A stretch of DNA of 64,000 bases from Prolixibacteraceae bacterium (GCA_019163175.1 JAFLKN010000021.1:161-64160); one strand, 5' to 3'; counted from the stretch's first letter, positions 1-64,000 are shown. A program made the numbers and translations. Notes: generated from the sequence alone by a model not told the origin.

Positions 1-1974
1 GCGGTAAATCATCATTTTTCCGTCAGCACTTACAATAGCCTGACCAACTTTATCCATCACTTCTTCGTCCTTTTTATCTTCGATGGTGAATTTCCGCAGC
101 GAACCTTCCCCAATGTAAAGAATGCCACCATCAACAGCGATAAGGTTGCGGTAACTGCCGGCACTCATCGGAAATGCAGTAATCCGTGAATTAATTCCTT
201 CAAAGTCAATCTGGATTTTTACCGCTTCTTCTGAAGCTGGTTTTGTCTCAGGTTTGGCTTTTTTATCCTTCTTCGGTTCTTCCTTTGGCTTTTCGGCTTC
301 TTTTTCCTTCACCGGTTCAAGGTCATTCTTGTCCTTGAATAACTTGGGTTGATCAGCCTTCAGCGCAACTGCATAAATACGTGTTGATTTGTTATACACG
401 TAGTTAAATTCGAAACTTGAAAAATCGAGATTGTAATCGCGGTCGGAAACAAAATAAATGTATTTGCCATCGGTTGAGAAAACAGGCGAGCCATCGTTAA
501 AACGATCATCGGTTAATTGGTGGTTCCTGGCCGTTTCAAGGTTATAAACCCATACGGCACCCAAGCCATTGGCACCTTCTTTTTCGTAAGTTATCCATTT
601 TGAATCCGGTGAAAACGAATAGCCCCGAATTTCATCACGGTCGGCATGAGTAACAATGGTGGTTTTTCCATTTTCCACATCAACTAGTTTCAGTTGTAAA
701 GTGCGGTCGAAATAAAGCATGTATTTGCTGTTTGGCGACCATTCTGAATCGTATTTCCAAGCGGAAGAACCACTGGTCAATTGCTTTGGAGTTGCACCTT
801 TTTTATTTTCGAGCAGATAAATCTCGTATTCGCCTGAAGCATCAGAATAATACGAAATGTATTTGCCATCGGGCGACCAGCGCGGATAAATCTCCCGAAT
901 ACCTTGGGTGCTGGTCAGGTTATAGGTTGGACCATTTTCGGCTGGTATCGAAAAAATATCTCCGCGGGCAGAGATCAAAGCCCGTTTTCCGCTTGGCGAA
1001 ATTTCATAAGCCTGTACAAAATCTCTTACATTCTTGTAGTAAGGCACAATGTTCGGGTTGTCGAAATGAATGCTCACATTCACTTTGTCTTCCTTGCCGG
1101 TTTGCAAATTCAGCTTGTATAAAAATCCACCGTTTTCATAAACCATCTGGCCATTTTCTCCTGACGGCCACATGCAATCGAAATCAGCGTGGGTGGTCAG
1201 TTGTTTCAGCGCTTTCGTGCTGGTATTGTATTGGTAAATATTCAGTTTTAGGTCACGGTCAGACGCAAAATATACGTTGTCGCCAAACCATGTGGGAAGC
1301 TGGTCGGTACCTTTAAAATCGGTAATTTGTTCCGAAGTGTTCTTATCTAAATCGTAAATCCATAAATCGGAAGCACGACCACCTTTGTAGCGTTTCCAGG
1401 TGCGGAACTCGCGGTCAACCGGTGTGAAGCAAATCTTTTTGTTGTCGGGCGACAAAGCAGCAAATCCTCCGTTTACAATCGGAAGTGGTTTTTCCAGCCC
1501 ACCCTCAATATTCACTAAAAAGTATTTTCCGTTCCGGTCGCCAAAAGGCGTGCGGTTGGCGCGAATCAGAATGTTTTTGCTGTCCGAAGTCCAATCAAGC
1601 GGCACATCATCAAAACCTCCGCGTGGTGGCATTACACCTACTGAATTGTAGAAGGTGAGTTGTTTGGGAGTTCCGCCATTCGATGGCATCACGAAAATTT
1701 GCCTGCTTCCGGAGTATTCGCCTGAAAAGGCAATCCATTGGCCATCTGGTGATATTTTAGGAAAAAGCTCCTGTCCCGAATGGGAAGTCAGGCGGCGGGC
1801 TTCGCCTCCATTGGAATCTACCGACCAAATGTCGCCGGCATATACAAAGGCAATCAGGTTTTTATTTATGTCAGGAAAACGCATCAGACGGGCTTCGTCC
1901 TGGGCACTGGTTTTCAGAACAAAACTAAGACCCACTAAGGCCAAAGCCAGTACTTTGAATGAGATTTTTTGCAT
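1..1974 (-). CDS. Tricorn-like S41 protease (N-terminal part; runs off the left edge)
   Basis: Not in the ORF track because it is truncated. Manual translation from ATG at 1974 gives MQKISFKVLALALVGLSFVLKTSAQDEARLMRFPDINKNLIAFVYAGDIWSVDSNGGEARRLTSH...FPKISPDGQWIAFSGEY, a signal peptide plus PD40/tricorn propeller repeats. Confidence 0.85.
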   Translation of the reverse strand, partial: MQKISFKVLALALVGLSFVLKTSAQDEARLMRFPDINKNLIAFVYAGDIWSVDSNGGEARRLTSHSGQELFPKISPDGQWIAFSGEYSGSRQIFVMPSNGGTPKQLTFYNSVGVMPPRGGFDDVPLDWTSDSKNILIRANRTPFGDRNGKYFLVNIEGGLEKPLPIVNGGFAALSPDNKKICFTPVDREFRTWKRYKGGRASDLWIYDLDKNTSEQITDFKGTDQLPTWFGDNVYFASDRDLKLNIYQYNTSTKALKQLTTHADFDCMWPSGENGQMVYENGGFLYKLNLQTGKEDKVNVSIHFDNPNIVPYYKNVRDFVQAYEISPSGKRALISARGDIFSIPAENGPTYNLTSTQGIREIYPRWSPDGKYISYYSDASGEYEIYLLENKKGATPKQLTSGSSAWKYDSEWSPNSKYMLYFDRTLQLKLVDVENGKTTIVTHADRDEIRGYSFSPDSKWITYEKEGANGLGAVWVYNLETARNHQLTDDRFNDGSPVFSTDGKYIYFVSDRDYNLDFSSFEFNYVYNKSTRIYAVALKADQPKLFKDKNDLEPVKEKEAEKPKEEPKKDKKAKPETKPASEEAVKIQIDFEGINSRITAFPMSAGSYRNLIAVDGGILYIGEGSLRKFTIEDKKDEEVMDKVGQAIVSADGKMMIYR

Positions 1975-2147
1975 GTTATCTTGAATTTAGTAAAACTTGT
2001 TTCTGAGCAAATTGGTTGTACTAGTGCGTCCTAAATTACAACTAGCGAGATAAAATAGCTATGAGGAATTGCATATTTATGAAGAGTCCGATTTTAAGAT
2101 TCATCAAACTTGATGGTTACTTGGTGTTCTTTGTGGTTAAATCCATT

Positions 2148-2155
2148 TATCTTTG
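2148..2155 (+). promoter_or_regulatory. Bacteroidota sigma-A -7 element (TATCTTTG) upstream of cmk
   Basis: Exact TAnnTTTG match 16 nt before the cmk start. Confidence 0.6.
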
Positions 2156-2171
2156 TCGCAAACTTTGAAAA

Positions 2172-2864
2172 ATGATTCTTCCAAAAATAGTAATAGCCAT
2201 TGATGGGCATTCATCGTGCGGAAAGAGCACAATTGCCAAGGCGCTGGCTGTCCGGTTCGGATATGTTTTTATCGACAGCGGCGCTATGTACCGCGCTGTT
2301 ACTTTATTTGCCCTCAGAAATAATTTAATTGCCAATGGTAAAGTTGACGAGCAAAAACTGATCAGCCTTATTCCTCAAATAAATATCGAATTTCGTTACA
2401 ATTCTGAAAAACAAAAGAGTGACACTTATTTGAATTGGGAAAATGTGGAAGACGAAATCAGGCAGTTGCCCGTATCGCAGAATGTAAGCCCGGTAGCAAC
2501 TATAGCAGAAGTTCGTGCTGCTATGGTTCGTTTGCAGCAGGCAATGGGAAAGAACAAAGGAATTGTGATGGATGGCCGCGACATTGGAACGGTTGTTTTC
2601 CCTGAAGCAGAATTGAAGTTATTTGTAACGGCATCGGCTGAAATTCGCGCACAGCGCCGCTTTGATGAACTTACCGCAAACGGAGAATCGGTTTCGTATG
2701 CCGAAATTTTGCAAAATGTTCAGGAGCGCGATCGAATTGATTCGACCCGTGAAGCCAGTCCGTTGCGAAAAGCTGACGATGCCTTGATTCTGGATAACAG
2801 CAACATGACTCGTGAGGAGCAGATGGCGTGGGTGACTGAAAGGGTGATGGAACGATTGGGTTGA
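2172..2864 (+). CDS. cmk: Cytidylate kinase
   Basis: IAIDGHSSCGKST P-loop, DSGAMYRAV, VMDGRDIGTVVFPEAELK, RDRIDSTR motifs. Confidence 0.97.
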   Translation: MILPKIVIAIDGHSSCGKSTIAKALAVRFGYVFIDSGAMYRAVTLFALRNNLIANGKVDEQKLISLIPQINIEFRYNSEKQKSDTYLNWENVEDEIRQLPVSQNVSPVATIAEVRAAMVRLQQAMGKNKGIVMDGRDIGTVVFPEAELKLFVTASAEIRAQRRFDELTANGESVSYAEILQNVQERDRIDSTREASPLRKADDALILDNSNMTREEQMAWVTERVMERLG

Positions 2865-2868
2865 ATTC

Positions 2869-2892
2869 GTAGAGACAGGGCATGCCCTGTCT
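2869..2892. repeat. GTAG-type REP-like palindrome
   Basis: GTAG followed by the perfect 20-bp palindrome AGACAGGGCATGCCCTGTCT between cmk and ispH. Confidence 0.6.
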
Positions 2893-2922
2893 GTTTGAAT
2901 CAAATGCAAAATATTAAAACAG

Positions 2923-3777
2923 ATGATCGTAGAAATTGACCAAAAATCGGGCTTTTGTTTCGGGGTAATGAATGCCATCGGAAAAGCAGAAGAAACGCTG
3001 AATACCGAAGATATGCTCTATTCCCTTGGTTATATTGTGCACAACGAACTGGAAGTAAAGCGACTTCAGAAATTGGGTTTAAAGACAATTACACACGACG
3101 AATATTTCGGGCTTAAAGATTGTAAAGTTCTGATCAGAGCGCATGGAGAACCACCTTCAACTTACGAATATGCCCGGCAAAATAATATTACTTTAATTGA
3201 TGCAACCTGTCCGGTAGTTTTGAAACTTCAGCAAAGGGTAAAGAAAGCTGCTGAAACGATGCACGAAGAAAATGGACAAGTGGTTATTTTTGGGCACCAT
3301 GGTCATGCCGAAGTTACCGGACTGGCTGGCCAGATGAATAATGAAGCGATTGTTATTGATCATCCGGATGATATTAAAAAGATAGATCCTTCGCGGCCAG
3401 TTGTGGTTTTTTCACAGACCACCAAATCGGTTGAAGATTTCAAAAAACTGGCTCAAAACATTCAGGAACAAGCCACAGAGGGAAGGGTAGAAACTCATGA
3501 TACGGTTTGCCGTCAGGTTTCAAACCGTGTTCCGCATATTGAAAAATTTGTTGTCAGGTTTGATGTTGTTATTTTTGTTGGAGGCTTGCACAGCTCCAAT
3601 GCACAAGTACTTTTTGATGTTTGCAAAAGGAACAATCCACATAGCTATTTTGTGAGTTCAGCAGCAGATTTGCAGTCAGATTGGTTTACAAAAGCCGAAA
3701 AAGTAGGTATTTGCGGGGCAACTTCAACGCCCCAATGGCTTATGGAAAAGGTGGCAGAAATGATCAAACAGTTTTAA
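2923..3777 (+). CDS. ispH: 4-hydroxy-3-methylbut-2-enyl diphosphate reductase
   Basis: SGFCFGV, RAHG, DATCPVV, SQTT, DTVC, SSNA, GATSTP; three Fe-S cysteines. Confidence 0.97.
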   Translation: MIVEIDQKSGFCFGVMNAIGKAEETLNTEDMLYSLGYIVHNELEVKRLQKLGLKTITHDEYFGLKDCKVLIRAHGEPPSTYEYARQNNITLIDATCPVVLKLQQRVKKAAETMHEENGQVVIFGHHGHAEVTGLAGQMNNEAIVIDHPDDIKKIDPSRPVVVFSQTTKSVEDFKKLAQNIQEQATEGRVETHDTVCRQVSNRVPHIEKFVVRFDVVIFVGGLHSSNAQVLFDVCKRNNPHSYFVSSAADLQSDWFTKAEKVGICGATSTPQWLMEKVAEMIKQF

Positions 3778-3879
3778 GTCTTCATTAATCTTCAGTCACA
3801 ATTTAATCACGGCTGGCTTTTATTCCAATTACTTCAATTACCTTTAGTTTGATTTATTTATCAGCTAAAAGATTTGATT

Positions 3880-4899
3880 ATGACAATGAAAGATAATAGC
3901 ATGGAATCGACTCCCAAAAGAAAAAAATTACAGAAAATAGGTGTTTTTACCTCAGGGGGTGACGCACCGGGAATGAATGCCGCCATTCGTGCAGTAACAC
4001 GCGCTGCACTTGCAAATAAATTAAAAGTGGTTGGCATTCGTCGTGGATATCAGGGAATGATTGAAGGTGATTTTATCAACCTCAAATCATCGGATGTGAG
4101 CGGAATTCTGCAAACTGGAGGTACCATGCTGAAAACAGCTCGCAGTGCCGAGTTCAGAACGCCGGAAGGTCGCGAAAAAGCGTATCAGCAACTTAAAAAG
4201 GCTGAAATTGATGCAGTGGTTGTGATTGGTGGTGATGGTTCATTTACCGGAGCTTTGGTTCTCTCCCAGGAATACGATGTTTCGTTTGTTGGAATTCCCG
4301 GAACAATTGATAACGATATGTACGGCACTGATTATACGATTGGCTACGATACAGCTTTGAATACAGTTGTTGAAGCCGTGGATAAAATTAAAGATACAGC
4401 TCGTTCGCATGGACGTATCTTCTTTGTTGAAGTTATGGGGCGTGAAGCCGGTTTGCTTGCTCTCAATAGCGGAATTGCCTGTGGCGCAGAAGTTATTCTT
4501 ATACCTGAATCGAATGAGCAACACGAACAGCTGAAGAAGTTTATAAACAAGGGATATAAAAACAAGGAGACCAGCGGAATTGTGATGGTTGCCGAAGGTG
4601 ATGAAGCCGGTGGTGCACTTAAAATTGCAGAGCAGGTTCGTAAAGATCATCCGGATTTAGACGTTCGCGTTTCCATTTTAGGACACATTCAGCGTGGCGG
4701 GCGACCAACCGCTAAAGACCGTGTAAACGCAACCAAAATGGGTGTTGCAGCCATTGATGCTTTACTCGACGATCAGAAAAGTATTATGATTGGGCTCGAC
4801 AATGAAAAGATTGTGCATGTGCCTTTCAATAAAGCAGTGAAATTAAACCACAGTATTGATACCAATTTACTCGAAATTCATAAGTTGCTCAATACATAA
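3880..4899 (+). CDS. pfkA: ATP-dependent 6-phosphofructokinase
   Basis: TSGGDAPGMNAAIR, GGDGS, PGTIDND, EVMGR, LGHIQRGG. Start uncertain (3874-3901). Confidence 0.96.
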   Translation: MTMKDNSMESTPKRKKLQKIGVFTSGGDAPGMNAAIRAVTRAALANKLKVVGIRRGYQGMIEGDFINLKSSDVSGILQTGGTMLKTARSAEFRTPEGREKAYQQLKKAEIDAVVVIGGDGSFTGALVLSQEYDVSFVGIPGTIDNDMYGTDYTIGYDTALNTVVEAVDKIKDTARSHGRIFFVEVMGREAGLLALNSGIACGAEVILIPESNEQHEQLKKFINKGYKNKETSGIVMVAEGDEAGGALKIAEQVRKDHPDLDVRVSILGHIQRGGRPTAKDRVNATKMGVAAIDALLDDQKSIMIGLDNEKIVHVPFNKAVKLNHSIDTNLLEIHKLLNT

Positions 4900-4932
4900 G
4901 CTTCTAAAATCCGAAGCGGTTTATACAAAACC

Positions 4933-4977
4933 AGAGTGCCTAAAGTAAAACTGTGAACCAGATACTTTAGGCACTCT
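4933..4977. terminator. 15-bp perfect inverted repeat between convergent pfkA and MCP genes
   Basis: AGAGTGCCTAAAGTA-N15-TACTTTAGGCACTCT; likely bidirectional terminator or REP-like element. Confidence 0.6.
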
Positions 4978-4999
4978 TATTTTATATGTGTATTCCTTT

Positions 5000-6907
5000 T
5001 TAATTTGAACCTTCAATCTTGAAGTAAGATATCAGTTTTTTGAGATTTCGAGCCTGGCCTGAAATGCTTTTTGAATTGATTGACAGTTCAAAGGATGATT
5101 CGGCATTCTGCTGCGTAACCATATTTAATTGCTGAATTCCCTGGTTAATTTCTTCTGAACTGACTTCTTGTTCCAGACTTGATGCTGAAATTTGTTTAAC
5201 TAATCGTGCAGTTTGCTCAATGTCAGGAATAATTTCCATCAGCTTAGCACCGGTTTCGCGCGCCTGAAGAATGCCCTGAGACGACAATTCGTTGATTTCT
5301 TTCGCCGCTAGTTGCGATTTTTCGGCCAATTTTTTAATCTCAGCAGCTACAACACTAAAACCTTTTCCCTGAATGCCGTACCTTGAAGCTTCTATGGAAG
5401 CGTTGATTGCCAATAGATTGGTTTGCTTGGCAATTTCACCAATAATCGAGATTTTCCGGATAATGTTGTTCATCGATTGAATTAAAGCTTTGGTCGACTC
5501 ATTTCCTTCCTGCATTCCCAAAGCCGCTTTAATTGCAATTTTCTCGGTTTCGCGGGCGTTTAGTGTGTTTTGCTGAATACGTGCCAGCATGAGTTCCATT
5601 GATGTTGAAATCTCTTCGGCTGACGATGCCTGGTTATTTGCTCCGTCGGCCAATTTTACTGATGAATCCAAGAGTTCCAGACTACTTTCAGCAATAACAT
5701 CAGAGCTTTGAATTATTTCGCCCATGATGGTCGTAAGTTTTGACGCCATCATAGAAAGAGACTGAGCAAGGTCACCAATCTCGTCATTTTGCTGAATATC
5801 CAGCGTTGAATTTAGATTTCCGGTTGAAATTGTTTGCGCAAATTTTACGCCTTTAACAATTGGAGCGCTTATCATTCCGGCAATAAAATAAATAATAATG
5901 TACAAAAGAATTAAGCCCAATACACCTGTCAATGCAGTATTTGCCAAAACCTTTTGGGCTTCATTCAAAATAACTTTAGTGGGTACTTCAACACCAATAA
6001 TCCAGTTGGTATTTATATTTCCAATCATAATTGGCTCAAACGAAACAAAATACTCTTCGCCATTGCTTGAATTTTTATAGGTGAATGATTTATTCGCCCC
6101 AAGATTATCAGCAAATGCCTCATTTTTAAATACTGTGGAGTCCGCAGCAAGTGAGCTGATGAAATTCTGACCGGTAAGTGAAGTATTGGTGTGTGCAACA
6201 ACAATCCTGTTTTCTGAAATGATATAAGATACCGCTTCATTGTAGGGTTTGATGCTGGATATAAGTTGATTCATGTGTGAAAGTGAGATGTCAATTCCAA
6301 CCATTCCTACAAATTGTCCGCCTTCGTTCTGGATAGGAGTAAGCATACTTGTCATCAGAATTCCCCTCATCTCTTTGGTCGACTGATCGTAATAAGGATT
6401 AACAATGGTTTCCTTATTCATTTTACGAACCTGATAATAGGTGCTTGTAAGTTCCTGGTTGGTGGTATCTTCAATCGCCTTTTGATTGACAATTTTACCC
6501 CCTTCACGAAAAAAACCATTCCAGAAACGACCGTTTTTCTTCCTGTAAGTTTTGTCAAGAGCCTTTAATTCCCAATAAACTCCAATCGATAAATATTCAG
6601 GATGTTTGGCAAAATTGCTGGTTAACAAGTTGTCGTAGAATATGTCGCGGTTTTTTTGATCTAGCTTTTGGTATGATTCGAATGAATTTTTCATTGTGCG
6701 AGCCGACTCCATCATAACGTTTAATTCGGCAGAAATTTTATTCTGATATTCGCGGCTCGAACCTTTTACAATTTCAACGGAGTTTCTGTATGTAATTTCT
6801 TTTAGCCGGTAGCTAATGTAGCCAAATGTTATACCGTAAATTATGGTTGCTGCGGTAAGAATGTACACATTCAGTTTTAGTTTGAGATTAAATCTTCCCC
6901 GGCTCAT
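5000..6907 (-). CDS. Methyl-accepting chemotaxis protein (Cache-like periplasmic domain, HAMP, MA domain)
   Basis: Two TM segments flanking a Cache-like domain (PYYD...MVGIDISL), HAMP (DEIGDLA), signalling tip IAKQTNLLAINASIEASRYGIQGKGFSVVAAEIKKLAEKS. Confidence 0.93.
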   Translation of the reverse strand: MSRGRFNLKLKLNVYILTAATIIYGITFGYISYRLKEITYRNSVEIVKGSSREYQNKISAELNVMMESARTMKNSFESYQKLDQKNRDIFYDNLLTSNFAKHPEYLSIGVYWELKALDKTYRKKNGRFWNGFFREGGKIVNQKAIEDTTNQELTSTYYQVRKMNKETIVNPYYDQSTKEMRGILMTSMLTPIQNEGGQFVGMVGIDISLSHMNQLISSIKPYNEAVSYIISENRIVVAHTNTSLTGQNFISSLAADSTVFKNEAFADNLGANKSFTYKNSSNGEEYFVSFEPIMIGNINTNWIIGVEVPTKVILNEAQKVLANTALTGVLGLILLYIIIYFIAGMISAPIVKGVKFAQTISTGNLNSTLDIQQNDEIGDLAQSLSMMASKLTTIMGEIIQSSDVIAESSLELLDSSVKLADGANNQASSAEEISTSMELMLARIQQNTLNARETEKIAIKAALGMQEGNESTKALIQSMNNIIRKISIIGEIAKQTNLLAINASIEASRYGIQGKGFSVVAAEIKKLAEKSQLAAKEINELSSQGILQARETGAKLMEIIPDIEQTARLVKQISASSLEQEVSSEEINQGIQQLNMVTQQNAESSFELSINSKSISGQARNLKKLISYFKIEGSN

Positions 6908-7138
6908 ATTTTTGAAAATTAAGATTGAATTGTAGGCTCAATATAGGTTCTTCATCATACCAGTTCATGAAGTTTGACTAAGGTAGAATTAATAATTTGA
7001 TTTCAAAAGAAGCGATGAAAGTTCCCGGTTGGGAGCCTTTAAAAGATCCATTTGGAGTTGTATTTTCAGGAGAAATTTTCTGTTACAAACTTTTGCGTAA
7101 ATATTCGAATCCGGAATCTTTTTCGGTATTTTGCACCT

Positions 7139-9628
7139 ATGATTGATGATGTACTTTTTGCTGATGTGATTTTGCCTTTACCGCTCGATTACCGATTTAC
7201 TTATCGGGTTCCGGCGGCTTTCCAGATGCGTGTAAAAACCGGTGTCAGGGTTATTGTGCAATTCGGAAAACGCAAGTTTTTTTCGGCATTGGTTTATAAA
7301 CTTCATCAGGATATGCCCACCGGTGATTTTGAGATTAAAGATATTGAAGCCATTCTTGACGATGAGCCCATTATCGGTGAAAAACAACTTCAGTTGTGGG
7401 AATGGATTGCAAATTATTATTGCTGTACGCTAGGCGAAGTGTACAAAGCCGCTTTACCATCAGGGCTTAAATTGGAGAGTCAGACTAAGATTAGTCTTAA
7501 TCCCGATGCCATTCTGACTGAAGGTTTAAACGAAAAGGAAACCGCAGTTATATTGTTGCTTGAAAGCCGCAAAACAGCCAGCATACTGGATTTGAACAAG
7601 TTTTTAGGGCAGCAGTCGTCGTTTGCAGTGCTGAAATTGTTGCTCGAAAGAAATGCCGTAATTGTTGAAGAGCAACTGCGCGAGAGTTACAAGCCGAAAG
7701 TCATTTCTACAGTCCGGTTAAATCCGGAATTTCGTTCAGAAGAAAAGCTAAATACGATCCTTGATTTGCTCTCGAGAAAAGCAAAAAAACAGGAACATCT
7801 GCTGAAAATATTTTTGGCTGAAACGCTCTATGGCGACCTGGAACGAACCGAGATCGGTAAAAAAGATTTGCTTGAATTGGCTGATGCATCTGAAGGTGCA
7901 CTGAAAGGCCTGGAAGAAAAGCAAATTCTGGAAGTATATCAGAATGAGATTGGGCGAATTGATCGCCCGCAAAACAGCGAATTGCTGATAAAGGAGCTCT
8001 CAGAACCTCAACAGAAGGCCCATGATGAAATAATTAAGCAATTTGAAACACAACAAACTGTTTTGCTGAACGGCGTGACATCGAGCGGAAAAACGGAAAT
8101 ATATATTCGCTTGATCGAAGAGCAGCTAAAACTGGGAAAACAGGTGCTTTACCTCGTTCCTGAAATCGGATTAACGACTCAAATTATCACCCGGCTAAAA
8201 ACTGCTTTCGGCGATTTGGCCGGAATTTATCATTCCAAATTTAACGACGCTGAACGTGTCGAAATCTGGTTTAATGTGCTGAACACGAAATCAGGCAAGA
8301 CCGGCCAGCAATATAAAGTAATACTTGGGGCAAGGTCGGCTATATTTTTGCCTTTCAGAGATTTGGGGTTAATTATTGTTGATGAAGAGCACGAGAATTC
8401 GTACAAGCAATTCGATCCTGCTCCGCGCTACAATGCCCGCGATATGGCCATTTTGATGGGAAATATTCATGGTGCAAAAGTGCTGTTAGGTTCGGCCACT
8501 CCATCGTACGAAACCTATTACAATGCCCGAAGTAACAAATACGGGCTGGTTGATCTTTCCGAACGTTTTAAGGGAATTGAAATGCCAGAGCTAATTCCGG
8601 CTAATACACAGGAAGCATACAAACGGAAGCAAATGCGATCAGTTTTTACGCCTGAACTTTATGATGAAATTGCGATGGCTTTGCAGAATAAAGAACAAGT
8701 CATCCTTTTTCAGAATAGGAGAGGGTTTGCACCTTTTGTGCAATGTGGAAAATGTGGCTGGATTCCGAAATGCAAATACTGTGATGTAAGTAAAACCTAC
8801 CATAAAAACCGGTCGAGCCTGATTTGCCACTATTGTGGCCATACCACTTCGTTGGTCACCAAGTGCGAAGAATGTGGTTCGGATGAAATAAAACCCCGTG
8901 GTTTTGGTACTGAAAAAATAGAGGATGAAATTCAGCTTCTTTTTCCTGAGGCACGGGTAGCCCGTATGGATTTAGATACTACACGAGCAAAGAAAGCTTA
9001 CGATCAACTGATCTGGCAATTCGAAACAGGTAAAATCGATATTTTGGTTGGCACACAAATGGTGACCAAAGGGCTTGACTTTGATCATGTTCGTGTGGTT
9101 GGAGTGCTGAATGCCGACAATCTGCTAAATTATCCGGATTTTCGTTCGTACGAGCGTAGTTTTCAGCTTATCATGCAGGTGAGTGGGAGAGCTGGACGTA
9201 AAAACAGACGGGGAAGAGTGATCATTCAAACCACCCAGCCTAATCATCCGGTTATTCAGGATGTAATTGCCAATGATTATTACCGGCTTTTTAGCCGTCA
9301 AATGGCAGAACGGAAGATGTTTCGCTATCCACCGTATTATCGTTTAATCAAAATCGTGGTAAAACATCAGAATAAAGAAAGGCTTGATCTGGCAGCTTTG
9401 CATTTAACCACAGCATTTAAAACGCACTTTAACAAGAATGTGTTGGGTCCGGAATATCCGGTTGTGGGTAGAATTCAAATGTGGTTTCAGAAAGAAATAC
9501 TCATCAAATTACCGCGTGACGGCAAAGTTCAGGAGGCTAAGACGAAAATCATGGAAATCATCAACCACGCCAAATCACAGCCTAATAATAGCCAGTTAAT
9601 TGTTTATGCTGATGTTGATCCGATGTAA
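7139..9628 (+). CDS. priA: Primosomal protein N' (replication restart helicase)
   Basis: FADVILPL...FTY N-terminus, GVTSSGKT, DEEH, GSATPS, four CxxC zinc motifs, QVSGRAGR. ATG at 7139 preferred over TTG at 7052. Confidence 0.96.
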   Translation: MIDDVLFADVILPLPLDYRFTYRVPAAFQMRVKTGVRVIVQFGKRKFFSALVYKLHQDMPTGDFEIKDIEAILDDEPIIGEKQLQLWEWIANYYCCTLGEVYKAALPSGLKLESQTKISLNPDAILTEGLNEKETAVILLLESRKTASILDLNKFLGQQSSFAVLKLLLERNAVIVEEQLRESYKPKVISTVRLNPEFRSEEKLNTILDLLSRKAKKQEHLLKIFLAETLYGDLERTEIGKKDLLELADASEGALKGLEEKQILEVYQNEIGRIDRPQNSELLIKELSEPQQKAHDEIIKQFETQQTVLLNGVTSSGKTEIYIRLIEEQLKLGKQVLYLVPEIGLTTQIITRLKTAFGDLAGIYHSKFNDAERVEIWFNVLNTKSGKTGQQYKVILGARSAIFLPFRDLGLIIVDEEHENSYKQFDPAPRYNARDMAILMGNIHGAKVLLGSATPSYETYYNARSNKYGLVDLSERFKGIEMPELIPANTQEAYKRKQMRSVFTPELYDEIAMALQNKEQVILFQNRRGFAPFVQCGKCGWIPKCKYCDVSKTYHKNRSSLICHYCGHTTSLVTKCEECGSDEIKPRGFGTEKIEDEIQLLFPEARVARMDLDTTRAKKAYDQLIWQFETGKIDILVGTQMVTKGLDFDHVRVVGVLNADNLLNYPDFRSYERSFQLIMQVSGRAGRKNRRGRVIIQTTQPNHPVIQDVIANDYYRLFSRQMAERKMFRYPPYYRLIKIVVKHQNKERLDLAALHLTTAFKTHFNKNVLGPEYPVVGRIQMWFQKEILIKLPRDGKVQEAKTKIMEIINHAKSQPNNSQLIVYADVDPM

Positions 9629-9722
9629 GTTGATCGTCATGAAAATCAATTTGTGCATTGCTGGGTTCTATAAAATGCACCGTACCATTATGAAAATTTT
9701 GGAATTGTATAAAGCCAGCTTG

Positions 9723-9764
9723 ATAAATTAAGGATATAAATATCAATCTATATCCTTAATTTAT
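9723..9764. terminator. 16-bp perfect AT-rich inverted repeat between convergent priA and T9SS gene
   Basis: ATAAATTAAGGATATA-N10-TATATCCTTAATTTAT. Confidence 0.55.
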
Positions 9765-9800
9765 TGTAATTATTATCACTGATAAAGGGGAGATAAAATA

Positions 9801-11555
9801 TTACCTTTCATAAATCATCTTTTTTGAATAGGTAGTGTTTCCAGACAAAAGTTTGACTATATAAATTCCATTCGAGATATTTGTAGCATCAAAATTAACT
9901 GTGTATTTACCCCTTGGTTTTTCTTCGTTAACTAAGGTTGCAATTTCGTTACCGAGAATATCGTAAATCTTTAACAGAACCGGCTGTTTGTTGCTGATGG
10001 CATATTGAATGGTAGTTTTATGACTAAAAGGATTTGGATAATTCTGAATGATCTGAGAGTTAACGTCGGATTGAATTTTATCTAATCCAGTTGTAATGGT
10101 TCCTAATATGCCGTTCTTACTGACTTGTTGGATGTAAACATTATATTTGGTTTGATTATTACGCAAATCATCCCAGGCTAAAACAGTATTGCCGGCCGCG
10201 TCGGTGGCTAATACCGGATCTGTTTGGTGATTAGTAGCGGTGCACACAGCAACTCCATGGGTGGTCCATTGTAATACGCCATTGGCATTGATCCTTTGTG
10301 CGTAAATGTCCTTATATGGTCCGGTAGTTTCATTCATGTTGACAAATCCAATAACAGCACCACCAGAACCATCTTTTTCGATGCTATAGGCCAATTGCGA
10401 AATATAGCCTGCATAGCCACCCGGATTAACTGGCTCTGGACATATATTTACACATTTTGAATATGTATCTATATTCGTTGTCCATTGCGGTATGCCAGAA
10501 GAATTTATGCGTTGTAAATATACATGGTAGTACCCTTTCTGGTCTCCACCATGAAACGCGAGAATAGCTCCGCCTGCATTGTCGTCAATTAAAAGTGGTA
10601 TTTGTCTCGATTGTGCATTAAACCCTATTGGTATTCCATCTGCTGTCCATTGCGCTTCTCCATTGCTATTAATGTGCTGAGCATATACAGCACGTCCACT
10701 TCTGTCGACATCCTGCCAAATGATATATGCACCTCCTTTACCGTCTACTGCTATGCACGGAGATTCTGAATAAAATTTACAGATAATAATACCATTTGTA
10801 TTCCAGAGTTTTTCGCCCATCCCATTAATTCTTTGAGCGGCAATATTATGGGTGCCAGAGAGCCCTCCCTGAATGTCCTGCCACACAAAAAGAGCACCCC
10901 CAGAGCCATCACTAACCATTCTCGAATAGTTTTGAATTCCAATACTTGGACTAATTTTTAAGCCGTTCGCAGTCCAAAGAATATTGCCTCCTTGATTAAT
11001 GTGCTGGGCATAAATTTTATCTATTCCATCACGGCTATCTGTCCATGAAATTAATGCGCCTCCTGATCCATCTCCGATTATTTGGATGTCAGTTTGACCA
11101 TTGGTAGCTTTACATACAGGAATTCCTCCTGACTGCCACATAATCAGGCCATTGCTATTAATATGTTGAGCATATACATCAGTAGTTAAAACGCCTGGGA
11201 TTGAGGAGTCTCTTCCCTGCCAGACTATAAATGCACCACCGGTTCCATCGCTGATGCTACGAACACTGTGCGCCACCATATTGGGAAACATGAATGCATC
11301 TGTTGATAAAGAGATACCCCCTGATTTCCATTGTGGAAGACCTGTGGCATTGTATCGCTGAACAATGGTTGATCCATCGTTATGGCTATCACTCCATGAA
11401 ATAATTGTTCCCCCACTTCCATCGGATACAATGGAAGGTCCATCCTGTGCAAAGGATATGTCTCCAATGGGGGTATTTGCTTTTGGGTCGGTTGACCATT
11501 GTGCATATGCTGCAACAGATAAAAATAATGAAAGAAGTAGTGCGAAATGTTTCAT
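9801..11555 (-). CDS. T9SS-secreted repeat protein (predicted 8-blade beta-propeller)
   Basis: Signal peptide; eight repeats of approximately DGxGGAxIxWxD...IYAQxINxxGxxxW; C-terminal QNYPNPF...YSKKMIYE type A sorting domain. Confidence 0.85.
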   Translation of the reverse strand: MKHFALLLSLFLSVAAYAQWSTDPKANTPIGDISFAQDGPSIVSDGSGGTIISWSDSHNDGSTIVQRYNATGLPQWKSGGISLSTDAFMFPNMVAHSVRSISDGTGGAFIVWQGRDSSIPGVLTTDVYAQHINSNGLIMWQSGGIPVCKATNGQTDIQIIGDGSGGALISWTDSRDGIDKIYAQHINQGGNILWTANGLKISPSIGIQNYSRMVSDGSGGALFVWQDIQGGLSGTHNIAAQRINGMGEKLWNTNGIIICKFYSESPCIAVDGKGGAYIIWQDVDRSGRAVYAQHINSNGEAQWTADGIPIGFNAQSRQIPLLIDDNAGGAILAFHGGDQKGYYHVYLQRINSSGIPQWTTNIDTYSKCVNICPEPVNPGGYAGYISQLAYSIEKDGSGGAVIGFVNMNETTGPYKDIYAQRINANGVLQWTTHGVAVCTATNHQTDPVLATDAAGNTVLAWDDLRNNQTKYNVYIQQVSKNGILGTITTGLDKIQSDVNSQIIQNYPNPFSHKTTIQYAISNKQPVLLKIYDILGNEIATLVNEEKPRGKYTVNFDATNISNGIYIVKLLSGNTTYSKKMIYER

Positions 11556-11865
11556 AGTATTTACCTTTTTTAGTTATTAATCAAAAGATTAACAGTTATT
11601 ACACTCTTCTTGTTCAGCTTTTTCTGTTATCAGTAATAATTTTATTACTTAAAATTATATGAATTTCTGAATGTTATCCTGTTCCCATTTTTTATTTGGA
11701 CGAAATATATCCTTACAGGAAAATCAGATGTCGGAATTTACTAAACGGAACTATCGGTTATATGTGTTCTTTCATTAATCAACGGCATTTATGACGTTGA
11801 TTACATTGATGTTTGTCGTTGGCTTTTGTCCTAATTTATTATCAATTTAGGATAAAGCCCTTGTT

Positions 11866-12537
11866 TTATAACCATTTATGCTTTTGTGCCAGCATGATCA
11901 CTTGTGCGCGGGAGTTAACATGCAGTTTCTCGTAAATATTGGCGATGTGTTTCCTGACAGTAAGCGTGCTAATATTTAGTTCTGCAGCAATGCGTTTGGC
12001 ATCCCAGCCGCTTACCATGTTTTGCAGAATTTCCTTTTCTCGTTGAGTGACATTTCCTGGCATTTCATTCTCAGCTACTGCTTCATTTTCAGGACTGGTG
12101 GTTCTGCTTAACAGCTGCAAAGCTTTTCGGGCAATGGCCGGACTCATCGGTGCTCCGCCGGTTTCCAGAATATCAATGACTGATTCCTCGAGCACAGAAG
12201 CAGGTTCGTGTTTTAACAAATAGCCGGAAGCGCCTGCTTTAATAGCGTCAAAGATTTTTGAGTCATCATCGAAAATGGTCAATACAATGAAATGTATTTG
12301 CGGGTAAAGCGATTTGGCAATCCGGATAGTTTCTATGCCATCCATTTCAGGCATTTTTAAATCCATAAAAATAACCTGCGGCATTTCGGTATGGAACAGT
12401 CCTTTAAGTTTTTCGAGGCATTCATTTCCGTTATTTGCGCTAAAAATAAGTCGAAGTTTGCTTGATAAACTCAATTTCTGCATGAATGTATTTCGGTTTA
12501 CGGCATTGTCTTCGGCAATTGCTATCCTGAATTCCAT
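11866..12537 (-). CDS. NarL/LuxR-family response regulator
   Basis: REC domain (AED, FMDLKMP, GYLLK) plus LuxR HTH (TQREKEILQ...IAAELNISTLTVRKHIANIYEKLHV). Confidence 0.95.
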   Translation of the reverse strand: MEFRIAIAEDNAVNRNTFMQKLSLSSKLRLIFSANNGNECLEKLKGLFHTEMPQVIFMDLKMPEMDGIETIRIAKSLYPQIHFIVLTIFDDDSKIFDAIKAGASGYLLKHEPASVLEESVIDILETGGAPMSPAIARKALQLLSRTTSPENEAVAENEMPGNVTQREKEILQNMVSGWDAKRIAAELNISTLTVRKHIANIYEKLHVNSRAQVIMLAQKHKWL

Positions 12538-12543
12538 GATTTT

Positions 12544-14523
12544 TCAATTTAAAATTTGTTTATTGTCCGCGCTTATTGTTACGATTGTTCCGCTTGGATT
12601 ATTGTCGCTCCAGATGATATTCCATCCAACCATTTCAGCCCGTGCCCGCATATTGCGAAGTCCATTGCCATCCGACTTTTTAACTTCGTTTTCTCCGGAA
12701 GTTCCTTTGCCAAAATCTCGGATTTCAACCTTCCAGCCCTGATTCTCTTCAAAGACGATTTCCAGACGGTTGGTTCTGCTGTGTTTTACCGCGTTGGTTA
12801 CAGCTTCCTGAATGATTCGAAAAAGATGAAAAGCATGGGTCGATTTCAATTCAATATCCTGATTTATATTTTCAAGAACAATCATGTCAATGTTACTATA
12901 GCTTTTCTTAAGTTGGTTAAGAAACAGTTTTATCCGGTCGCTGATGGCAGTTAATGTTAGGTTGTCGCGATTCAGAGCCCAGATGGTATCGCCTAATTGA
13001 GAAACGATTGACTGCGAATTCTTGTTTAATTCCTGTAAAGCTGTTTTGTATTGGTCGTCAAAATCTCCGATGTTAAATAAATCGAGATTGGAAGCAATCG
13101 ATGCAGCAAAAGCGCCAAGGTTGTCATGCAAGTCAGCCGCAATCCGTTTGCGTTCATTTTCTTCTGCATCAGCAACAGCAAGTATCGATAATTCCTTTTC
13201 TTTCCCGATCGCAGCGGCTACTTTGTTTTTTTGTTTCTTCCGGTAATTTCTGAAAAAGAACCAGGCCGCGGCGGCAACAACCAACCCAAGCCACAATGCA
13301 AGTAACATTTGGTTATTTTTTTGCGCAATAGTTACCTTTTGGTGCATGATGGTGTTTTCCTTTTGCTCAACATCGTATTTGGTCTGCACTTCGGCAATGG
13401 CTTTTTCTGATCGTGCCGTATAGAACGAATCTTTGGCCTGAATAATCTGTTCCAGCATATTCTGATAGGCATTCTGATCACCTTTTATTTTGTAACAGCG
13501 GGCCAAAGCTTCATAATAAAGTAATTTCTGCCCGATATCATTCACAAAAACTCGTGTCGAGTCGGTTCTTTGATACAGATCTCCAGTTATCAATTGCTTA
13601 TTACAGAAGTCTATCGCTTTGTCAACTTCATTCGCTTCAATGTAAAGATTTATCAGCGACATATTATCGTCCGTCCACATCTCACCGTCATTAAGCAATT
13701 TCCTGACAGCAATCATTTCTATCAGAGCAGTAGCAGCTTTGTCTGTGTTTTTTGCTTTTAGAAAAATATCTGATTGCCGTTGCAGGGAATGTGCCAGACT
13801 CATCAGGTTATTTCCTTTTTTTAAAAGTGCCACTCCTTTTTCACTGTAAATGATAGCGGAGTCCAGTATATTAAGGATTTTAAACGCTTCCGACATATTC
13901 ACATAAACTGCAGCTCTTATCTGGTCAAATTGCTTGTTTTTACCTGCATAATGCAGTGATTTTCTGCACCATTCCAGACTTTCCCGTGGTTTTTCCCTAA
14001 ACAGTTCAATGGAACTAATGGAGTTCATATTGGAACTGATCGCAAGTGTGTCTTGAAATTTCTCTCCATCTTTTACCAGTTGGTAAAACAATTCCAATGC
14101 TTCGGGATATTTTGATTTGCTCCCAAAATACAGAGCCTTCTGCCTTCCTGCTTTAAAATAGATATCTCTGGTTTGTGGGTTTTCAACAGGTGATTCTTTT
14201 AATACAGGCGTTATTACTGCCATGGCGCTATCCATCCAACCCCATCGGTAATAATTATTTGCTGTCACAATCGCCGACAGTTTCATGTTACGTTCTTCGC
14301 CTGACTTATAGGCAAGTTGCTTTGCCTGAATGGTATACAAATCAAAGGTATCCCGGTTCAGGCTTTGAAATTCGTCGCACAATAATAGAATGGCTTTCAG
14401 CTTTTCCTGATCGGTTTTTGCATCATAAACCAATTGCTTCAGGCTATCGATATGACCGGTTTGGGAGCTAACTACCCATGAAAAACCTATGATAAAAATC
14501 AAAGCAACGGCTAAACGAACCAT
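12544..14523 (-). CDS. TPR-containing membrane sensor histidine kinase (HisKA_3 type)
   Basis: Signal/TM, TPR-like helices, TM, ERKRIAADLHDNLG H-box, RIIQEAVTNAVKHS, DFGKG, GNGLRNM. Confidence 0.92.
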   Translation of the reverse strand: MVRLAVALIFIIGFSWVVSSQTGHIDSLKQLVYDAKTDQEKLKAILLLCDEFQSLNRDTFDLYTIQAKQLAYKSGEERNMKLSAIVTANNYYRWGWMDSAMAVITPVLKESPVENPQTRDIYFKAGRQKALYFGSKSKYPEALELFYQLVKDGEKFQDTLAISSNMNSISSIELFREKPRESLEWCRKSLHYAGKNKQFDQIRAAVYVNMSEAFKILNILDSAIIYSEKGVALLKKGNNLMSLAHSLQRQSDIFLKAKNTDKAATALIEMIAVRKLLNDGEMWTDDNMSLINLYIEANEVDKAIDFCNKQLITGDLYQRTDSTRVFVNDIGQKLLYYEALARCYKIKGDQNAYQNMLEQIIQAKDSFYTARSEKAIAEVQTKYDVEQKENTIMHQKVTIAQKNNQMLLALWLGLVVAAAAWFFFRNYRKKQKNKVAAAIGKEKELSILAVADAEENERKRIAADLHDNLGAFAASIASNLDLFNIGDFDDQYKTALQELNKNSQSIVSQLGDTIWALNRDNLTLTAISDRIKLFLNQLKKSYSNIDMIVLENINQDIELKSTHAFHLFRIIQEAVTNAVKHSRTNRLEIVFEENQGWKVEIRDFGKGTSGENEVKKSDGNGLRNMRARAEMVGWNIIWSDNNPSGTIVTISADNKQILN

Positions 14524-14622
14524 AGATCAATAGTTTGTTTTACAAGATATGGAAATTAATAATACTCCTTATAATTGATTCACTATGAAATTGACAACTG
14601 TCTGATTAATGTTTGTCAAAAT

Positions 14623-15870
14623 TTATGGAAGAAGTGTCATTTTCTTGGTTGATGTATAGTTGCCAACCTGTAATCGGTAAAAATAAGTTCCGAATTCCAA
14701 CCTATCGACCTGAAAAACCTGTTCGTGATCACCTTGCTCCTGATGTTCGTTCACAAGTTGTGCTACTTGTTGCCCCAATGTGTTGTAAACCGTCAGTGTT
14801 ACAAAGGAAGAGTGGGGGAGTTTATAGCGAATGGTTGTGTAACGATTGAATGGATTTGGATAATTCTGATCCAATGTGAAAAATGGTCCGTTTACTGAGT
14901 TTGCAGATGATGTAGTCTTTTGGTTCGTGTATTTATACAGAGCCCCGCCACCTCCGGTTATCCATCCGTGATCAGCATCAGGAAAAGATACACTGTATAA
15001 AAATGTATCGCCAACGTCAGTATGTGTTTTCCAAGTAATTCCTCCGTCTCCGGAGCGAGAAATAGCCCCAAAAGAACCCACGGCCCATCCGTCACTACTG
15101 GTAAAAAATACACTGGAGTTTGCATCGTGAGTTTCAGCAGGAACCCAGGTTACACCTCCATCACCAGTCCGGAGAACTGCACCGGAAATTGCGGCCCAAC
15201 CTTGGCCGGCATCTGCGAAGAAAATATCACTGATTCCGTAAATGTCCCGGCCAAAAGCAGTTGGAGTGACAACTACGGCCCAGCTTGCACCTCCGTCGTT
15301 TGTTCTCAGTACCGATGCGAAATCGCCACCAGCCCAACCATCTTTGAGAGTCGCAAAAAAGACAGTTTTTAAATTTATCGCAGTTACAGTTGGCGCTTTG
15401 ACCCATGAAGCACCACCATCTTTTGTGCGATAAATCGTGCCATTATCGCCAACGGTCCATCCGTTATTGGCATCCTTAAAAAAAACGTCGTGCAATAAAT
15501 TATAGGGATAAGTTGGAGATGGCCCGGGAGTCTGATTCTTCCATGTTTTTCCACCATCGGTGGTATGCCTGATCATGATGCTGCCATCGGCTACCCAGGC
15601 GTTGTTCATATCCACGGCAGCAAAGCCCGATATGTCGCTGTAATAACCGGTGGAGCAGGTCACAAAAGACAATCCACCATCGGTCGTTTTTAAAATATTA
15701 TTTGTTGTCTTGCCACCAGTTCCTCCCGCCAGCCAGCCATGGGTTGCATCAATAAAACAGGTACACCAGAAATCCACGGTCGTGCCCGTGTTTATCTTTT
15801 CCCAGGTTTGTGAATGTGTAACTAAAGTTCCCAGCAAAAAGACTAATGCTATTAGTAGATACTTTTTCAT
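14623..15870 (-). CDS. T9SS-secreted YCF48/BNR-repeat beta-propeller protein
   Basis: Repeated F.D..HGWxxG...IxxTTDGGxTW Asp-box units; C-terminal DQNYPNPF...KKMTLL sorting domain. Confidence 0.85.
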   Translation of the reverse strand: MKKYLLIALVFLLGTLVTHSQTWEKINTGTTVDFWCTCFIDATHGWLAGGTGGKTTNNILKTTDGGLSFVTCSTGYYSDISGFAAVDMNNAWVADGSIMIRHTTDGGKTWKNQTPGPSPTYPYNLLHDVFFKDANNGWTVGDNGTIYRTKDGGASWVKAPTVTAINLKTVFFATLKDGWAGGDFASVLRTNDGGASWAVVVTPTAFGRDIYGISDIFFADAGQGWAAISGAVLRTGDGGVTWVPAETHDANSSVFFTSSDGWAVGSFGAISRSGDGGITWKTHTDVGDTFLYSVSFPDADHGWITGGGGALYKYTNQKTTSSANSVNGPFFTLDQNYPNPFNRYTTIRYKLPHSSFVTLTVYNTLGQQVAQLVNEHQEQGDHEQVFQVDRLEFGTYFYRLQVGNYTSTKKMTLLP

Positions 15871-15909
15871 ATTACTCAGGTTTTGAATTGTAAATTTTGG
15901 CCTTCAAGT

Positions 15910-17343
15910 TTAAAACTTCATGAATTTTTGTATGCTTATTCTTTTCCCCATTTTTGCCCGAATAAAATACACTCCGGAAGGAAAGTCGGAAGTTGGAATG
16001 TGAACTTCAGGTGTTGGATTCAAACTTCCGGAATGATAAATTTCTTTACCTAAAATGTTAGTAATGCTTAGTTCATTGATATTCTCCAGACTCCTGATAT
16101 TAATTTCAGAACCGACTGGATTTGGGAAAACCGTAAACTGCGAACCCGAAGATACCAAGTCTTTTATTCCAACCGGATTACCTGTCGGATTACGTTTGTA
16201 ATATATCTCGTTGTTACCACCACGGGTTTCCATCCAAATTACATGCACACCCGAATTTGATGCTGCGACAAAAGGATAAAATGAAACAGCCGCATCATTT
16301 GTTAGCCGGGTTACTGTTTCCCAACTTTTCCCCCCATCTGTGGACTTGTCGTAGTATATTTCAAAATTCCCCTCATGGTTGTCAGTCCAAACTACATGCA
16401 CACCTGAACCAGATAATGAGATGGAAGGATTATAGGTAGTAACATTGAAATTCGTTAATTGTGCATCCTGATTCCAGGTTATGCCCCCGTCTGTTGAATG
16501 TTTGTGGAAAATTTCATAGCCTGTTCCTGTATTGTTACGACTGTCTCTGAATGCTACATGCACATTCTGACCGGAAACAGACAGGGACGGAGAATCGGAA
16601 TAAGCGAAGTCGTTATTTGTAAGCGGAACATCCGCTCCCCAGGTGATACCTCCATTCGTGGAGCGTTTGTAATATACACCTGGATGCGCTCCACGTCCAT
16701 CTGTCCATACCAAATGTGCGACCTGACCTGATATGGATACAGCAGGATTCCATGTACCGTCCAGTTGAGTTTCAGTTCCCCAGTTTTTTCCTCCGTCTGT
16801 GGAGCGTTTGTAATTTACGCCTGTGTAAACTCCACTAGCATCGCGCTGATTCCATACAACCAGTACCACCAACCCGGAAGCCGATACACATGGATTTTGG
16901 GCAATAGCTGAGTAATTTGTAAGCCTTCTATCTGTTCCCCAGCTTTTGCCATCATCAGATGAGCTGTTGTAGTAAATCTCATAGTCCTGGTCAGTAATTC
17001 CATCGCGATTGTCTTCCCAAACCACATGTACAACTGAACCAGATACTGATATGGAAGGATTCGAGGAGAAAAAGACATTATTCGAAATTTGGGTATCCGG
17101 TCCCCAGGTTAAGCCACCATCAACTGAACGTTTGTAGAATATTTCATAATTTCCTCCAACCCGGTTGTCGCGCCATACCACATGCACTGTGTCACCACTC
17201 GAGGCGATGCACCGTGCGTTGGAATAGGCTGTTGTACCAGAAAGAGCAGGGTCGTTGGTCAACCGCATATCAGGCTGCCATTGTGCCTGAGAAATAAGCG
17301 ATCCCAATAAAAAGATCATTGACAATAGTAGCTGTTTTGTCAT
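15910..17343 (-). CDS. T9SS-secreted BNR/Asp-box propeller protein, paralog A
   Basis: Seven repeats of PSISVSGxxVHVVWxDxR...EIYYKRSTDGGxTW; FPNP...QKFMKF sorting domain. Confidence 0.85.
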   Translation of the reverse strand: MTKQLLLSMIFLLGSLISQAQWQPDMRLTNDPALSGTTAYSNARCIASSGDTVHVVWRDNRVGGNYEIFYKRSVDGGLTWGPDTQISNNVFFSSNPSISVSGSVVHVVWEDNRDGITDQDYEIYYNSSSDDGKSWGTDRRLTNYSAIAQNPCVSASGLVVLVVWNQRDASGVYTGVNYKRSTDGGKNWGTETQLDGTWNPAVSISGQVAHLVWTDGRGAHPGVYYKRSTNGGITWGADVPLTNNDFAYSDSPSLSVSGQNVHVAFRDSRNNTGTGYEIFHKHSTDGGITWNQDAQLTNFNVTTYNPSISLSGSGVHVVWTDNHEGNFEIYYDKSTDGGKSWETVTRLTNDAAVSFYPFVAASNSGVHVIWMETRGGNNEIYYKRNPTGNPVGIKDLVSSGSQFTVFPNPVGSEINIRSLENINELSITNILGKEIYHSGSLNPTPEVHIPTSDFPSGVYFIRAKMGKRISIQKFMKF

Positions 17344-17384
17344 AGTTGTAAGTTCTGGATTATTTATTTCGATGTTCCTTTGAT

Positions 17385-18797
17385 TTATAACTTAATGAAT
17401 TTTTGTATGCTTTTTCTGTTCCCCATTTTTGCCTGAATAAAATATACTCCGGATTGAAAGTCGGAAATCGGAATGCGTAGTTCAGGTGTTGGATTCAAAC
17501 TTCCGGAATAATAAATTTCTTTACCTAAAATGTTGGTAATGCTTAGTTCATTAATATTCTCCAAACTCCGGATATTAATTTCGGTACTTGCCGGATTCGG
17601 GAAAACCTTAAACGGCAAACCCGAAGATGCCAAGTCTTTTAGTCCTACCGGATTGCCTGTCAGGTTGCGTTTGTAGTAAATATCAGACCCATTCCTGGTG
17701 TCAGTCCAAACAACATTCACCGCCAGAACTGAGGCTGAGATATATGGGTGCATTGATATTGATGCGTTAGACGTTAGCCGTGTATCGGCTCCCCAGATCA
17801 GTCCTCCATCTTTTGAACCTTTGTAGTATATTTCGTAGTTTCCATCACGGTTGTCGTCCCATACCACATGGACATCTGAACCAGATGCCGCTACAGATGA
17901 AAATAAGGTAGCAGAAGTGTAATTCGTTGTCAACCTGGTATCAAGATTCCAGGTTACACCACTATCTGTTGAATGTTTGTAGTATATCTCGTATTTAAAA
18001 TTATTGCGTGAGTCGAGCCAGACAACATGGACCGATGATCCTGAAACTGAGAGAGAAGGTGAATTTGTAACAACATTGTCCACCGTAAGCAGTTTACTGG
18101 CTTCCCAGGTTAAACCTCCATCTGCAGAGCGTTTATAGCCAGTTTTACCCAAGGCGTTCCATACCACATGCACCATTGAACCGGAAACGGATACTGAAGG
18201 ACTACCGCCAGGTTCAACTAGTTTTGTATCGGCACCCCAGCTTACACCACAATCTGTTGAGCGTTTGTAATAGGATTTGGTAGAGACTTCGCGATAATCA
18301 TCCCAAACCACAATCACAAGTTGACCGAAAACTGACACAGACGGACTATCTGATTGAGCAGAGTCATTGGTGAGCCGTGTATCAGTCCCCCAGCTTGTAC
18401 CTCCATCTGTTGAACGACTGTAATAGATCTCATAGTTATTGTTAGAGATTCCATCTCGTTTATCAGACCAGACAATAATAACAACTGAACCGGATACGGA
18501 TATGGAAGGCGCCGTTGAAGTAAAAACATTTTTCGAAATCCGCATATCCGGGCCCCAGTTCAAGCCTCCATCAGTAGAGCGTTTATAATATATTTCTCCG
18601 CTTGCCCCATCACGGTTGTCTCTCCATGCTACATGTACAGTATCTCCGCTTAAAGCGATACAGCGTGCATTCGGTAAGCCATCCATTTGAGAATTTCCGG
18701 GACCGTTTGTAAGTTGTGTATCCACTGACCATTGAGCATTTGAAACCAGATTCGCCCAAAAGAAGAATATAATCAAAAAAAGGAATGGCTTTTTCAT
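17385..18797 (-). CDS. T9SS-secreted BNR/Asp-box propeller protein, paralog B
   Basis: Same repeat architecture as 15910-17343, with a near-identical C-terminal domain (EINIRSLENINELSITNILGKEIY.SGSLNPTPE). Confidence 0.85.
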   Translation of the reverse strand: MKKPFLFLIIFFFWANLVSNAQWSVDTQLTNGPGNSQMDGLPNARCIALSGDTVHVAWRDNRDGASGEIYYKRSTDGGLNWGPDMRISKNVFTSTAPSISVSGSVVIIVWSDKRDGISNNNYEIYYSRSTDGGTSWGTDTRLTNDSAQSDSPSVSVFGQLVIVVWDDYREVSTKSYYKRSTDCGVSWGADTKLVEPGGSPSVSVSGSMVHVVWNALGKTGYKRSADGGLTWEASKLLTVDNVVTNSPSLSVSGSSVHVVWLDSRNNFKYEIYYKHSTDSGVTWNLDTRLTTNYTSATLFSSVAASGSDVHVVWDDNRDGNYEIYYKGSKDGGLIWGADTRLTSNASISMHPYISASVLAVNVVWTDTRNGSDIYYKRNLTGNPVGLKDLASSGLPFKVFPNPASTEINIRSLENINELSITNILGKEIYYSGSLNPTPELRIPISDFQSGVYFIQAKMGNRKSIQKFIKL

Positions 18798-18818
18798 GCG
18801 ACATCATTTAGTATTTAC

Positions 18819-18826
18819 CAAAAGTA
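18819..18826 (-). promoter_or_regulatory. Sigma-A -7 element (TACTTTTG) for the T9SS propeller operon
   Basis: TAnnTTTG match on the minus strand, 21 nt upstream of the ATG at 18797. Confidence 0.55.
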
Positions 18827-18960
18827 GGGTATAGGAATATCTACGGAAATACTCAATTTGTAGTATTCCGAAGTACATTTTTCAGAGTTCCAAAAAATGA
18901 TGGTGTTACAAATGTTTAATGTAGAAAGTGTGAATTCTAAACTTGTAATTTAGTCTTGGA

Positions 18961-19848
18961 TTACTTAAGCGGAATATTTTCCGGCCTTGTATGTTTCCAT
19001 CGTTTGTGCGACCACAACCATAATTCAGGTCGTTTTCGGATGATGTCTTCGAGAAATTTGGTATGTGCTTTAGTTACTTCGTACTTTTTGGTAGTGGATG
19101 CATCATCAATAAGTTTGGTAAATTCCACTTCGTAATATCCCCGGCGAACTTTCTGAATATCCATAAAAACAATTGCATGTTTAAACTTTGACGCTACTTT
19201 TTCAGCTCCCGGAAAAACGGCAGTTTCCTGGTTCAGGAACATCATCCAGTAATCGGTATCTTTCAAAGCAGTTTGATCGGTGAGGTAATAAGTCGCTGAT
19301 AGTTGGCCTGCCTTTTCGAGTTCGAGCATGGTGCGGCCTGAAATTCGTGCGGGCATCATAAACATTCCAAATCGCGAACGCAGACTTTTCATGTAATGAT
19401 CAAACGTTTCGTCCTGAATAGGACGGTAGATGGTATTTACCTCATGTTTGATGATTTTGGGCAAGGCGATGGTCCATTCCCAGTTTCCGTAGTGGCCTGA
19501 TAGCAAAGCAACGCTTTTCCCCTGATCGTAAAGGTCGTTTAGTACTTCAGGATTTTTAAAGTGAAATCGCTTTCTAAATGTGTCTTCCGACATTTGAAAT
19601 GCTTTGATGGTTTCAACCACCAGATCAGCAAAATGGAGATAAAATTTGCGTCTTATTTCTTTGATTTCCTGATCTGTTTTCTCCGGAAACGAATTTTTTA
19701 GGTTCTGAATTACCGTTTTCTTTCGGTATCCAACCAGATAAAAACTAATCAGGTAAATGATATCTGCACAGATATAAAGTAGCCAAAACGGAGTATGTCC
19801 GAGCAATTTCAGGATTGAAACACCAATTTGGGCCAGTACTTTTTTCAT
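18961..19848 (-). CDS. Lipid A biosynthesis acyltransferase (LpxL/HtrB family), copy 1
   Basis: GHYGNWEW (HxxxxE), DQ motif, FLNQET, WLWSHKRWK. Confidence 0.88.
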   Translation of the reverse strand: MKKVLAQIGVSILKLLGHTPFWLLYICADIIYLISFYLVGYRKKTVIQNLKNSFPEKTDQEIKEIRRKFYLHFADLVVETIKAFQMSEDTFRKRFHFKNPEVLNDLYDQGKSVALLSGHYGNWEWTIALPKIIKHEVNTIYRPIQDETFDHYMKSLRSRFGMFMMPARISGRTMLELEKAGQLSATYYLTDQTALKDTDYWMMFLNQETAVFPGAEKVASKFKHAIVFMDIQKVRRGYYEVEFTKLIDDASTTKKYEVTKAHTKFLEDIIRKRPELWLWSHKRWKHTRPENIPLK

Positions 19849-19853
19849 GCAGT

Positions 19854-20759
19854 TTAATCTGTATTTCTGGAATGTAATTCAATATTTGAAGGCCGTTTGT
19901 GCTTCCAACGCCGATGTGACCACAGCCAGTACTCAGGCTCTGTTTGTATAATTTCTTCCAGTTTCTGAATGTAAGCCATTAAAATTTCTTCAGGTTTTAC
20001 TTCTGATGGATTTTCAATCAGCTTATAATGGAAAACCTCGTACTTGCTACGTCCAACTTTTCGTGTATGATGCAATACTACAGGTTGGTTGGTTTTAATG
20101 GCAATTTTCATGGGGCCTGCAAAAAAAGCAGTTTCCTGGTTCAAAAAAGTGGTCCAAAATTGCGAATTGGCAGGAGGAGTTTGGTCAGCAGCAAGGATTA
20201 ATGCACCTGGTCGTTTGGCATTATTGAATTCGAGTGCTGTCCGAACTGAATGATTAACAGGTATTGATTTTGCCCCAAATCGTTCGCGTGTATCCAGAAT
20301 GAATTTTTCGAGGGCTTTATTCTTTCTTACGGGATTATATACAACCAAATATTGTGCTTTTATATACTGTTGAATTGATCCGCTCCATTCCCAGTTGTTG
20401 TGATGCTGACCCAATAAAACGATGCTTTTACCCTGATTGTAATACTCCTCATAAATATCCAGATCGTGAACAATCAAGCGTTCGTCAATCTGCTTTTCGG
20501 TCATTTGATTAAACTTGATGGTTTCCAGTCCCAAATCACTCAAATGGTGGTAAAATTTCTTCGTGATCTTTCTGATTTCTTCCGGGCTTTTCTCAGGAAA
20601 GGAAAGTACAAGATTTTCGTGAACAACTTTGCGACGATACCTGGCGACATAATAAAGCAGAACGTAAAAAATATCAGCCATTCCCCAAATTACCCAAAAT
20701 GGTAAACGTGCAGTTAATTTGCACAAAAGAACAACAAGACGGTCAAGAATAGAGCTCAT
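19854..20759 (-). CDS. Lipid A biosynthesis acyltransferase (LpxL/HtrB family), copy 2
   Basis: QHHNNWEW, ADQTP, FLNQET, WLWSHRRWK. Confidence 0.88.
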   Translation of the reverse strand: MSSILDRLVVLLCKLTARLPFWVIWGMADIFYVLLYYVARYRRKVVHENLVLSFPEKSPEEIRKITKKFYHHLSDLGLETIKFNQMTEKQIDERLIVHDLDIYEEYYNQGKSIVLLGQHHNNWEWSGSIQQYIKAQYLVVYNPVRKNKALEKFILDTRERFGAKSIPVNHSVRTALEFNNAKRPGALILAADQTPPANSQFWTTFLNQETAFFAGPMKIAIKTNQPVVLHHTRKVGRSKYEVFHYKLIENPSEVKPEEILMAYIQKLEEIIQTEPEYWLWSHRRWKHKRPSNIELHSRNTD

Positions 20760-20781
20760 GTATTTTCAAAATTTGAAGCTG

Positions 20782-20789
20782 CAAATTTA
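20782..20789 (-). promoter_or_regulatory. Sigma-A -7 element (TAAATTTG) upstream of the acyltransferase pair
   Basis: Exact TAnnTTTG match on the minus strand. Confidence 0.55.
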
Positions 20790-20832
20790 ACTAAAAAGGC
20801 TTTGAAGCTCCATTATTTTATTTCGGTTAAAA

Positions 20833-21696
20833 CTAAAAGATGGGTCTGGCGATTATAATTCCGTTGTTTTTGGATTCAGGTTTTATGAAATCTGTAATTG
20901 GCCATTCCGAAACCAATACCTTTTTCCCACTTAGCGGTGCGTGAAGTAAATAAAGTTCGTTGCCTTTTTTGAGTATAATTCCCACATGATTTACATCAAC
21001 ACCATCAATACTGCTGGTAAGTGCTATAATATCACCATGTCTTAGGTTTTTATACAAGTTAGGAATGTTGTTCTTCGGAAAATACATAAATCCGGTTGCT
21101 GAAAGCTTCTTTTCCTGCTCGGCAATAGTCGGGATCAATTCAGGATGGTCTTTTAATACCGGATAACTTGCCGGGTGCGTACTCATATAATTGATCAGTT
21201 TATCTGATTTTACACCTTTTTTATTTACTGTTTCGTCGATTATACCTTTTGTGTGGTTATTATGCACCCATTCGCTGAAATAATGCAGGCGCGAAGGATA
21301 TTGATCACGAATTCCATCTCGGTATCTAAGTTGTTCGAGTTCAGAAATATATGATTCAAAATCCGTTTTCCCCAGTTTCACAGTTCGTGCCAAAGCCAAA
21401 CAGGATTCGGCAAAAGTAGTACAGTCCAGTTCGCGCAAATTAATCACCAGTTTCTCCTCCAATCCGTTTTCGAGCGATGCAACCACATAAGGTGTTTCCA
21501 GAAAAGACAAGCCAATTTCAACAATCAGATCAGATATGGGTAAGCCCGATTTTGAAACCAATAAATTCAGCTTTTTTTCTGCAATATGCTTATCATCATC
21601 GGTAAAGATGCATTGATTAAGATTAATGAGATGTTGCGCAAAGATGAAATTTGAACTTGTGATAAGAATGAGGAATAATATCAGATAATTTTTCAT
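20833..21696 (-). CDS. DUF1460 N-acetylmuramoyl-L-alanine amidase-like protein (NlpC/P60 fold)
   Basis: FLETPYVVASLE, LDCTTF (Cys), RLHYFSEW, VNHVG (His), LLHAP. Confidence 0.85.
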   Translation of the reverse strand: MKNYLILFLILITSSNFIFAQHLINLNQCIFTDDDKHIAEKKLNLLVSKSGLPISDLIVEIGLSFLETPYVVASLENGLEEKLVINLRELDCTTFAESCLALARTVKLGKTDFESYISELEQLRYRDGIRDQYPSRLHYFSEWVHNNHTKGIIDETVNKKGVKSDKLINYMSTHPASYPVLKDHPELIPTIAEQEKKLSATGFMYFPKNNIPNLYKNLRHGDIIALTSSIDGVDVNHVGIILKKGNELYLLHAPLSGKKVLVSEWPITDFIKPESKNNGIIIARPIF

Positions 21697-21982
21697 TTTG
21701 AATTTGTTTGAGACTGATAAAGTTAGAAAACTTTCTTCATTAGGTTATTTATTGGCCTAAGGATTCGGAATTCTGTAATTTAAAGGCGTAATCAGATCTT
21801 AATAAACTTGTTATAAAACATGTTTTTGTTAATTCTACCTCAAGTTAATGCGTTGTTTTAAGTCGGAAGGTATTATTATTCAGCCTACAAGCTTTCTTTT
21901 TAAGTTTCCAGAATGTTTTCTGAAATCATTTGTATCTACCTGAATATATGAGATTCTGACAAATGAAGCTTTCTAAAATTAG

Positions 21983-21990
21983 TATATTTG
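21983..21990 (+). promoter_or_regulatory. Sigma-A -7 element (TATATTTG) upstream of the C1 peptidase
   Basis: Exact TAnnTTTG match. Confidence 0.55.
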
Positions 21991-22028
21991 GCCTCAATAT
22001 TTAGGGGGTCTAATGTTAATAAATCTGT

Positions 22029-23237
22029 ATGCTTAAATTAAGAAATCTTCTCATCACCGCATTTGTGTTGGTATCTTTCGTTGTTTCAGCACAAGAAAAA
22101 AAGGAAGAAGAAAAAGAAAAGGGTTTTCAGTTTACTGCGATCAAAGAAATTCCATGTACACCAGTTAAAGATCAATACCGCTCCGGAACATGCTGGTCAT
22201 TTTCAGGATTGGGTTTTTTGGAAGCTGAAATGTTACGGATTGGAAAACCAATAGTCGATCTGTCTGAGATGTTTATCGTTCATCATACTTATTCAGACAA
22301 AGCTGTTAAATATGTGCGTTTGCACGGAAGTCTTAATTTTGGTGCCGGCGGAGCTTTTCACGATGTAACCAATGTTATAAAAAAATACGGCGTTGTTCCT
22401 GAAGAAGTATACAATGGATTGAATTACGGCGAAGAAAAACATGTTCACGGTGAACTCGACCGTACTTTGATAGATCAGGTAAAAGTTGTGGTTGATAATC
22501 CAAACAAAAAACTGACAACTGCCTGGCACGATGCTTTAGATGGAACTCTTGATAATTATCTGGGAATACTTCCCGAAAAGTTTAAATTTCAGGGTAAAGA
22601 TTATACTCCTCAAACGTTTGCTCAAGAGGTGGTAGGTCTTAATATGGACGACTATGTTGAAATATCTTCTTACACACATCATTCGTTCTATTCAAAATTT
22701 ATTATTGAAATACCCGACAACTGGTCATGGGACGAAGTTTACAATGTTCCGATGAGCGAATTGGAGGAGATTATCGACAATTCAATCAGCGCTGGTTATA
22801 CTGTGGCTTGGGCCGCTGATGTGAGCGAAAAAGGTTTTGCTACTTCACAAAAGGGAGTTGCCGTGATTCCTGCTGTCGATAAAGCAAATATGACTGATGC
22901 TGAAATCACCAAATGGGAAAAGCAAACCGAAAAGGAAAGAAACGAAGAACTCTATAAATTGTCGAAACCAAGTGCCGAAAAAGTAATTACTCAAGAAATG
23001 CGTCAGATCGATTTTGATAATTATCAGACTACTGACGATCATGGAATGTTGATTGTTGGCTCAGCTAAAGATCAAAACGGCAACCTGTATTATAAAGTAA
23101 AAAATTCGTGGGGCGACTATAATGATTACGATGGCTTCTTTTATGCTTCAAAACCGTATGTAAAGTATAAAACAATGTCCATTATGGTTCACAAAGATGC
23201 TATACCGAAAAACATCCGGAAGAAATTGAATCTTTAA
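22029..23237 (+). CDS. Aminopeptidase C (papain-like C1 family), secreted
   Basis: Signal peptide; QYRSGTCWSF (Gln/Cys), DDHGM (His), VKNSWG (Asn). Confidence 0.92.
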   Translation: MLKLRNLLITAFVLVSFVVSAQEKKEEEKEKGFQFTAIKEIPCTPVKDQYRSGTCWSFSGLGFLEAEMLRIGKPIVDLSEMFIVHHTYSDKAVKYVRLHGSLNFGAGGAFHDVTNVIKKYGVVPEEVYNGLNYGEEKHVHGELDRTLIDQVKVVVDNPNKKLTTAWHDALDGTLDNYLGILPEKFKFQGKDYTPQTFAQEVVGLNMDDYVEISSYTHHSFYSKFIIEIPDNWSWDEVYNVPMSELEEIIDNSISAGYTVAWAADVSEKGFATSQKGVAVIPAVDKANMTDAEITKWEKQTEKERNEELYKLSKPSAEKVITQEMRQIDFDNYQTTDDHGMLIVGSAKDQNGNLYYKVKNSWGDYNDYDGFFYASKPYVKYKTMSIMVHKDAIPKNIRKKLNL

Positions 23238-23242
23238 AATAC

Positions 23243-23269
23243 AAACCTCGTCAACCGGCGAGGTTTTTT
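23243..23269 (+). terminator. Rho-independent terminator after the C1 peptidase
   Basis: AAACCTCG-N8-CGAGGTTT followed by a T-run. Confidence 0.75.
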
Positions 23270-23315
23270 ATTTTAAATAAATCTGCCAATTAAAGTCCTT
23301 TTGTATATTTGGGCT

Positions 23316-24203
23316 ATGAGAAAACTTATCCTTTTTCTATGGCTGGCTATTCCATTGTTTAGCTTTTCCGAAGATTATATGTGGTGGAATATCAAGCATG
23401 GCTGGGAAACCGGAATGCCCGGCTGGCGAAGCTATATCCGGATTACGCCCGGATATCTTGGTCCCAATGCACTGCCAGTTCCAGAAGTGAAAAAAGGTGT
23501 TGTACCTTCGGGTGCAAACTTCGAGTTTGGTACTGATTTGCATTTTCGTGAAGGTGATCCGACGCAGGATATTTTTGCCAAATACTACCGCTCTTTTGCT
23601 GAGAATAAAATTGCCATTGAAATATTTGGTGTTGTGGCAGAGCATTATTCTATGTCGGAATTTACACGCGACGAAAGATTTGCAAGGGATTTTGACGGAA
23701 AAGGATTTGCTGTTGGAGACTTGTATTTTTCAACCTTGATTCAATTGGTAAAGGGCCGAAAATTTCCGGATACCATGGTTCGTATGGCTGGCAGAACTGC
23801 TTCCGGAGGGCAACTGGAAGGAGCAAGGTATACTGATAGTCCGGGCTATTATTTTGATTTTAGCTTTTCAAAAGAATATCAGGGCACCAAAGAAAATCGC
23901 TCCTTTTTACCTTTTGCTTCCTTCGGCTTTTATTCCTGGCAGACCAACGATCTCGCCAATTTGCAAAACGACGCTTTTATGTATGCCTTAGGTGCAGACT
24001 TGAAATGGTCAAAATGGTCGGTTTCCAATTCACTGTCGGGTTATTCAGGCTATAAAAAGGAGAGGGACAAGCCTATGCTCTATACTTTTGATGTAAAGCA
24101 TCGGCTAAAAAATAAAACAATCAGGTTGCAGTATTTGCATGGCTTACGCGATTGGACTTATCGGACAGTTAAACTTTCGCTGATTTTTGATCTAAAAAAA
24201 TAG
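23316..24203 (+). CDS. Hypothetical exported protein, possible outer-membrane beta-barrel
   Basis: Signal peptide MRKLILFLWLAIPLFSFS; alternating aromatic beta-strands. TATATTTG at 23304-23311 supports the ATG at 23316. Confidence 0.7.
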   Translation: MRKLILFLWLAIPLFSFSEDYMWWNIKHGWETGMPGWRSYIRITPGYLGPNALPVPEVKKGVVPSGANFEFGTDLHFREGDPTQDIFAKYYRSFAENKIAIEIFGVVAEHYSMSEFTRDERFARDFDGKGFAVGDLYFSTLIQLVKGRKFPDTMVRMAGRTASGGQLEGARYTDSPGYYFDFSFSKEYQGTKENRSFLPFASFGFYSWQTNDLANLQNDAFMYALGADLKWSKWSVSNSLSGYSGYKKERDKPMLYTFDVKHRLKNKTIRLQYLHGLRDWTYRTVKLSLIFDLKK

Positions 24204-24205
24204 GA

Positions 24206-27200
24206 TTACTCTTTGTCGTTAGCCGGCTGTTCCTGCTTGTTTTCCTTTATGCCAAGTGTGTTTCGAATGCCACTGAAAACAGATTTCCACCAGTAATTCA
24301 GAACTGATCGTTTTTCATCCCGCCGGAAGTTTATTTCGTCTGGAAGCAATTCTTTTCCTCTCGGATTTTTTGACCGAAGCAATAAACTGTTGGCTAAGAA
24401 ACTGGCAAATTTGGATTCCTTCGTATTTCCGTTTTTCTTTTCCAATACAGCAATCTTCATATCATTGTATCCAAATAGCAGGTGGCCATTTGCGTTGGTT
24501 TGATTTGCCGAGAATGTAAATTGAAAACGGTCAACCTTTCCTGAACGTATCGAAACAGAAGCCAGTGGCTCCAATACCGGATTCAGTATGCGCATATTAA
24601 ACGGACTTAGACTTCCACTAACGCTAAAAATATTGTCAGGACTATTCATCTGGTAGTTCATAGTAGTGCTCAACTGGCACGAGTCCATAATTGTCAAAGC
24701 TCCGGTTAATGTAAAATCTGGAATTTTACCAGTAGCCAATTTCGCGTTGGTAAAAGGTTTTAGCACAGATTGAATCTTCGAAAATCTGATTTGCCCTTCG
24801 GCATCACCAGAAGCTGGTTGTTCAAAGTAGGTTACGTTTGAATTAACCAGTTTGAACGAATCGAGAGTAAATGGATATTTAATGGACTTTAACAAATCTT
24901 GAAGCATTTTGGGGCGCCTTTTTTCGTCGAAAGTTAATCGTTTGTCGCGGTAAATATCCATATGTAATCCGCTAACCAACATGTATTTTCCATTCAATAT
25001 TTCTTTTTCAAACCATTGCCTGATATTCGGTTGATGAATTAAAACGGAATCAATATTTCCCTTGAAATAATCGGATTGAAAACCTACTTGCTTTTGGTGT
25101 TTTTCTCTAGTGAAATTAGGCGTAATCTGAATGTCCTTAACCAAAAAACGATTGGAAGATGAGGAATAAGATGCGTTGGCAATAGAATATTGATAAAGCT
25201 TTTCTTTTCGAACAATTTGAGGGATCTGAAATGAAAAATCGGAGGAATGCATGAACCCTTGCGTTGGTTTATTATCTATTCTGACATTGAAAAGATTGAA
25301 GCTGATTGTTTCCTGCAACTTCTTCTGTCCACTCTTAAAAATAGCAATATTAGCATCTTTTACATTGAGCGATTTAGAAGCAAAAACATTGGCAAAGCTT
25401 TCGAAATGAGGATAAAGATTCAGTTTAAAAGGATTAATCCTGAACGAATCCTTGGCGTTATTAAAAAGTTGAAAGGCTGGCTTATTGACTTCAATGGATT
25501 CGAAGAAAAATTGATCGTTCCGGTAAGCCGCGTCCATATCGAATCCATTAATCGAAAGTAGGGGAATGCGCAACTCAAACTGATCTTGCTTCGTGCTTTT
25601 TGTTTTTGGTTTTAAAACAAGTTGCTTGACCAATATTCTTTTGTCAATCGTTGAAAAAGTTAATTCATCAATGCTAAATTCCTGATTTTTGTCTTTGGGT
25701 GTAAATTTAAACTGCAGCAAATTCGATACGTAATTTCCACTTTTGAATTCTGTTTTTCCTTCCTGCTGATTTCTTAGCATTACGATATCTTGTGCATCCA
25801 TTTTCAGGTCTGACTGAACCAATAAGTAGGGTTGTGCTGAAATTTCTGAAAATACTTTCAGTGAACCATCATTTAATTTAAATTCCCTGATTGCTATTGA
25901 TTCAATTTCTTTTGGCAACGGAACAGTCATTTCCTTAATTTCTTTTACATCTTCTTTTTTGCGCTTCTGATAGAGCTTTATATCTGGTGACGTAATCAGA
26001 ACCTGATCAGCCTCAATTTTGTGGTTAAAATACAATTCTTCAATGTTTATACCCTTAATCCGGATCTCCGGAACTGCAAGCTGAATGTTCCAAATGGAAG
26101 ATAAATCTCTGCTGTTGGTTTCAGGATAAAGTTTTGAATTGAGCGCAAAAATCTCTTTTCTTCGCGTTGAAAATCCGATTTCACCAGCTTTAAAAACATG
26201 GATATTGTCAGACAGCCTGATGAGGTGATCGCGCACGGAAAAGTCGACAAATTCGGAAAAAAGAAGTTTGTGTCGCCCGAATTGGTCTTTGTTTACCAAC
26301 GTATTATCGAGTCCCAAACTGAAATGATTGTCGAGGGAAATTGTTTTGCCATTTCGGCTGTGATTAATTAAGCGAATAGTCCCATCCGGAATGTCAACCT
26401 TATTTAAATAAATGTCGCCAAGATAGTTGGATAAAAGTTGAAACAGGTCTTCGAATTCAACCTTGGGTTCATCGGATTTTAGGAAAGCAAAATTCTCATA
26501 ATAAATCTGGGGAGTTTTTATTCTCAGCGTATCAACAGATAATTTCTTGTTATAAAAAGCTTCATGGAAATCTACATCAGTTAAGGTGAGTTCCGGAATG
26601 GTAAACTCATACAATTCAGATCGGTTATATTGTTTTAATATATCCTGAATGTTGGTGTTTGAAACCGGAGACAAATGCAGATTTTGAACTTGTGCTATTT
26701 TCCTCCGACTCGAAATGGATACATTTTCGATACTTAATTTGTGTAGCTGATCGACCAACTGCATTTGGTAATTGCTGAAATTCAATTCAATCTGGTTGGC
26801 AAAAAACAAACGGTCAGTCTTTTTTGCACTTATTTCGTCCAATGCAAATCCATTTAAATTTAATTTGACTGTTGATTCTATGTTTCCAGTTTGTAGGGTA
26901 CCTGTCTTATTTACCAGCTGAACTTTACCTTTTTGAACCGAAACCTGGCTGGAATAAATGCCCTTTGCATAGCTTGATATCAGATTATAAACGAAACTCG
27001 GATTTTCAGGTTCCTCCTTTTTAACCCATATCTCATTTTGAGTAAGCTTAAATTCAGGATTAAACAAATTGATCCGCTGAAATATGAATCGCTTTTGATG
27101 GTATGCTTTTTTAAAATTGAAAAAATCCAGTCGCACACTATCACAGCTGGCATCAATGGTATTTTTTTCATTTGCAAGATTATTACCCGACTGCAAAGGA

Positions 27201-28513
27201 TATATCTGTATGTTTTTTACGAGAACCGATTTCCGGTGTGTTGAAAGGTCCAAATTACCAACTCTGACGCGATGAACATTATCTCCCAAAGTCAGTTCGT
27301 ATTCTGATGCCGAAAAATCGATGTTTTTTGAATAAAAAATACGACTGGTGTCTTGTAGGGAAAGCGAATCCAGGAGAAAATTTTCGAGATTAATATTAAT
27401 ATTTTTTAATTCCTGATATCCGGTCTGATCGGTTTGTGTTTTAAATAATGTCAATTGTGCATTATTCAGCTTGAAATTGTGAATACTCACACTCGGAAAT
27501 TCCTTTTTGATTAACTCATACAAATCAAATTCATCAATCGATTCCAGTATTTTCCGGTTTCGTTTCAGTCCTGGCCAGTATTTAATCTGTGCTCCGGATA
27601 AAATCAACGAGTCGATTGGGATTTCTTCATTTTTGTAAAACTCGTGAATTTGGCTGCTGGTCATTTTCGTTTGTGGAACAAAAATAGAATAGCGGCTCTT
27701 TTCAGTATTTGTATTGTTAATGGGTTTAAGATTAATATTTTGGGCTTCTATTTGCGACCGTTTCAATGAGTAGGTTACCACTTCCGCGCTTAGGGTATGA
27801 ATGCTGTCAGCAAGTTTGTTCTGATAATTTTGCATGCGGAGATAAATATCTTCGGCATCAAACAAGCGATCTGGATTGGGCAGTAGCAGTGAGTCTGTGT
27901 AAAACTTCAGAATGCCAATCGTTATATTTTCAGCATTCGACAGCTTTTTTGAATCGCCAACCAGATTGTAAAAATCAAAACTGGCGTTTGCTAACTCGAT
28001 TTTGTTGATTTTTATCGATTTAAACTTTTTGGTAACCAATGGTTTTAGTTCCAGAAATAGTGTGCTGATGGTATTCTTTTTATCGACACTTGCACTATGT
28101 TTTCCATGAATATTTAGCTCAGGCTGACTGATCAGGATTTCTCCAATCTCGAGATTTTTATTTATAGCCAGTTGCAAAAGTCCAATTCCGCCAAGTTGCA
28201 CATTGGGCGAATAAAACGAATAAAATTGCTGTTTGATCGTGTCGGTCTCATTTAAAGTCCGGATAACAGAATCAGAGGGGTGAAACGAAACCTGACTAAT
28301 TTCAAAGCCCCATTTGTTAAAGTTGATCTCCAGATTTTCGAATGTCAGCTCATATTTTCCTTTCGATTTTTTTGAGACAAAATCAGATAGATTTTTATTC
28401 AGATAAGTCTGCGCTTCAAAATAAACCAACGTAAGTGCAGCCAGCACAAATATTATAAGTGTTGAAAGAATTACTATTGAGAGTTTTGCTATTTTTTTAC
28501 CCAGCAGAGTCAT
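24206..28513 (-). CDS. Very large AsmA/DUF748-like envelope protein
   Basis: 1435 aa; single N-terminal TM; all-beta repeats; C-terminal RDEKRSVLNYWWKSVFSGIR tail typical of Bacteroidota AsmA-like proteins. Confidence 0.7.
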   Translation of the reverse strand: MTLLGKKIAKLSIVILSTLIIFVLAALTLVYFEAQTYLNKNLSDFVSKKSKGKYELTFENLEINFNKWGFEISQVSFHPSDSVIRTLNETDTIKQQFYSFYSPNVQLGGIGLLQLAINKNLEIGEILISQPELNIHGKHSASVDKKNTISTLFLELKPLVTKKFKSIKINKIELANASFDFYNLVGDSKKLSNAENITIGILKFYTDSLLLPNPDRLFDAEDIYLRMQNYQNKLADSIHTLSAEVVTYSLKRSQIEAQNINLKPINNTNTEKSRYSIFVPQTKMTSSQIHEFYKNEEIPIDSLILSGAQIKYWPGLKRNRKILESIDEFDLYELIKKEFPSVSIHNFKLNNAQLTLFKTQTDQTGYQELKNININLENFLLDSLSLQDTSRIFYSKNIDFSASEYELTLGDNVHRVRVGNLDLSTHRKSVLVKNIQIYPLQSGNNLANEKNTIDASCDSVRLDFFNFKKAYHQKRFIFQRINLFNPEFKLTQNEIWVKKEEPENPSFVYNLISSYAKGIYSSQVSVQKGKVQLVNKTGTLQTGNIESTVKLNLNGFALDEISAKKTDRLFFANQIELNFSNYQMQLVDQLHKLSIENVSISSRRKIAQVQNLHLSPVSNTNIQDILKQYNRSELYEFTIPELTLTDVDFHEAFYNKKLSVDTLRIKTPQIYYENFAFLKSDEPKVEFEDLFQLLSNYLGDIYLNKVDIPDGTIRLINHSRNGKTISLDNHFSLGLDNTLVNKDQFGRHKLLFSEFVDFSVRDHLIRLSDNIHVFKAGEIGFSTRRKEIFALNSKLYPETNSRDLSSIWNIQLAVPEIRIKGINIEELYFNHKIEADQVLITSPDIKLYQKRKKEDVKEIKEMTVPLPKEIESIAIREFKLNDGSLKVFSEISAQPYLLVQSDLKMDAQDIVMLRNQQEGKTEFKSGNYVSNLLQFKFTPKDKNQEFSIDELTFSTIDKRILVKQLVLKPKTKSTKQDQFELRIPLLSINGFDMDAAYRNDQFFFESIEVNKPAFQLFNNAKDSFRINPFKLNLYPHFESFANVFASKSLNVKDANIAIFKSGQKKLQETISFNLFNVRIDNKPTQGFMHSSDFSFQIPQIVRKEKLYQYSIANASYSSSSNRFLVKDIQITPNFTREKHQKQVGFQSDYFKGNIDSVLIHQPNIRQWFEKEILNGKYMLVSGLHMDIYRDKRLTFDEKRRPKMLQDLLKSIKYPFTLDSFKLVNSNVTYFEQPASGDAEGQIRFSKIQSVLKPFTNAKLATGKIPDFTLTGALTIMDSCQLSTTMNYQMNSPDNIFSVSGSLSPFNMRILNPVLEPLASVSIRSGKVDRFQFTFSANQTNANGHLLFGYNDMKIAVLEKKNGNTKESKFASFLANSLLLRSKNPRGKELLPDEINFRRDEKRSVLNYWWKSVFSGIRNTLGIKENKQEQPANDKE

Positions 28514-28658
28514 TCGCTTTTATATTTTCATTTGTGCCTGATTCAGACCAAATTTATTTTCCTGAAATCAACATTCTATATAGACCTTAATATTATGAAA
28601 AAAGTTGCTTTAATCGAAAAATAAAATAGAATTGAAGGCTTGTAATTTTGATGAAATT

Positions 28659-28707
28659 AAAGGCGGTAAACAGCATTTAAATAAATCAAATGCCATTTAC
28701 CGCCTTT
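28659..28707 (-). terminator. Hairpin terminator downstream of rocD
   Basis: AAAGGCGGTAAA...TTTACCGCCTTT arms with an inner GCATTT/AAATGC stem. Confidence 0.6.
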
Positions 28708-28741
28708 TGCTTGACCCTTTTTGACAGAATCTGATTATTTC

Positions 28742-29965
28742 TTATGCCCCGAGTTCTGAAAAAGTCTTTTCTATAATATCAAGAGCAGCCAAAATCTGTT
28801 CTTCATTAATAATGAGTGGGGGAGTAAAACGAATAATATGATCGTGGGTTGGTTTTGCCAACAATCCATTGTTTTTCAAAGCAATACAAACATCCCAGGC
28901 ACTTATTCCGTTAACTGACTTAATAACTACTGCATTCAATAATCCCTTTCCGCGAACAATTTCAATCAAATTCGAGTCAATTGATTTTAATCTCTTTCTG
29001 AATATTTTGCCCATCTTTTCTGCATTCTCTGCCAGATTTTCTTCCAGGATTACATTCATTGCAGCAATAGCAACTTTGGCTGCAATCGGATTTCCGCCGT
29101 AGGTCGATCCGTGTTCGCCGGGTTTAATTGTCAGCATAATTTCATCGTCGGCCAACACACAGGAAACAGGCAACATGCCACCAGAAATTGCTTTTCCGAG
29201 TACCAAAATGTCGGGTCTTATACCTTCGTGATCGCAGGCCAACATTTTACCGGTGCGGGCAAGTCCTGTCTGCACTTCGTCTGCTACGAACAAAACATTT
29301 TTCTTCTTGCAGAGCTCAAAAGCTTTCCGCAAATAACCATCTTCCGGCACATAGACTCCAGCCTCAGCCTGAATGGGTTCAACTAAAAAGCCTGCTACAT
29401 TGGGGTCTTCAAGTGCTTTCTCCAGCGCATCCATATCATTGTACGGAATATTAATAAATCCGGGAGTATAGGGACCGTAATCATTGTACGAATCGGGATC
29501 AGAAGACATGGAGATGATCGTAATGGTTCGTCCATGGAAGTTGCCATTGCACACTATAATTTTGGCTTCAGTTTTTGGTACCCCTTTTACTTTATAAGCC
29601 CATTTGCGAATCAGTTTCAGTGCTGTTTCGTCAGCCTCAGCGCCTGAATTCATAGGGAGCATTTTGTCATAGCCAAATAATTTGGTCATATACTCTTCCC
29701 ATTCGCCCAACACATTGTTGTAGAAGGCTCTTGATGTCAAAGCAAGTTTCTGAGCCTGATCTATAAGTGCTTTTACAATTTTTGGATGGCAATGCCCCTG
29801 ATTGACTGCTGAATAAGCAGATAAAAAGTCAAAATATTTCTTTCCTTCAACGTCCCATACATAAATCCCTTCACCTCGTTCCAATACAACTGGTATCGGG
29901 TGATAATTATGAGCTCCGAATTGGGATTCACGATCCATGTAGTTTTTGGCTGACAATACGTTCAT
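28742..29965 (-). CDS. rocD: Ornithine--oxo-acid aminotransferase
   Basis: [69 protein letters not shown]. Confidence 0.95.
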
Positions 29966-30140
29966 CGTTTTGAATTTTAAGTTATTGAACTACAGAATTA
30001 GGTATATTTTAAGCTATTTCAAATGATTTTAATCTGTTATTAAATATTGAAACATTTATATGTAATTTTTTTCTGTGTCAATTCAATTTACAGAAACCAA
30101 TTGAGCTTTTTTTCTGACACAAATTCGGGTTAAAAAGTAT

Positions 30141-30148
30141 TATATTTG
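30141..30148 (+). promoter_or_regulatory. Sigma-A -7 element (TATATTTG)
   Basis: Exact TAnnTTTG match upstream of the ATG at 30180. Confidence 0.55.
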
Positions 30149-30179
30149 CGCACAATACCACAACTTTTGATAAAGTTTT

Positions 30180-32075
30180 ATGCCGCAACGTTTTCTCAGA
30201 TATTCTTTTCTGATCCTGATTTTCTGTATTTCAGCTTTTGCAGGTTATTCAAATCAATCAGTTTCGCCATCTGTTGAAGATTCCAGGCTTGATTTTCTTA
30301 TTGAAAGAGCAACAAAACTTTTACCAGTTGCGACTAATCATGATACGGTTGTGTTTATGCTGAATGAAGCGGATCAGTTAGCTAAAGCTGCAAACAACCA
30401 GCATGCCTCCAATAATATACTTATTCTTAAAGGATTAAATGAATATTTTCTTGGGAATTATGAACAGGCCATTGATTATTACTATACAGCGCTTGATTTG
30501 TCAGAAAAATCGAATGATTCTTTGCTGATTGCAAAAGTAAATCATACGTTGGGGATGATTTACGATGAAATGGAAGATTACAATGAAGCAATAAGCTATT
30601 TCAACAAGTCATTGCAGATTAGTACGATGAAAAAGGATTCTGATCTGATGACTAAAACTTATCAAAACATTTCAATCAGCTATCAGAACAAAAAGGATTT
30701 AACGAAAGCGCTTGAATTTAATGATAAAGCCAATCAATTGGCGAAACTCCGCAAGGATACTACAAGAATTATCGACGCACTCAATAATTTTGGCACCATT
30801 AATTACGATCAGAAAAAATTTGATGAGAGTCTGGTTTGTTACCAAAAAGCCCTTGATCTGTATTTGAAAATCAAAGATATGCCAGGTGTTGCTATGGCCT
30901 ACAATAATATCGCTTTGGTATATCTGGATAAAAAGGAGTATAAACAATCTCTGGAGTTTTTCATGAAGTCTCTCCATCTGGCGACGGAATTAAAAATGAC
31001 CGATTTTGTCGGAGATATCTATGGAAATTTGACTTCGTATTACGAAGAACAAAAAGATTATAAAAATGCCTATCTCTGTAATACCAAATATAGCGCGATA
31101 TATGACAGCCTGAGTGGAGAGAAAAAGAATAAGATGATCAGACAGATTCAGGCTAAATACCAACTCAATAAAAATGCCCGGGAACTGGAAGTGTTGAAGC
31201 AAAATAATCAGACCCAATTACGCGCAATTAACCTGGCAAAATCTATTCAAATCTATCTGTTTAGTATTACTTTTTTGGTAATAGTTTTTATGGTAGCAAC
31301 ATTTTATCTTTTGGTCAAGGAGAAAAAACTTGCACGGGCATTGAAGTTAAAAACGGCAGAATTGAAGGATTTAAATGTTTCGAAAGATAAATTTTTCTCC
31401 ATCATCGCTCATGATTTGACTAATCCTTTCAATGTTTTAGTTGGTTTTACAGGCATGTTGAAGACTGATCTAGATTTGTTTTCCAAAGAAGAATTACAGC
31501 GAATCCTTTCAGACCTGAATCAGGCGTCTGAAAATGGATTTAACTTATTGCAAGATTTAATGGTTTGGAGTCAAACTCAAACCGATCGAATACAGATCAA
31601 TAAATCAAATTTCAGCTTGATCGACGTTTATAACGATGTGCGATCTTTGGTTGAATTAAACCTGATTTCGAAGGATCAGCAACTTTTTGCTGACATAGCT
31701 ACTGAATTGACAGTTTTTGCTGATAGAAGCATGATCTCGACAGTTTTACGCAATCTGATATTTAATTCAGTGAAATTCTCGCCCAAGGGATCTTTAATCC
31801 AGGTGAAATCAAAATTGGTCGGAGATTTTGCACATATCCAAGTTGTTGACCCCGGAATTGGAATTGCTCCAGAGGTGATTGACAGCTTGTTTGTGGTTGG
31901 AAAAAATAAAACCGGATTTGGTACGGAGGGTGAACAAGGAACCGGACTAGGATTGGCAATCTGCCACGAATTTGTTGAAAAAAATGGGGGAGAAATCTGG
32001 GTAGAAAGTAAAGTCGGACACGGTTCAGTGTTTTCTTTTTCAATCCCGCTAAATGATACAAACCGCCTTGCTTAA
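30180..32075 (+). CDS. TPR-repeat sensor histidine kinase (HisKA/HATPase)
   Basis: Periplasmic TPRs, TM, KDKFFSIIAHDL, RNLIFNSVKFS, GTGLGL. Confidence 0.92.
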   Translation: MPQRFLRYSFLILIFCISAFAGYSNQSVSPSVEDSRLDFLIERATKLLPVATNHDTVVFMLNEADQLAKAANNQHASNNILILKGLNEYFLGNYEQAIDYYYTALDLSEKSNDSLLIAKVNHTLGMIYDEMEDYNEAISYFNKSLQISTMKKDSDLMTKTYQNISISYQNKKDLTKALEFNDKANQLAKLRKDTTRIIDALNNFGTINYDQKKFDESLVCYQKALDLYLKIKDMPGVAMAYNNIALVYLDKKEYKQSLEFFMKSLHLATELKMTDFVGDIYGNLTSYYEEQKDYKNAYLCNTKYSAIYDSLSGEKKNKMIRQIQAKYQLNKNARELEVLKQNNQTQLRAINLAKSIQIYLFSITFLVIVFMVATFYLLVKEKKLARALKLKTAELKDLNVSKDKFFSIIAHDLTNPFNVLVGFTGMLKTDLDLFSKEELQRILSDLNQASENGFNLLQDLMVWSQTQTDRIQINKSNFSLIDVYNDVRSLVELNLISKDQQLFADIATELTVFADRSMISTVLRNLIFNSVKFSPKGSLIQVKSKLVGDFAHIQVVDPGIGIAPEVIDSLFVVGKNKTGFGTEGEQGTGLGLAICHEFVEKNGGEIWVESKVGHGSVFSFSIPLNDTNRLA

Positions 32076-32108
32076 AATTATTTCATCAACCACTTTTACT
32101 CAAGCATT

Positions 32109-34157
32109 TTATTTCCAGAATCGGATAATGGCCATTTCGCACATCATGAAAAGAATGGCTATAATGATAAAGAGCTTCCATAATTGCTTCCCGTTGCTAT
32201 AATCCTGAAGACTTTCGCTTAGTCCGGCCTCTGATGATTCAATCAGTTGAAATTGCTTGAAGTTACTCGATTGCATGAGTTTTCGTAATTCTTCATCAGC
32301 ATAAAATTCGGTATCCGATTCCTTTCTTGAGTAATTGTAAGAAATAGATTGTATCACCTGATTACCATCGCGAATCAAATAATGTCCAGCACTTTTAGGT
32401 AGTTCATCAAGAATTAGCTGCTGTTTTCCTGCTCCAATTGTCCGAACTGAGGTGATAAATTCATCTTTGGTCTGCTGGTTTATTGTTTTGAGCTCGCTGA
32501 TTGGTGCGCTGCTATTTAAAAGTATAGGTTCATCGCTATCAATTGAATACGAATATTTTTGCTGCACTCCGCTTTGTAAAACCATGTTGTAGACGGTTGG
32601 TACAAAAATAATATGCCTGATAAAATTGAAATTAGCTTTGCTAATTGGAAAAGCAAAGAAGTAAACGGTTCCCTTTCCAAGCGAACTGGAGGTTAAGGCG
32701 CTTTTCCCATTTCTCAAAGACATTACTTCTGAGCCTTTAGCTTGCATTTGAGTGTTCAGTATCGTATAACCTTTTATCGAAGGCAAATCAGCTTCATCTT
32801 CGTGTTTTTTAAATACCTCTTTAAAAAGGTCATGCTCATAACTGATTTTTGAAATGCCCACGGTAGCAGTGTCAAAAGAAGCTATTGTGCTATTATTTAG
32901 TTTCGTTAAGAGTAAATTTAATTCGTTATAATTTGCCAATCTACCTGGAAAAATAACTAAGGTTCCACCTTCTTCAACGAACGAATTTAATTCGTTAATT
33001 AACCCGGAACTAAATTTTTGGTTGTTGATCAGGAATATACAAGAGCTGTTTTTAATTTGAGAAATCTGTACATTATTCTCAGGATAATCTGCATAGCTGA
33101 TTAACTCATCTTCAGCAAAAAGATTTTTCAGATAGTCAGAGCCATTTTCCAGAGGATTATAGATGCCCAATGCATTGAGTTTGCCGCGAACCAGATAACT
33201 TAGGAAATAGGAATTGTCATAAATAACCGGATAGTCATCAAGTTCAACTTTGCACAATTGAATTCCCTCAGAATTGTTGGTGTAATTAAGTTCCAAAATG
33301 GTCTTTTCCTGACCGGCAATCGAAATGTTTGAAATCGCTTTTAACGAATCATTAATCGTTAATCTGATTGGTATATTCTGGTAAGCCTGATCAGATCGAT
33401 TGCTTATCTGGACGTAAAGTATTTCGCTTTGTCCAATTTTCCTTCCAGGAACCTCGAACCAACAAGAGTCAATCAGAAGATTATTTGTTACACTACTTTT
33501 AAGTGGCAGTAAATATGTGAAGACTGAGGAATCTGCTTTTATAGCATCGAAATCTGAAGTATTCTTCTGAAAATCGGACAATAAAAAAATATTTTTCTCA
33601 ATTTTTTTCTGAGTTTCAGAGCCCAGTTGTATAGCCCGAGAATATACATTAGATAACTTTGGAGAATGTGCACTCTCTTTAATTTCAGCAACTTGCTGCA
33701 CAAATTGCTCTTTATTTAGCGGGAATTGATGCTGCGGAGAAAAATCACTAGTCAAAATAATAAATTGAGTTCCAACTTTATATGAATTGGCTATTTCAAT
33801 AGCTCGTTGTTTGGCTTGTTCAAGTAAAGATCCCTTTTCGCCTTCAGATTTCATGCTAAAGGAATTATCGATATAGATTACGACAACCTGTTGTGCAGCG
33901 TGAGTGACTTTTTGGTTTAAAGGAATATATGGACGGCTGAATGCAAAAACTAAAGCTGAAATGGCAAGTAATCGGGCAATAAGAATAAGGATTTGCTTAA
34001 GCTGCGTTTTTTTTTTAGAATCTTGTTTGATGAGCTTTAAAAGCTGAACATTGCTAAAATAGACTGTTTTATACCGCTTAAAATTAAAAAAGTGAATAAT
34101 TACCGGTATTGCCAAAGCCAGTAGAGCAAACAGGAAAAACGGATATAAAAAACTCAT
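32109..34157 (-). CDS. BatA-domain / vWA-like membrane protein
   Basis: MSFLYPFFLFALLALAIPVIIHFFNF..VYFSNV BatA N-terminus, IDNSFSM MIDAS-like motif, C-terminal LWK..TM. Confidence 0.85.
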   Translation of the reverse strand: MSFLYPFFLFALLALAIPVIIHFFNFKRYKTVYFSNVQLLKLIKQDSKKKTQLKQILILIARLLAISALVFAFSRPYIPLNQKVTHAAQQVVVIYIDNSFSMKSEGEKGSLLEQAKQRAIEIANSYKVGTQFIILTSDFSPQHQFPLNKEQFVQQVAEIKESAHSPKLSNVYSRAIQLGSETQKKIEKNIFLLSDFQKNTSDFDAIKADSSVFTYLLPLKSSVTNNLLIDSCWFEVPGRKIGQSEILYVQISNRSDQAYQNIPIRLTINDSLKAISNISIAGQEKTILELNYTNNSEGIQLCKVELDDYPVIYDNSYFLSYLVRGKLNALGIYNPLENGSDYLKNLFAEDELISYADYPENNVQISQIKNSSCIFLINNQKFSSGLINELNSFVEEGGTLVIFPGRLANYNELNLLLTKLNNSTIASFDTATVGISKISYEHDLFKEVFKKHEDEADLPSIKGYTILNTQMQAKGSEVMSLRNGKSALTSSSLGKGTVYFFAFPISKANFNFIRHIIFVPTVYNMVLQSGVQQKYSYSIDSDEPILLNSSAPISELKTINQQTKDEFITSVRTIGAGKQQLILDELPKSAGHYLIRDGNQVIQSISYNYSRKESDTEFYADEELRKLMQSSNFKQFQLIESSEAGLSESLQDYSNGKQLWKLFIIIAILFMMCEMAIIRFWK

Positions 34158-34187
34158 CGTTTAATTCAATATTTGGTAGCAGTTGTG

Positions 34188-35933
34188 CTAAGCTTTTGGT
34201 ATAATCTTTAAAACCTGACCGACCTTTAAACTATTAGCAGCCTTAATATTATTAATCTTCATGATCTCCTGATTCGAAACTCCTGGAAATTTTTTTGCAA
34301 TTGACCAAAAATTATCTCCCTTACGTACAGTATAATACACAATTTCGTCTCCGCTAGACTCATTATTTTGCTTAACTAAGCTGCTGTCTTTTTTACCTGT
34401 TTCTACAACTTCAGCCAGACTCTTGTCTGTAGTCTTTGTTTCGCTGGTTTTAACTTCAGCAACTTTTTCAGGAGTTTTAGCTTTTGCAGTACTTGCCAGA
34501 TTTTGAGAAGAACTTACAATAGGTTTTTTGTTGAGCGATTTTTGTTTGTCAGCGCGACTCATTTTACTGACATTGCTATAGTATTCACCCTGACCTTCAG
34601 GTACATAAATTGTTATTTTTTGTCCTGCTTTGAGGAAGTTACTTCGCATTTTATTCCAGAATTTCAGATCCGAGGTCCGGACTCTGAACCATGCCGAAAT
34701 CATTCCCAGATTATCGCCCGATTTAACTGAGTAAATAATTTTATCGCGCCCTTTAATGTCGCTCGGACTTTGGCTTGCAAAACTATTCTGTGGATTTACA
34801 ATTTGATTGTTGGGAAAAAACTCTGTGCGACGGTGATCATGAATTTCACCTTCGTTCTCCAGATAAGCAGAAATCTCGTCCTGTGGTAAAACAAGGCTGT
34901 AGGCCTTTTCTTTACTGGCCGGAATAATGTCCCGGCGGTACTGAGGATTCAGGCTACGGATCTGTTCAACCGGAATCCCAATAACTTCAGAGACTTGGTT
35001 GAAATGAAGATAATCATTAACCATTAGAGTGTCTGTAATAATTGGAAAGTCAGGAGACTTTGGGAAAATATTGTGACTCTGATAGAAATTCATCACATAA
35101 TTTGCTGCAATAAATGCGGGCACGTATCCACGGGTTTCTTTGGGTAATTTGTAATAAACTTTCCAGTAATCCTTAGCATTTCCGGAACGCTTTATAGCTT
35201 TATTTACATTGCCTGGGCCGCAATTATAGGCGGCAATTACCAGGTGCCAATCTTTATAAATGTTGTATAAATCGCGCAAATATCTCGCTGCGGCATCGGT
35301 TGCTTTCAATGGATCGCGGCGTTCGTCAACAAATGTGCTGATTTCAAGCTTGTACATTTTGCCGGTACCATACATAAACTGCCACAAACCTACCGCGCTT
35401 GCTACCGAGTTTGCTCCCGGATTCAATGCCGATTCAATAATTGGAAGATATTTTAATTCCATAGGCAAGCCATATTTGGCAAGTGCTTCCTCGAACATCG
35501 GGAAATAATAATTAGCTAAGCCTAGCATAACCGCAACCTGTTTCGGTTTGCGCACGGTATACATTGCAATAAAATTCTTAACCGTATTGTTGTAGGAAAG
35601 ACTAACAGCTGATTGCATCGATTGCAACCGCTGAATATAAACTGAATCGGGTAGGGTTTGTTTGAGTGTATCAGCTTCTGCAAGTTCTGTACTATCCAAT
35701 AAAAAAGCATTCTGAACGTACCAGCTGCTCAACATACTATCAAGCTTGTCCGAAAAGTATTTATTCAGATTTTCATCAGGAATATAATAGTACTTTTCAT
35801 ATCCGTTTAAGGTATCTAATGAAGCAACATTTATGGTACATGCTTTCCGAAGGTTTTCCTTCCTCAATCCAGCTGCATAGCTTTGCAGTCCGGTAATGGT
35901 TAGTAAAATAACTGTCAGTTGTAATATCTTCAT
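34188..35933 (-). CDS. mltD: Membrane-bound lytic murein transglycosylase D-like (SLT plus LysM)
   Basis: LPIIESALNP catalytic Glu, AVGLWQFM, AAYNCGPGNV, LPKETRGYVP; LysM repeats YSVKSGDNL and YTVRKGDNF. Confidence 0.9.
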   Translation of the reverse strand: MKILQLTVILLTITGLQSYAAGLRKENLRKACTINVASLDTLNGYEKYYYIPDENLNKYFSDKLDSMLSSWYVQNAFLLDSTELAEADTLKQTLPDSVYIQRLQSMQSAVSLSYNNTVKNFIAMYTVRKPKQVAVMLGLANYYFPMFEEALAKYGLPMELKYLPIIESALNPGANSVASAVGLWQFMYGTGKMYKLEISTFVDERRDPLKATDAAARYLRDLYNIYKDWHLVIAAYNCGPGNVNKAIKRSGNAKDYWKVYYKLPKETRGYVPAFIAANYVMNFYQSHNIFPKSPDFPIITDTLMVNDYLHFNQVSEVIGIPVEQIRSLNPQYRRDIIPASKEKAYSLVLPQDEISAYLENEGEIHDHRRTEFFPNNQIVNPQNSFASQSPSDIKGRDKIIYSVKSGDNLGMISAWFRVRTSDLKFWNKMRSNFLKAGQKITIYVPEGQGEYYSNVSKMSRADKQKSLNKKPIVSSSQNLASTAKAKTPEKVAEVKTSETKTTDKSLAEVVETGKKDSSLVKQNNESSGDEIVYYTVRKGDNFWSIAKKFPGVSNQEIMKINNIKAANSLKVGQVLKIIPKA

Positions 35934-35942
35934 AAGCTAATC

Positions 35943-36563
35943 TTAAAATGTAAATCTACAATGTATTCCTATCAATTTATTATCCATACACATAACAGGG
36001 CCAGGCACCCAATTTATCGTCAAATCGTCGCTGATGTCGAAGTTGAAAAAGTGTGCATCAACACTCGCATCAATGATATTGACTGCATAAAAAACAACTG
36101 TACCAATAACAACCAAATCCCGATTTCTTCTCCAGTAATCCTTTTGCCTTCTTAAAGCTTCCGTAAAATTCGAAATTCGCTCAGGTTGAAGTAGGTATTC
36201 ATTAACCTTCAAATCAAGATGCGAATTTGTGTAAGGATCAGTGTCAATGATGTCAGAATAAGCTTGTTTGTATAGTGTATATTGTTCGTTGTTAAAGTTA
36301 ATAAAGTATCCTAGAGTTGCAAAACCACCATAAACCAATGGAACTTTCCAATATTTCCGATTGTACATCTGTCCCATACCGGGGAAAACAGCCGAATAAA
36401 TTGTTGCTTTTCGAGGTGAATGTAAAACTTCGGGTTTACCGACTTTTGTTGAATCAACAGCTGATTTCTGGCTATAGGCAGAAAATCCTGTTGCGAAAAA
36501 CAGGATTATAAAAAGACATGTACCAAATAGTTTGGATGGAATGATATTTCTTTTTCTATGCAT
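35943..36563 (-). CDS. DUF5683-domain protein
   Basis: HSPRKATIYSAVFPGMGQMYNRKYWKVPLVYGG and NIIDASVDAHF; conserved position after parB in Bacteroidota. Confidence 0.85.
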   Translation of the reverse strand: MHRKRNIIPSKLFGTCLFIILFFATGFSAYSQKSAVDSTKVGKPEVLHSPRKATIYSAVFPGMGQMYNRKYWKVPLVYGGFATLGYFINFNNEQYTLYKQAYSDIIDTDPYTNSHLDLKVNEYLLQPERISNFTEALRRQKDYWRRNRDLVVIGTVVFYAVNIIDASVDAHFFNFDISDDLTINWVPGPVMCMDNKLIGIHCRFTF

Positions 36564-37437
36564 CTAATTTGTCAAGGATTCCTAATATGCGTTCCAAGTC
36601 TTTGGTTGAAGAAAATGGAATGGTAATCTTTCCTTTTCCTGTTTGATCCATCTTGAAATCAATTTTCGACTGAAAATATTTGTTCAAATGATTGTATAAA
36701 TCCTGATATTCGGTCGGAAATTTGGGAACTTTCACTTTTTCTTCCGATTGAAAACTTGTCTGATCTTCGTTGTAATTTCGCACAATTTCTTCAACCCGGC
36801 GAACCGAAAATTCATTTTTTATGATTTCATCATAAATCATCAGCTGCATTTCCGAATCCTGTATATTAACCAAGGCGCGGGCGTGACCCATGCTGATGTT
36901 TTTATCAACAATGCCTTTCTGAATCTTTGCCGGCAGCTTTAGCAAACGAAGGTAATTGGTTACAGTTGACCGCTTTTTCCCAACTCTATCACTCAGTGTC
37001 TCTTGAGTCAGTTTGCATTCGTCAATTAATCGCTGGTAACTAAGTGCAATTTCAATGGCATCAAGATCTTCGCGTTGAATATTTTCAACCAATGCCATTT
37101 CTAGCATCCCTTCATCGTCAGCAGTTCTGACATATGCCGGAATTGATGTTAACCCGGCAATTTTCGATGCTCTGAATCTTCTTTCACCAGCAATAATCTG
37201 GAATTGATTGTCGTCAATTTTACGCAGCGTGATGGGCTGAATAATCCCGATTTCCTTTATTGAAGCAGCTAATTCGTTTAATGCTTCTTCATCAAATTTT
37301 GTACGGGGTTGAAAAGGGTTAGCTATAATCTTCGAAATTTCAATTTCGTTGATGGAAGAACCAATTTCTTTTTCAGGAGTATTGGCCCCATCAATTAAAG
37401 CACCTAAACCTCTTCCCAATGCGCTCTTTTTTGCCAT
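36556..37437 (-). CDS. parB: Chromosome partitioning protein ParB/Spo0J
   Basis: KKSALGRGLGALI, NPFQPR, IAGERR, ALVENIQREDL, HTH. Confidence 0.97.
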   Translation of the reverse strand: MAKKSALGRGLGALIDGANTPEKEIGSSINEIEISKIIANPFQPRTKFDEEALNELAASIKEIGIIQPITLRKIDDNQFQIIAGERRFRASKIAGLTSIPAYVRTADDEGMLEMALVENIQREDLDAIEIALSYQRLIDECKLTQETLSDRVGKKRSTVTNYLRLLKLPAKIQKGIVDKNISMGHARALVNIQDSEMQLMIYDEIIKNEFSVRRVEEIVRNYNEDQTSFQSEEKVKVPKFPTEYQDLYNHLNKYFQSKIDFKMDQTGKGKITIPFSSTKDLERILGILDKLDA

Positions 37438-37449
37438 AATTAAAAGGTC

Positions 37450-38250
37450 TTATTCAATAATTTTTTCGGAATTTTTCAATTTAGTCATACCATTATTCTG
37501 CAATAATTCGCGGGCCAGGTTCATATAAGACGAGGCGCCCTTTGAGGTTGCATCGTACAAAATTGCAGGCTGACCGTAACTTGGAGCTTCGCTAAGTTTA
37601 ATATTGCGTTGAATAACTGATTCAAATACCATCTCCTGAAAATGCTTCTTAACTTCTTCCTGCACCTGGTTCGATAAATTTAACCTTGAATCGAACATGG
37701 TAAGTAAAAATCCCTCAATCTCAAGTTCCGGATGCAATTTGGTTTGTATTATCTTAATAGTATTCAAAAGTTTACCCAACCCTTCCAGTGCAAAATATTC
37801 ACATTGTACAGGAATAATAACCGAATCGGCTGCAGTGAGCGCATTCACAGTAATCAAACCTAATGAAGGAGAACAGTCGATCAAAATAAAATCGTAGTCG
37901 TTTCTTATTTTTTCGATTACATGGCGCAAGACTTTTTCCCGGTTCGGAAGATTGAGCATTTCAATTTCAGCACCAACCAGATCGATGTGCGATGGAATAA
38001 GGTCTAAACCTTGAATCTCAGTATTTAATATGATTTTTCTTGGATCAAGTTCATCAACGATACATTCATAGATACTGGTTTTTACATTTCGTACATCAAA
38101 TCCAACTCCGGAAGTGGCATTGGCTTGTGGATCAGCATCTATAATCAAAACTTTATATTCTAAAACAGCCAGACTTGCTGCCAGATTTATTGCAGTTGTG
38201 GTTTTTCCAACTCCACCTTTTTGGTTAGCAAGTGCAATTACTTTTCCCAT
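37450..38250 (-). CDS. parA: Chromosome partitioning ATPase ParA/Soj
   Basis: NQKGGVGKTTT, DADPQANAT, DCSPSLG, PVQCEYFALEG, LSEAPS. Confidence 0.97.
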   Translation of the reverse strand: MGKVIALANQKGGVGKTTTAINLAASLAVLEYKVLIIDADPQANATSGVGFDVRNVKTSIYECIVDELDPRKIILNTEIQGLDLIPSHIDLVGAEIEMLNLPNREKVLRHVIEKIRNDYDFILIDCSPSLGLITVNALTAADSVIIPVQCEYFALEGLGKLLNTIKIIQTKLHPELEIEGFLLTMFDSRLNLSNQVQEEVKKHFQEMVFESVIQRNIKLSEAPSYGQPAILYDATSKGASSYMNLARELLQNNGMTKLKNSEKIIE

Positions 38251-38276
38251 ACAAAAACTACTTATTTGTTAAGTTC

Positions 38277-38284
38277 CAAAGTTA
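38277..38284 (-). promoter_or_regulatory. parAB promoter -7 element (TAACTTTG)
   Basis: Exact TAnnTTTG match 26 nt upstream of the parA ATG. Confidence 0.65.
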
Positions 38285-38497
38285 ATATTTTAAACAGAAA
38301 CCGGTAGTAAATATTTATTAATTAAACTTAACGGACTTACAATGTGTTGAAATTCAAATTATTGAAAATGCAAATTTGTAAGACCGAAATATACTTCAGA
38401 TAAACGCTATTAAAACCAAAATGTTGCCTGTTTTTAGGTGCTCAGTTTGCAAATTCACTGATAAGCAACAGGGTTAGAGTTAAAATTCAAATTATCT

Positions 38498-38617
38498 TCA
38501 TAGCATGCTGATCTTTTGCATCATTTTCAACAATTGCAAATCAATTGTCATATCAATGGAGAATAATGCATATTTCCCAGATAATTTGATGGAAATCTGT
38601 TTTCTCAGCGATGTCAT
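38498..38617 (-). CDS. Possible 39-aa small ORF (MTSLRKQISIKLSGKYALFSIDMTIDLQLLKMMQKISML)
   Basis: Manual translation; TAGTTTTG -7 element at 38638-38645 just upstream. No recognisable homology. Confidence 0.25.
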   Translation of the reverse strand: MTSLRKQISIKLSGKYALFSIDMTIDLQLLKMMQKISML

Positions 38618-38692
38618 CTTGTTCTGATTACGGGACGCAAAACTAGTAAATATTGTATGCTGAAAATAAGAAAGCTTGAATTGAGTACTGCT

Positions 38693-38740
38693 AAAAACAC
38701 GAATGGGAACAATCCTTTCAGATAGTTCCCATTCACTTTT
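38693..38740 (-). terminator. Intrinsic terminator closing the candidate ncRNA
   Basis: Minus-strand GAAUGGGAAC...GUUCCCAUUC 10-bp perfect stem, extendable, followed by GUGUUUUU. Confidence 0.75.
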
Positions 38741-39234
38741 GGTTCGCCCGAGGGCTTACCTCAGTGCCAGACTACGGTTATTTAAGCCGGCGGCTCCATC
38801 CGGTTTCTCCAACCATTTTTTGCAGCCTTGAGCTTTCCTGTATTGCTTGTTACAGCATTACGTTCCAGCTGTTCATTCGACTATTCCGAAGAAGTGCCTT
38901 CCTGAACGAAGTTCCTTTTTAGCCACCTTTTTTCATCATTTCTTTCGATCTGGTGATAGGTGAAAAACTAATTTGATCCGAGGATCATTTCATTTTCAGT
39001 TCGACTTCCGGAAACCAAGGTTTCTTTTTGTCTCCTGCTTTTTTTGAATCAACATTGATATGAACGTTTTCGCGATCATTTGTTTGCTGATGAACCTATT
39101 CATTTCTGTTTCGGTTCGAACTTCAGCTTTTCGTGAATGCAGATCCGAAGATCCGGATGATCGGGTTTGGGGGTCAATTAAGTACCTTCTTCCTCTTCCA
39201 TTCAATCAAAGCAACTTTTTATCGCTCGTCTGAT
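38693..39234 (-). ncRNA. Candidate large (~540 nt) structured non-coding RNA, family not identified
   Basis: Upstream TTG-N21-TAACTTTA promoter-like element; multiple tetraloop hairpins; 5'/3' closing helix CAGAC/GUCUG; terminator; no credible CDS. Ends are estimated. Confidence 0.6.
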
Positions 39235-39302
39235 GATATAAAGTTAATACATTAGATACCCCAAAGTCAAGCTTTTAGTCAATTTTGATTCAACCGTATT
39301 TG

Positions 39303-39338
39303 ATCACTAGTTATCAACAATTGTTAATAACTAGTGAT
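39303..39338. repeat. 36-bp near-perfect palindrome containing two inverted DnaA-box-like 9-mers
   Basis: ATCACTAGTTAT-C-AACAATTGTT-A-ATAACTAGTGAT; only one mismatched pair. Confidence 0.8.
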
Positions 39339-39415
39339 GCATCTAATTGATTGATTTTCATGTTTTTTATTTGTTTATAAAGTGACTTTATCAAGGTTAT
39401 AAACAATTTTGAATC

Positions 39416-40084
39416 TTAAAAAATGGCTTGATTATTCTTTAGTACAATTCTTAAACCTTCTTCGAGTCTAAATTCTGCTGTTTCAATACCAATTTCCTTT
39501 AAAGCAGCTCTAAAGCCTTCATTCATCATTCGTCCTGCCCTTAGCGGAAAGTCAATTAATGCCGGAAAGTTTTCTTCTCTTTCAGGATGTTTATAAAATT
39601 CCAGACAAGTGTCAAGTTTAGTGGAAAGATAAATTCTACAAGCCATTGGTCTGGCTGAATACATTGAACATGCACCATTTTTCAGCAATGGACATGGTGA
39701 TTTGAATTTAAGTATTTCATTTTCTGAAAGTCTTGATGTTTTTGAATATTTAACTTCTGTTTGACGAATTAATGACAAAAGCTCTTCTTCGCTGAAACTT
39801 CTTTTTATTTGTGAAGCGAGGTAGTGCATTTCATACGAATTGGCAAAGACCGCCTGATGGCAACACCAATGACATCCTTTGTGACAGGCTACATCTATTT
39901 GCTGGCGTTTGGCCAAGTCCAGAATCGAGTCATTCAATCCATCAATAGCTTCATACAGAGATTCTATAGCTGAAAATAGGGACTCTTCAGAAAAACCTTT
40001 TTGGATGGCCGATTGAGCCAGCTTGTAACCATCAGAATAAAAAATACGATCGTTTTCTGTAAAATGCTTATTTTCGGTGGTCAT
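39416..40084 (-). CDS. YkgJ-family cysteine-cluster (putative Fe-S/Zn) protein
   Basis: CHKGCHWCC and CPLL...CSMYSARPMACR motifs. Start at 40084 or 40105. Confidence 0.85.
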   Translation of the reverse strand: MTTENKHFTENDRIFYSDGYKLAQSAIQKGFSEESLFSAIESLYEAIDGLNDSILDLAKRQQIDVACHKGCHWCCHQAVFANSYEMHYLASQIKRSFSEEELLSLIRQTEVKYSKTSRLSENEILKFKSPCPLLKNGACSMYSARPMACRIYLSTKLDTCLEFYKHPEREENFPALIDFPLRAGRMMNEGFRAALKEIGIETAEFRLEEGLRIVLKNNQAIF

Positions 40085-40173
40085 ATTGTGAAAAATTTTC
40101 CACAAAAATAATTTTAGTTTTCAGGAAAGGGTTTATCTTGAAGCGTTATTTTTATCCGATAAATACTGAAATT

Positions 40174-41049
40174 ATGCGACTTCTATTCACCATTTTAGTC
40201 CTGTTTATATCCAATTTATTGACGGCAAAATCCGTTAATTACATTCCTATTCCATCAAAAGACCTTGTTAAGCACGCTTATTATATGCTGTCGTACAACG
40301 AAAAGTACGAACAGGCAAACTGGGTATACTATAGCCTGACAGATAGCATGGTTCTGAATAGTGGGGAAGAGAGAAGCAATAGTTTCAAGATGGATCAATT
40401 GGTTCCTACCGGATCAGCAAAATCATCTGACTATACAAAAAGCGGTTACGATCGTGGCCACTTATGCCCGGCTGCAGATATGGGATTTAGTCCTATTTCT
40501 ATGCAGGAAAGCTTCATGATGTCGAACGTTTCACCTCAAACGCCCGATTTTAACAGGGGAATCTGGAAAGAACTTGAAACAACCGTGCGCGAATGGGCTA
40601 AAAAAGAGCATCATATCTATATTGTTACTGGTCCAATTTTTAAGGATAACAAAGGGTCGATTGGTACTGAAGAAGTTCTTGTGCCTGGATATTTCTATAA
40701 AATTATCTATGATGCCACTGATGCGCCCAAGCTAATTGCATTTGTACTCCCAAATGAAAAGAGCAACAGGCCATTGACCGATTTTGTTGTGTCAACCGAT
40801 GCAGCAGAAAAACTTACCGGATTTGATTTTTTTTCGCAACTGCCAGATGATTTGGAAACTAAATTGGAGAGTAGGGCCGACCTTTCCGGATGGTTTGGAG
40901 GTTATGCCCCAAAGTCACCAACAACGCTGCAGACGAATACCGAAATAGCCAGTTCAAATTTGAAATTTTACCTTGTTCTGGTTATTGTTATTGGGCTCGT
41001 CGTACTTTTTGTTACTATACGAAGCCGTCGTAGGAAAAGAAGCATGTAA
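40174..41049 (+). CDS. DNA/RNA non-specific endonuclease (NucA/EndA-type), exported, with C-terminal TM
   Basis: YDRGHLCPAAD, SNVSPQ, FNRGIW..LE, IVTGP, VPGYFYKII; C-terminal hydrophobic stretch plus RSRRRKR. ATG at 40174 preferred. Confidence 0.92.
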   Translation: MRLLFTILVLFISNLLTAKSVNYIPIPSKDLVKHAYYMLSYNEKYEQANWVYYSLTDSMVLNSGEERSNSFKMDQLVPTGSAKSSDYTKSGYDRGHLCPAADMGFSPISMQESFMMSNVSPQTPDFNRGIWKELETTVREWAKKEHHIYIVTGPIFKDNKGSIGTEEVLVPGYFYKIIYDATDAPKLIAFVLPNEKSNRPLTDFVVSTDAAEKLTGFDFFSQLPDDLETKLESRADLSGWFGGYAPKSPTTLQTNTEIASSNLKFYLVLVIVIGLVVLFVTIRSRRRKRSM

Positions 41050-41053
41050 AGTT

Positions 41054-43294
41054 TTACTTCTTAATGGGTATGGTGAATCGAAAATCTGAATACTCATTAA
41101 GCACCGAATCAACCCAAATGGTTCCGCCAAGTAATTCAACCATATTTTTTGAAATAGCCAATCCTAAGCCGTTACCTCCATACTTTCGAGTGCGTGCAGT
41201 ATCTACTTGTCTGAATCGCTCAAAAACAGCTTCAAAGTTTGCAGGTGAAATGCCAATTCCGGTATCTTTAACGCGGAATTCAACCAGTTCATCTTTCAGT
41301 TTGTAGCCAATTTCAATAGAGCCATTCTGTGTAAATTTAAGTGCATTACCTACAAGATTATTAAAAACTTGCTTGATTCGGTAATTGTCACTTTCAATCC
41401 AGACATCCGAATCATTTGATGATTCATCAATGCGAAGTTCGATGCCTTTTTGATTTGCTTTATTTGTAAAATCAATCAGTACATCTTTTAAAAGTTTCTT
41501 GCTCGAAATTTTTTCTGTTCTAATTTTAATCTGATGAGCTTCCAACATGGAGAAATCCATTATGTCGCTGATAATTAGTAGCAAACTATTTCCGTTTTCA
41601 ATAATTGTTTTAATAAATTCTGCTTTTTGTTCCTGATCGAAATCAGTATCACTCAATAACTCAGAAAAACCAATAATGCTATTAAGTGGAGTTCGAATTT
41701 CATGCGACATATTCGCCAGAAATGCAGATTTCAGCCTATCACTTTCTTCAGCTTTTTCCTTTGCTGCGACGAGTTCTGCCTCCATCTTCTTTCGTTCCGA
41801 AATATCCTCTTTTATTGCTATGTAGCTGGTTGTTATGTTTTTATCATTTTTAATTGAAGTTATTGTTACCCATTCCCAATAATTCGTTCCATCCTTTCTT
41901 TTATTCAGCATTTCGCCACTCCATACTTTTCCAGATTTAATGGTATCCCATAATTCAGCATATGTTTCGGGCGGTGTTAACCCCGATTTAAGTATTCTGG
42001 GATTTTTCCCAATTACTTCATTCTCTTCATATCCTGTGCTTTCATAGAATTTAGGATTCACATATTCAATATTTCCTAATGTATCAGTAATAACTATGGT
42101 TGTAGGGCTTTGTTCGATACCTTTGGAAAGCTTCAATATTTTTTCCTGAGCAAGCTTATGCTCCGTAATATCACGTCCGATACCTACTAATCCAACAATC
42201 TTACCATTTTCGTCAGGCAGAGGTATTTTAGAAGTTACCAACCACCGTTGAGTTCCGTCTTTGTCGTAAAAATCTTCTTCCCGATTTAGTACTGCCTGTG
42301 CAGTTTCAATTACGCGTTGGTCATCAGCAAATCCACGTTGGCCTATCTCATTATTAAATGTATCTAAATCAGTCTTCCCAATTACATCACTTTCTGATTC
42401 TGCGCCAACTATGGCAAGATCAGCCCGATTAGCTATTATTTTGCGACATTCAGCATCCTTTACATAGATGGTTACAGGTAAATTATCAATCAAAGTACGA
42501 AGAAGTTTTCGCTCCTGTTTTAGTTTTTCCTCAGTCGTTTTTCGTTCAGTAATATCATTAATTAATACATGTTTTGCGTTTCGTTGATTGAAAATCAAAG
42601 CATGAGAAATAATTTCGACAAAAATATGCTCACCATTCTTTTTTATATGTGTCCATTCTTTAATCTGCTTAAATTGATTATCTGTAGATTGAATGTCTTT
42701 TTCTAATTCTTCAGCCAGAAGTATATCTTTCAAAGTCATTGAAAGAAATTCTGACTGGGAATATCCATAATGTCTGATTGCCGCTTCGTTAACTTCGAGA
42801 AACGACAGGCTTGTGATATCATAAATCCACATTGGTTGCGGGTTATTATGAAACATGTACCTGTATTTTGCTTCATTTAACCTTATTGTTTCAACGGCCT
42901 CCGCTCGTTCCTGTCTGATTCTGCGTTGTTCAAGTGCACTTAAAACAGAAGAACCCAATCGTTTTAATGAATCTTTCAGTACATAGTCCATTGCACCGGC
43001 TTTCATACATTCAACAGCAGTATCTTCATTTATTGAACCTGTTACTATTACAAATGGAATTAAAGGACATACATTCTGGGCAATTCTAAGTGCAGAAAGT
43101 CCGTCAAAAGAAGGCAGGTTATAATCTGAAATGATAATATCAGGAAGAAACGATTTCAGTTGGTATTGATACGCCTCTTTATTGTCAACAACTTCAAAAA
43201 TGCAGGATGGCAATACTTTTTTTATTTCTCTAATGTTGAGTTCCGCATCAAACGACTCATCCTCAACAAGTAAAACATGATATATTTGGTTCAT
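41054..43294 (-). CDS. REC-PAS-PAS-PAS histidine kinase
   Basis: N-terminal REC (VEDE, SDYNLP), three PAS/PAC units, FLANMSHEIRTPLN, NLVGNALKFT, GNGLGL. Confidence 0.93.
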   Translation of the reverse strand: MNQIYHVLLVEDESFDAELNIREIKKVLPSCIFEVVDNKEAYQYQLKSFLPDIIISDYNLPSFDGLSALRIAQNVCPLIPFVIVTGSINEDTAVECMKAGAMDYVLKDSLKRLGSSVLSALEQRRIRQERAEAVETIRLNEAKYRYMFHNNPQPMWIYDITSLSFLEVNEAAIRHYGYSQSEFLSMTLKDILLAEELEKDIQSTDNQFKQIKEWTHIKKNGEHIFVEIISHALIFNQRNAKHVLINDITERKTTEEKLKQERKLLRTLIDNLPVTIYVKDAECRKIIANRADLAIVGAESESDVIGKTDLDTFNNEIGQRGFADDQRVIETAQAVLNREEDFYDKDGTQRWLVTSKIPLPDENGKIVGLVGIGRDITEHKLAQEKILKLSKGIEQSPTTIVITDTLGNIEYVNPKFYESTGYEENEVIGKNPRILKSGLTPPETYAELWDTIKSGKVWSGEMLNKRKDGTNYWEWVTITSIKNDKNITTSYIAIKEDISERKKMEAELVAAKEKAEESDRLKSAFLANMSHEIRTPLNSIIGFSELLSDTDFDQEQKAEFIKTIIENGNSLLLIISDIMDFSMLEAHQIKIRTEKISSKKLLKDVLIDFTNKANQKGIELRIDESSNDSDVWIESDNYRIKQVFNNLVGNALKFTQNGSIEIGYKLKDELVEFRVKDTGIGISPANFEAVFERFRQVDTARTRKYGGNGLGLAISKNMVELLGGTIWVDSVLNEYSDFRFTIPIKK

Positions 43295-43374
43295 TTGCTT
43301 ATACTTACTTTGAATTCTATTAATTCTTTTAAATGTAGTGAATTTACAATAAATCGCTCTGTAAATGCAGCATC

Positions 43375-45561
43375 CTAGTTGAAAGGTATAGTAAAATAAA
43401 ATGCAGCTCCCTTACCAACTTCTCCTTCTGCCCAAACCTTCCCATGATGTCGGGTTATTATTCGTTGAACAATAGCTAATCCAACACCTGTTCCTTCAAA
43501 CTCATTTCCGGCATGTAGACGATGAAATACGCCAAATAACTTATGGGCATAATCCATATTGAATCCAACGCCATTGTCCTTAATGTAATATACCAATTCA
43601 TTATTTTTGGTAAACGAGCCAATTGTTATTGTTGCATTTGTGTTTCTTGAGGAATATTTAAATGCATTTGCTATCAGATTGATCCAAACTTGTTTGATTA
43701 AATTTGGGTCACCCTTTGTTTTAGGAAGTTCGTGAATTAAGATGTTTTTTTGAGACAAATCCTGCGACGATTCGAATTCTGAAAGTACAGTTTTAACCAT
43801 TTTTCCCATGTCGATAGATGTGTTGTGCAACTCGCTTCTGATCAAGCGTGAAAATGAAAGCAAGTCGTCAATTAACTGTCCCATTTTTGTAGCATTCGAA
43901 TTGATGATACTGCAAATTCGTTTACCTTCTTCATCAAGTATATCTTCGTAATCTTCGCGTAAAATGCATACAAACCCGCTGATTGCCCGCAATGGTGCTC
44001 TTAAATCGTGCGATACAGAATAACTAAACGCTTCGAGTTCTTTATTGGCAATTTCTAGTTGAGTTGTACTTTGATGTAATTCATCAGACTTAATGTTTAA
44101 ATCTTCGACCATATTTAGTAAAGCAGCCTGATTTTCGATTAATTCTTTTGTGCGGTTTTCAAGTTCAGCGGTTCGCTCATTTACTTTTTTTTCCAGTTCA
44201 TTATTTAATTTAATAATCTCATCATCAGCAATTTTGCGATCGGTTATGTCGCGGAAATTTATTACAATTGCCTCAACTCCCGGATCGCTTAGTAAGTTAC
44301 TAAAGGTACTTTCGATCCATTTCCACTCGCCACTCTTAGTTGCAAAGCGATATTGCAATGTAATTGCCAATTCCGGATTTAGTATCAAATTCTGCAAAGC
44401 AGATAAAACTCCGGGTAAATCATTAGGATGTGTATATTGAGTAGGATTCCCAGTAATTTCTTCAGCAGTGGAATAACCAAACATTTTGTGGGCTGCCGGG
44501 CTTACATATTTAAAGTTTCCATCGGCATCAATCAAGGTAATTCCATCAGGAGCCTTCTCAATTAAAGCCTTATAATGTTGGCCAATGCGAATTATCTTTA
44601 GCTCAGCTTGTTTTCTTTCAGTTATATCGCGCACAAAACCTAAGATAAATGGCGATTGGCTTATTTGCACCATGCTTGTGTTAACTTCAACGGGAAATCT
44701 ACTTCCGTCTTTTCGAAGATGTTCACTCTCAAATATGATTGCTTCTCCGGGAATCATTTTTTTAAACATCTCCTTTACCTTTTCTTCTGAATTGTTTGTA
44801 GTGTCAATTTGGGTAATGTTAAGTCCTAAAATCTCAGTCCTGCTATAACCCAGACTTAAACATGCCTGTTGATTTGTATCAATTATATTCCCGTTTAAAT
44901 CGGCCAGAAACATTGCAACGGTCGCCTGCTCAATGATCGCCCGATATTTTTCTTCACTGAAATTTAATGCTTGCCTGTTTTCTTCATATATATTTTGATT
45001 GAGCATAAGTTTGCCAAGCAAAACTGTAAAGAAAGGATAAACAACAAGTGCAGGGATCGCAATATTTTTAAGAGTTTCAAGTCTTATGCCGGCAGGTAGA
45101 AAAATGGTACAGCTTAACATGACCAGATGAACTAGAATTCCCATCGTCAAAAGTTCACGAAAAGAGTTTTTTAAATTAAGACTTGGCCTTGACTTGCGCC
45201 ACAATATGCCCACAGCTCCAGATGAGGCTATAACTGCAATACCCATAATAGCGCCCGCTCCACCTTGAAATAACCGAAATCCTGCAGTAATTAAAATTGC
45301 AACAAGTGTTGGAATTGTGCCGAAGAATATTCCGGAAATAGATAACATTACCGAGCGGGTATCAAAAAAAATTCCGGGAACGAATGTCCATGGCGTTAAA
45401 ATCAAAACAATCCCAATCCCTCCAATAATTATTCCGCCGCCTAGCTTAAAGAATATGCTTTGCGTATTTTTATTCTTTGCCCAAAAATAATCGTACAGCA
45501 TACTGAAGGTAAGCAGTATCGCGATGTTCTGCAGTAATCCACTTAAAATAGATTCTTCCAT
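43375..45561 (-). CDS. 5TM-LytS/YhcK-type membrane PAS histidine kinase
   Basis: Multi-TM N-terminus (FFDTRSV motif), two PAS domains, ELEAFSYSVSHDLRAPL, GTGVGL. Confidence 0.92.
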   Translation of the reverse strand: MEESILSGLLQNIAILLTFSMLYDYFWAKNKNTQSIFFKLGGGIIIGGIGIVLILTPWTFVPGIFFDTRSVMLSISGIFFGTIPTLVAILITAGFRLFQGGAGAIMGIAVIASSGAVGILWRKSRPSLNLKNSFRELLTMGILVHLVMLSCTIFLPAGIRLETLKNIAIPALVVYPFFTVLLGKLMLNQNIYEENRQALNFSEEKYRAIIEQATVAMFLADLNGNIIDTNQQACLSLGYSRTEILGLNITQIDTTNNSEEKVKEMFKKMIPGEAIIFESEHLRKDGSRFPVEVNTSMVQISQSPFILGFVRDITERKQAELKIIRIGQHYKALIEKAPDGITLIDADGNFKYVSPAAHKMFGYSTAEEITGNPTQYTHPNDLPGVLSALQNLILNPELAITLQYRFATKSGEWKWIESTFSNLLSDPGVEAIVINFRDITDRKIADDEIIKLNNELEKKVNERTAELENRTKELIENQAALLNMVEDLNIKSDELHQSTTQLEIANKELEAFSYSVSHDLRAPLRAISGFVCILREDYEDILDEEGKRICSIINSNATKMGQLIDDLLSFSRLIRSELHNTSIDMGKMVKTVLSEFESSQDLSQKNILIHELPKTKGDPNLIKQVWINLIANAFKYSSRNTNATITIGSFTKNNELVYYIKDNGVGFNMDYAHKLFGVFHRLHAGNEFEGTGVGLAIVQRIITRHHGKVWAEGEVGKGAAFYFTIPFN

Positions 45562-45636
45562 TTTTGCCTTGCTGTTTATCTTTAAAATTTATTGTGATCT
45601 GGTAATATTTCTAAATCTTCCTTCTCCTCTTCCAGT

Positions 45637-48270
45637 TTATCGGTTTTGCTTCAAGGTGAAAACGAAAGTACTTCCTTTCCCTTCTTCACTTTCTACCCAA
45701 ATTTTGCCTCCATGTATTTCAACAAACTCTTTGCACAGCAACAATCCTAACCCAGTTCCTTTTTCATTTTCGGTTCCACGTTTCGAAAAGCTCGAGCCTA
45801 TTTTGAATATTTTACTAATTTCGTCGGGCTTAATTCCAATGCCATTATCCACTACTGATATCTCCATTTCATCGTTCCTTATAATAGCTTTTATTTCAAC
45901 CTTTCCATTGGTTGATGTGAATTTTAATGCATTAGAAATTAGATTTCTCAAGATTGTTTTTAGCATATCTTCATCGGCCCATACGATCAAATTGCTTGGA
46001 ATGTAATTGATAATAGCAATCATTTTGCTATTTGCTTTCTCAATCATAATTTCAAGTACTTCATTCACAATATTGACTAGAATAAATGAAATTGGCTTAA
46101 ATAATATTTGCGCCTGTTGCATTCGGGCCCAGTCCAATAAATTTTCAAGCAATCGGTAAGTATTTGTTGAAGTTGCACTGATTAATCCGGCATATTGCTC
46201 AATAGTTGCGATATCCAGATTTCGGGCTTCGTTCTTTATAATTTCACTAAAACCCATCACGCTGTTAAACGGACTTTTAAGATCGTGTGCAATAATGGAG
46301 AAGAATTTGTCTTTAGTGGCATTCGCTTCCTGTAGTTCTTCTGAATATTTCTGCAACTGTATTTCAGCTATTTTGCGTTCGGTTATATCTCTTGAGACTC
46401 CTTCATGAAAGATTATCCTGCCACTTTTATCTTTCACGTACCAACCATGGTCTTCAATCCAAACAGCGGTTCCATCTTTCTTTTTAAGTTGGTACACGTC
46501 AAGCTCTTCTGGATTTGTTTCCAATGTCAGGCTTTCCCGATCAGAAGGTTCAAAATACAGATCCTTTTTGATATCAATGGACATTAGTTCTTCTTCACTT
46601 TCGTATCCAAGTAATTTAACCATTGCCTTATTTACTTCCACAAATTTTCCATTAGAAGTACTTCGGTAATACCCATCTGGCATTGTTTCAATCAGGTTCC
46701 GATATTTCATCTCGCTTTGGCGAAGCAATTCCAACGTTTGTTTGCGTTCAGTAATATCGACTGCAACGCCAACCATTCCTAATGTTTTGCCATTTTCATC
46801 CAGAACAACGGAAGTTGAAAGTGAAATCGGGAATTCAGTACCATCCTTCCTTTTGTTCAGAATTTCACCTTGCCAGCCTGTATCGGAAGTTGTAGGCAAT
46901 ATTTTGTCAACGACTTCCGGATCGTTATTGGGAGACCTTAAAATTGTTATATCCTTCCCGATTAATTCATTTTCGTCTTCGTATCCGTAGGTTTTCAGGA
47001 ATGCCGCATTCAAAAACAAAATCCGGTTATTGGTATCGGTTATATTAATCGATTCATTTATGCTTTTAAGGGCATGAGCCATTAGGTTTAATTGCTGTTC
47101 TGCCTTTTTTCTGGTGGTTATATCACTAAAATTCCAGACTCGGCCAATTGGTTTGTCATCTAAATACTGAGGACATGAAAAACGTTCTAATACTCGTCCG
47201 TCCTTTAATTCAATAGTATCAAAGCTTTCAAGTTTTGGATGATCATAGAGGTAGTTTACTTTAGAAACAAACTGATCAGGGTCTGCCAGCTGATTCAATA
47301 CAAATTCAATGGCAGCTGTATCTTCACCTGACTCGATAATTTCGGAGGTGAGTTTAAACATTTTTTTGAATTGCTTATTGAAGCTGGTAATTCTTCCTTC
47401 GCGGCTAACAACCAATATGCCATCGGCCGTTGAATCGAGTGTAGCCTGCAACAGTGAAAGAGAATGTTTTAATTTTTCTTCAGCATCTTTTCGCTCCGAC
47501 AAATCTCTGATTGTTCCTTCTATGCCATTTGTTTGACCGAATTCGTCAAATGTAAAATGTGCATTAACCGAACCCCAAACGAGTTGATTGTTTCGACCTT
47601 TTAAAAGTACCTCAAAGTCGTGTGCTTCTCCTTTTTCGGCAATTTCTTTGATCAGTTCTTTTCTGTCGTCAGGATTGAAGTAAAAGTTATCAATTGGCTT
47701 GCCTATTATATCTGAGTGAATATATTTGGAGTACCTTTCTATTGACGGACTGATTGCTGTAATATTACCATTCAAGTCCGTCTGATAAAAGACATCCTGC
47801 ACATTCTCGAATATTTTTTTGTATTTATCTTCGGTTTGGCTTAAAGCCTTTTCTCTGGTTCTTAAAGAGGTGATGTTGTGGATAGTTAATTGTACAAAGG
47901 TCTGATCATTGCGTCCGAAACAATTCATCGTAATTTCGGTGTCAACAAGAGATCCGTTTGATGCACGAAATTCATAGTTAAATTTGAAAGTTTCGCCTGG
48001 TGAGGCTGCTCCCAGGATTTCAAGTGCTTTTTGTTTTGAGTAGAAACTATCGGGTTGAAATTCAGGACTGTAGTCGAACGGATGTTTTCCGCAAATTTCT
48101 TCTTTGAAATGAATGCCAAGTAAAGAACATGCATTTTTATTACAGTCTATAACTTTTGATTTTGCTATAAAAAAGATCGCATCTGTGGCATTTTCAAAAA
48201 GAATCTGGTAAAGTTCTTCACTTGAAAACAAACTTTCAATGCCGTTTTGGATATTGTCTTCTTGTTTCAT
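45637..48270 (-). CDS. Cytoplasmic multi-PAS histidine kinase
   Basis: About five PAS domains, KDKFFSIIAHDLKSPF, RNLISNALKFT, GTGLGL. ATG at 48270 preferred over 48330. Confidence 0.92.
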   Translation of the reverse strand: MKQEDNIQNGIESLFSSEELYQILFENATDAIFFIAKSKVIDCNKNACSLLGIHFKEEICGKHPFDYSPEFQPDSFYSKQKALEILGAASPGETFKFNYEFRASNGSLVDTEITMNCFGRNDQTFVQLTIHNITSLRTREKALSQTEDKYKKIFENVQDVFYQTDLNGNITAISPSIERYSKYIHSDIIGKPIDNFYFNPDDRKELIKEIAEKGEAHDFEVLLKGRNNQLVWGSVNAHFTFDEFGQTNGIEGTIRDLSERKDAEEKLKHSLSLLQATLDSTADGILVVSREGRITSFNKQFKKMFKLTSEIIESGEDTAAIEFVLNQLADPDQFVSKVNYLYDHPKLESFDTIELKDGRVLERFSCPQYLDDKPIGRVWNFSDITTRKKAEQQLNLMAHALKSINESINITDTNNRILFLNAAFLKTYGYEDENELIGKDITILRSPNNDPEVVDKILPTTSDTGWQGEILNKRKDGTEFPISLSTSVVLDENGKTLGMVGVAVDITERKQTLELLRQSEMKYRNLIETMPDGYYRSTSNGKFVEVNKAMVKLLGYESEEELMSIDIKKDLYFEPSDRESLTLETNPEELDVYQLKKKDGTAVWIEDHGWYVKDKSGRIIFHEGVSRDITERKIAEIQLQKYSEELQEANATKDKFFSIIAHDLKSPFNSVMGFSEIIKNEARNLDIATIEQYAGLISATSTNTYRLLENLLDWARMQQAQILFKPISFILVNIVNEVLEIMIEKANSKMIAIINYIPSNLIVWADEDMLKTILRNLISNALKFTSTNGKVEIKAIIRNDEMEISVVDNGIGIKPDEISKIFKIGSSFSKRGTENEKGTGLGLLLCKEFVEIHGGKIWVESEEGKGSTFVFTLKQNR

Positions 48271-48427
48271 ACTAAGCTCCAAAATGAAGTTTAAATATGG
48301 CAATAAAATACAACTTTTAAACAGTTGCATATATGCTAATGAAAAAAGTTTGAAAATTTAAAATCGGAAGATTTGAATGAAAATTATTTTACTCGCTCTT
48401 ATAATTTTACAGTGCTCCTGAACATGA

Positions 48428-48859
48428 TTATTTGTTCGTATTAACCATCCAAAATGAAAACACGTTCAGATAATTCCAAAAAGATTGCTTTACATCATCT
48501 TGAATTTCAAGCGTTGAAAGTACTTGTTGATAACAGTTTAACCAAACTACACGTGCTTCGGCATTAATGGCAAACGTTGCGTGACGTCTTGCCAGCATGG
48601 GTTTTCCCCGGTTTTCGTTAAAGTACGGATGTCCACCGCAAATCTGTATAAAAAAATCTGAGGATCTTTGTTTGGCTTTGTCCAATGCTTCTTCAATGCG
48701 CGGAAACAGATGCTTTATTTCACTTTTGCTTAAAAGGTCGTAATGATCGCTAACCATTTTCCGAATGCCGCTTTCTGAAAGTAATTCCAAAAATAGAGGT
48801 GAGGGCAGTGAAACAGGTGGCCTTTGGCCAAATTCATATTGAGTGATTGTAAAGTCCAT
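48428..48859 (-). CDS. Truncated (2/2) haemoglobin-like globin
   Basis: GIRKMVSDHYD, HLFP, DFFIQICGG..YF, KPMLARRH (proximal His), W..C, F..WMVNT. Confidence 0.8.
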   Translation of the reverse strand: MDFTITQYEFGQRPPVSLPSPLFLELLSESGIRKMVSDHYDLLSKSEIKHLFPRIEEALDKAKQRSSDFFIQICGGHPYFNENRGKPMLARRHATFAINAEARVVWLNCYQQVLSTLEIQDDVKQSFWNYLNVFSFWMVNTNK

Positions 48860-49050
48860 GATATTTTCTGTTGAGCATTAATTAAAAATCTTTCAGAATG
48901 ATAACAAAATTGAAGCATGGAGGTTGTGTTCCTAGGAATAAAGGTTGAAAATTTATCTTTAAATTGTTAATAATGAATGCTGTTTCTGTTTTTATGCGGA
49001 ATAATAAAAAATCAATAAAATCAGTATATTGAAAACAAAAAACCTACATC

Positions 49051-49605
49051 ATGAACGGACAAATACAACTGATCGCTTCACGAATAAAAGAACTACGCGA
49101 AATTGCAGGTATTTCTGCCGAAAGCTTCGCACACGAGCTAAACATCGAATCCGAAGTCTTCCTCAATTATGAAAGTGGCACTATCGATATTCCTGTTGGT
49201 TTTTTGATGAAAGTGGCACATCGGTTTAATTTGGAACTTTCCTCGCTTTTAAAAGGTGATGAACCCAAATTGCACGTTTATTCTATTGTCCGCAAAGGAA
49301 AAGGCTTAAATGTCAATCGTCGGAAACAATACCAATATGAAAGTCTGGCCTCAAATTTCATACAGAAAAAAGCTGAGCCATTTATTGTAACTGTTTCACC
49401 TGATTTATCCGATTCAAAACTTGAGTTCAACGCTCATCCTGGTCAGGAATTCAATTTTGTGCTCGAAGGAAAACTTATGATTGTAGTCGATGGGCACGAA
49501 ATAGTTCTGGAAGAAGGGGATTCGGTTTATTTCGATTCTGGCTACCAGCATGCCATGAAGGCTTTAAATAATCAGCGCGCCAAATTTTTGGCTGTAATTG
49601 TATAA
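49051..49605 (+). CDS. XRE-family HTH plus cupin transcriptional regulator
   Basis: [13 protein letters not shown]; C-terminal [12 protein letters not shown]...[13 protein letters not shown] cupin. Confidence 0.9.
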
Positions 49606-49628
49606 ACACCAATCAGATTCAACTCAAT

Positions 49629-51290
49629 ATGATACTCGATAAATTTCTTTCGCAATCAGAATTTACTTCCTATCAGGATTTTGCTGATAATTTTAAGATA
49701 CAGATACCCGAAAATTTCAATTTTGCATTTGATGTGGTTGACGAAATAGCAAGTCGAACTCCTGAAAAAGTGGCTATGGTTTGGTGCAACGACAATGGAG
49801 AAGAGGCCATTTTTACTTTTGGCCAGATGAAAACCTACAGCGATAAGGCCGCCAATTTTTTCAGATCAGCCGGAATCGGGAAAGGTGATCCGGTTATGCT
49901 GATTTTAAAACGACGTTTCGAATTTTGGTTTTGCACTTTGGCGCTCAATAAAATAGGAGCTATAACAATTCCGGCAACTCATTTGCTTAGTACCAAAGAC
50001 ATTGTTTACCGCAACAATGCAGCCGATATAAAGATGATTGTTTGCGTTCCTGAAGCTGAAGTTATCCAGCATGTGGAAGAAGCTGAGCCGAAATCGCCAA
50101 CGTTCAAAGTGAAGGCTTTAATTGGCGAAGAACGTCCCGGTTGGCTCAATTTTAACTCCGGAATGGAAAGTAGTCCTGAAGAATTTATTCGTCCTGCGGG
50201 AGAAGCTTCCACAAAAAATGAAGATATCATGCTTCTTTATTTTACTTCAGGAACGACAGGAATGCCCAAAATGGTGAATCACAATTATATTTATCCGCTT
50301 GGGCATATTCTTACCGCCAGGTATTGGCAGAATGTTCAGGATAATGGCTTGCATTTTACGGTTGCTGACACGGGATGGGCGAAATCTGCCTGGGGAAAAT
50401 TATACGGACAATGGTTGTCGGGCAGCGCTGTAATGACCTACGATCTGGATAAATTTGTACCGAAAAACCTCATGCAGGTTATCGAAAAATATAAGGTTAC
50501 AACATTTTGTGCGCCACCAACCATCTATCGGTTTCTCATCAAAGAAGACCTAACTAAATTCGATTTAAGCGCCCTTAAATACTGTGTTGTGGCAGGTGAA
50601 CCACTTAATCCTGAAGTATATAGACAATTTTTAGAGGCAACTGGCATAAAACTCATGGAAGGCTACGGCCAGACCGAATGTACTGTGGCCTTGGCTACTT
50701 ATTCGTGGATGGAACCCAAGCCGGGCTCAATGGGCAAACCATCGCCGGGTTACCGCATTGATCTGGTTGATGATGATGGAAATTCGTGTGAAATAGGAGA
50801 GGAGGGGCAAATCGTCATTTATACCGATCAAAGTAGGCCGGTAGGAATGTTTAATGGCTATTACCGCGATGAAAGACTCACCCAAAAGGTTTGGCACGAT
50901 GATATTTATTACACCGGGGATATGGCCTGGCGCGACGAGGATGGTTATTACTGGTTTGTTGGCCGCGCCGATGATGTTATAAAAAGCTCTGGATACCGGA
51001 TTGGTCCATTTGAAGTGGAAAGTGCACTGATGGAACATCCTGCGGTTATGGAATGTGCCATTACTGCTGTTCCTGATCCTGATCGTGGTCAGGTTGTGAA
51101 AGCAACCATTATACTCTCCAAAAATTATCAGGCCAGCGACGAATTGGCGAAAGAGCTTCAGGAGCATGTGAAGAAGGTAACTGCGCCCTATAAATATCCG
51201 CGTATAGTTGAGTTTGTTAGTGAACTTCCGAAAACCATTAGTGGAAAAATACGACGGGTTCAGATCAGGGAAGAAGGCGGGAAGGAATAA
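49629..51290 (+). CDS. Acyl-CoA synthetase (AMP-forming, acetate/medium-chain type)
   Basis: [60 protein letters not shown]. Confidence 0.92.
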
Positions 51291-51299
51291 AGTGGGCAA

Positions 51300-51356
51300 T
51301 GTTCAGTCGCAGTGTTCAGAAATACAAGCACTGAGACTGGAAACTGCGACTGAACA
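51300..51356. repeat. 14-bp inverted repeat, REP-like or terminator
   Basis: TGTTCAGTCGCAGT-N29-ACTGCGACTGAACA with internal CAG/CTG submotifs. Confidence 0.65.
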
Positions 51357-51396
51357 CTTTTTAAACTACCTTTGTGGCTCATAAAATTATAGAATA

Positions 51397-52740
51397 GTGA
51401 CTTTTCTCGAATTAAATTTAAATACTCCAATACTGAATGCTTTGAACGATCTGGGTTTCGTGAATCCAACACCCATTCAGGAAAAAGTGTATCCGGTGGT
51501 GATGTCGGGCCGCGATGCTGTTGGAATTGCACAGACCGGAACCGGAAAAACCTTTGCCTATTTGGTGCCTATTTTGCGCCAGTTGAAGTATTCGGAACAA
51601 AAGCACCCGCGAATTTTAGTTGTTGTACCCACCCGCGAATTGGTTTTGCAAGTCGTGGGCGAGGCCGAAAAGTTGGCAAAATACATGAATCTGAGAGTGA
51701 TTGGCGTGTATGGTGGAACCAATATCAATACTCAGAGACAGGTTGTTTACAATGGAATGGATATTTTGGTGGCCACTCCCGGACGATTGGTTGATTTGGT
51801 AATGACAGGCGTGTTGCGTCTGAAATCTATACAGAAATTGGTTATTGACGAAGTTGATGAAATGCTGAATCTCGGTTTCCGCCCGCAGCTAATGAGCTTT
51901 ATGGATAGTTTGCCCGTTCGCAGGCAAAACCTCATGTTTTCGGCAACTTTAACTGATGAAGTGAGAGCTTTGATTGACAGCTATTTTTATGAACCAATAA
52001 CCATTGAGATTGAAAATCAGCGAACTCCACTGGAGCAGATTGCACAGTATTATTTTGCCGTTCCAAATTTTTATACCAAAATAAATCTGCTCGAAAGTTT
52101 GCTTTCAAATACCGATGAATTTGCCCGTGTGTTGATTTTTGCAACCAGCAAGCAGCTTGCCGACCGGATTTCGGAGCTGATTGAGCCTATCTTTCCGGAG
52201 CAGATTGGTGTTCTTCATTCCAATAAATCGCAAAATTACCGTATCAATTCTCTTGAACGCTTTAAAAACGGTACAAACCGAATTCTGATAGCCACCGATG
52301 TTGCTTCAAGAGGTTTAGATATTGTCGATATTTCGCATGTCATAAATTTTGATGTCCCTGATGTGCCAGAAGATTATATCCATCGTATTGGGCGTACCGG
52401 AAGGGCAGAAAAGACTGGCATTTCGATAACTTTTGTGAACGAACCTGAAATGAAATTTTTATCGGAAATAGAGAAATTCATGAACAGGGACATGGAAGAG
52501 AAACCACTTCCGGAAGGCTTGAAAATCTCAAATGTTTTTACTGACGAGGAAAGGCCTGTGTTGTTCGATAAAGATTATATCGGGAAACCAAAAGGGATTG
52601 CCGAATCTCAGGGTGCTTTTCATGAGAAAAAAGAAAAAAACAAAAAGGTAAATTTGGGTGGTCCCGGTGAACGGAAACCTCGAAAAGATAAACCCGAAAA
52701 CCGCGGTGTACTAAGAAAAAGAGCTGCAAAAAAGAAATAG
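51397..52740 (+). CDS. DEAD-box RNA helicase
   Basis: Q-motif, AQTGTGKT, PTREL, ATPGRL, DEVD, SAT, TDVASRGLD, YIHRIGRTGRA; basic C-terminal tail. GTG start. Confidence 0.95.
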   Translation: MTFLELNLNTPILNALNDLGFVNPTPIQEKVYPVVMSGRDAVGIAQTGTGKTFAYLVPILRQLKYSEQKHPRILVVVPTRELVLQVVGEAEKLAKYMNLRVIGVYGGTNINTQRQVVYNGMDILVATPGRLVDLVMTGVLRLKSIQKLVIDEVDEMLNLGFRPQLMSFMDSLPVRRQNLMFSATLTDEVRALIDSYFYEPITIEIENQRTPLEQIAQYYFAVPNFYTKINLLESLLSNTDEFARVLIFATSKQLADRISELIEPIFPEQIGVLHSNKSQNYRINSLERFKNGTNRILIATDVASRGLDIVDISHVINFDVPDVPEDYIHRIGRTGRAEKTGISITFVNEPEMKFLSEIEKFMNRDMEEKPLPEGLKISNVFTDEERPVLFDKDYIGKPKGIAESQGAFHEKKEKNKKVNLGGPGERKPRKDKPENRGVLRKRAAKKK

Positions 52741-52760
52741 TCGAATTCAACCGGTCTGTA

Positions 52761-53891
52761 TCAAAGTTTTTGGCCTTCTTCAATTAATCGAATTATTTTC
52801 ATTGCATTACGGTGGTTTGAAAAAGCATCTTCCAGAATTAATTTACGCATTTCAATTTCTTCAGATGTAAAATCCTGATCAAATAATAGGTTGATTAAGC
52901 TGATTATTTCTTCGGGTGTGTCAGCCTGATGGCAAAGGTGTTCCAGACCAGTTTTGTGGATCATCGGACCATTGGCTATACAAAAACGACCAGAAAAAAG
53001 CGAGGCGAGCAGTTTTAACTTTAGCCCGGTATCCTGAAATGTCGATATCAAACAAATGTGTGCATTTTGAATAATGCCTTCCATTTGCTCATTCTCTGGA
53101 TTAGAAATTAACTGAATATTGGGATACTGCTTAATTTTTTGAATTAATCGTTCTGATGGATTTTTCCCGGCGATTATAACATCCTGTTTAATTTTTGAGA
53201 AAACATTTTTAATGAGGTAATCAACTGCCTGAATGTTCTCCGAAACCGAAAGATTTCCATGAAACAGGATGTATTTGCCTTTGCCTTCAACAGATTTAAT
53301 CTCGTTGAACGGATGAAATGCCGGAATAAAAAGTGAATGACCGTACAAATGGTCAAAATAGAAGTTGTCGTTTGGCGAAATGCACAGCAATTGAGAGGCC
53401 TTTTTTATAACTTTTTCATACCGTTTCAGCTTGCACGATTCAGCACGGAAGAATATTTTTTTGAACAGATTTTGCTCTGATCGGGCTAAATTCAGGTAAT
53501 ATTCATGCTCTACATTGTGCGTTCTGACCAAGCGAAGATGCTTACTCAACATAGGATTTTCAAGATACAGGCAAGTATGCAATCCTTCAAATAAAATGGG
53601 CGATCTATTTAGTGACAAATTATTTAATAACTGACTATTATCCCTAGTTACTACAATGTATGGTTTAGTTGATAGCAAATAGCGAATGCCGGACTTTCTG
53701 GAATAGTAAAAAACCTTCGCACAATATTTTTCAAGCTCAGTGGCCTTCGGACGATCGTATTCAAAACAATGGAGGAAAACAGAAACGCCACATTCTGAAA
53801 GCGCTTTCACTTTATAGAATATATCGATTATTCCACCATAATCGGGTGGATAAGGAATATTAAATGCAACCAGTTGTAGTGCTGTTTCCAC
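52761..53891 (-). CDS. Glycosyltransferase (GT-B, family 4-like)
   Basis: PYPPDYGGIIDIFYK, RTHNVEHEYY, TGLKLKLLASL; Bacteroidota mannosyltransferase-like pattern. Confidence 0.75.
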   Translation of the reverse strand: METALQLVAFNIPYPPDYGGIIDIFYKVKALSECGVSVFLHCFEYDRPKATELEKYCAKVFYYSRKSGIRYLLSTKPYIVVTRDNSQLLNNLSLNRSPILFEGLHTCLYLENPMLSKHLRLVRTHNVEHEYYLNLARSEQNLFKKIFFRAESCKLKRYEKVIKKASQLLCISPNDNFYFDHLYGHSLFIPAFHPFNEIKSVEGKGKYILFHGNLSVSENIQAVDYLIKNVFSKIKQDVIIAGKNPSERLIQKIKQYPNIQLISNPENEQMEGIIQNAHICLISTFQDTGLKLKLLASLFSGRFCIANGPMIHKTGLEHLCHQADTPEEIISLINLLFDQDFTSEEIEMRKLILEDAFSNHRNAMKIIRLIEEGQKL

Positions 53892-53921
53892 AGTCGAAAT
53901 TTTATTCTAAATATAAAAAAT

Positions 53922-53956
53922 AAAAAACCACGAACCGGTTAACAGTTCGTGGTTTT
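53922..53956 (-). terminator. Rho-independent terminator of the ECF operon
   Basis: AAAACCACGAAC-N9-GTTCGTGGTTTT with a T-run on the minus strand. Confidence 0.75.
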
Positions 53957-53978
53957 CTTGAATTTTAAGTCAAAGCAA

Positions 53979-55016
53979 TTATTCAAATAGTTTGACGCCC
54001 CCGTAGCGACTTGTAATTGAAACCTCAGCAGTTCCGTTTCCAACATTACCGTCGAGTGTAAAACGGTGGTTATCCCTTATTTTATTGCCTTTGTAGCGAT
54101 CTTCCGGGTAGTTTACGTCGCAATAATCGCATTCTGCTTTAAGCTTGTAACTCAACTCATTCAAGCCAATATTGATACCACCATAGCTATTAATAATACG
54201 GATCTTATTAAATTTTGCACCCACTTTTGCAATCCGAACAGAACCATAACCTGTATCAAGGTCAATACTTTCAGTCAGCAAACCGATTTTGTAGTTGGTG
54301 TATTTCGAAATGGATTTCAGGCTACCAATTTCATCAATTGAAAAGCCATCATATTTCGAATCTAATGTCAAGTGGCCTGTTTTGTGGATATTAACCGTTG
54401 AATATTTAGTATCAAGAACTAAATTATTGATCTCATCAGCATATAATTTGGAGTATTTGAACTCTAAATCAGCATCATTTATGGTCTCCAGATCAGCTTT
54501 TCCATAGTTTACAATGATTTGTACCGGATTTCCTGCTGGTGCTTTCATTTTACCAGCAGTCATCGATCCGTAATTCACTTCGAAGTAACCTTTGGCCTCC
54601 AATTCGTTTACAATTACATTTCCATACCTATTGGTAATGTTCAGCTCACGGTCTTTGGGGATATTTACCAAGTAATTTATTGAGAACGATTGCTTGCTTC
54701 GGAAGTTATCCTCGATTTCTGTTTCTGCGGTAACCAATCCGCCGCTTTTATCAAAAGTGATTCTTATTTTATCGAGCAATTCTTTGGCCCTGCTCGATGA
54801 CGGATTGTCTATCGTAATTATTACTTTAATGGTAACCGAGTCGCCACCTGTATCGTTAATTTTCACTTCGCCAAATTTGTTGGTTATTTTCAAGGCGGTA
54901 ACGCTGCTTTTTGTCCAACCCTTTCGGTATTGCTTGGTATAATCAGCTCCAACAGCACTGGCAAGCATGGTCGAAAAGATCAGCAGAGCGATTGTAAGGT
55001 TAAATTTTGATTTCAT
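53979..55016 (-). CDS. DUF4097/adhesin-like beta-strand repeat exported protein
   Basis: Signal peptide; repeated I.N(K/R)(F/Y)G.V and SKY/FKYS beta-helix units. Confidence 0.7.
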   Translation of the reverse strand: MKSKFNLTIALLIFSTMLASAVGADYTKQYRKGWTKSSVTALKITNKFGEVKINDTGGDSVTIKVIITIDNPSSSRAKELLDKIRITFDKSGGLVTAETEIEDNFRSKQSFSINYLVNIPKDRELNITNRYGNVIVNELEAKGYFEVNYGSMTAGKMKAPAGNPVQIIVNYGKADLETINDADLEFKYSKLYADEINNLVLDTKYSTVNIHKTGHLTLDSKYDGFSIDEIGSLKSISKYTNYKIGLLTESIDLDTGYGSVRIAKVGAKFNKIRIINSYGGINIGLNELSYKLKAECDYCDVNYPEDRYKGNKIRDNHRFTLDGNVGNGTAEVSITSRYGGVKLFE

Positions 55017-55100
55017 TTCGAATATAAATTAGTTGATTAATTTGAAAATTTATGCGTTCTCATGTATCTCGCATTTTGAATTTTAGTTTCAAAATGGGTT

Positions 55101-55673
55101 TTATAGGAAAATGCTCGATTCATCGTTTTGGTATTTTTGTTGTTTTACTTCCTGTAATTTGTTAATAATCATCGTTATGACATTCATTCGAGCCTGATAA
55201 TAATCGAGCATAGCATTGATGACTCTTTCATCATCCGGATTTGCTTTCAGGTCTTCCTGAAGTTTTTGATACATCTGATCAAACTCCTGCTGCTCTTTTT
55301 GCATCATTTGTTGTTCTGAATCTGAGATAAAACCTTCATCTTTAAGTTTATCCCATTGGCTCATTCCAACCTGAATGGCATTGGTGTAATAGAATTCAAC
55401 TTCACGATATTCGGGCGAAATTGATCCGAGAGAGAGCGTTTCTTTCTTTTCAGGAATTAAGTATATGCGTGCCTGATTCACCACTAAAAGAGCAAATACA
55501 ACCAAAGCTGCAATTTTCAGAAATGGTTGAAAATTGATTTTTCTGCCTGGTTTTGCAGCTTTGTGAAGGCGTGCTTCAAATCGCTCAAAGTGTCCTTCGA
55601 GTGGTTCTTCTTCCTGAAAAGAAGATTGGTTATTTAAGATTAATCTTTCTAATTGGTCTTTCATGACAGTCAT
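55101..55673 (-). CDS. Putative anti-sigma factor (single TM)
   Basis: EEEPLEGHFERFEARL cytoplasmic motif, central TM, helical C-terminus; directly follows the ECF sigma gene. Confidence 0.65.
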   Translation of the reverse strand: MTVMKDQLERLILNNQSSFQEEEPLEGHFERFEARLHKAAKPGRKINFQPFLKIAALVVFALLVVNQARIYLIPEKKETLSLGSISPEYREVEFYYTNAIQVGMSQWDKLKDEGFISDSEQQMMQKEQQEFDQMYQKLQEDLKANPDDERVINAMLDYYQARMNVITMIINKLQEVKQQKYQNDESSIFL

Positions 55674-55675
55674 TT

Positions 55676-56230
55676 TTAGTTGTATTCAAACAATTCTTCC
55701 TTGTGCAGCATCTCCCGAAGTTTCAGTTTGGCTCGTAAATATTGCGATCGCGATGATACGTTTGTAATTCCAAGTATTTGCGAAATCTCCTCATGATCAT
55801 ATCCTTCCAGCAAATAGAGGCTTAAAACAACACGGTATCCATCGGGCAAGCGCTGAATCGCTTTCTTCAATTGTTCCATCTGAATCTCCGAAATTTCAAG
55901 TTTAGGCGGTTCTTCATCCGGAATCTTTTCATTCAGTTCTTCAAACTTCACTTTTCTTTTTTTTAGCTGATCCAATGAACGGTTGATCACAATTTTTTTC
56001 AGCCAGGCTCCAAAACTTACAACTCCTTCGTAGGTGTCTATTTTGGTAAACGCTTTCAGAAAGGCTTCCTGCATCACATCTTCAGCTTCCACTTCGTTGC
56101 CCAGCATGCGCAGACAAACGCTGTACATAGGCTTATAATACAATTTGTAAAGCTCAAATTGTGCTTTGGAGTCGCCTTTCCGACACCTTTCAACCACGTC
56201 GTGATGAATATTTTGATACTGCGCTTCCAA
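55676..56230 (-). CDS. ECF sigma-70 factor
   Basis: AEDVMQEAFLKAF, FGAWLKKIVINRSLD, LPDGYRVVLSLYLLEGYDHEEISQILGI; TTG start. Confidence 0.93.
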   Translation of the reverse strand: MEAQYQNIHHDVVERCRKGDSKAQFELYKLYYKPMYSVCLRMLGNEVEAEDVMQEAFLKAFTKIDTYEGVVSFGAWLKKIVINRSLDQLKKRKVKFEELNEKIPDEEPPKLEISEIQMEQLKKAIQRLPDGYRVVLSLYLLEGYDHEEISQILGITNVSSRSQYLRAKLKLREMLHKEELFEYN

Positions 56231-56255
56231 GTAATTTATTGTTTTCTGATTGAAG

Positions 56256-56282
56256 GACGAATGTGTATCTGCGAATGTTGCA
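56256..56282 (-). promoter_or_regulatory. Candidate autoregulatory ECF promoter TGCAAC-N17-CGTC
   Basis: AAC-containing -35 and CGT-containing -10 with 17-nt spacing, 25 nt upstream of the sigma gene. Confidence 0.55.
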
Positions 56283-56355
56283 TGGACTAAGAAAATAATC
56301 CCAAACTCGTCAAAAATCGATTGGAGAATTCAAACGGTAAGAGTGGAGTTGATGT

Positions 56356-57030
56356 TTAATTGCTTGATTTATTGATGTATGTAATTGTATTAGCCAATTC
56401 TGTCTCATTACGGAAATTTATTTTCGTTTTCTGAATGTATGATGTAATCTCAGATGAAATGGGCTGAAGAATTTTAATTAGTTCTTTTTTTGAGTGAATC
56501 TCGTGTGCCATTCCATTTTTGTAGCGCAAATAAAAGCCAGATTGAAGTTCTTCAAACATTGGCGATTTATTTGATTTGGGTTCACCGGGATTATAAACTG
56601 TATTGTACTTTTTGAGTAACTGATATTTTCCATCGACTAACAATTGAAAATAGGAAAGCCGAATTTTTCTGGAGTCGGTATAAGAAGCGTAAACGAAAGT
56701 CCTATGAGCAAGTATAATTTTGCTAATCGATGAAGGATCAGCGATATATAAAACGATTTCCTTTTGTTTAAATTCCATTGAATTCTTATAAACATTGTAC
56801 CGCAAAAGAAAATCTCTAATCTCAATTCCGTCGTTTTTAATGATTACCGCAGGCTTAAATTCTTTTTCCAGAAACGGATTTCCTTCAATTTGCTCATAGT
56901 CAATTCCTTTTACTTGATCATTAAATTTATCCTGATTTAGTTTAGCAACCGCATTACTAATGTCTGTTCTATACTGGCCGAAACTACTCAAGGATAAAAT
57001 GATTAAAGGGAAAAGTAAAAACAACCGCAT
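56356..57030 (-). CDS. Hypothetical exported protein
   Basis: Signal peptide MRLFLLFPLIILSLSSFG; IEGNPFL...LRYNVY...F pattern common in Bacteroidota hypotheticals. ATG at 57030 avoids overlap with the CDF gene. Confidence 0.7.
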   Translation of the reverse strand: MRLFLLFPLIILSLSSFGQYRTDISNAVAKLNQDKFNDQVKGIDYEQIEGNPFLEKEFKPAVIIKNDGIEIRDFLLRYNVYKNSMEFKQKEIVLYIADPSSISKIILAHRTFVYASYTDSRKIRLSYFQLLVDGKYQLLKKYNTVYNPGEPKSNKSPMFEELQSGFYLRYKNGMAHEIHSKKELIKILQPISSEITSYIQKTKINFRNETELANTITYINKSSN

Positions 57031-57104
57031 AAAAGTTACTTTTGGTAAAAGTTTGCTACTCCGAAACCACCCCGTTCTTCGATTGTTAAAAATACAAAAA
57101 ACAG

Positions 57105-57983
57105 ATGTCACATCAGCACGAACATACCGGAAGAAATCTGGCCATCACGGTTATTTTAAACGGAATAATTACAATCAGTCAATTTGTAGGTGGAATTATC
57201 TCAGGAAGTCTGGCATTGATCTCAGATGCCATACACAACCTGAGCGATGTTGTATCAGTAATATTGGCTTATGTGGCTCATCGGATAGGACTTAGGCCGC
57301 AATCTCAGAAATCAACATTTGGATATAAACGAGCCGAAATTTTAGCCGCATTCATCAACGCCATTTCGCTGATTGCCATTTCTGTGTATTTAATTGTTGA
57401 AGCCGGGAAACGGTTTTTGAATCCAAAGGAGGTTGATTACATCTGGATGTTGGGTTTAGGCATTCTTGGTTTTTTGGTCAATGGACTTTCGGTTTTTATC
57501 TTACACGATAATAAGGAAGAAAATCTGAACATCAGGGCCGCTTATTTGCATCTGATTGGTGATGCGCTGACCTCACTTGCCGTTATTGCCGGCGCAGCTT
57601 GCATTTGGCTTTTTCAGGTTTATTGGATAGATCCGTTGGTTACAATTCTGATCAGCATTTATATTTTAGTTCATACTTTCAAAATTCTGAAAGAAAGTGT
57701 GGGCATTTTAATGCAGTTTGCCCCAGCGGAGATTGATCAAAAGGAGCTTATTGCAGTGCTTCAGGATATCCCTGAAATCAAAAGCGTACATCATGTCCAT
57801 TTGTGGCAATTAGCCGATCATCAGGTATACTTTGAAGCGCATCTGGTTTTATGTGAAAACTTGCCGGTTTCCGAATCACATGCTATTACGCAAAAAGCAA
57901 AGCAGCTGTTGAGCAGCCGCTTTGGTATCTATCATACTACATTTCAATACGAATATTCTTTATGTGAGAATTGTGTTTGCTAA
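57105..57983 (+). CDS. Cation diffusion facilitator (CzcD/ZitB-like)
   Basis: His-rich N-terminus, SLALISDAIHNLSD, TFGYKRAEILAA, NIRAAYLHLIGD, VHHVHLW. Confidence 0.92.
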   Translation: MSHQHEHTGRNLAITVILNGIITISQFVGGIISGSLALISDAIHNLSDVVSVILAYVAHRIGLRPQSQKSTFGYKRAEILAAFINAISLIAISVYLIVEAGKRFLNPKEVDYIWMLGLGILGFLVNGLSVFILHDNKEENLNIRAAYLHLIGDALTSLAVIAGAACIWLFQVYWIDPLVTILISIYILVHTFKILKESVGILMQFAPAEIDQKELIAVLQDIPEIKSVHHVHLWQLADHQVYFEAHLVLCENLPVSESHAITQKAKQLLSSRFGIYHTTFQYEYSLCENCVC

Positions 57984-58452
57984 GTTAGAAGCAATAAATA
58001 CTCTCCTTTTATTAAACTATTGTTCATTTATCGCACCGTTTATTGTTACTAAATTGTTAAGTGAGAGGTCTGATAAATTAGTTTCTTGCTTTTAAATTCT
58101 GCTTGTCATAAATTTATATGTTGCTTAATTATATGTGACTTTTTAATAGTCATGTTTTGTTTGCATATATCAAGTTTTCATATCAAATCTGGATTTTCTT
58201 AATTTTTCTGAAAAGATAAATACTCACTTAACGAATAAATTTTTGATTCGTTAAGGCTTTATCTTATTTCTTGTGGGTGCTTTTCGGCTCATCATAACTT
58301 TTTTATTCTGACAATAAAGTTAGCTAAAACCTGCCCATTGCAAACAATTTGATTATTCAGTAAAAAATGACACGACACTTGCTGACCTAACATAAGAAAT
58401 GAGAAAATGCTGAAATGCTTTTGAGTTAATCATGGATGATAATCTTATTGTG

Positions 58453-60927
58453 ATGAAAAGGGTAAATTTTGTTTATAGTACAAGGTACATTGCGGTCATT
58501 TTAATCAGCATGGTCTTCTTCTGTGCAGGATGTAATAAAAAAGAAAAGACTTCTGACGAAGAGATTCCGAAGTTAGTTGAACTTGCAGACAGTATAAGAA
58601 ATTCAATGCCTGATTCAGCTTTGATTATTTACAATCAAATAATTGCTCAAATTTCACATTCGGAGATTAAAAAAGCAGATTCTCTCATATTAGCTTTAAC
58701 CTATACTGGAATCGCATCAACATATTCAACGACTGGAGAATATAAACTTGCCATGGAAAACGATTCAGTTGCTTTAGTCGTTGCTTCAGGTATTAAAAAT
58801 CAAGTCGTAAAAGCGAAAGCTTTAACCTCAAAAGGGTTAACCCTATTCAGGTTAGGCGAATTCGAAAAAGCTATGGATTGCTATGAAAATGCGATGAACT
58901 TGGCAGAGATGGAGAACGAATTTGCAGTTCAGGCTAAGTTATATGCAAATATGGCGATGATCTTTTTTAACCAGGGCGATATACAGAAGTCAATAATTGG
59001 GTTCAGGATGGCTCTTAAAACCGGTAAACAAATAAAGGATGAAATGCTTATTGCCGGTAATTATCTGAATCTAGCCATCGTATATATTAATCAGAGCAAA
59101 AACGATAGTGCTTTGCAGTATAATAAATTAGCCCTTGGAGCTTTCAGAAAAATCAATGACAGGAATGGTGAATTATTATGCTATAAAAATCTAGGGAGCT
59201 TTTATTACAACATATCCGATTACAATAATGCCATCCAGAATTTTCAATTGGCTTTGGATTTGGCTATTGAAATGGGTGACCAATCAAATATGGCCGATGG
59301 GTATCACAATTTATCCGAATTATATGCACGCATTGGCGACAATACTCTGGCTACCGAATTGCTGGATAAATCGATAAAGATTAAGGAAAAATTAGGAGAT
59401 AAATATAGTTTGGCATATGGATACCTTGCCGTGGGAAACTTACATTATACCAGAAATAATTATACAGCGGCACTGCTATATTATAAAAAATCACTTGCTA
59501 TATTTCTCGATAAAGAATTAAAAGAAGATGTAGGCAGAGCATATAGTTATATTGGAAATACCTTGAGTGGATTAGAGAAGATTGACAGCGCGGAAGTTTA
59601 CTATAATAGAGCCTTGGAGCTTTACGAGCAAGTTGGAAACCGACTGGGATTGACAAATTTATATATCAATTTGGGAGATGTTTACAGAGTTAAAACTGAT
59701 TACAAAAAGGCGGAGAAGTATTTTTTTAAAGCGTTAAATTCCAAAAGAGAATTAAACGACGAAGTAGGGGTAATGCTGGTCTATAATTTCCTTGCTAACC
59801 TATATCTCGACCAATCAAAATTCGAAACAAGGGATTCTAATCTGCCAAAACTTCAACTTGCAGAAAAAACTGCACTGCAATCATACCAAATGGCAAAACA
59901 TCTTGGATTAAAACCAGCGATGCAGGAAGCAAGCCAGACTTTGATAAAAATTTACGAGAAAATGGAAAAATATTCAGATGCTCTATTTTACTCTAAAGAA
60001 TATAATGCTTTATCTGACAGCATCCTTGACAAAGCCAAAATTGAAGCCTTGACCTTTGCGGAAGCCCGATGGAATGTTGAAAAGAAACAGCAGGAAATTA
60101 ACAATCTGGAAAATACAAAAAAACTAAATGGTGAGATTATTAAACAAAAAGAAACAGAGGCAAAACAGCAAAAACTCATAATTTGGTTCATTGTAATATT
60201 GTTCTTCCTTACTCTACTCTCCGTTTCAATTTTAGCATTATACGTTCGTAAAAGAAGAGAAGCTGTGCATCAAAAACAATTAGATAGTATTGCTATTTTA
60301 CGTTTACAAAACACGCGGAATACCATTTCTCCACACTTTGTATTCAATGTCTTGAATAATATTTGGGCCATTATTGATGACCGGGAAAATGCCAGAAGTC
60401 AATTTGGTAACTTAACTAATCTAATCCGCCGAAGCCTTATTCATACCGATCAGATTACAATCTCATTGGAAGATGAAATAGAATTCGTTAAAAGCTTTAC
60501 TGAACTTCAGAAATTTAGATTGAACAACGAATTGGACGTAAAATGGGATATTGATGAGAATGTGAATTTCATGAGACATGTCCCAGGCATGATCCTCCAA
60601 ATACCTGTCGAAAATGCCATCAAACATGCACTTGCTCCTAAGCCTGAAAATAGAGAACTGAAAATTAACATCTGCTCTGATCTGGAATTCTTGATATTAA
60701 TGGTTGCTGATAATGGCGATGGATTCTATAATGCTCCATCTCCATTTAAAGGAACTGGAACCGGGCTTAAAGTATTGACGAAAACAATGCACATTCTGAA
60801 TGAAAAAAACGAAAAGAAGATGAGCTATGAAGTATTAACCCGAAATGAAAATGGAGGGACAGGAACTAAAGTGATTATCAAAATTCCTTTGCAATACAAT
60901 TATAATTTACCTGGAATGACAATTTAA
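58453..60927 (+). CDS. TPR-repeat sensor kinase, LytS-type His_kinase domain
   Basis: Lipoprotein-like N-terminus (FFCAGC), many TPRs, TM, ISPHFVFNVLN, EIEFVKSFTELQ, PVENAIKH, GTGL. Start at 58432 or 58453. Confidence 0.9.
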   Translation: MKRVNFVYSTRYIAVILISMVFFCAGCNKKEKTSDEEIPKLVELADSIRNSMPDSALIIYNQIIAQISHSEIKKADSLILALTYTGIASTYSTTGEYKLAMENDSVALVVASGIKNQVVKAKALTSKGLTLFRLGEFEKAMDCYENAMNLAEMENEFAVQAKLYANMAMIFFNQGDIQKSIIGFRMALKTGKQIKDEMLIAGNYLNLAIVYINQSKNDSALQYNKLALGAFRKINDRNGELLCYKNLGSFYYNISDYNNAIQNFQLALDLAIEMGDQSNMADGYHNLSELYARIGDNTLATELLDKSIKIKEKLGDKYSLAYGYLAVGNLHYTRNNYTAALLYYKKSLAIFLDKELKEDVGRAYSYIGNTLSGLEKIDSAEVYYNRALELYEQVGNRLGLTNLYINLGDVYRVKTDYKKAEKYFFKALNSKRELNDEVGVMLVYNFLANLYLDQSKFETRDSNLPKLQLAEKTALQSYQMAKHLGLKPAMQEASQTLIKIYEKMEKYSDALFYSKEYNALSDSILDKAKIEALTFAEARWNVEKKQQEINNLENTKKLNGEIIKQKETEAKQQKLIIWFIVILFFLTLLSVSILALYVRKRREAVHQKQLDSIAILRLQNTRNTISPHFVFNVLNNIWAIIDDRENARSQFGNLTNLIRRSLIHTDQITISLEDEIEFVKSFTELQKFRLNNELDVKWDIDENVNFMRHVPGMILQIPVENAIKHALAPKPENRELKINICSDLEFLILMVADNGDGFYNAPSPFKGTGTGLKVLTKTMHILNEKNEKKMSYEVLTRNENGGTGTKVIIKIPLQYNYNLPGMTI

Positions 60928-61029
60928 TACCCAAATTAAACCAAATAGTGCCCCTTGCTGATTATCGATTACAACTTCTACTCGCATTTCAGTTAACCTT
61001 GCTTCATAATTATTCAATACCCCATTAAA

Positions 61030-61818
61030 ATGCCAATTAGCGAAATAAATGTAGCCATTATTGACGATGAAGTGAATGCCATCAGGCTTTTGAAAGAAGA
61101 GATTGAAACATTCCGTGAACCCAAACTCAATATTTTATTCACCACCACTGATCCTATTGCAGGGCTAAAAAAGACAAAAGAATACAAACCTGATATTCTT
61201 TTTCTTGATATCGAGATGCCTGGCAAAAGTGGTATTGAAATGTTACGAGACCTTCGCGATGAATCTGATTTTGATTGCCATGTTGTTTTCCAAACCGGTT
61301 ACGAAAAATATACAGTTGAAGCGCTTCGTGAAGCCGCATTCGATTTTATCATGAAACCAGTTGAGCGACCCGATTTGAGTAACATGATTAACCGCTTTCT
61401 TAGCCTAAAGTACAAAAGCAGTTTTCGCGATAAAATCAACCGGATACAAACTGAGGGCAATCATCGAGTGTCGCTTCCTACAAGCGATGGCGTTTATTTT
61501 TTGCAGAAGAATGAAATTGTTTCACTCGAATATATCGCATACGAGAAAAGCGTAAAACCTTATTGGGCGGTAATGACATTTGACACAAAGAAAATAACCT
61601 TGCGGCGGAATGTAAAAGGTCAGGATTTACTAGGGCTACTTAACTCCCCCGACTTCTTTATGGTAAATTCCGGAACCATCATTAACTTGAATTACCTCAG
61701 CTATGTCGATTATAAAAACCGTGATTGTCTTATGGTTCCTCCTTTCGATAAGTTGAAATACCAGATAGCCCGAAACAAGCTGGCTAAGTTTAAAGAACGT
61801 TACGACCGAATGATATAG
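61030..61818 (+). CDS. LytTR-family response regulator
   Basis: IIDDE, FLDIEMPG, AFDFIMKP; C-terminal FFMVNSGTIINLNY LytTR-like domain. Confidence 0.88.
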   Translation: MPISEINVAIIDDEVNAIRLLKEEIETFREPKLNILFTTTDPIAGLKKTKEYKPDILFLDIEMPGKSGIEMLRDLRDESDFDCHVVFQTGYEKYTVEALREAAFDFIMKPVERPDLSNMINRFLSLKYKSSFRDKINRIQTEGNHRVSLPTSDGVYFLQKNEIVSLEYIAYEKSVKPYWAVMTFDTKKITLRRNVKGQDLLGLLNSPDFFMVNSGTIINLNYLSYVDYKNRDCLMVPPFDKLKYQIARNKLAKFKERYDRMI

Positions 61819-61849
61819 AAAACAATATTAATTACCTAAAAACACACCC

Positions 61850-62530
61850 ATGAATAAGCTTAGATCTTTACTATTTATTTGTTTAACAGTTTCATTATCT
61901 TCATGTTTAACTGATGACAACGAAACTTTAGTATTACCCAAAGTTATGTATGCAAAACCTATTGAGGAGGTTGTTCCTTTGGCCATTCAGCAGCAACTAA
62001 AAGTGTATATGCCAATTTATGCCGGCACAACCCCGCCTGATATAGAAGGAACTTATTTAATTAATCCTGATGCTTTGGTTTATACTTCTGATGGCCAGTA
62101 TTATGTGGGCAAGGTTTTTACAGATGAGACAATAATGTTCAGTGGACAAAATAGTGTGACAAATATGATTGCCTATAAAACTAAACAAGGGGCGGTTTCA
62201 GAATCAAGCGACGATGTTTCTGTCAGTGGATCAGATGATAATTTCACTGCATATTTTAATACGGTTGGGGAATATGATGATAAGGTTACTACTTTCAAAA
62301 CAGCCACAATTATATCGGGAACAATAAGTCCATCAGGCATAAGAAATCTAACTTCTGCTTTTGTAATGCTGGAAAAAAATGATCCAAATAAAATACTTAT
62401 GGCAGTTAATGACTACCGTATTTTTAAAGATGGAAATGGATTAGCTAGTAACACTACCTGGACTTCAGTAAAATCTGCACTGATTAATAGTCAGGGAGTA
62501 TTCAATATGAAAACTTCCAATAGTAAGTAG
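61850..62530 (+). CDS. Uncharacterised lipoprotein
   Basis: Lipobox LSSC at residue 19; MPIYAGTTPPDIEGTY motif. Confidence 0.75.
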   Translation: MNKLRSLLFICLTVSLSSCLTDDNETLVLPKVMYAKPIEEVVPLAIQQQLKVYMPIYAGTTPPDIEGTYLINPDALVYTSDGQYYVGKVFTDETIMFSGQNSVTNMIAYKTKQGAVSESSDDVSVSGSDDNFTAYFNTVGEYDDKVTTFKTATIISGTISPSGIRNLTSAFVMLEKNDPNKILMAVNDYRIFKDGNGLASNTTWTSVKSALINSQGVFNMKTSNSK

Positions 62531-62593
62531 ATTAAACAATGGTTCTTTCTTTTCAATTCTTTAATATTCAATCATAAATAAATATTGTATCCA

Positions 62594-63829
62594 ATGAATC
62601 AATTATATTTTACAAGGTCAATCAAGAATCTTATTCTCGCGTTATGTTTCTTAGTTATACTCTTTACAGAGCCAGTTATGTCGCAATCAGTGAAACTCGA
62701 CTCTATCCTCAATAAAGTTTCAGTCGGCATAAGTACCGGCATCAATTTCCCATCGATGTATTATTCTGATCAGGATATAAAATACCAATCTTCATTATTT
62801 CCAAGAGGGATTGTTGGCCTGTTTGCTGAAATAAAACTTAAAAAGAATTTCTCGATACGTCCTGAAATGGCTTTTATCGGCAAAGGGCAAATAATAGATG
62901 ACCTGGGCATTAAATATAAATTTAGTTCCAACTACTTTGATGTCAGATTACCAGTTATTTATAACCTTAGAAAAATGTCATCTTTCGAACCCTATTTATT
63001 CTTAGCCCCAACATTAGGATTTGCCACTGGTGGTATGATTAAATTTCAGGATATGAAAAAGGAGATAACAAATGCCTCAATTGCATCGGCCGATTTTGGA
63101 CTAATGTTAGGTTGTGGAGCCAAATGTCCAGTGAAAATAATGAACTATGATGTATTAATTGGCGCTGAGGTAAACTACAATGTTGGATTATCTGACACCT
63201 ATTCGAAAAAAGAGATAGATGAAACAGCTATTGCCCTAAATAGATTCTCTTATTCAATTGATGGTACGCGAAAAAACAGAGGATTGGGAATAACAGTATC
63301 ATTTGCCGTTCCATTGAAGAACTTTGCTTCTCTATTGGCCAAGAAAGAGAAACAGCAAATTGTTGAGAAAATCAACCATCAACCGGAAATAATTTCAAGC
63401 AAAAAGCCTGAGATTCCGAATAAAGATTGCTACACAATTGAAGAAATGCTTTCCTATCTGGATAAAGGATATGATGTTAACGACCGAAAAATTTGTTTGT
63501 ACACCATTAATTTTGAAACAGCTAAGAGTATTATCGATAAGCCATCAATGGAATATTTGAAACAGATTGTCAATTTACTGGAGAAATTTCCGACTACAAA
63601 AATGAAAATCAATGGCCATACTGATAACGTTGGTACTGAAGAATACAATTTACAACTATCGAAGAATAGAGCACTCGCGGTTTACAACTATTTGATCAGT
63701 CAGAGCATTAAATCAGAGCGACTATCATACGCCTATTTTGGTACCAAATATCCGGTTTCATCCAATGATACGGAGGAAGGTCGCCGAAATAATCGCAGGG
63801 TTGAGTTTGAAATGCAAAACAGAAAATAA
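62594..63829 (+). CDS. Outer-membrane beta-barrel (PorT-like) fused to OmpA C-terminal domain
   Basis: Barrel strands (SIRPEMAF, YFDVRLP), then INF...GHTDNVG...NLQLSKNRA...GRRNNRRVEF. Confidence 0.85.
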   Translation: MNQLYFTRSIKNLILALCFLVILFTEPVMSQSVKLDSILNKVSVGISTGINFPSMYYSDQDIKYQSSLFPRGIVGLFAEIKLKKNFSIRPEMAFIGKGQIIDDLGIKYKFSSNYFDVRLPVIYNLRKMSSFEPYLFLAPTLGFATGGMIKFQDMKKEITNASIASADFGLMLGCGAKCPVKIMNYDVLIGAEVNYNVGLSDTYSKKEIDETAIALNRFSYSIDGTRKNRGLGITVSFAVPLKNFASLLAKKEKQQIVEKINHQPEIISSKKPEIPNKDCYTIEEMLSYLDKGYDVNDRKICLYTINFETAKSIIDKPSMEYLKQIVNLLEKFPTTKMKINGHTDNVGTEEYNLQLSKNRALAVYNYLISQSIKSERLSYAYFGTKYPVSSNDTEEGRRNNRRVEFEMQNRK

Positions 63830-63928
63830 GGGCTGTGTTAAACAATCGTCCTATATTGACTAAAGCTAATCACTCTGAATTATGTTGTGTGAAGATTTTA
63901 ATGTAAACTGAAAACGAAGTTGTTTATC

Positions 63929-64000
63929 ATGAAAAAGAATATCATTTCAGCTCTCTTTTTTGCAACTGCAATAACCCTGAATGCAGAAATGTTAAAGTTG
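63929..64000 (+). CDS. Exported protein, N-terminus only (truncated by window end)
   Basis: MKKNIISALFFATAITLNAEMLKL; signal-peptide-like and open to the edge. Confidence 0.55.
   Translation, partial: MKKNIISALFFATAITLNAEMLKL

Follow-up and report, generated by a model that had tools for sequence, protein, structure and literature searches.

What is encoded in the 1166-bp ORF-free gap that separates a CxxCxxCC-domain gene (39416-40105) from parA (37450-38250) and parB (36556-37437) in a MAG from an uncultured genus of Prolixibacteraceae? The window, that is, the whole stretch of DNA analyzed, spans 64,000 nucleotides, and a first-pass annotation had proposed that the minus strand of this gap carries a large, highly structured noncoding RNA transcribed on its own. 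The sequence and coordinates of the minus strand from 39270 to 38693 match that description, and the core proposal holds, as judged by promoter and terminator signals, conservation, and covariation. We are close to certain that the locus is a genuine structured RNA gene. The best overall reading is that its product is a trans-acting structured RNA and a possible partner of PhoH2, to which we assign a probability of roughly 0.6. Few bacterial noncoding RNAs reach several hundred nucleotides and adopt intricate conserved folds, and the ones understood so far have fundamental roles.

Limits and control signals of the RNA gene

The RNA gene (copy A) occupies 38694-39235 on the minus strand (542 nt), and the homologues found by nhmmer and BLAST align with it end to end and carry compensatory changes. 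Its limits emerge from a BLAST comparison of the whole gap with 29 orthologous loci. The conserved stretch begins at a palindrome approximately 100 bp before the RNA, spans the promoter and the RNA, and ends exactly at the U-run at 38694, leaving the spacer to parA unconserved. The promoter is of the Bacteroidetes type (39239-39270, minus strand), with a -33 TTG at 39268-39270 and a -7 box, TAACTTTA, at 39239-39246. Both elements had been picked out earlier as promoter-like; they form conserved columns in the alignments of both paralogues, where the -7 box follows TAnnTTTA, and are kept in other families, where it reads TAnnTTTG. Conservation of the RNA sequence itself starts at CAUCAGAC, 4 nt past the -7 box. 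From the conserved TTG, -7 box, and 5' sequence, we infer that transcription starts at about A39234 and yields an RNA of about 542 nt (38694-39235).

The 3' end of the RNA would lie at an intrinsic terminator (38694-38735, minus strand), in which a 13-bp interrupted stem (hairpin GAAUGGGAAC..GUUCCCAUUC) is followed by the U-run, in agreement with the strong terminator previously placed at 38693-38740. The hairpin is kept family-wide, with a GGGAA/UUCCC core conserved across the class, and helix 28 is 98% paired in alignment A2 (see below). It is also included in the covariance model R2, by which members of the family are detected at the level of order and class. A simple terminator/promoter scan, with Bacteroidetes promoters outside its coverage, overlooked the terminator. 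Judged by its sequence signals, the locus is an independent transcription unit, with its own predicted sigma-A promoter of the Bacteroidetes type, a dedicated palindromic operator array in front of it, and an intrinsic terminator at the end.

The operator palindrome extends over 39304-39337 (no strand assigned), with a core, TTATTAACAATTGTTGATAA, at 39311-39330 that is centered about 86 bp upstream of the presumed start. It is conserved in both paralogues and in 29 of 29 orthologues, and within the 5.9-Mb genome it matches at the two RNA genes only (0 mismatches for copy A, 2 for copy B). An operator that is unique in its genome points to a regulator that the DNA could capture. Upstream of the homologues in most other Bacteroidales families, a TTATTAACAATTGTTAATAA-type palindrome is followed by more TGTTNNTAA boxes, and these elements are also present in some other orders. 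An operator of the Bacteroidetes SOS repressor was considered and dismissed, as the palindrome fits neither of that repressor's motifs, GGA-N5-TCC and CTAA-N5-TTAG (PMC8565304). Searching the literature for the palindrome and the conserved strings turned up nothing but unrelated primers.

The surroundings of the gene could indicate that it acts in cis, either as a leader of parAB or as the transcript of a replication origin marked by an array of DnaA-box-like TTATNAACA sequences. parA lies 443 bp downstream on the same strand, and the locus is near the record start in two closed genomes of the genus. Just upstream of the RNA, the densest TTATNAACA cluster of the whole genome (5 boxes in 280 bp, 39311-39588; G000:C25:39471-39748) reaches from the operator into the 3' end of the CxxCxxCC-domain gene. 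However, conservation ends at the strong terminator, and the unconserved spacer (38251-38693, 443 bp) holds a PfkB-family sugar kinase gene in 24 of the 29 species of the genus. Furthermore, the palindrome, promoter, and terminator are retained next to unrelated genes in the paralogue and in homologues from other families, and the boxes likewise accompany the RNA gene in the paralogue and in distant families. A different contig carries dnaA, and the GC skew of the window is uninformative. On these grounds, both a parAB leader and a role of the boxes as an origin mark were set aside, and we consider cis action of either kind very improbable. The position "upstream of parAB" given in the first-pass annotation is incidental, with the PfkB gene between RNA and parA at those 24 orthologous loci and the paralogue following an Nramp gene. 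Here the PfkB-family gene has been cleanly lost: the spacer contains no remnant of it, and the rest of the genome no copy.

A second TTATNAACA cluster, of 4 boxes, is present at G000:C16:59729-60125. The upstream neighbors of the locus also include genes for an Endonuclease_NS protein (non-specific DNA/RNA endonuclease) and a hybrid PAS histidine kinase/response regulator (40138-41049, 41054-43294). In another species (L034), the paralogous RNA copy also has a related PAS kinase next to it.

Fold and covariation

The single-sequence fold scores -151 kcal/mol, compared with -128 +/- 6.8 kcal/mol for dinucleotide shuffles (z = -3.4). Alignment A1 contains 49 sequences of the genus, 29 orthologues and 20 paralogues, the two groups being 67% identical to each other; RNAalifold returns 97 pairs for it, 59 of them with compensatory changes. 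Alignment A2 (60 sequences) adds 22 full-length copies from other genera to A1, with near-duplicates thinned, and has a consensus of 121 pairs. In A2, 91.8% of cells are paired, compared with 81.6% for column shuffles and 28-45% for slid partners. Changes on both sides are observed in 93 of the 121 pairs (61 for column shuffles, 46-58 for slid partners), and the covariation score is 0.381 (0.203 for column shuffles, at most 0.126 for slid partners). As read from these alignments, the fold is maintained by compensatory changes.

The two ends of the RNA are joined by the closing helix P1 (5' arm CAGAC at 39228-39232, 3' arm GUCUG at 38768-38772, minus strand), which had been proposed earlier from this one sequence. 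It is 99% paired in A2 and covaries, becoming CAGGU/ACCUG in other genera (AU:44 GC:16; CG:33 UG:15 UA:9). The 5' junction GAGCGAUAAAA (39217-39227, minus strand) is invariant or nearly so in A1 and A2 and is kept as GAGNGAUAAA in every family and order examined. It is faced by the 3' junction (U)AAAUAACCGUA (38773-38784, minus strand), which consists of nearly invariant columns and is kept as AAUAACNGUA across the class. The 5' arm of P2 and the 5' domain (39126-39216, minus strand) form nested helices together with the hairpin GGAUC-UUCG-GAUCU; helices 2-8 all include pairs with double changes in A2, and the hairpin, 93% paired, shows them in 5 of 5 pairs. The central domain (38908-39124, minus strand) is closed by the long-range helix GAAGU (39120-39124)/ACUUC (38908-38912), contains at least five hairpins, and is the most length-variable part between lineages. 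Within A2, helix 9 is 99% paired and helices 10-17 covary. Three stem-loop domains on the 3' side (38871-38907, 38832-38869, and 38789-38827) occupy, with the 3' arm of P2, positions 38785-38907 of the minus strand; they comprise helices 18-24, in which pair 428/466 is GC:30 AU:25 and pair 375/424 is CG:29 UA:25 (A2). The 3'-tail hairpin GGU-AA-GCC-CUCG-GGC-GA-ACC (38741-38760, minus strand) is 83% paired and also shows double changes.

Both this 3' hairpin and GGAUC-UUCG-GAUCU had been drawn by the first-pass annotation, and several of its other elements recur in the A2 consensus, namely UGAUC-CUCG-GAUCA (75% paired), UUC-UUCG-GAA (72%), GAAAC-CUUG-GUUUC in the consensus register (93%, helix 14), and UC-GAAA-GA (helix 17). 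Its long stem GCUGA..GAACC/GGUUC..UCAGC survives in part: the inner GAACC/GGUUC is 84% paired, but the outer GCUGA/UCAGC reaches only 64% and conflicts with helices 24-29/111-115 (89%) and 117-121/368-372 (99%). The pairing ACAGC/GCUGU conflicts with helices 428-430/464-466 (GC:30 AU:25) and 435-444/451-459 and is not supported. In the 3' tails of other Bacteroidales families (L144-L153), the hairpin that follows the closing helix has a conserved loop, GCUACGG, complementary to the invariant CCGUAGC strand. A pseudoknot between the two was rejected, as no covariation is seen and the loop motif is absent in Prolixibacteraceae, this genus included.

The earlier view that the locus holds no credible CDS is borne out by the alignments, in which no conserved ORF is found and the longest open stretches share neither frame nor position between sequences. 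A 69-codon ORF at 38996-39205 was discarded as a gene because it is not conserved. It is exceedingly improbable that the locus is nonfunctional as RNA, as a coding or decaying gene would be, or that it represents a mobile-element RNA (omega RNA, bridge RNA, or an intron remnant). The sequence is indeed purine-rich, and chance open frames reach 144 codons in some homologues, but these frames vary in position and the substitutions are compensatory. Similarly, a transposase, reverse transcriptase, or nuclease gene is never a conserved neighbor, synteny within the genus is stable, and viral contigs contain no match to the 5' motif of the family.

Distribution and comparison with known RNA classes

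This genome holds two copies only. The second (G000:C67:101-635) is 67% identical to the first and lies downstream of DEAD-box helicase and Nramp genes. Within the genus, the RNA is present in 34 of 36 genomes, most of them with a second copy, and the two genomes that lack it are 83-84% complete. Wider searches relied on two covariance models, R1, built from the 5' domain, which finds homologues in other families, and R2, representing the 3' domain; the E-values from these short-calibrated models are rough, and the counts that follow denote what was found among the genomes searched. R2 detects the RNA in 129 of 150 high-quality Prolixibacteraceae genomes (86%) and 24 of 32 genera, with 1-4 copies each, sometimes in tandem. 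Beyond the family, it is found in about 31 of 147 sampled Bacteroidales families (about a fifth), in 12 of 150 genomes of a class-wide sample, and in 1 of 150 genomes of a phylum-wide draw. The weaker matches that were inspected (9 of the 12 in the class draw) each have a TAnnTTTG promoter as well as the 5' motif CAUCARGUGAGNGAUAAA, located 230-640 nt upstream. A search with a 20-mer taken from the invariant 3' strand hit 52 contigs, nearly all from MAGs labeled Prolixibacteraceae, Bacteroidales, Bacteroidia, or Bacteroidota. The family is widespread in Bacteroidia and absent from Rfam; in Prolixibacteraceae it amounts to a near-core gene.

Across lineages the total length ranges from 230 to 640 nt, with conserved 5' and 3' ends and a variable interior that grows from approximately 100 to approximately 500 nt between members. 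Common to all members is a terminal module composed of P1, the facing strands GAGNGAUAAA and AAUAACNGUA, P2, and the 3' tail (hairpin and terminator). Given the varied length and constant ends, the family is defined by this constant terminal module together with a highly variable interior. The genomic setting differs as well. In G352, eno and a UbiD gene flank a full-length homologue (nhmmer E = 2e-61), and the neighbors in different lineages include eno/UbiD, DnaG, DAHP synthase, MsrB, Nramp, and parA; no protein neighbor conserved across all lineages was found. Several other genera and orders carry two or three RNA genes in tandem, approximately 0.9-1.7 kb apart and each with a promoter region of its own. 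Such loci are L118 (G098:C1:2261082-2262564), L119, L120, L181 (G410:C84), and G217:C1:6240837-6242570.

At gathering thresholds, Rfam 15 has no match anywhere in the window; with E-values up to 10 the locus yields only chance-level matches, and 12 + 9 homologue loci yield nothing but an unrelated tRNA. The first-pass annotation had seen no hallmarks of tmRNA, RNase P, tRNA, or a CRISPR array and had judged the candidate much longer than 6S or SRP RNA, which is consistent with these results. ARAGORN finds no tRNA or tmRNA in the window, and the genome's RNase P RNA (RF00010, 221 bits) and tmRNA (RF00023, 151 bits) are located on other contigs, C37 and C17, respectively. The first-pass suggestion of a motif class such as Bacteroidales-2 found no backing, as no Rfam motif matches and the name was not found among the top-ranked literature results. 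OLE (RF01071), ROOL (RF03087), GOLLD (RF01998), and raiA resemble the RNA in size, in their tetraloop-capped covarying helices, and in being free-standing genes. However, none of their covariance models matches, there is no sequence or structure match, and the phylum differs. The RNA described here is also not phage-borne and is set apart by its constant terminal module, variable interior, and dedicated operator.

Could this be a 6S-like RNA, expanded in this lineage alone, that sequesters RNA polymerase? It resembles 6S RNA as an abundant-type stand-alone gene with paired 5' and 3' ends that sometimes occurs in two copies. Bacillus has two 6S RNAs, which the two copies here would parallel. 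The smallest relatives are approximately 230 nt long, and RF00013 has no match anywhere in this genome, where the sole 6S-like signal is a sub-threshold 6S-Flavo match (G000:C8:1101-1234, 36.8 bits with a cut-off of 85). Yet neither 6S model (RF00013, RF01685) matches at the locus, even weakly, and the consensus is multi-branched rather than a rod with a central bubble. The distribution is patchy, with the family missing from most sampled Bacteroidales families, whereas 6S RNA is, to our knowledge, near-universal. Bacteroides, moreover, has its own validated 6S RNA (PMC7366714). We therefore rejected 6S RNA as a class assignment and give the expanded 6S-like form very little credence.

A possible link to PhoH2

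PhoH2 combines a PIN-domain RNase and a PhoH RNA helicase in one protein (PIN_4 + PhoH). In 5 of 8 homologue loci from other Bacteroidia orders, a full-length PhoH2 orthologue directly adjoins the RNA. These orthologues are 49-54% identical to the PhoH2 of this genome; the gene is divergent in four cases and lies upstream on the same strand in one. The phoH2 gene of this genome (G000:C12:32008-33339) is unlinked from both RNA copies, and phoH2 was found within 6 kb of the RNA neither here nor in any of the 20 Bacteroidales homologue loci. Of 150 family genomes, 146 encode PIN_4/PhoH2, some of them in genera where the RNA was not found, and three family genomes have the RNA and no PIN_4 match. 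With PIN_4 near-universal whether or not the RNA is present, co-occurrence of PhoH2 and RNA does not discriminate.

The promoter regions offer a further connection. Upstream of phoH2, 16 of 20 family genomes from many genera also have the box TTATNAAC, often arranged as a partial inverted repeat, where 1.6 would be expected from composition-matched shuffles and approximately 1.7 from the ORF-free DNA of this genome, the 20 regions being from related genomes and not independent samples. In most Prolixibacteraceae, the TTATNAAC-containing partial palindrome lies approximately 100-150 bp upstream of phoH2 (G000:C12:33431-33450; L207-L226). This partial palindrome may be an operator common to phoH2 and the RNA genes, and the presence of the box at phoH2 promoters fits a shared regulator. 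A divergently transcribed gene begins right at the phoH2-upstream boxes, which could act on that gene instead.

We propose that the folded RNA functions in trans, and that the invariant terminal module (P1, GAGNGAUAAA facing AAUAACNGUA, and P2) would serve as a protein-recognition or docking platform. The likeliest partner is PhoH2, which the RNA may bind as a decoy or inhibitor, as a scaffold, or as a dedicated substrate, and the RNA genes and phoH2 would share a regulator that recognizes the TTATNAAC boxes. The link derives from the adjacency in other orders and from the shared promoter box where the genes are unlinked. It forms a testable hypothesis on two questions, the role of the RNA and the substrates of PIN-helicase proteins. 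That the RNA works with PhoH2 in this particular organism is possible, though we lean somewhat against it. Less likely again is the more specific proposal that the RNA is a dedicated PhoH2 subunit or regulator, in which the module docks the enzyme and the interior sequesters it (an RNA "antitoxin") or directs it, both genes being co-regulated via TTATNAAC operators though they have drifted apart. If true, a dedicated subunit would define a new ribonucleoprotein system across Bacteroidia.

The proposed pairing recalls type III toxin-antitoxin RNAs (ToxI) and the proposed mycobacterial PhoH2/PhoAT pair, in which a nuclease gene is accompanied by a separately expressed neighbor that possibly restrains the nuclease. 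PhoH2 is described as bearing a PIN domain of the toxin type, and one may speculate, purely by analogy, that the RNA inhibits it in the manner of ToxI. The RNA differs from ToxI in that it has no tandem repeats, is approximately 10x larger than the ToxI repeats, and is often unlinked from the nuclease gene. A type III antitoxin RNA in the strict sense was rejected, as the alignments show no tandem repeat units and, in this genome, the RNA and phoH2 are unlinked.

The principal alternative is a stand-alone large RNA unrelated to PhoH2, for example an OLE-, ROOL-, or raiA-like scaffold or self-assembling RNA or the partner of another protein, with the adjacency to phoH2 a lineage-specific accident. 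We regard this as a serious contender, though less likely than not. It would account for the absence of phoH2 within 6 kb at all 20 Bacteroidales loci and in this genome, for the varied neighbors, and for the presence of PhoH2 not following that of the RNA. The 5/8 adjacency, in at least four other families and in both divergent and tandem arrangement, is nevertheless hard to obtain by chance, and the TTATNAAC box is shared at phoH2 promoters. Such an association is also reported independently in a preprint (bioRxiv 10.64898/2026.10.21.760802, 22 Oct 2026), the available text of which describes PhoH2-associated structured RNAs in Bacteroidota (COMPASS cluster #1,412,455 and sister clusters). 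There, a Bacteroidota-enriched cluster adjoins phoH2 at 148 of 326 loci, and RNA-seq coverage is given for Pedobacter mucosus (Q8-18), in which the motif is 357 nt long.

Compared by description rather than by sequence, the family studied here is probably the one reported in that preprint. The RNAs in its available text are likewise multi-stem, belong to Bacteroidota, and have no known-family annotation, and phoH2 adjacency is seen in other orders. The earlier suggestion of a possibly undescribed RNA thus stands as far as Rfam is concerned, but it is qualified by the preprint RNAs, which, by their available description, probably include this family. At our locus the RNA is 542 nt long, as opposed to 357 nt; this genome has a second copy, and phoH2 lies on a different contig. 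Two features described here, the palindrome of the operator and the box shared with the phoH2 promoters, do not appear in the available text of the preprint.
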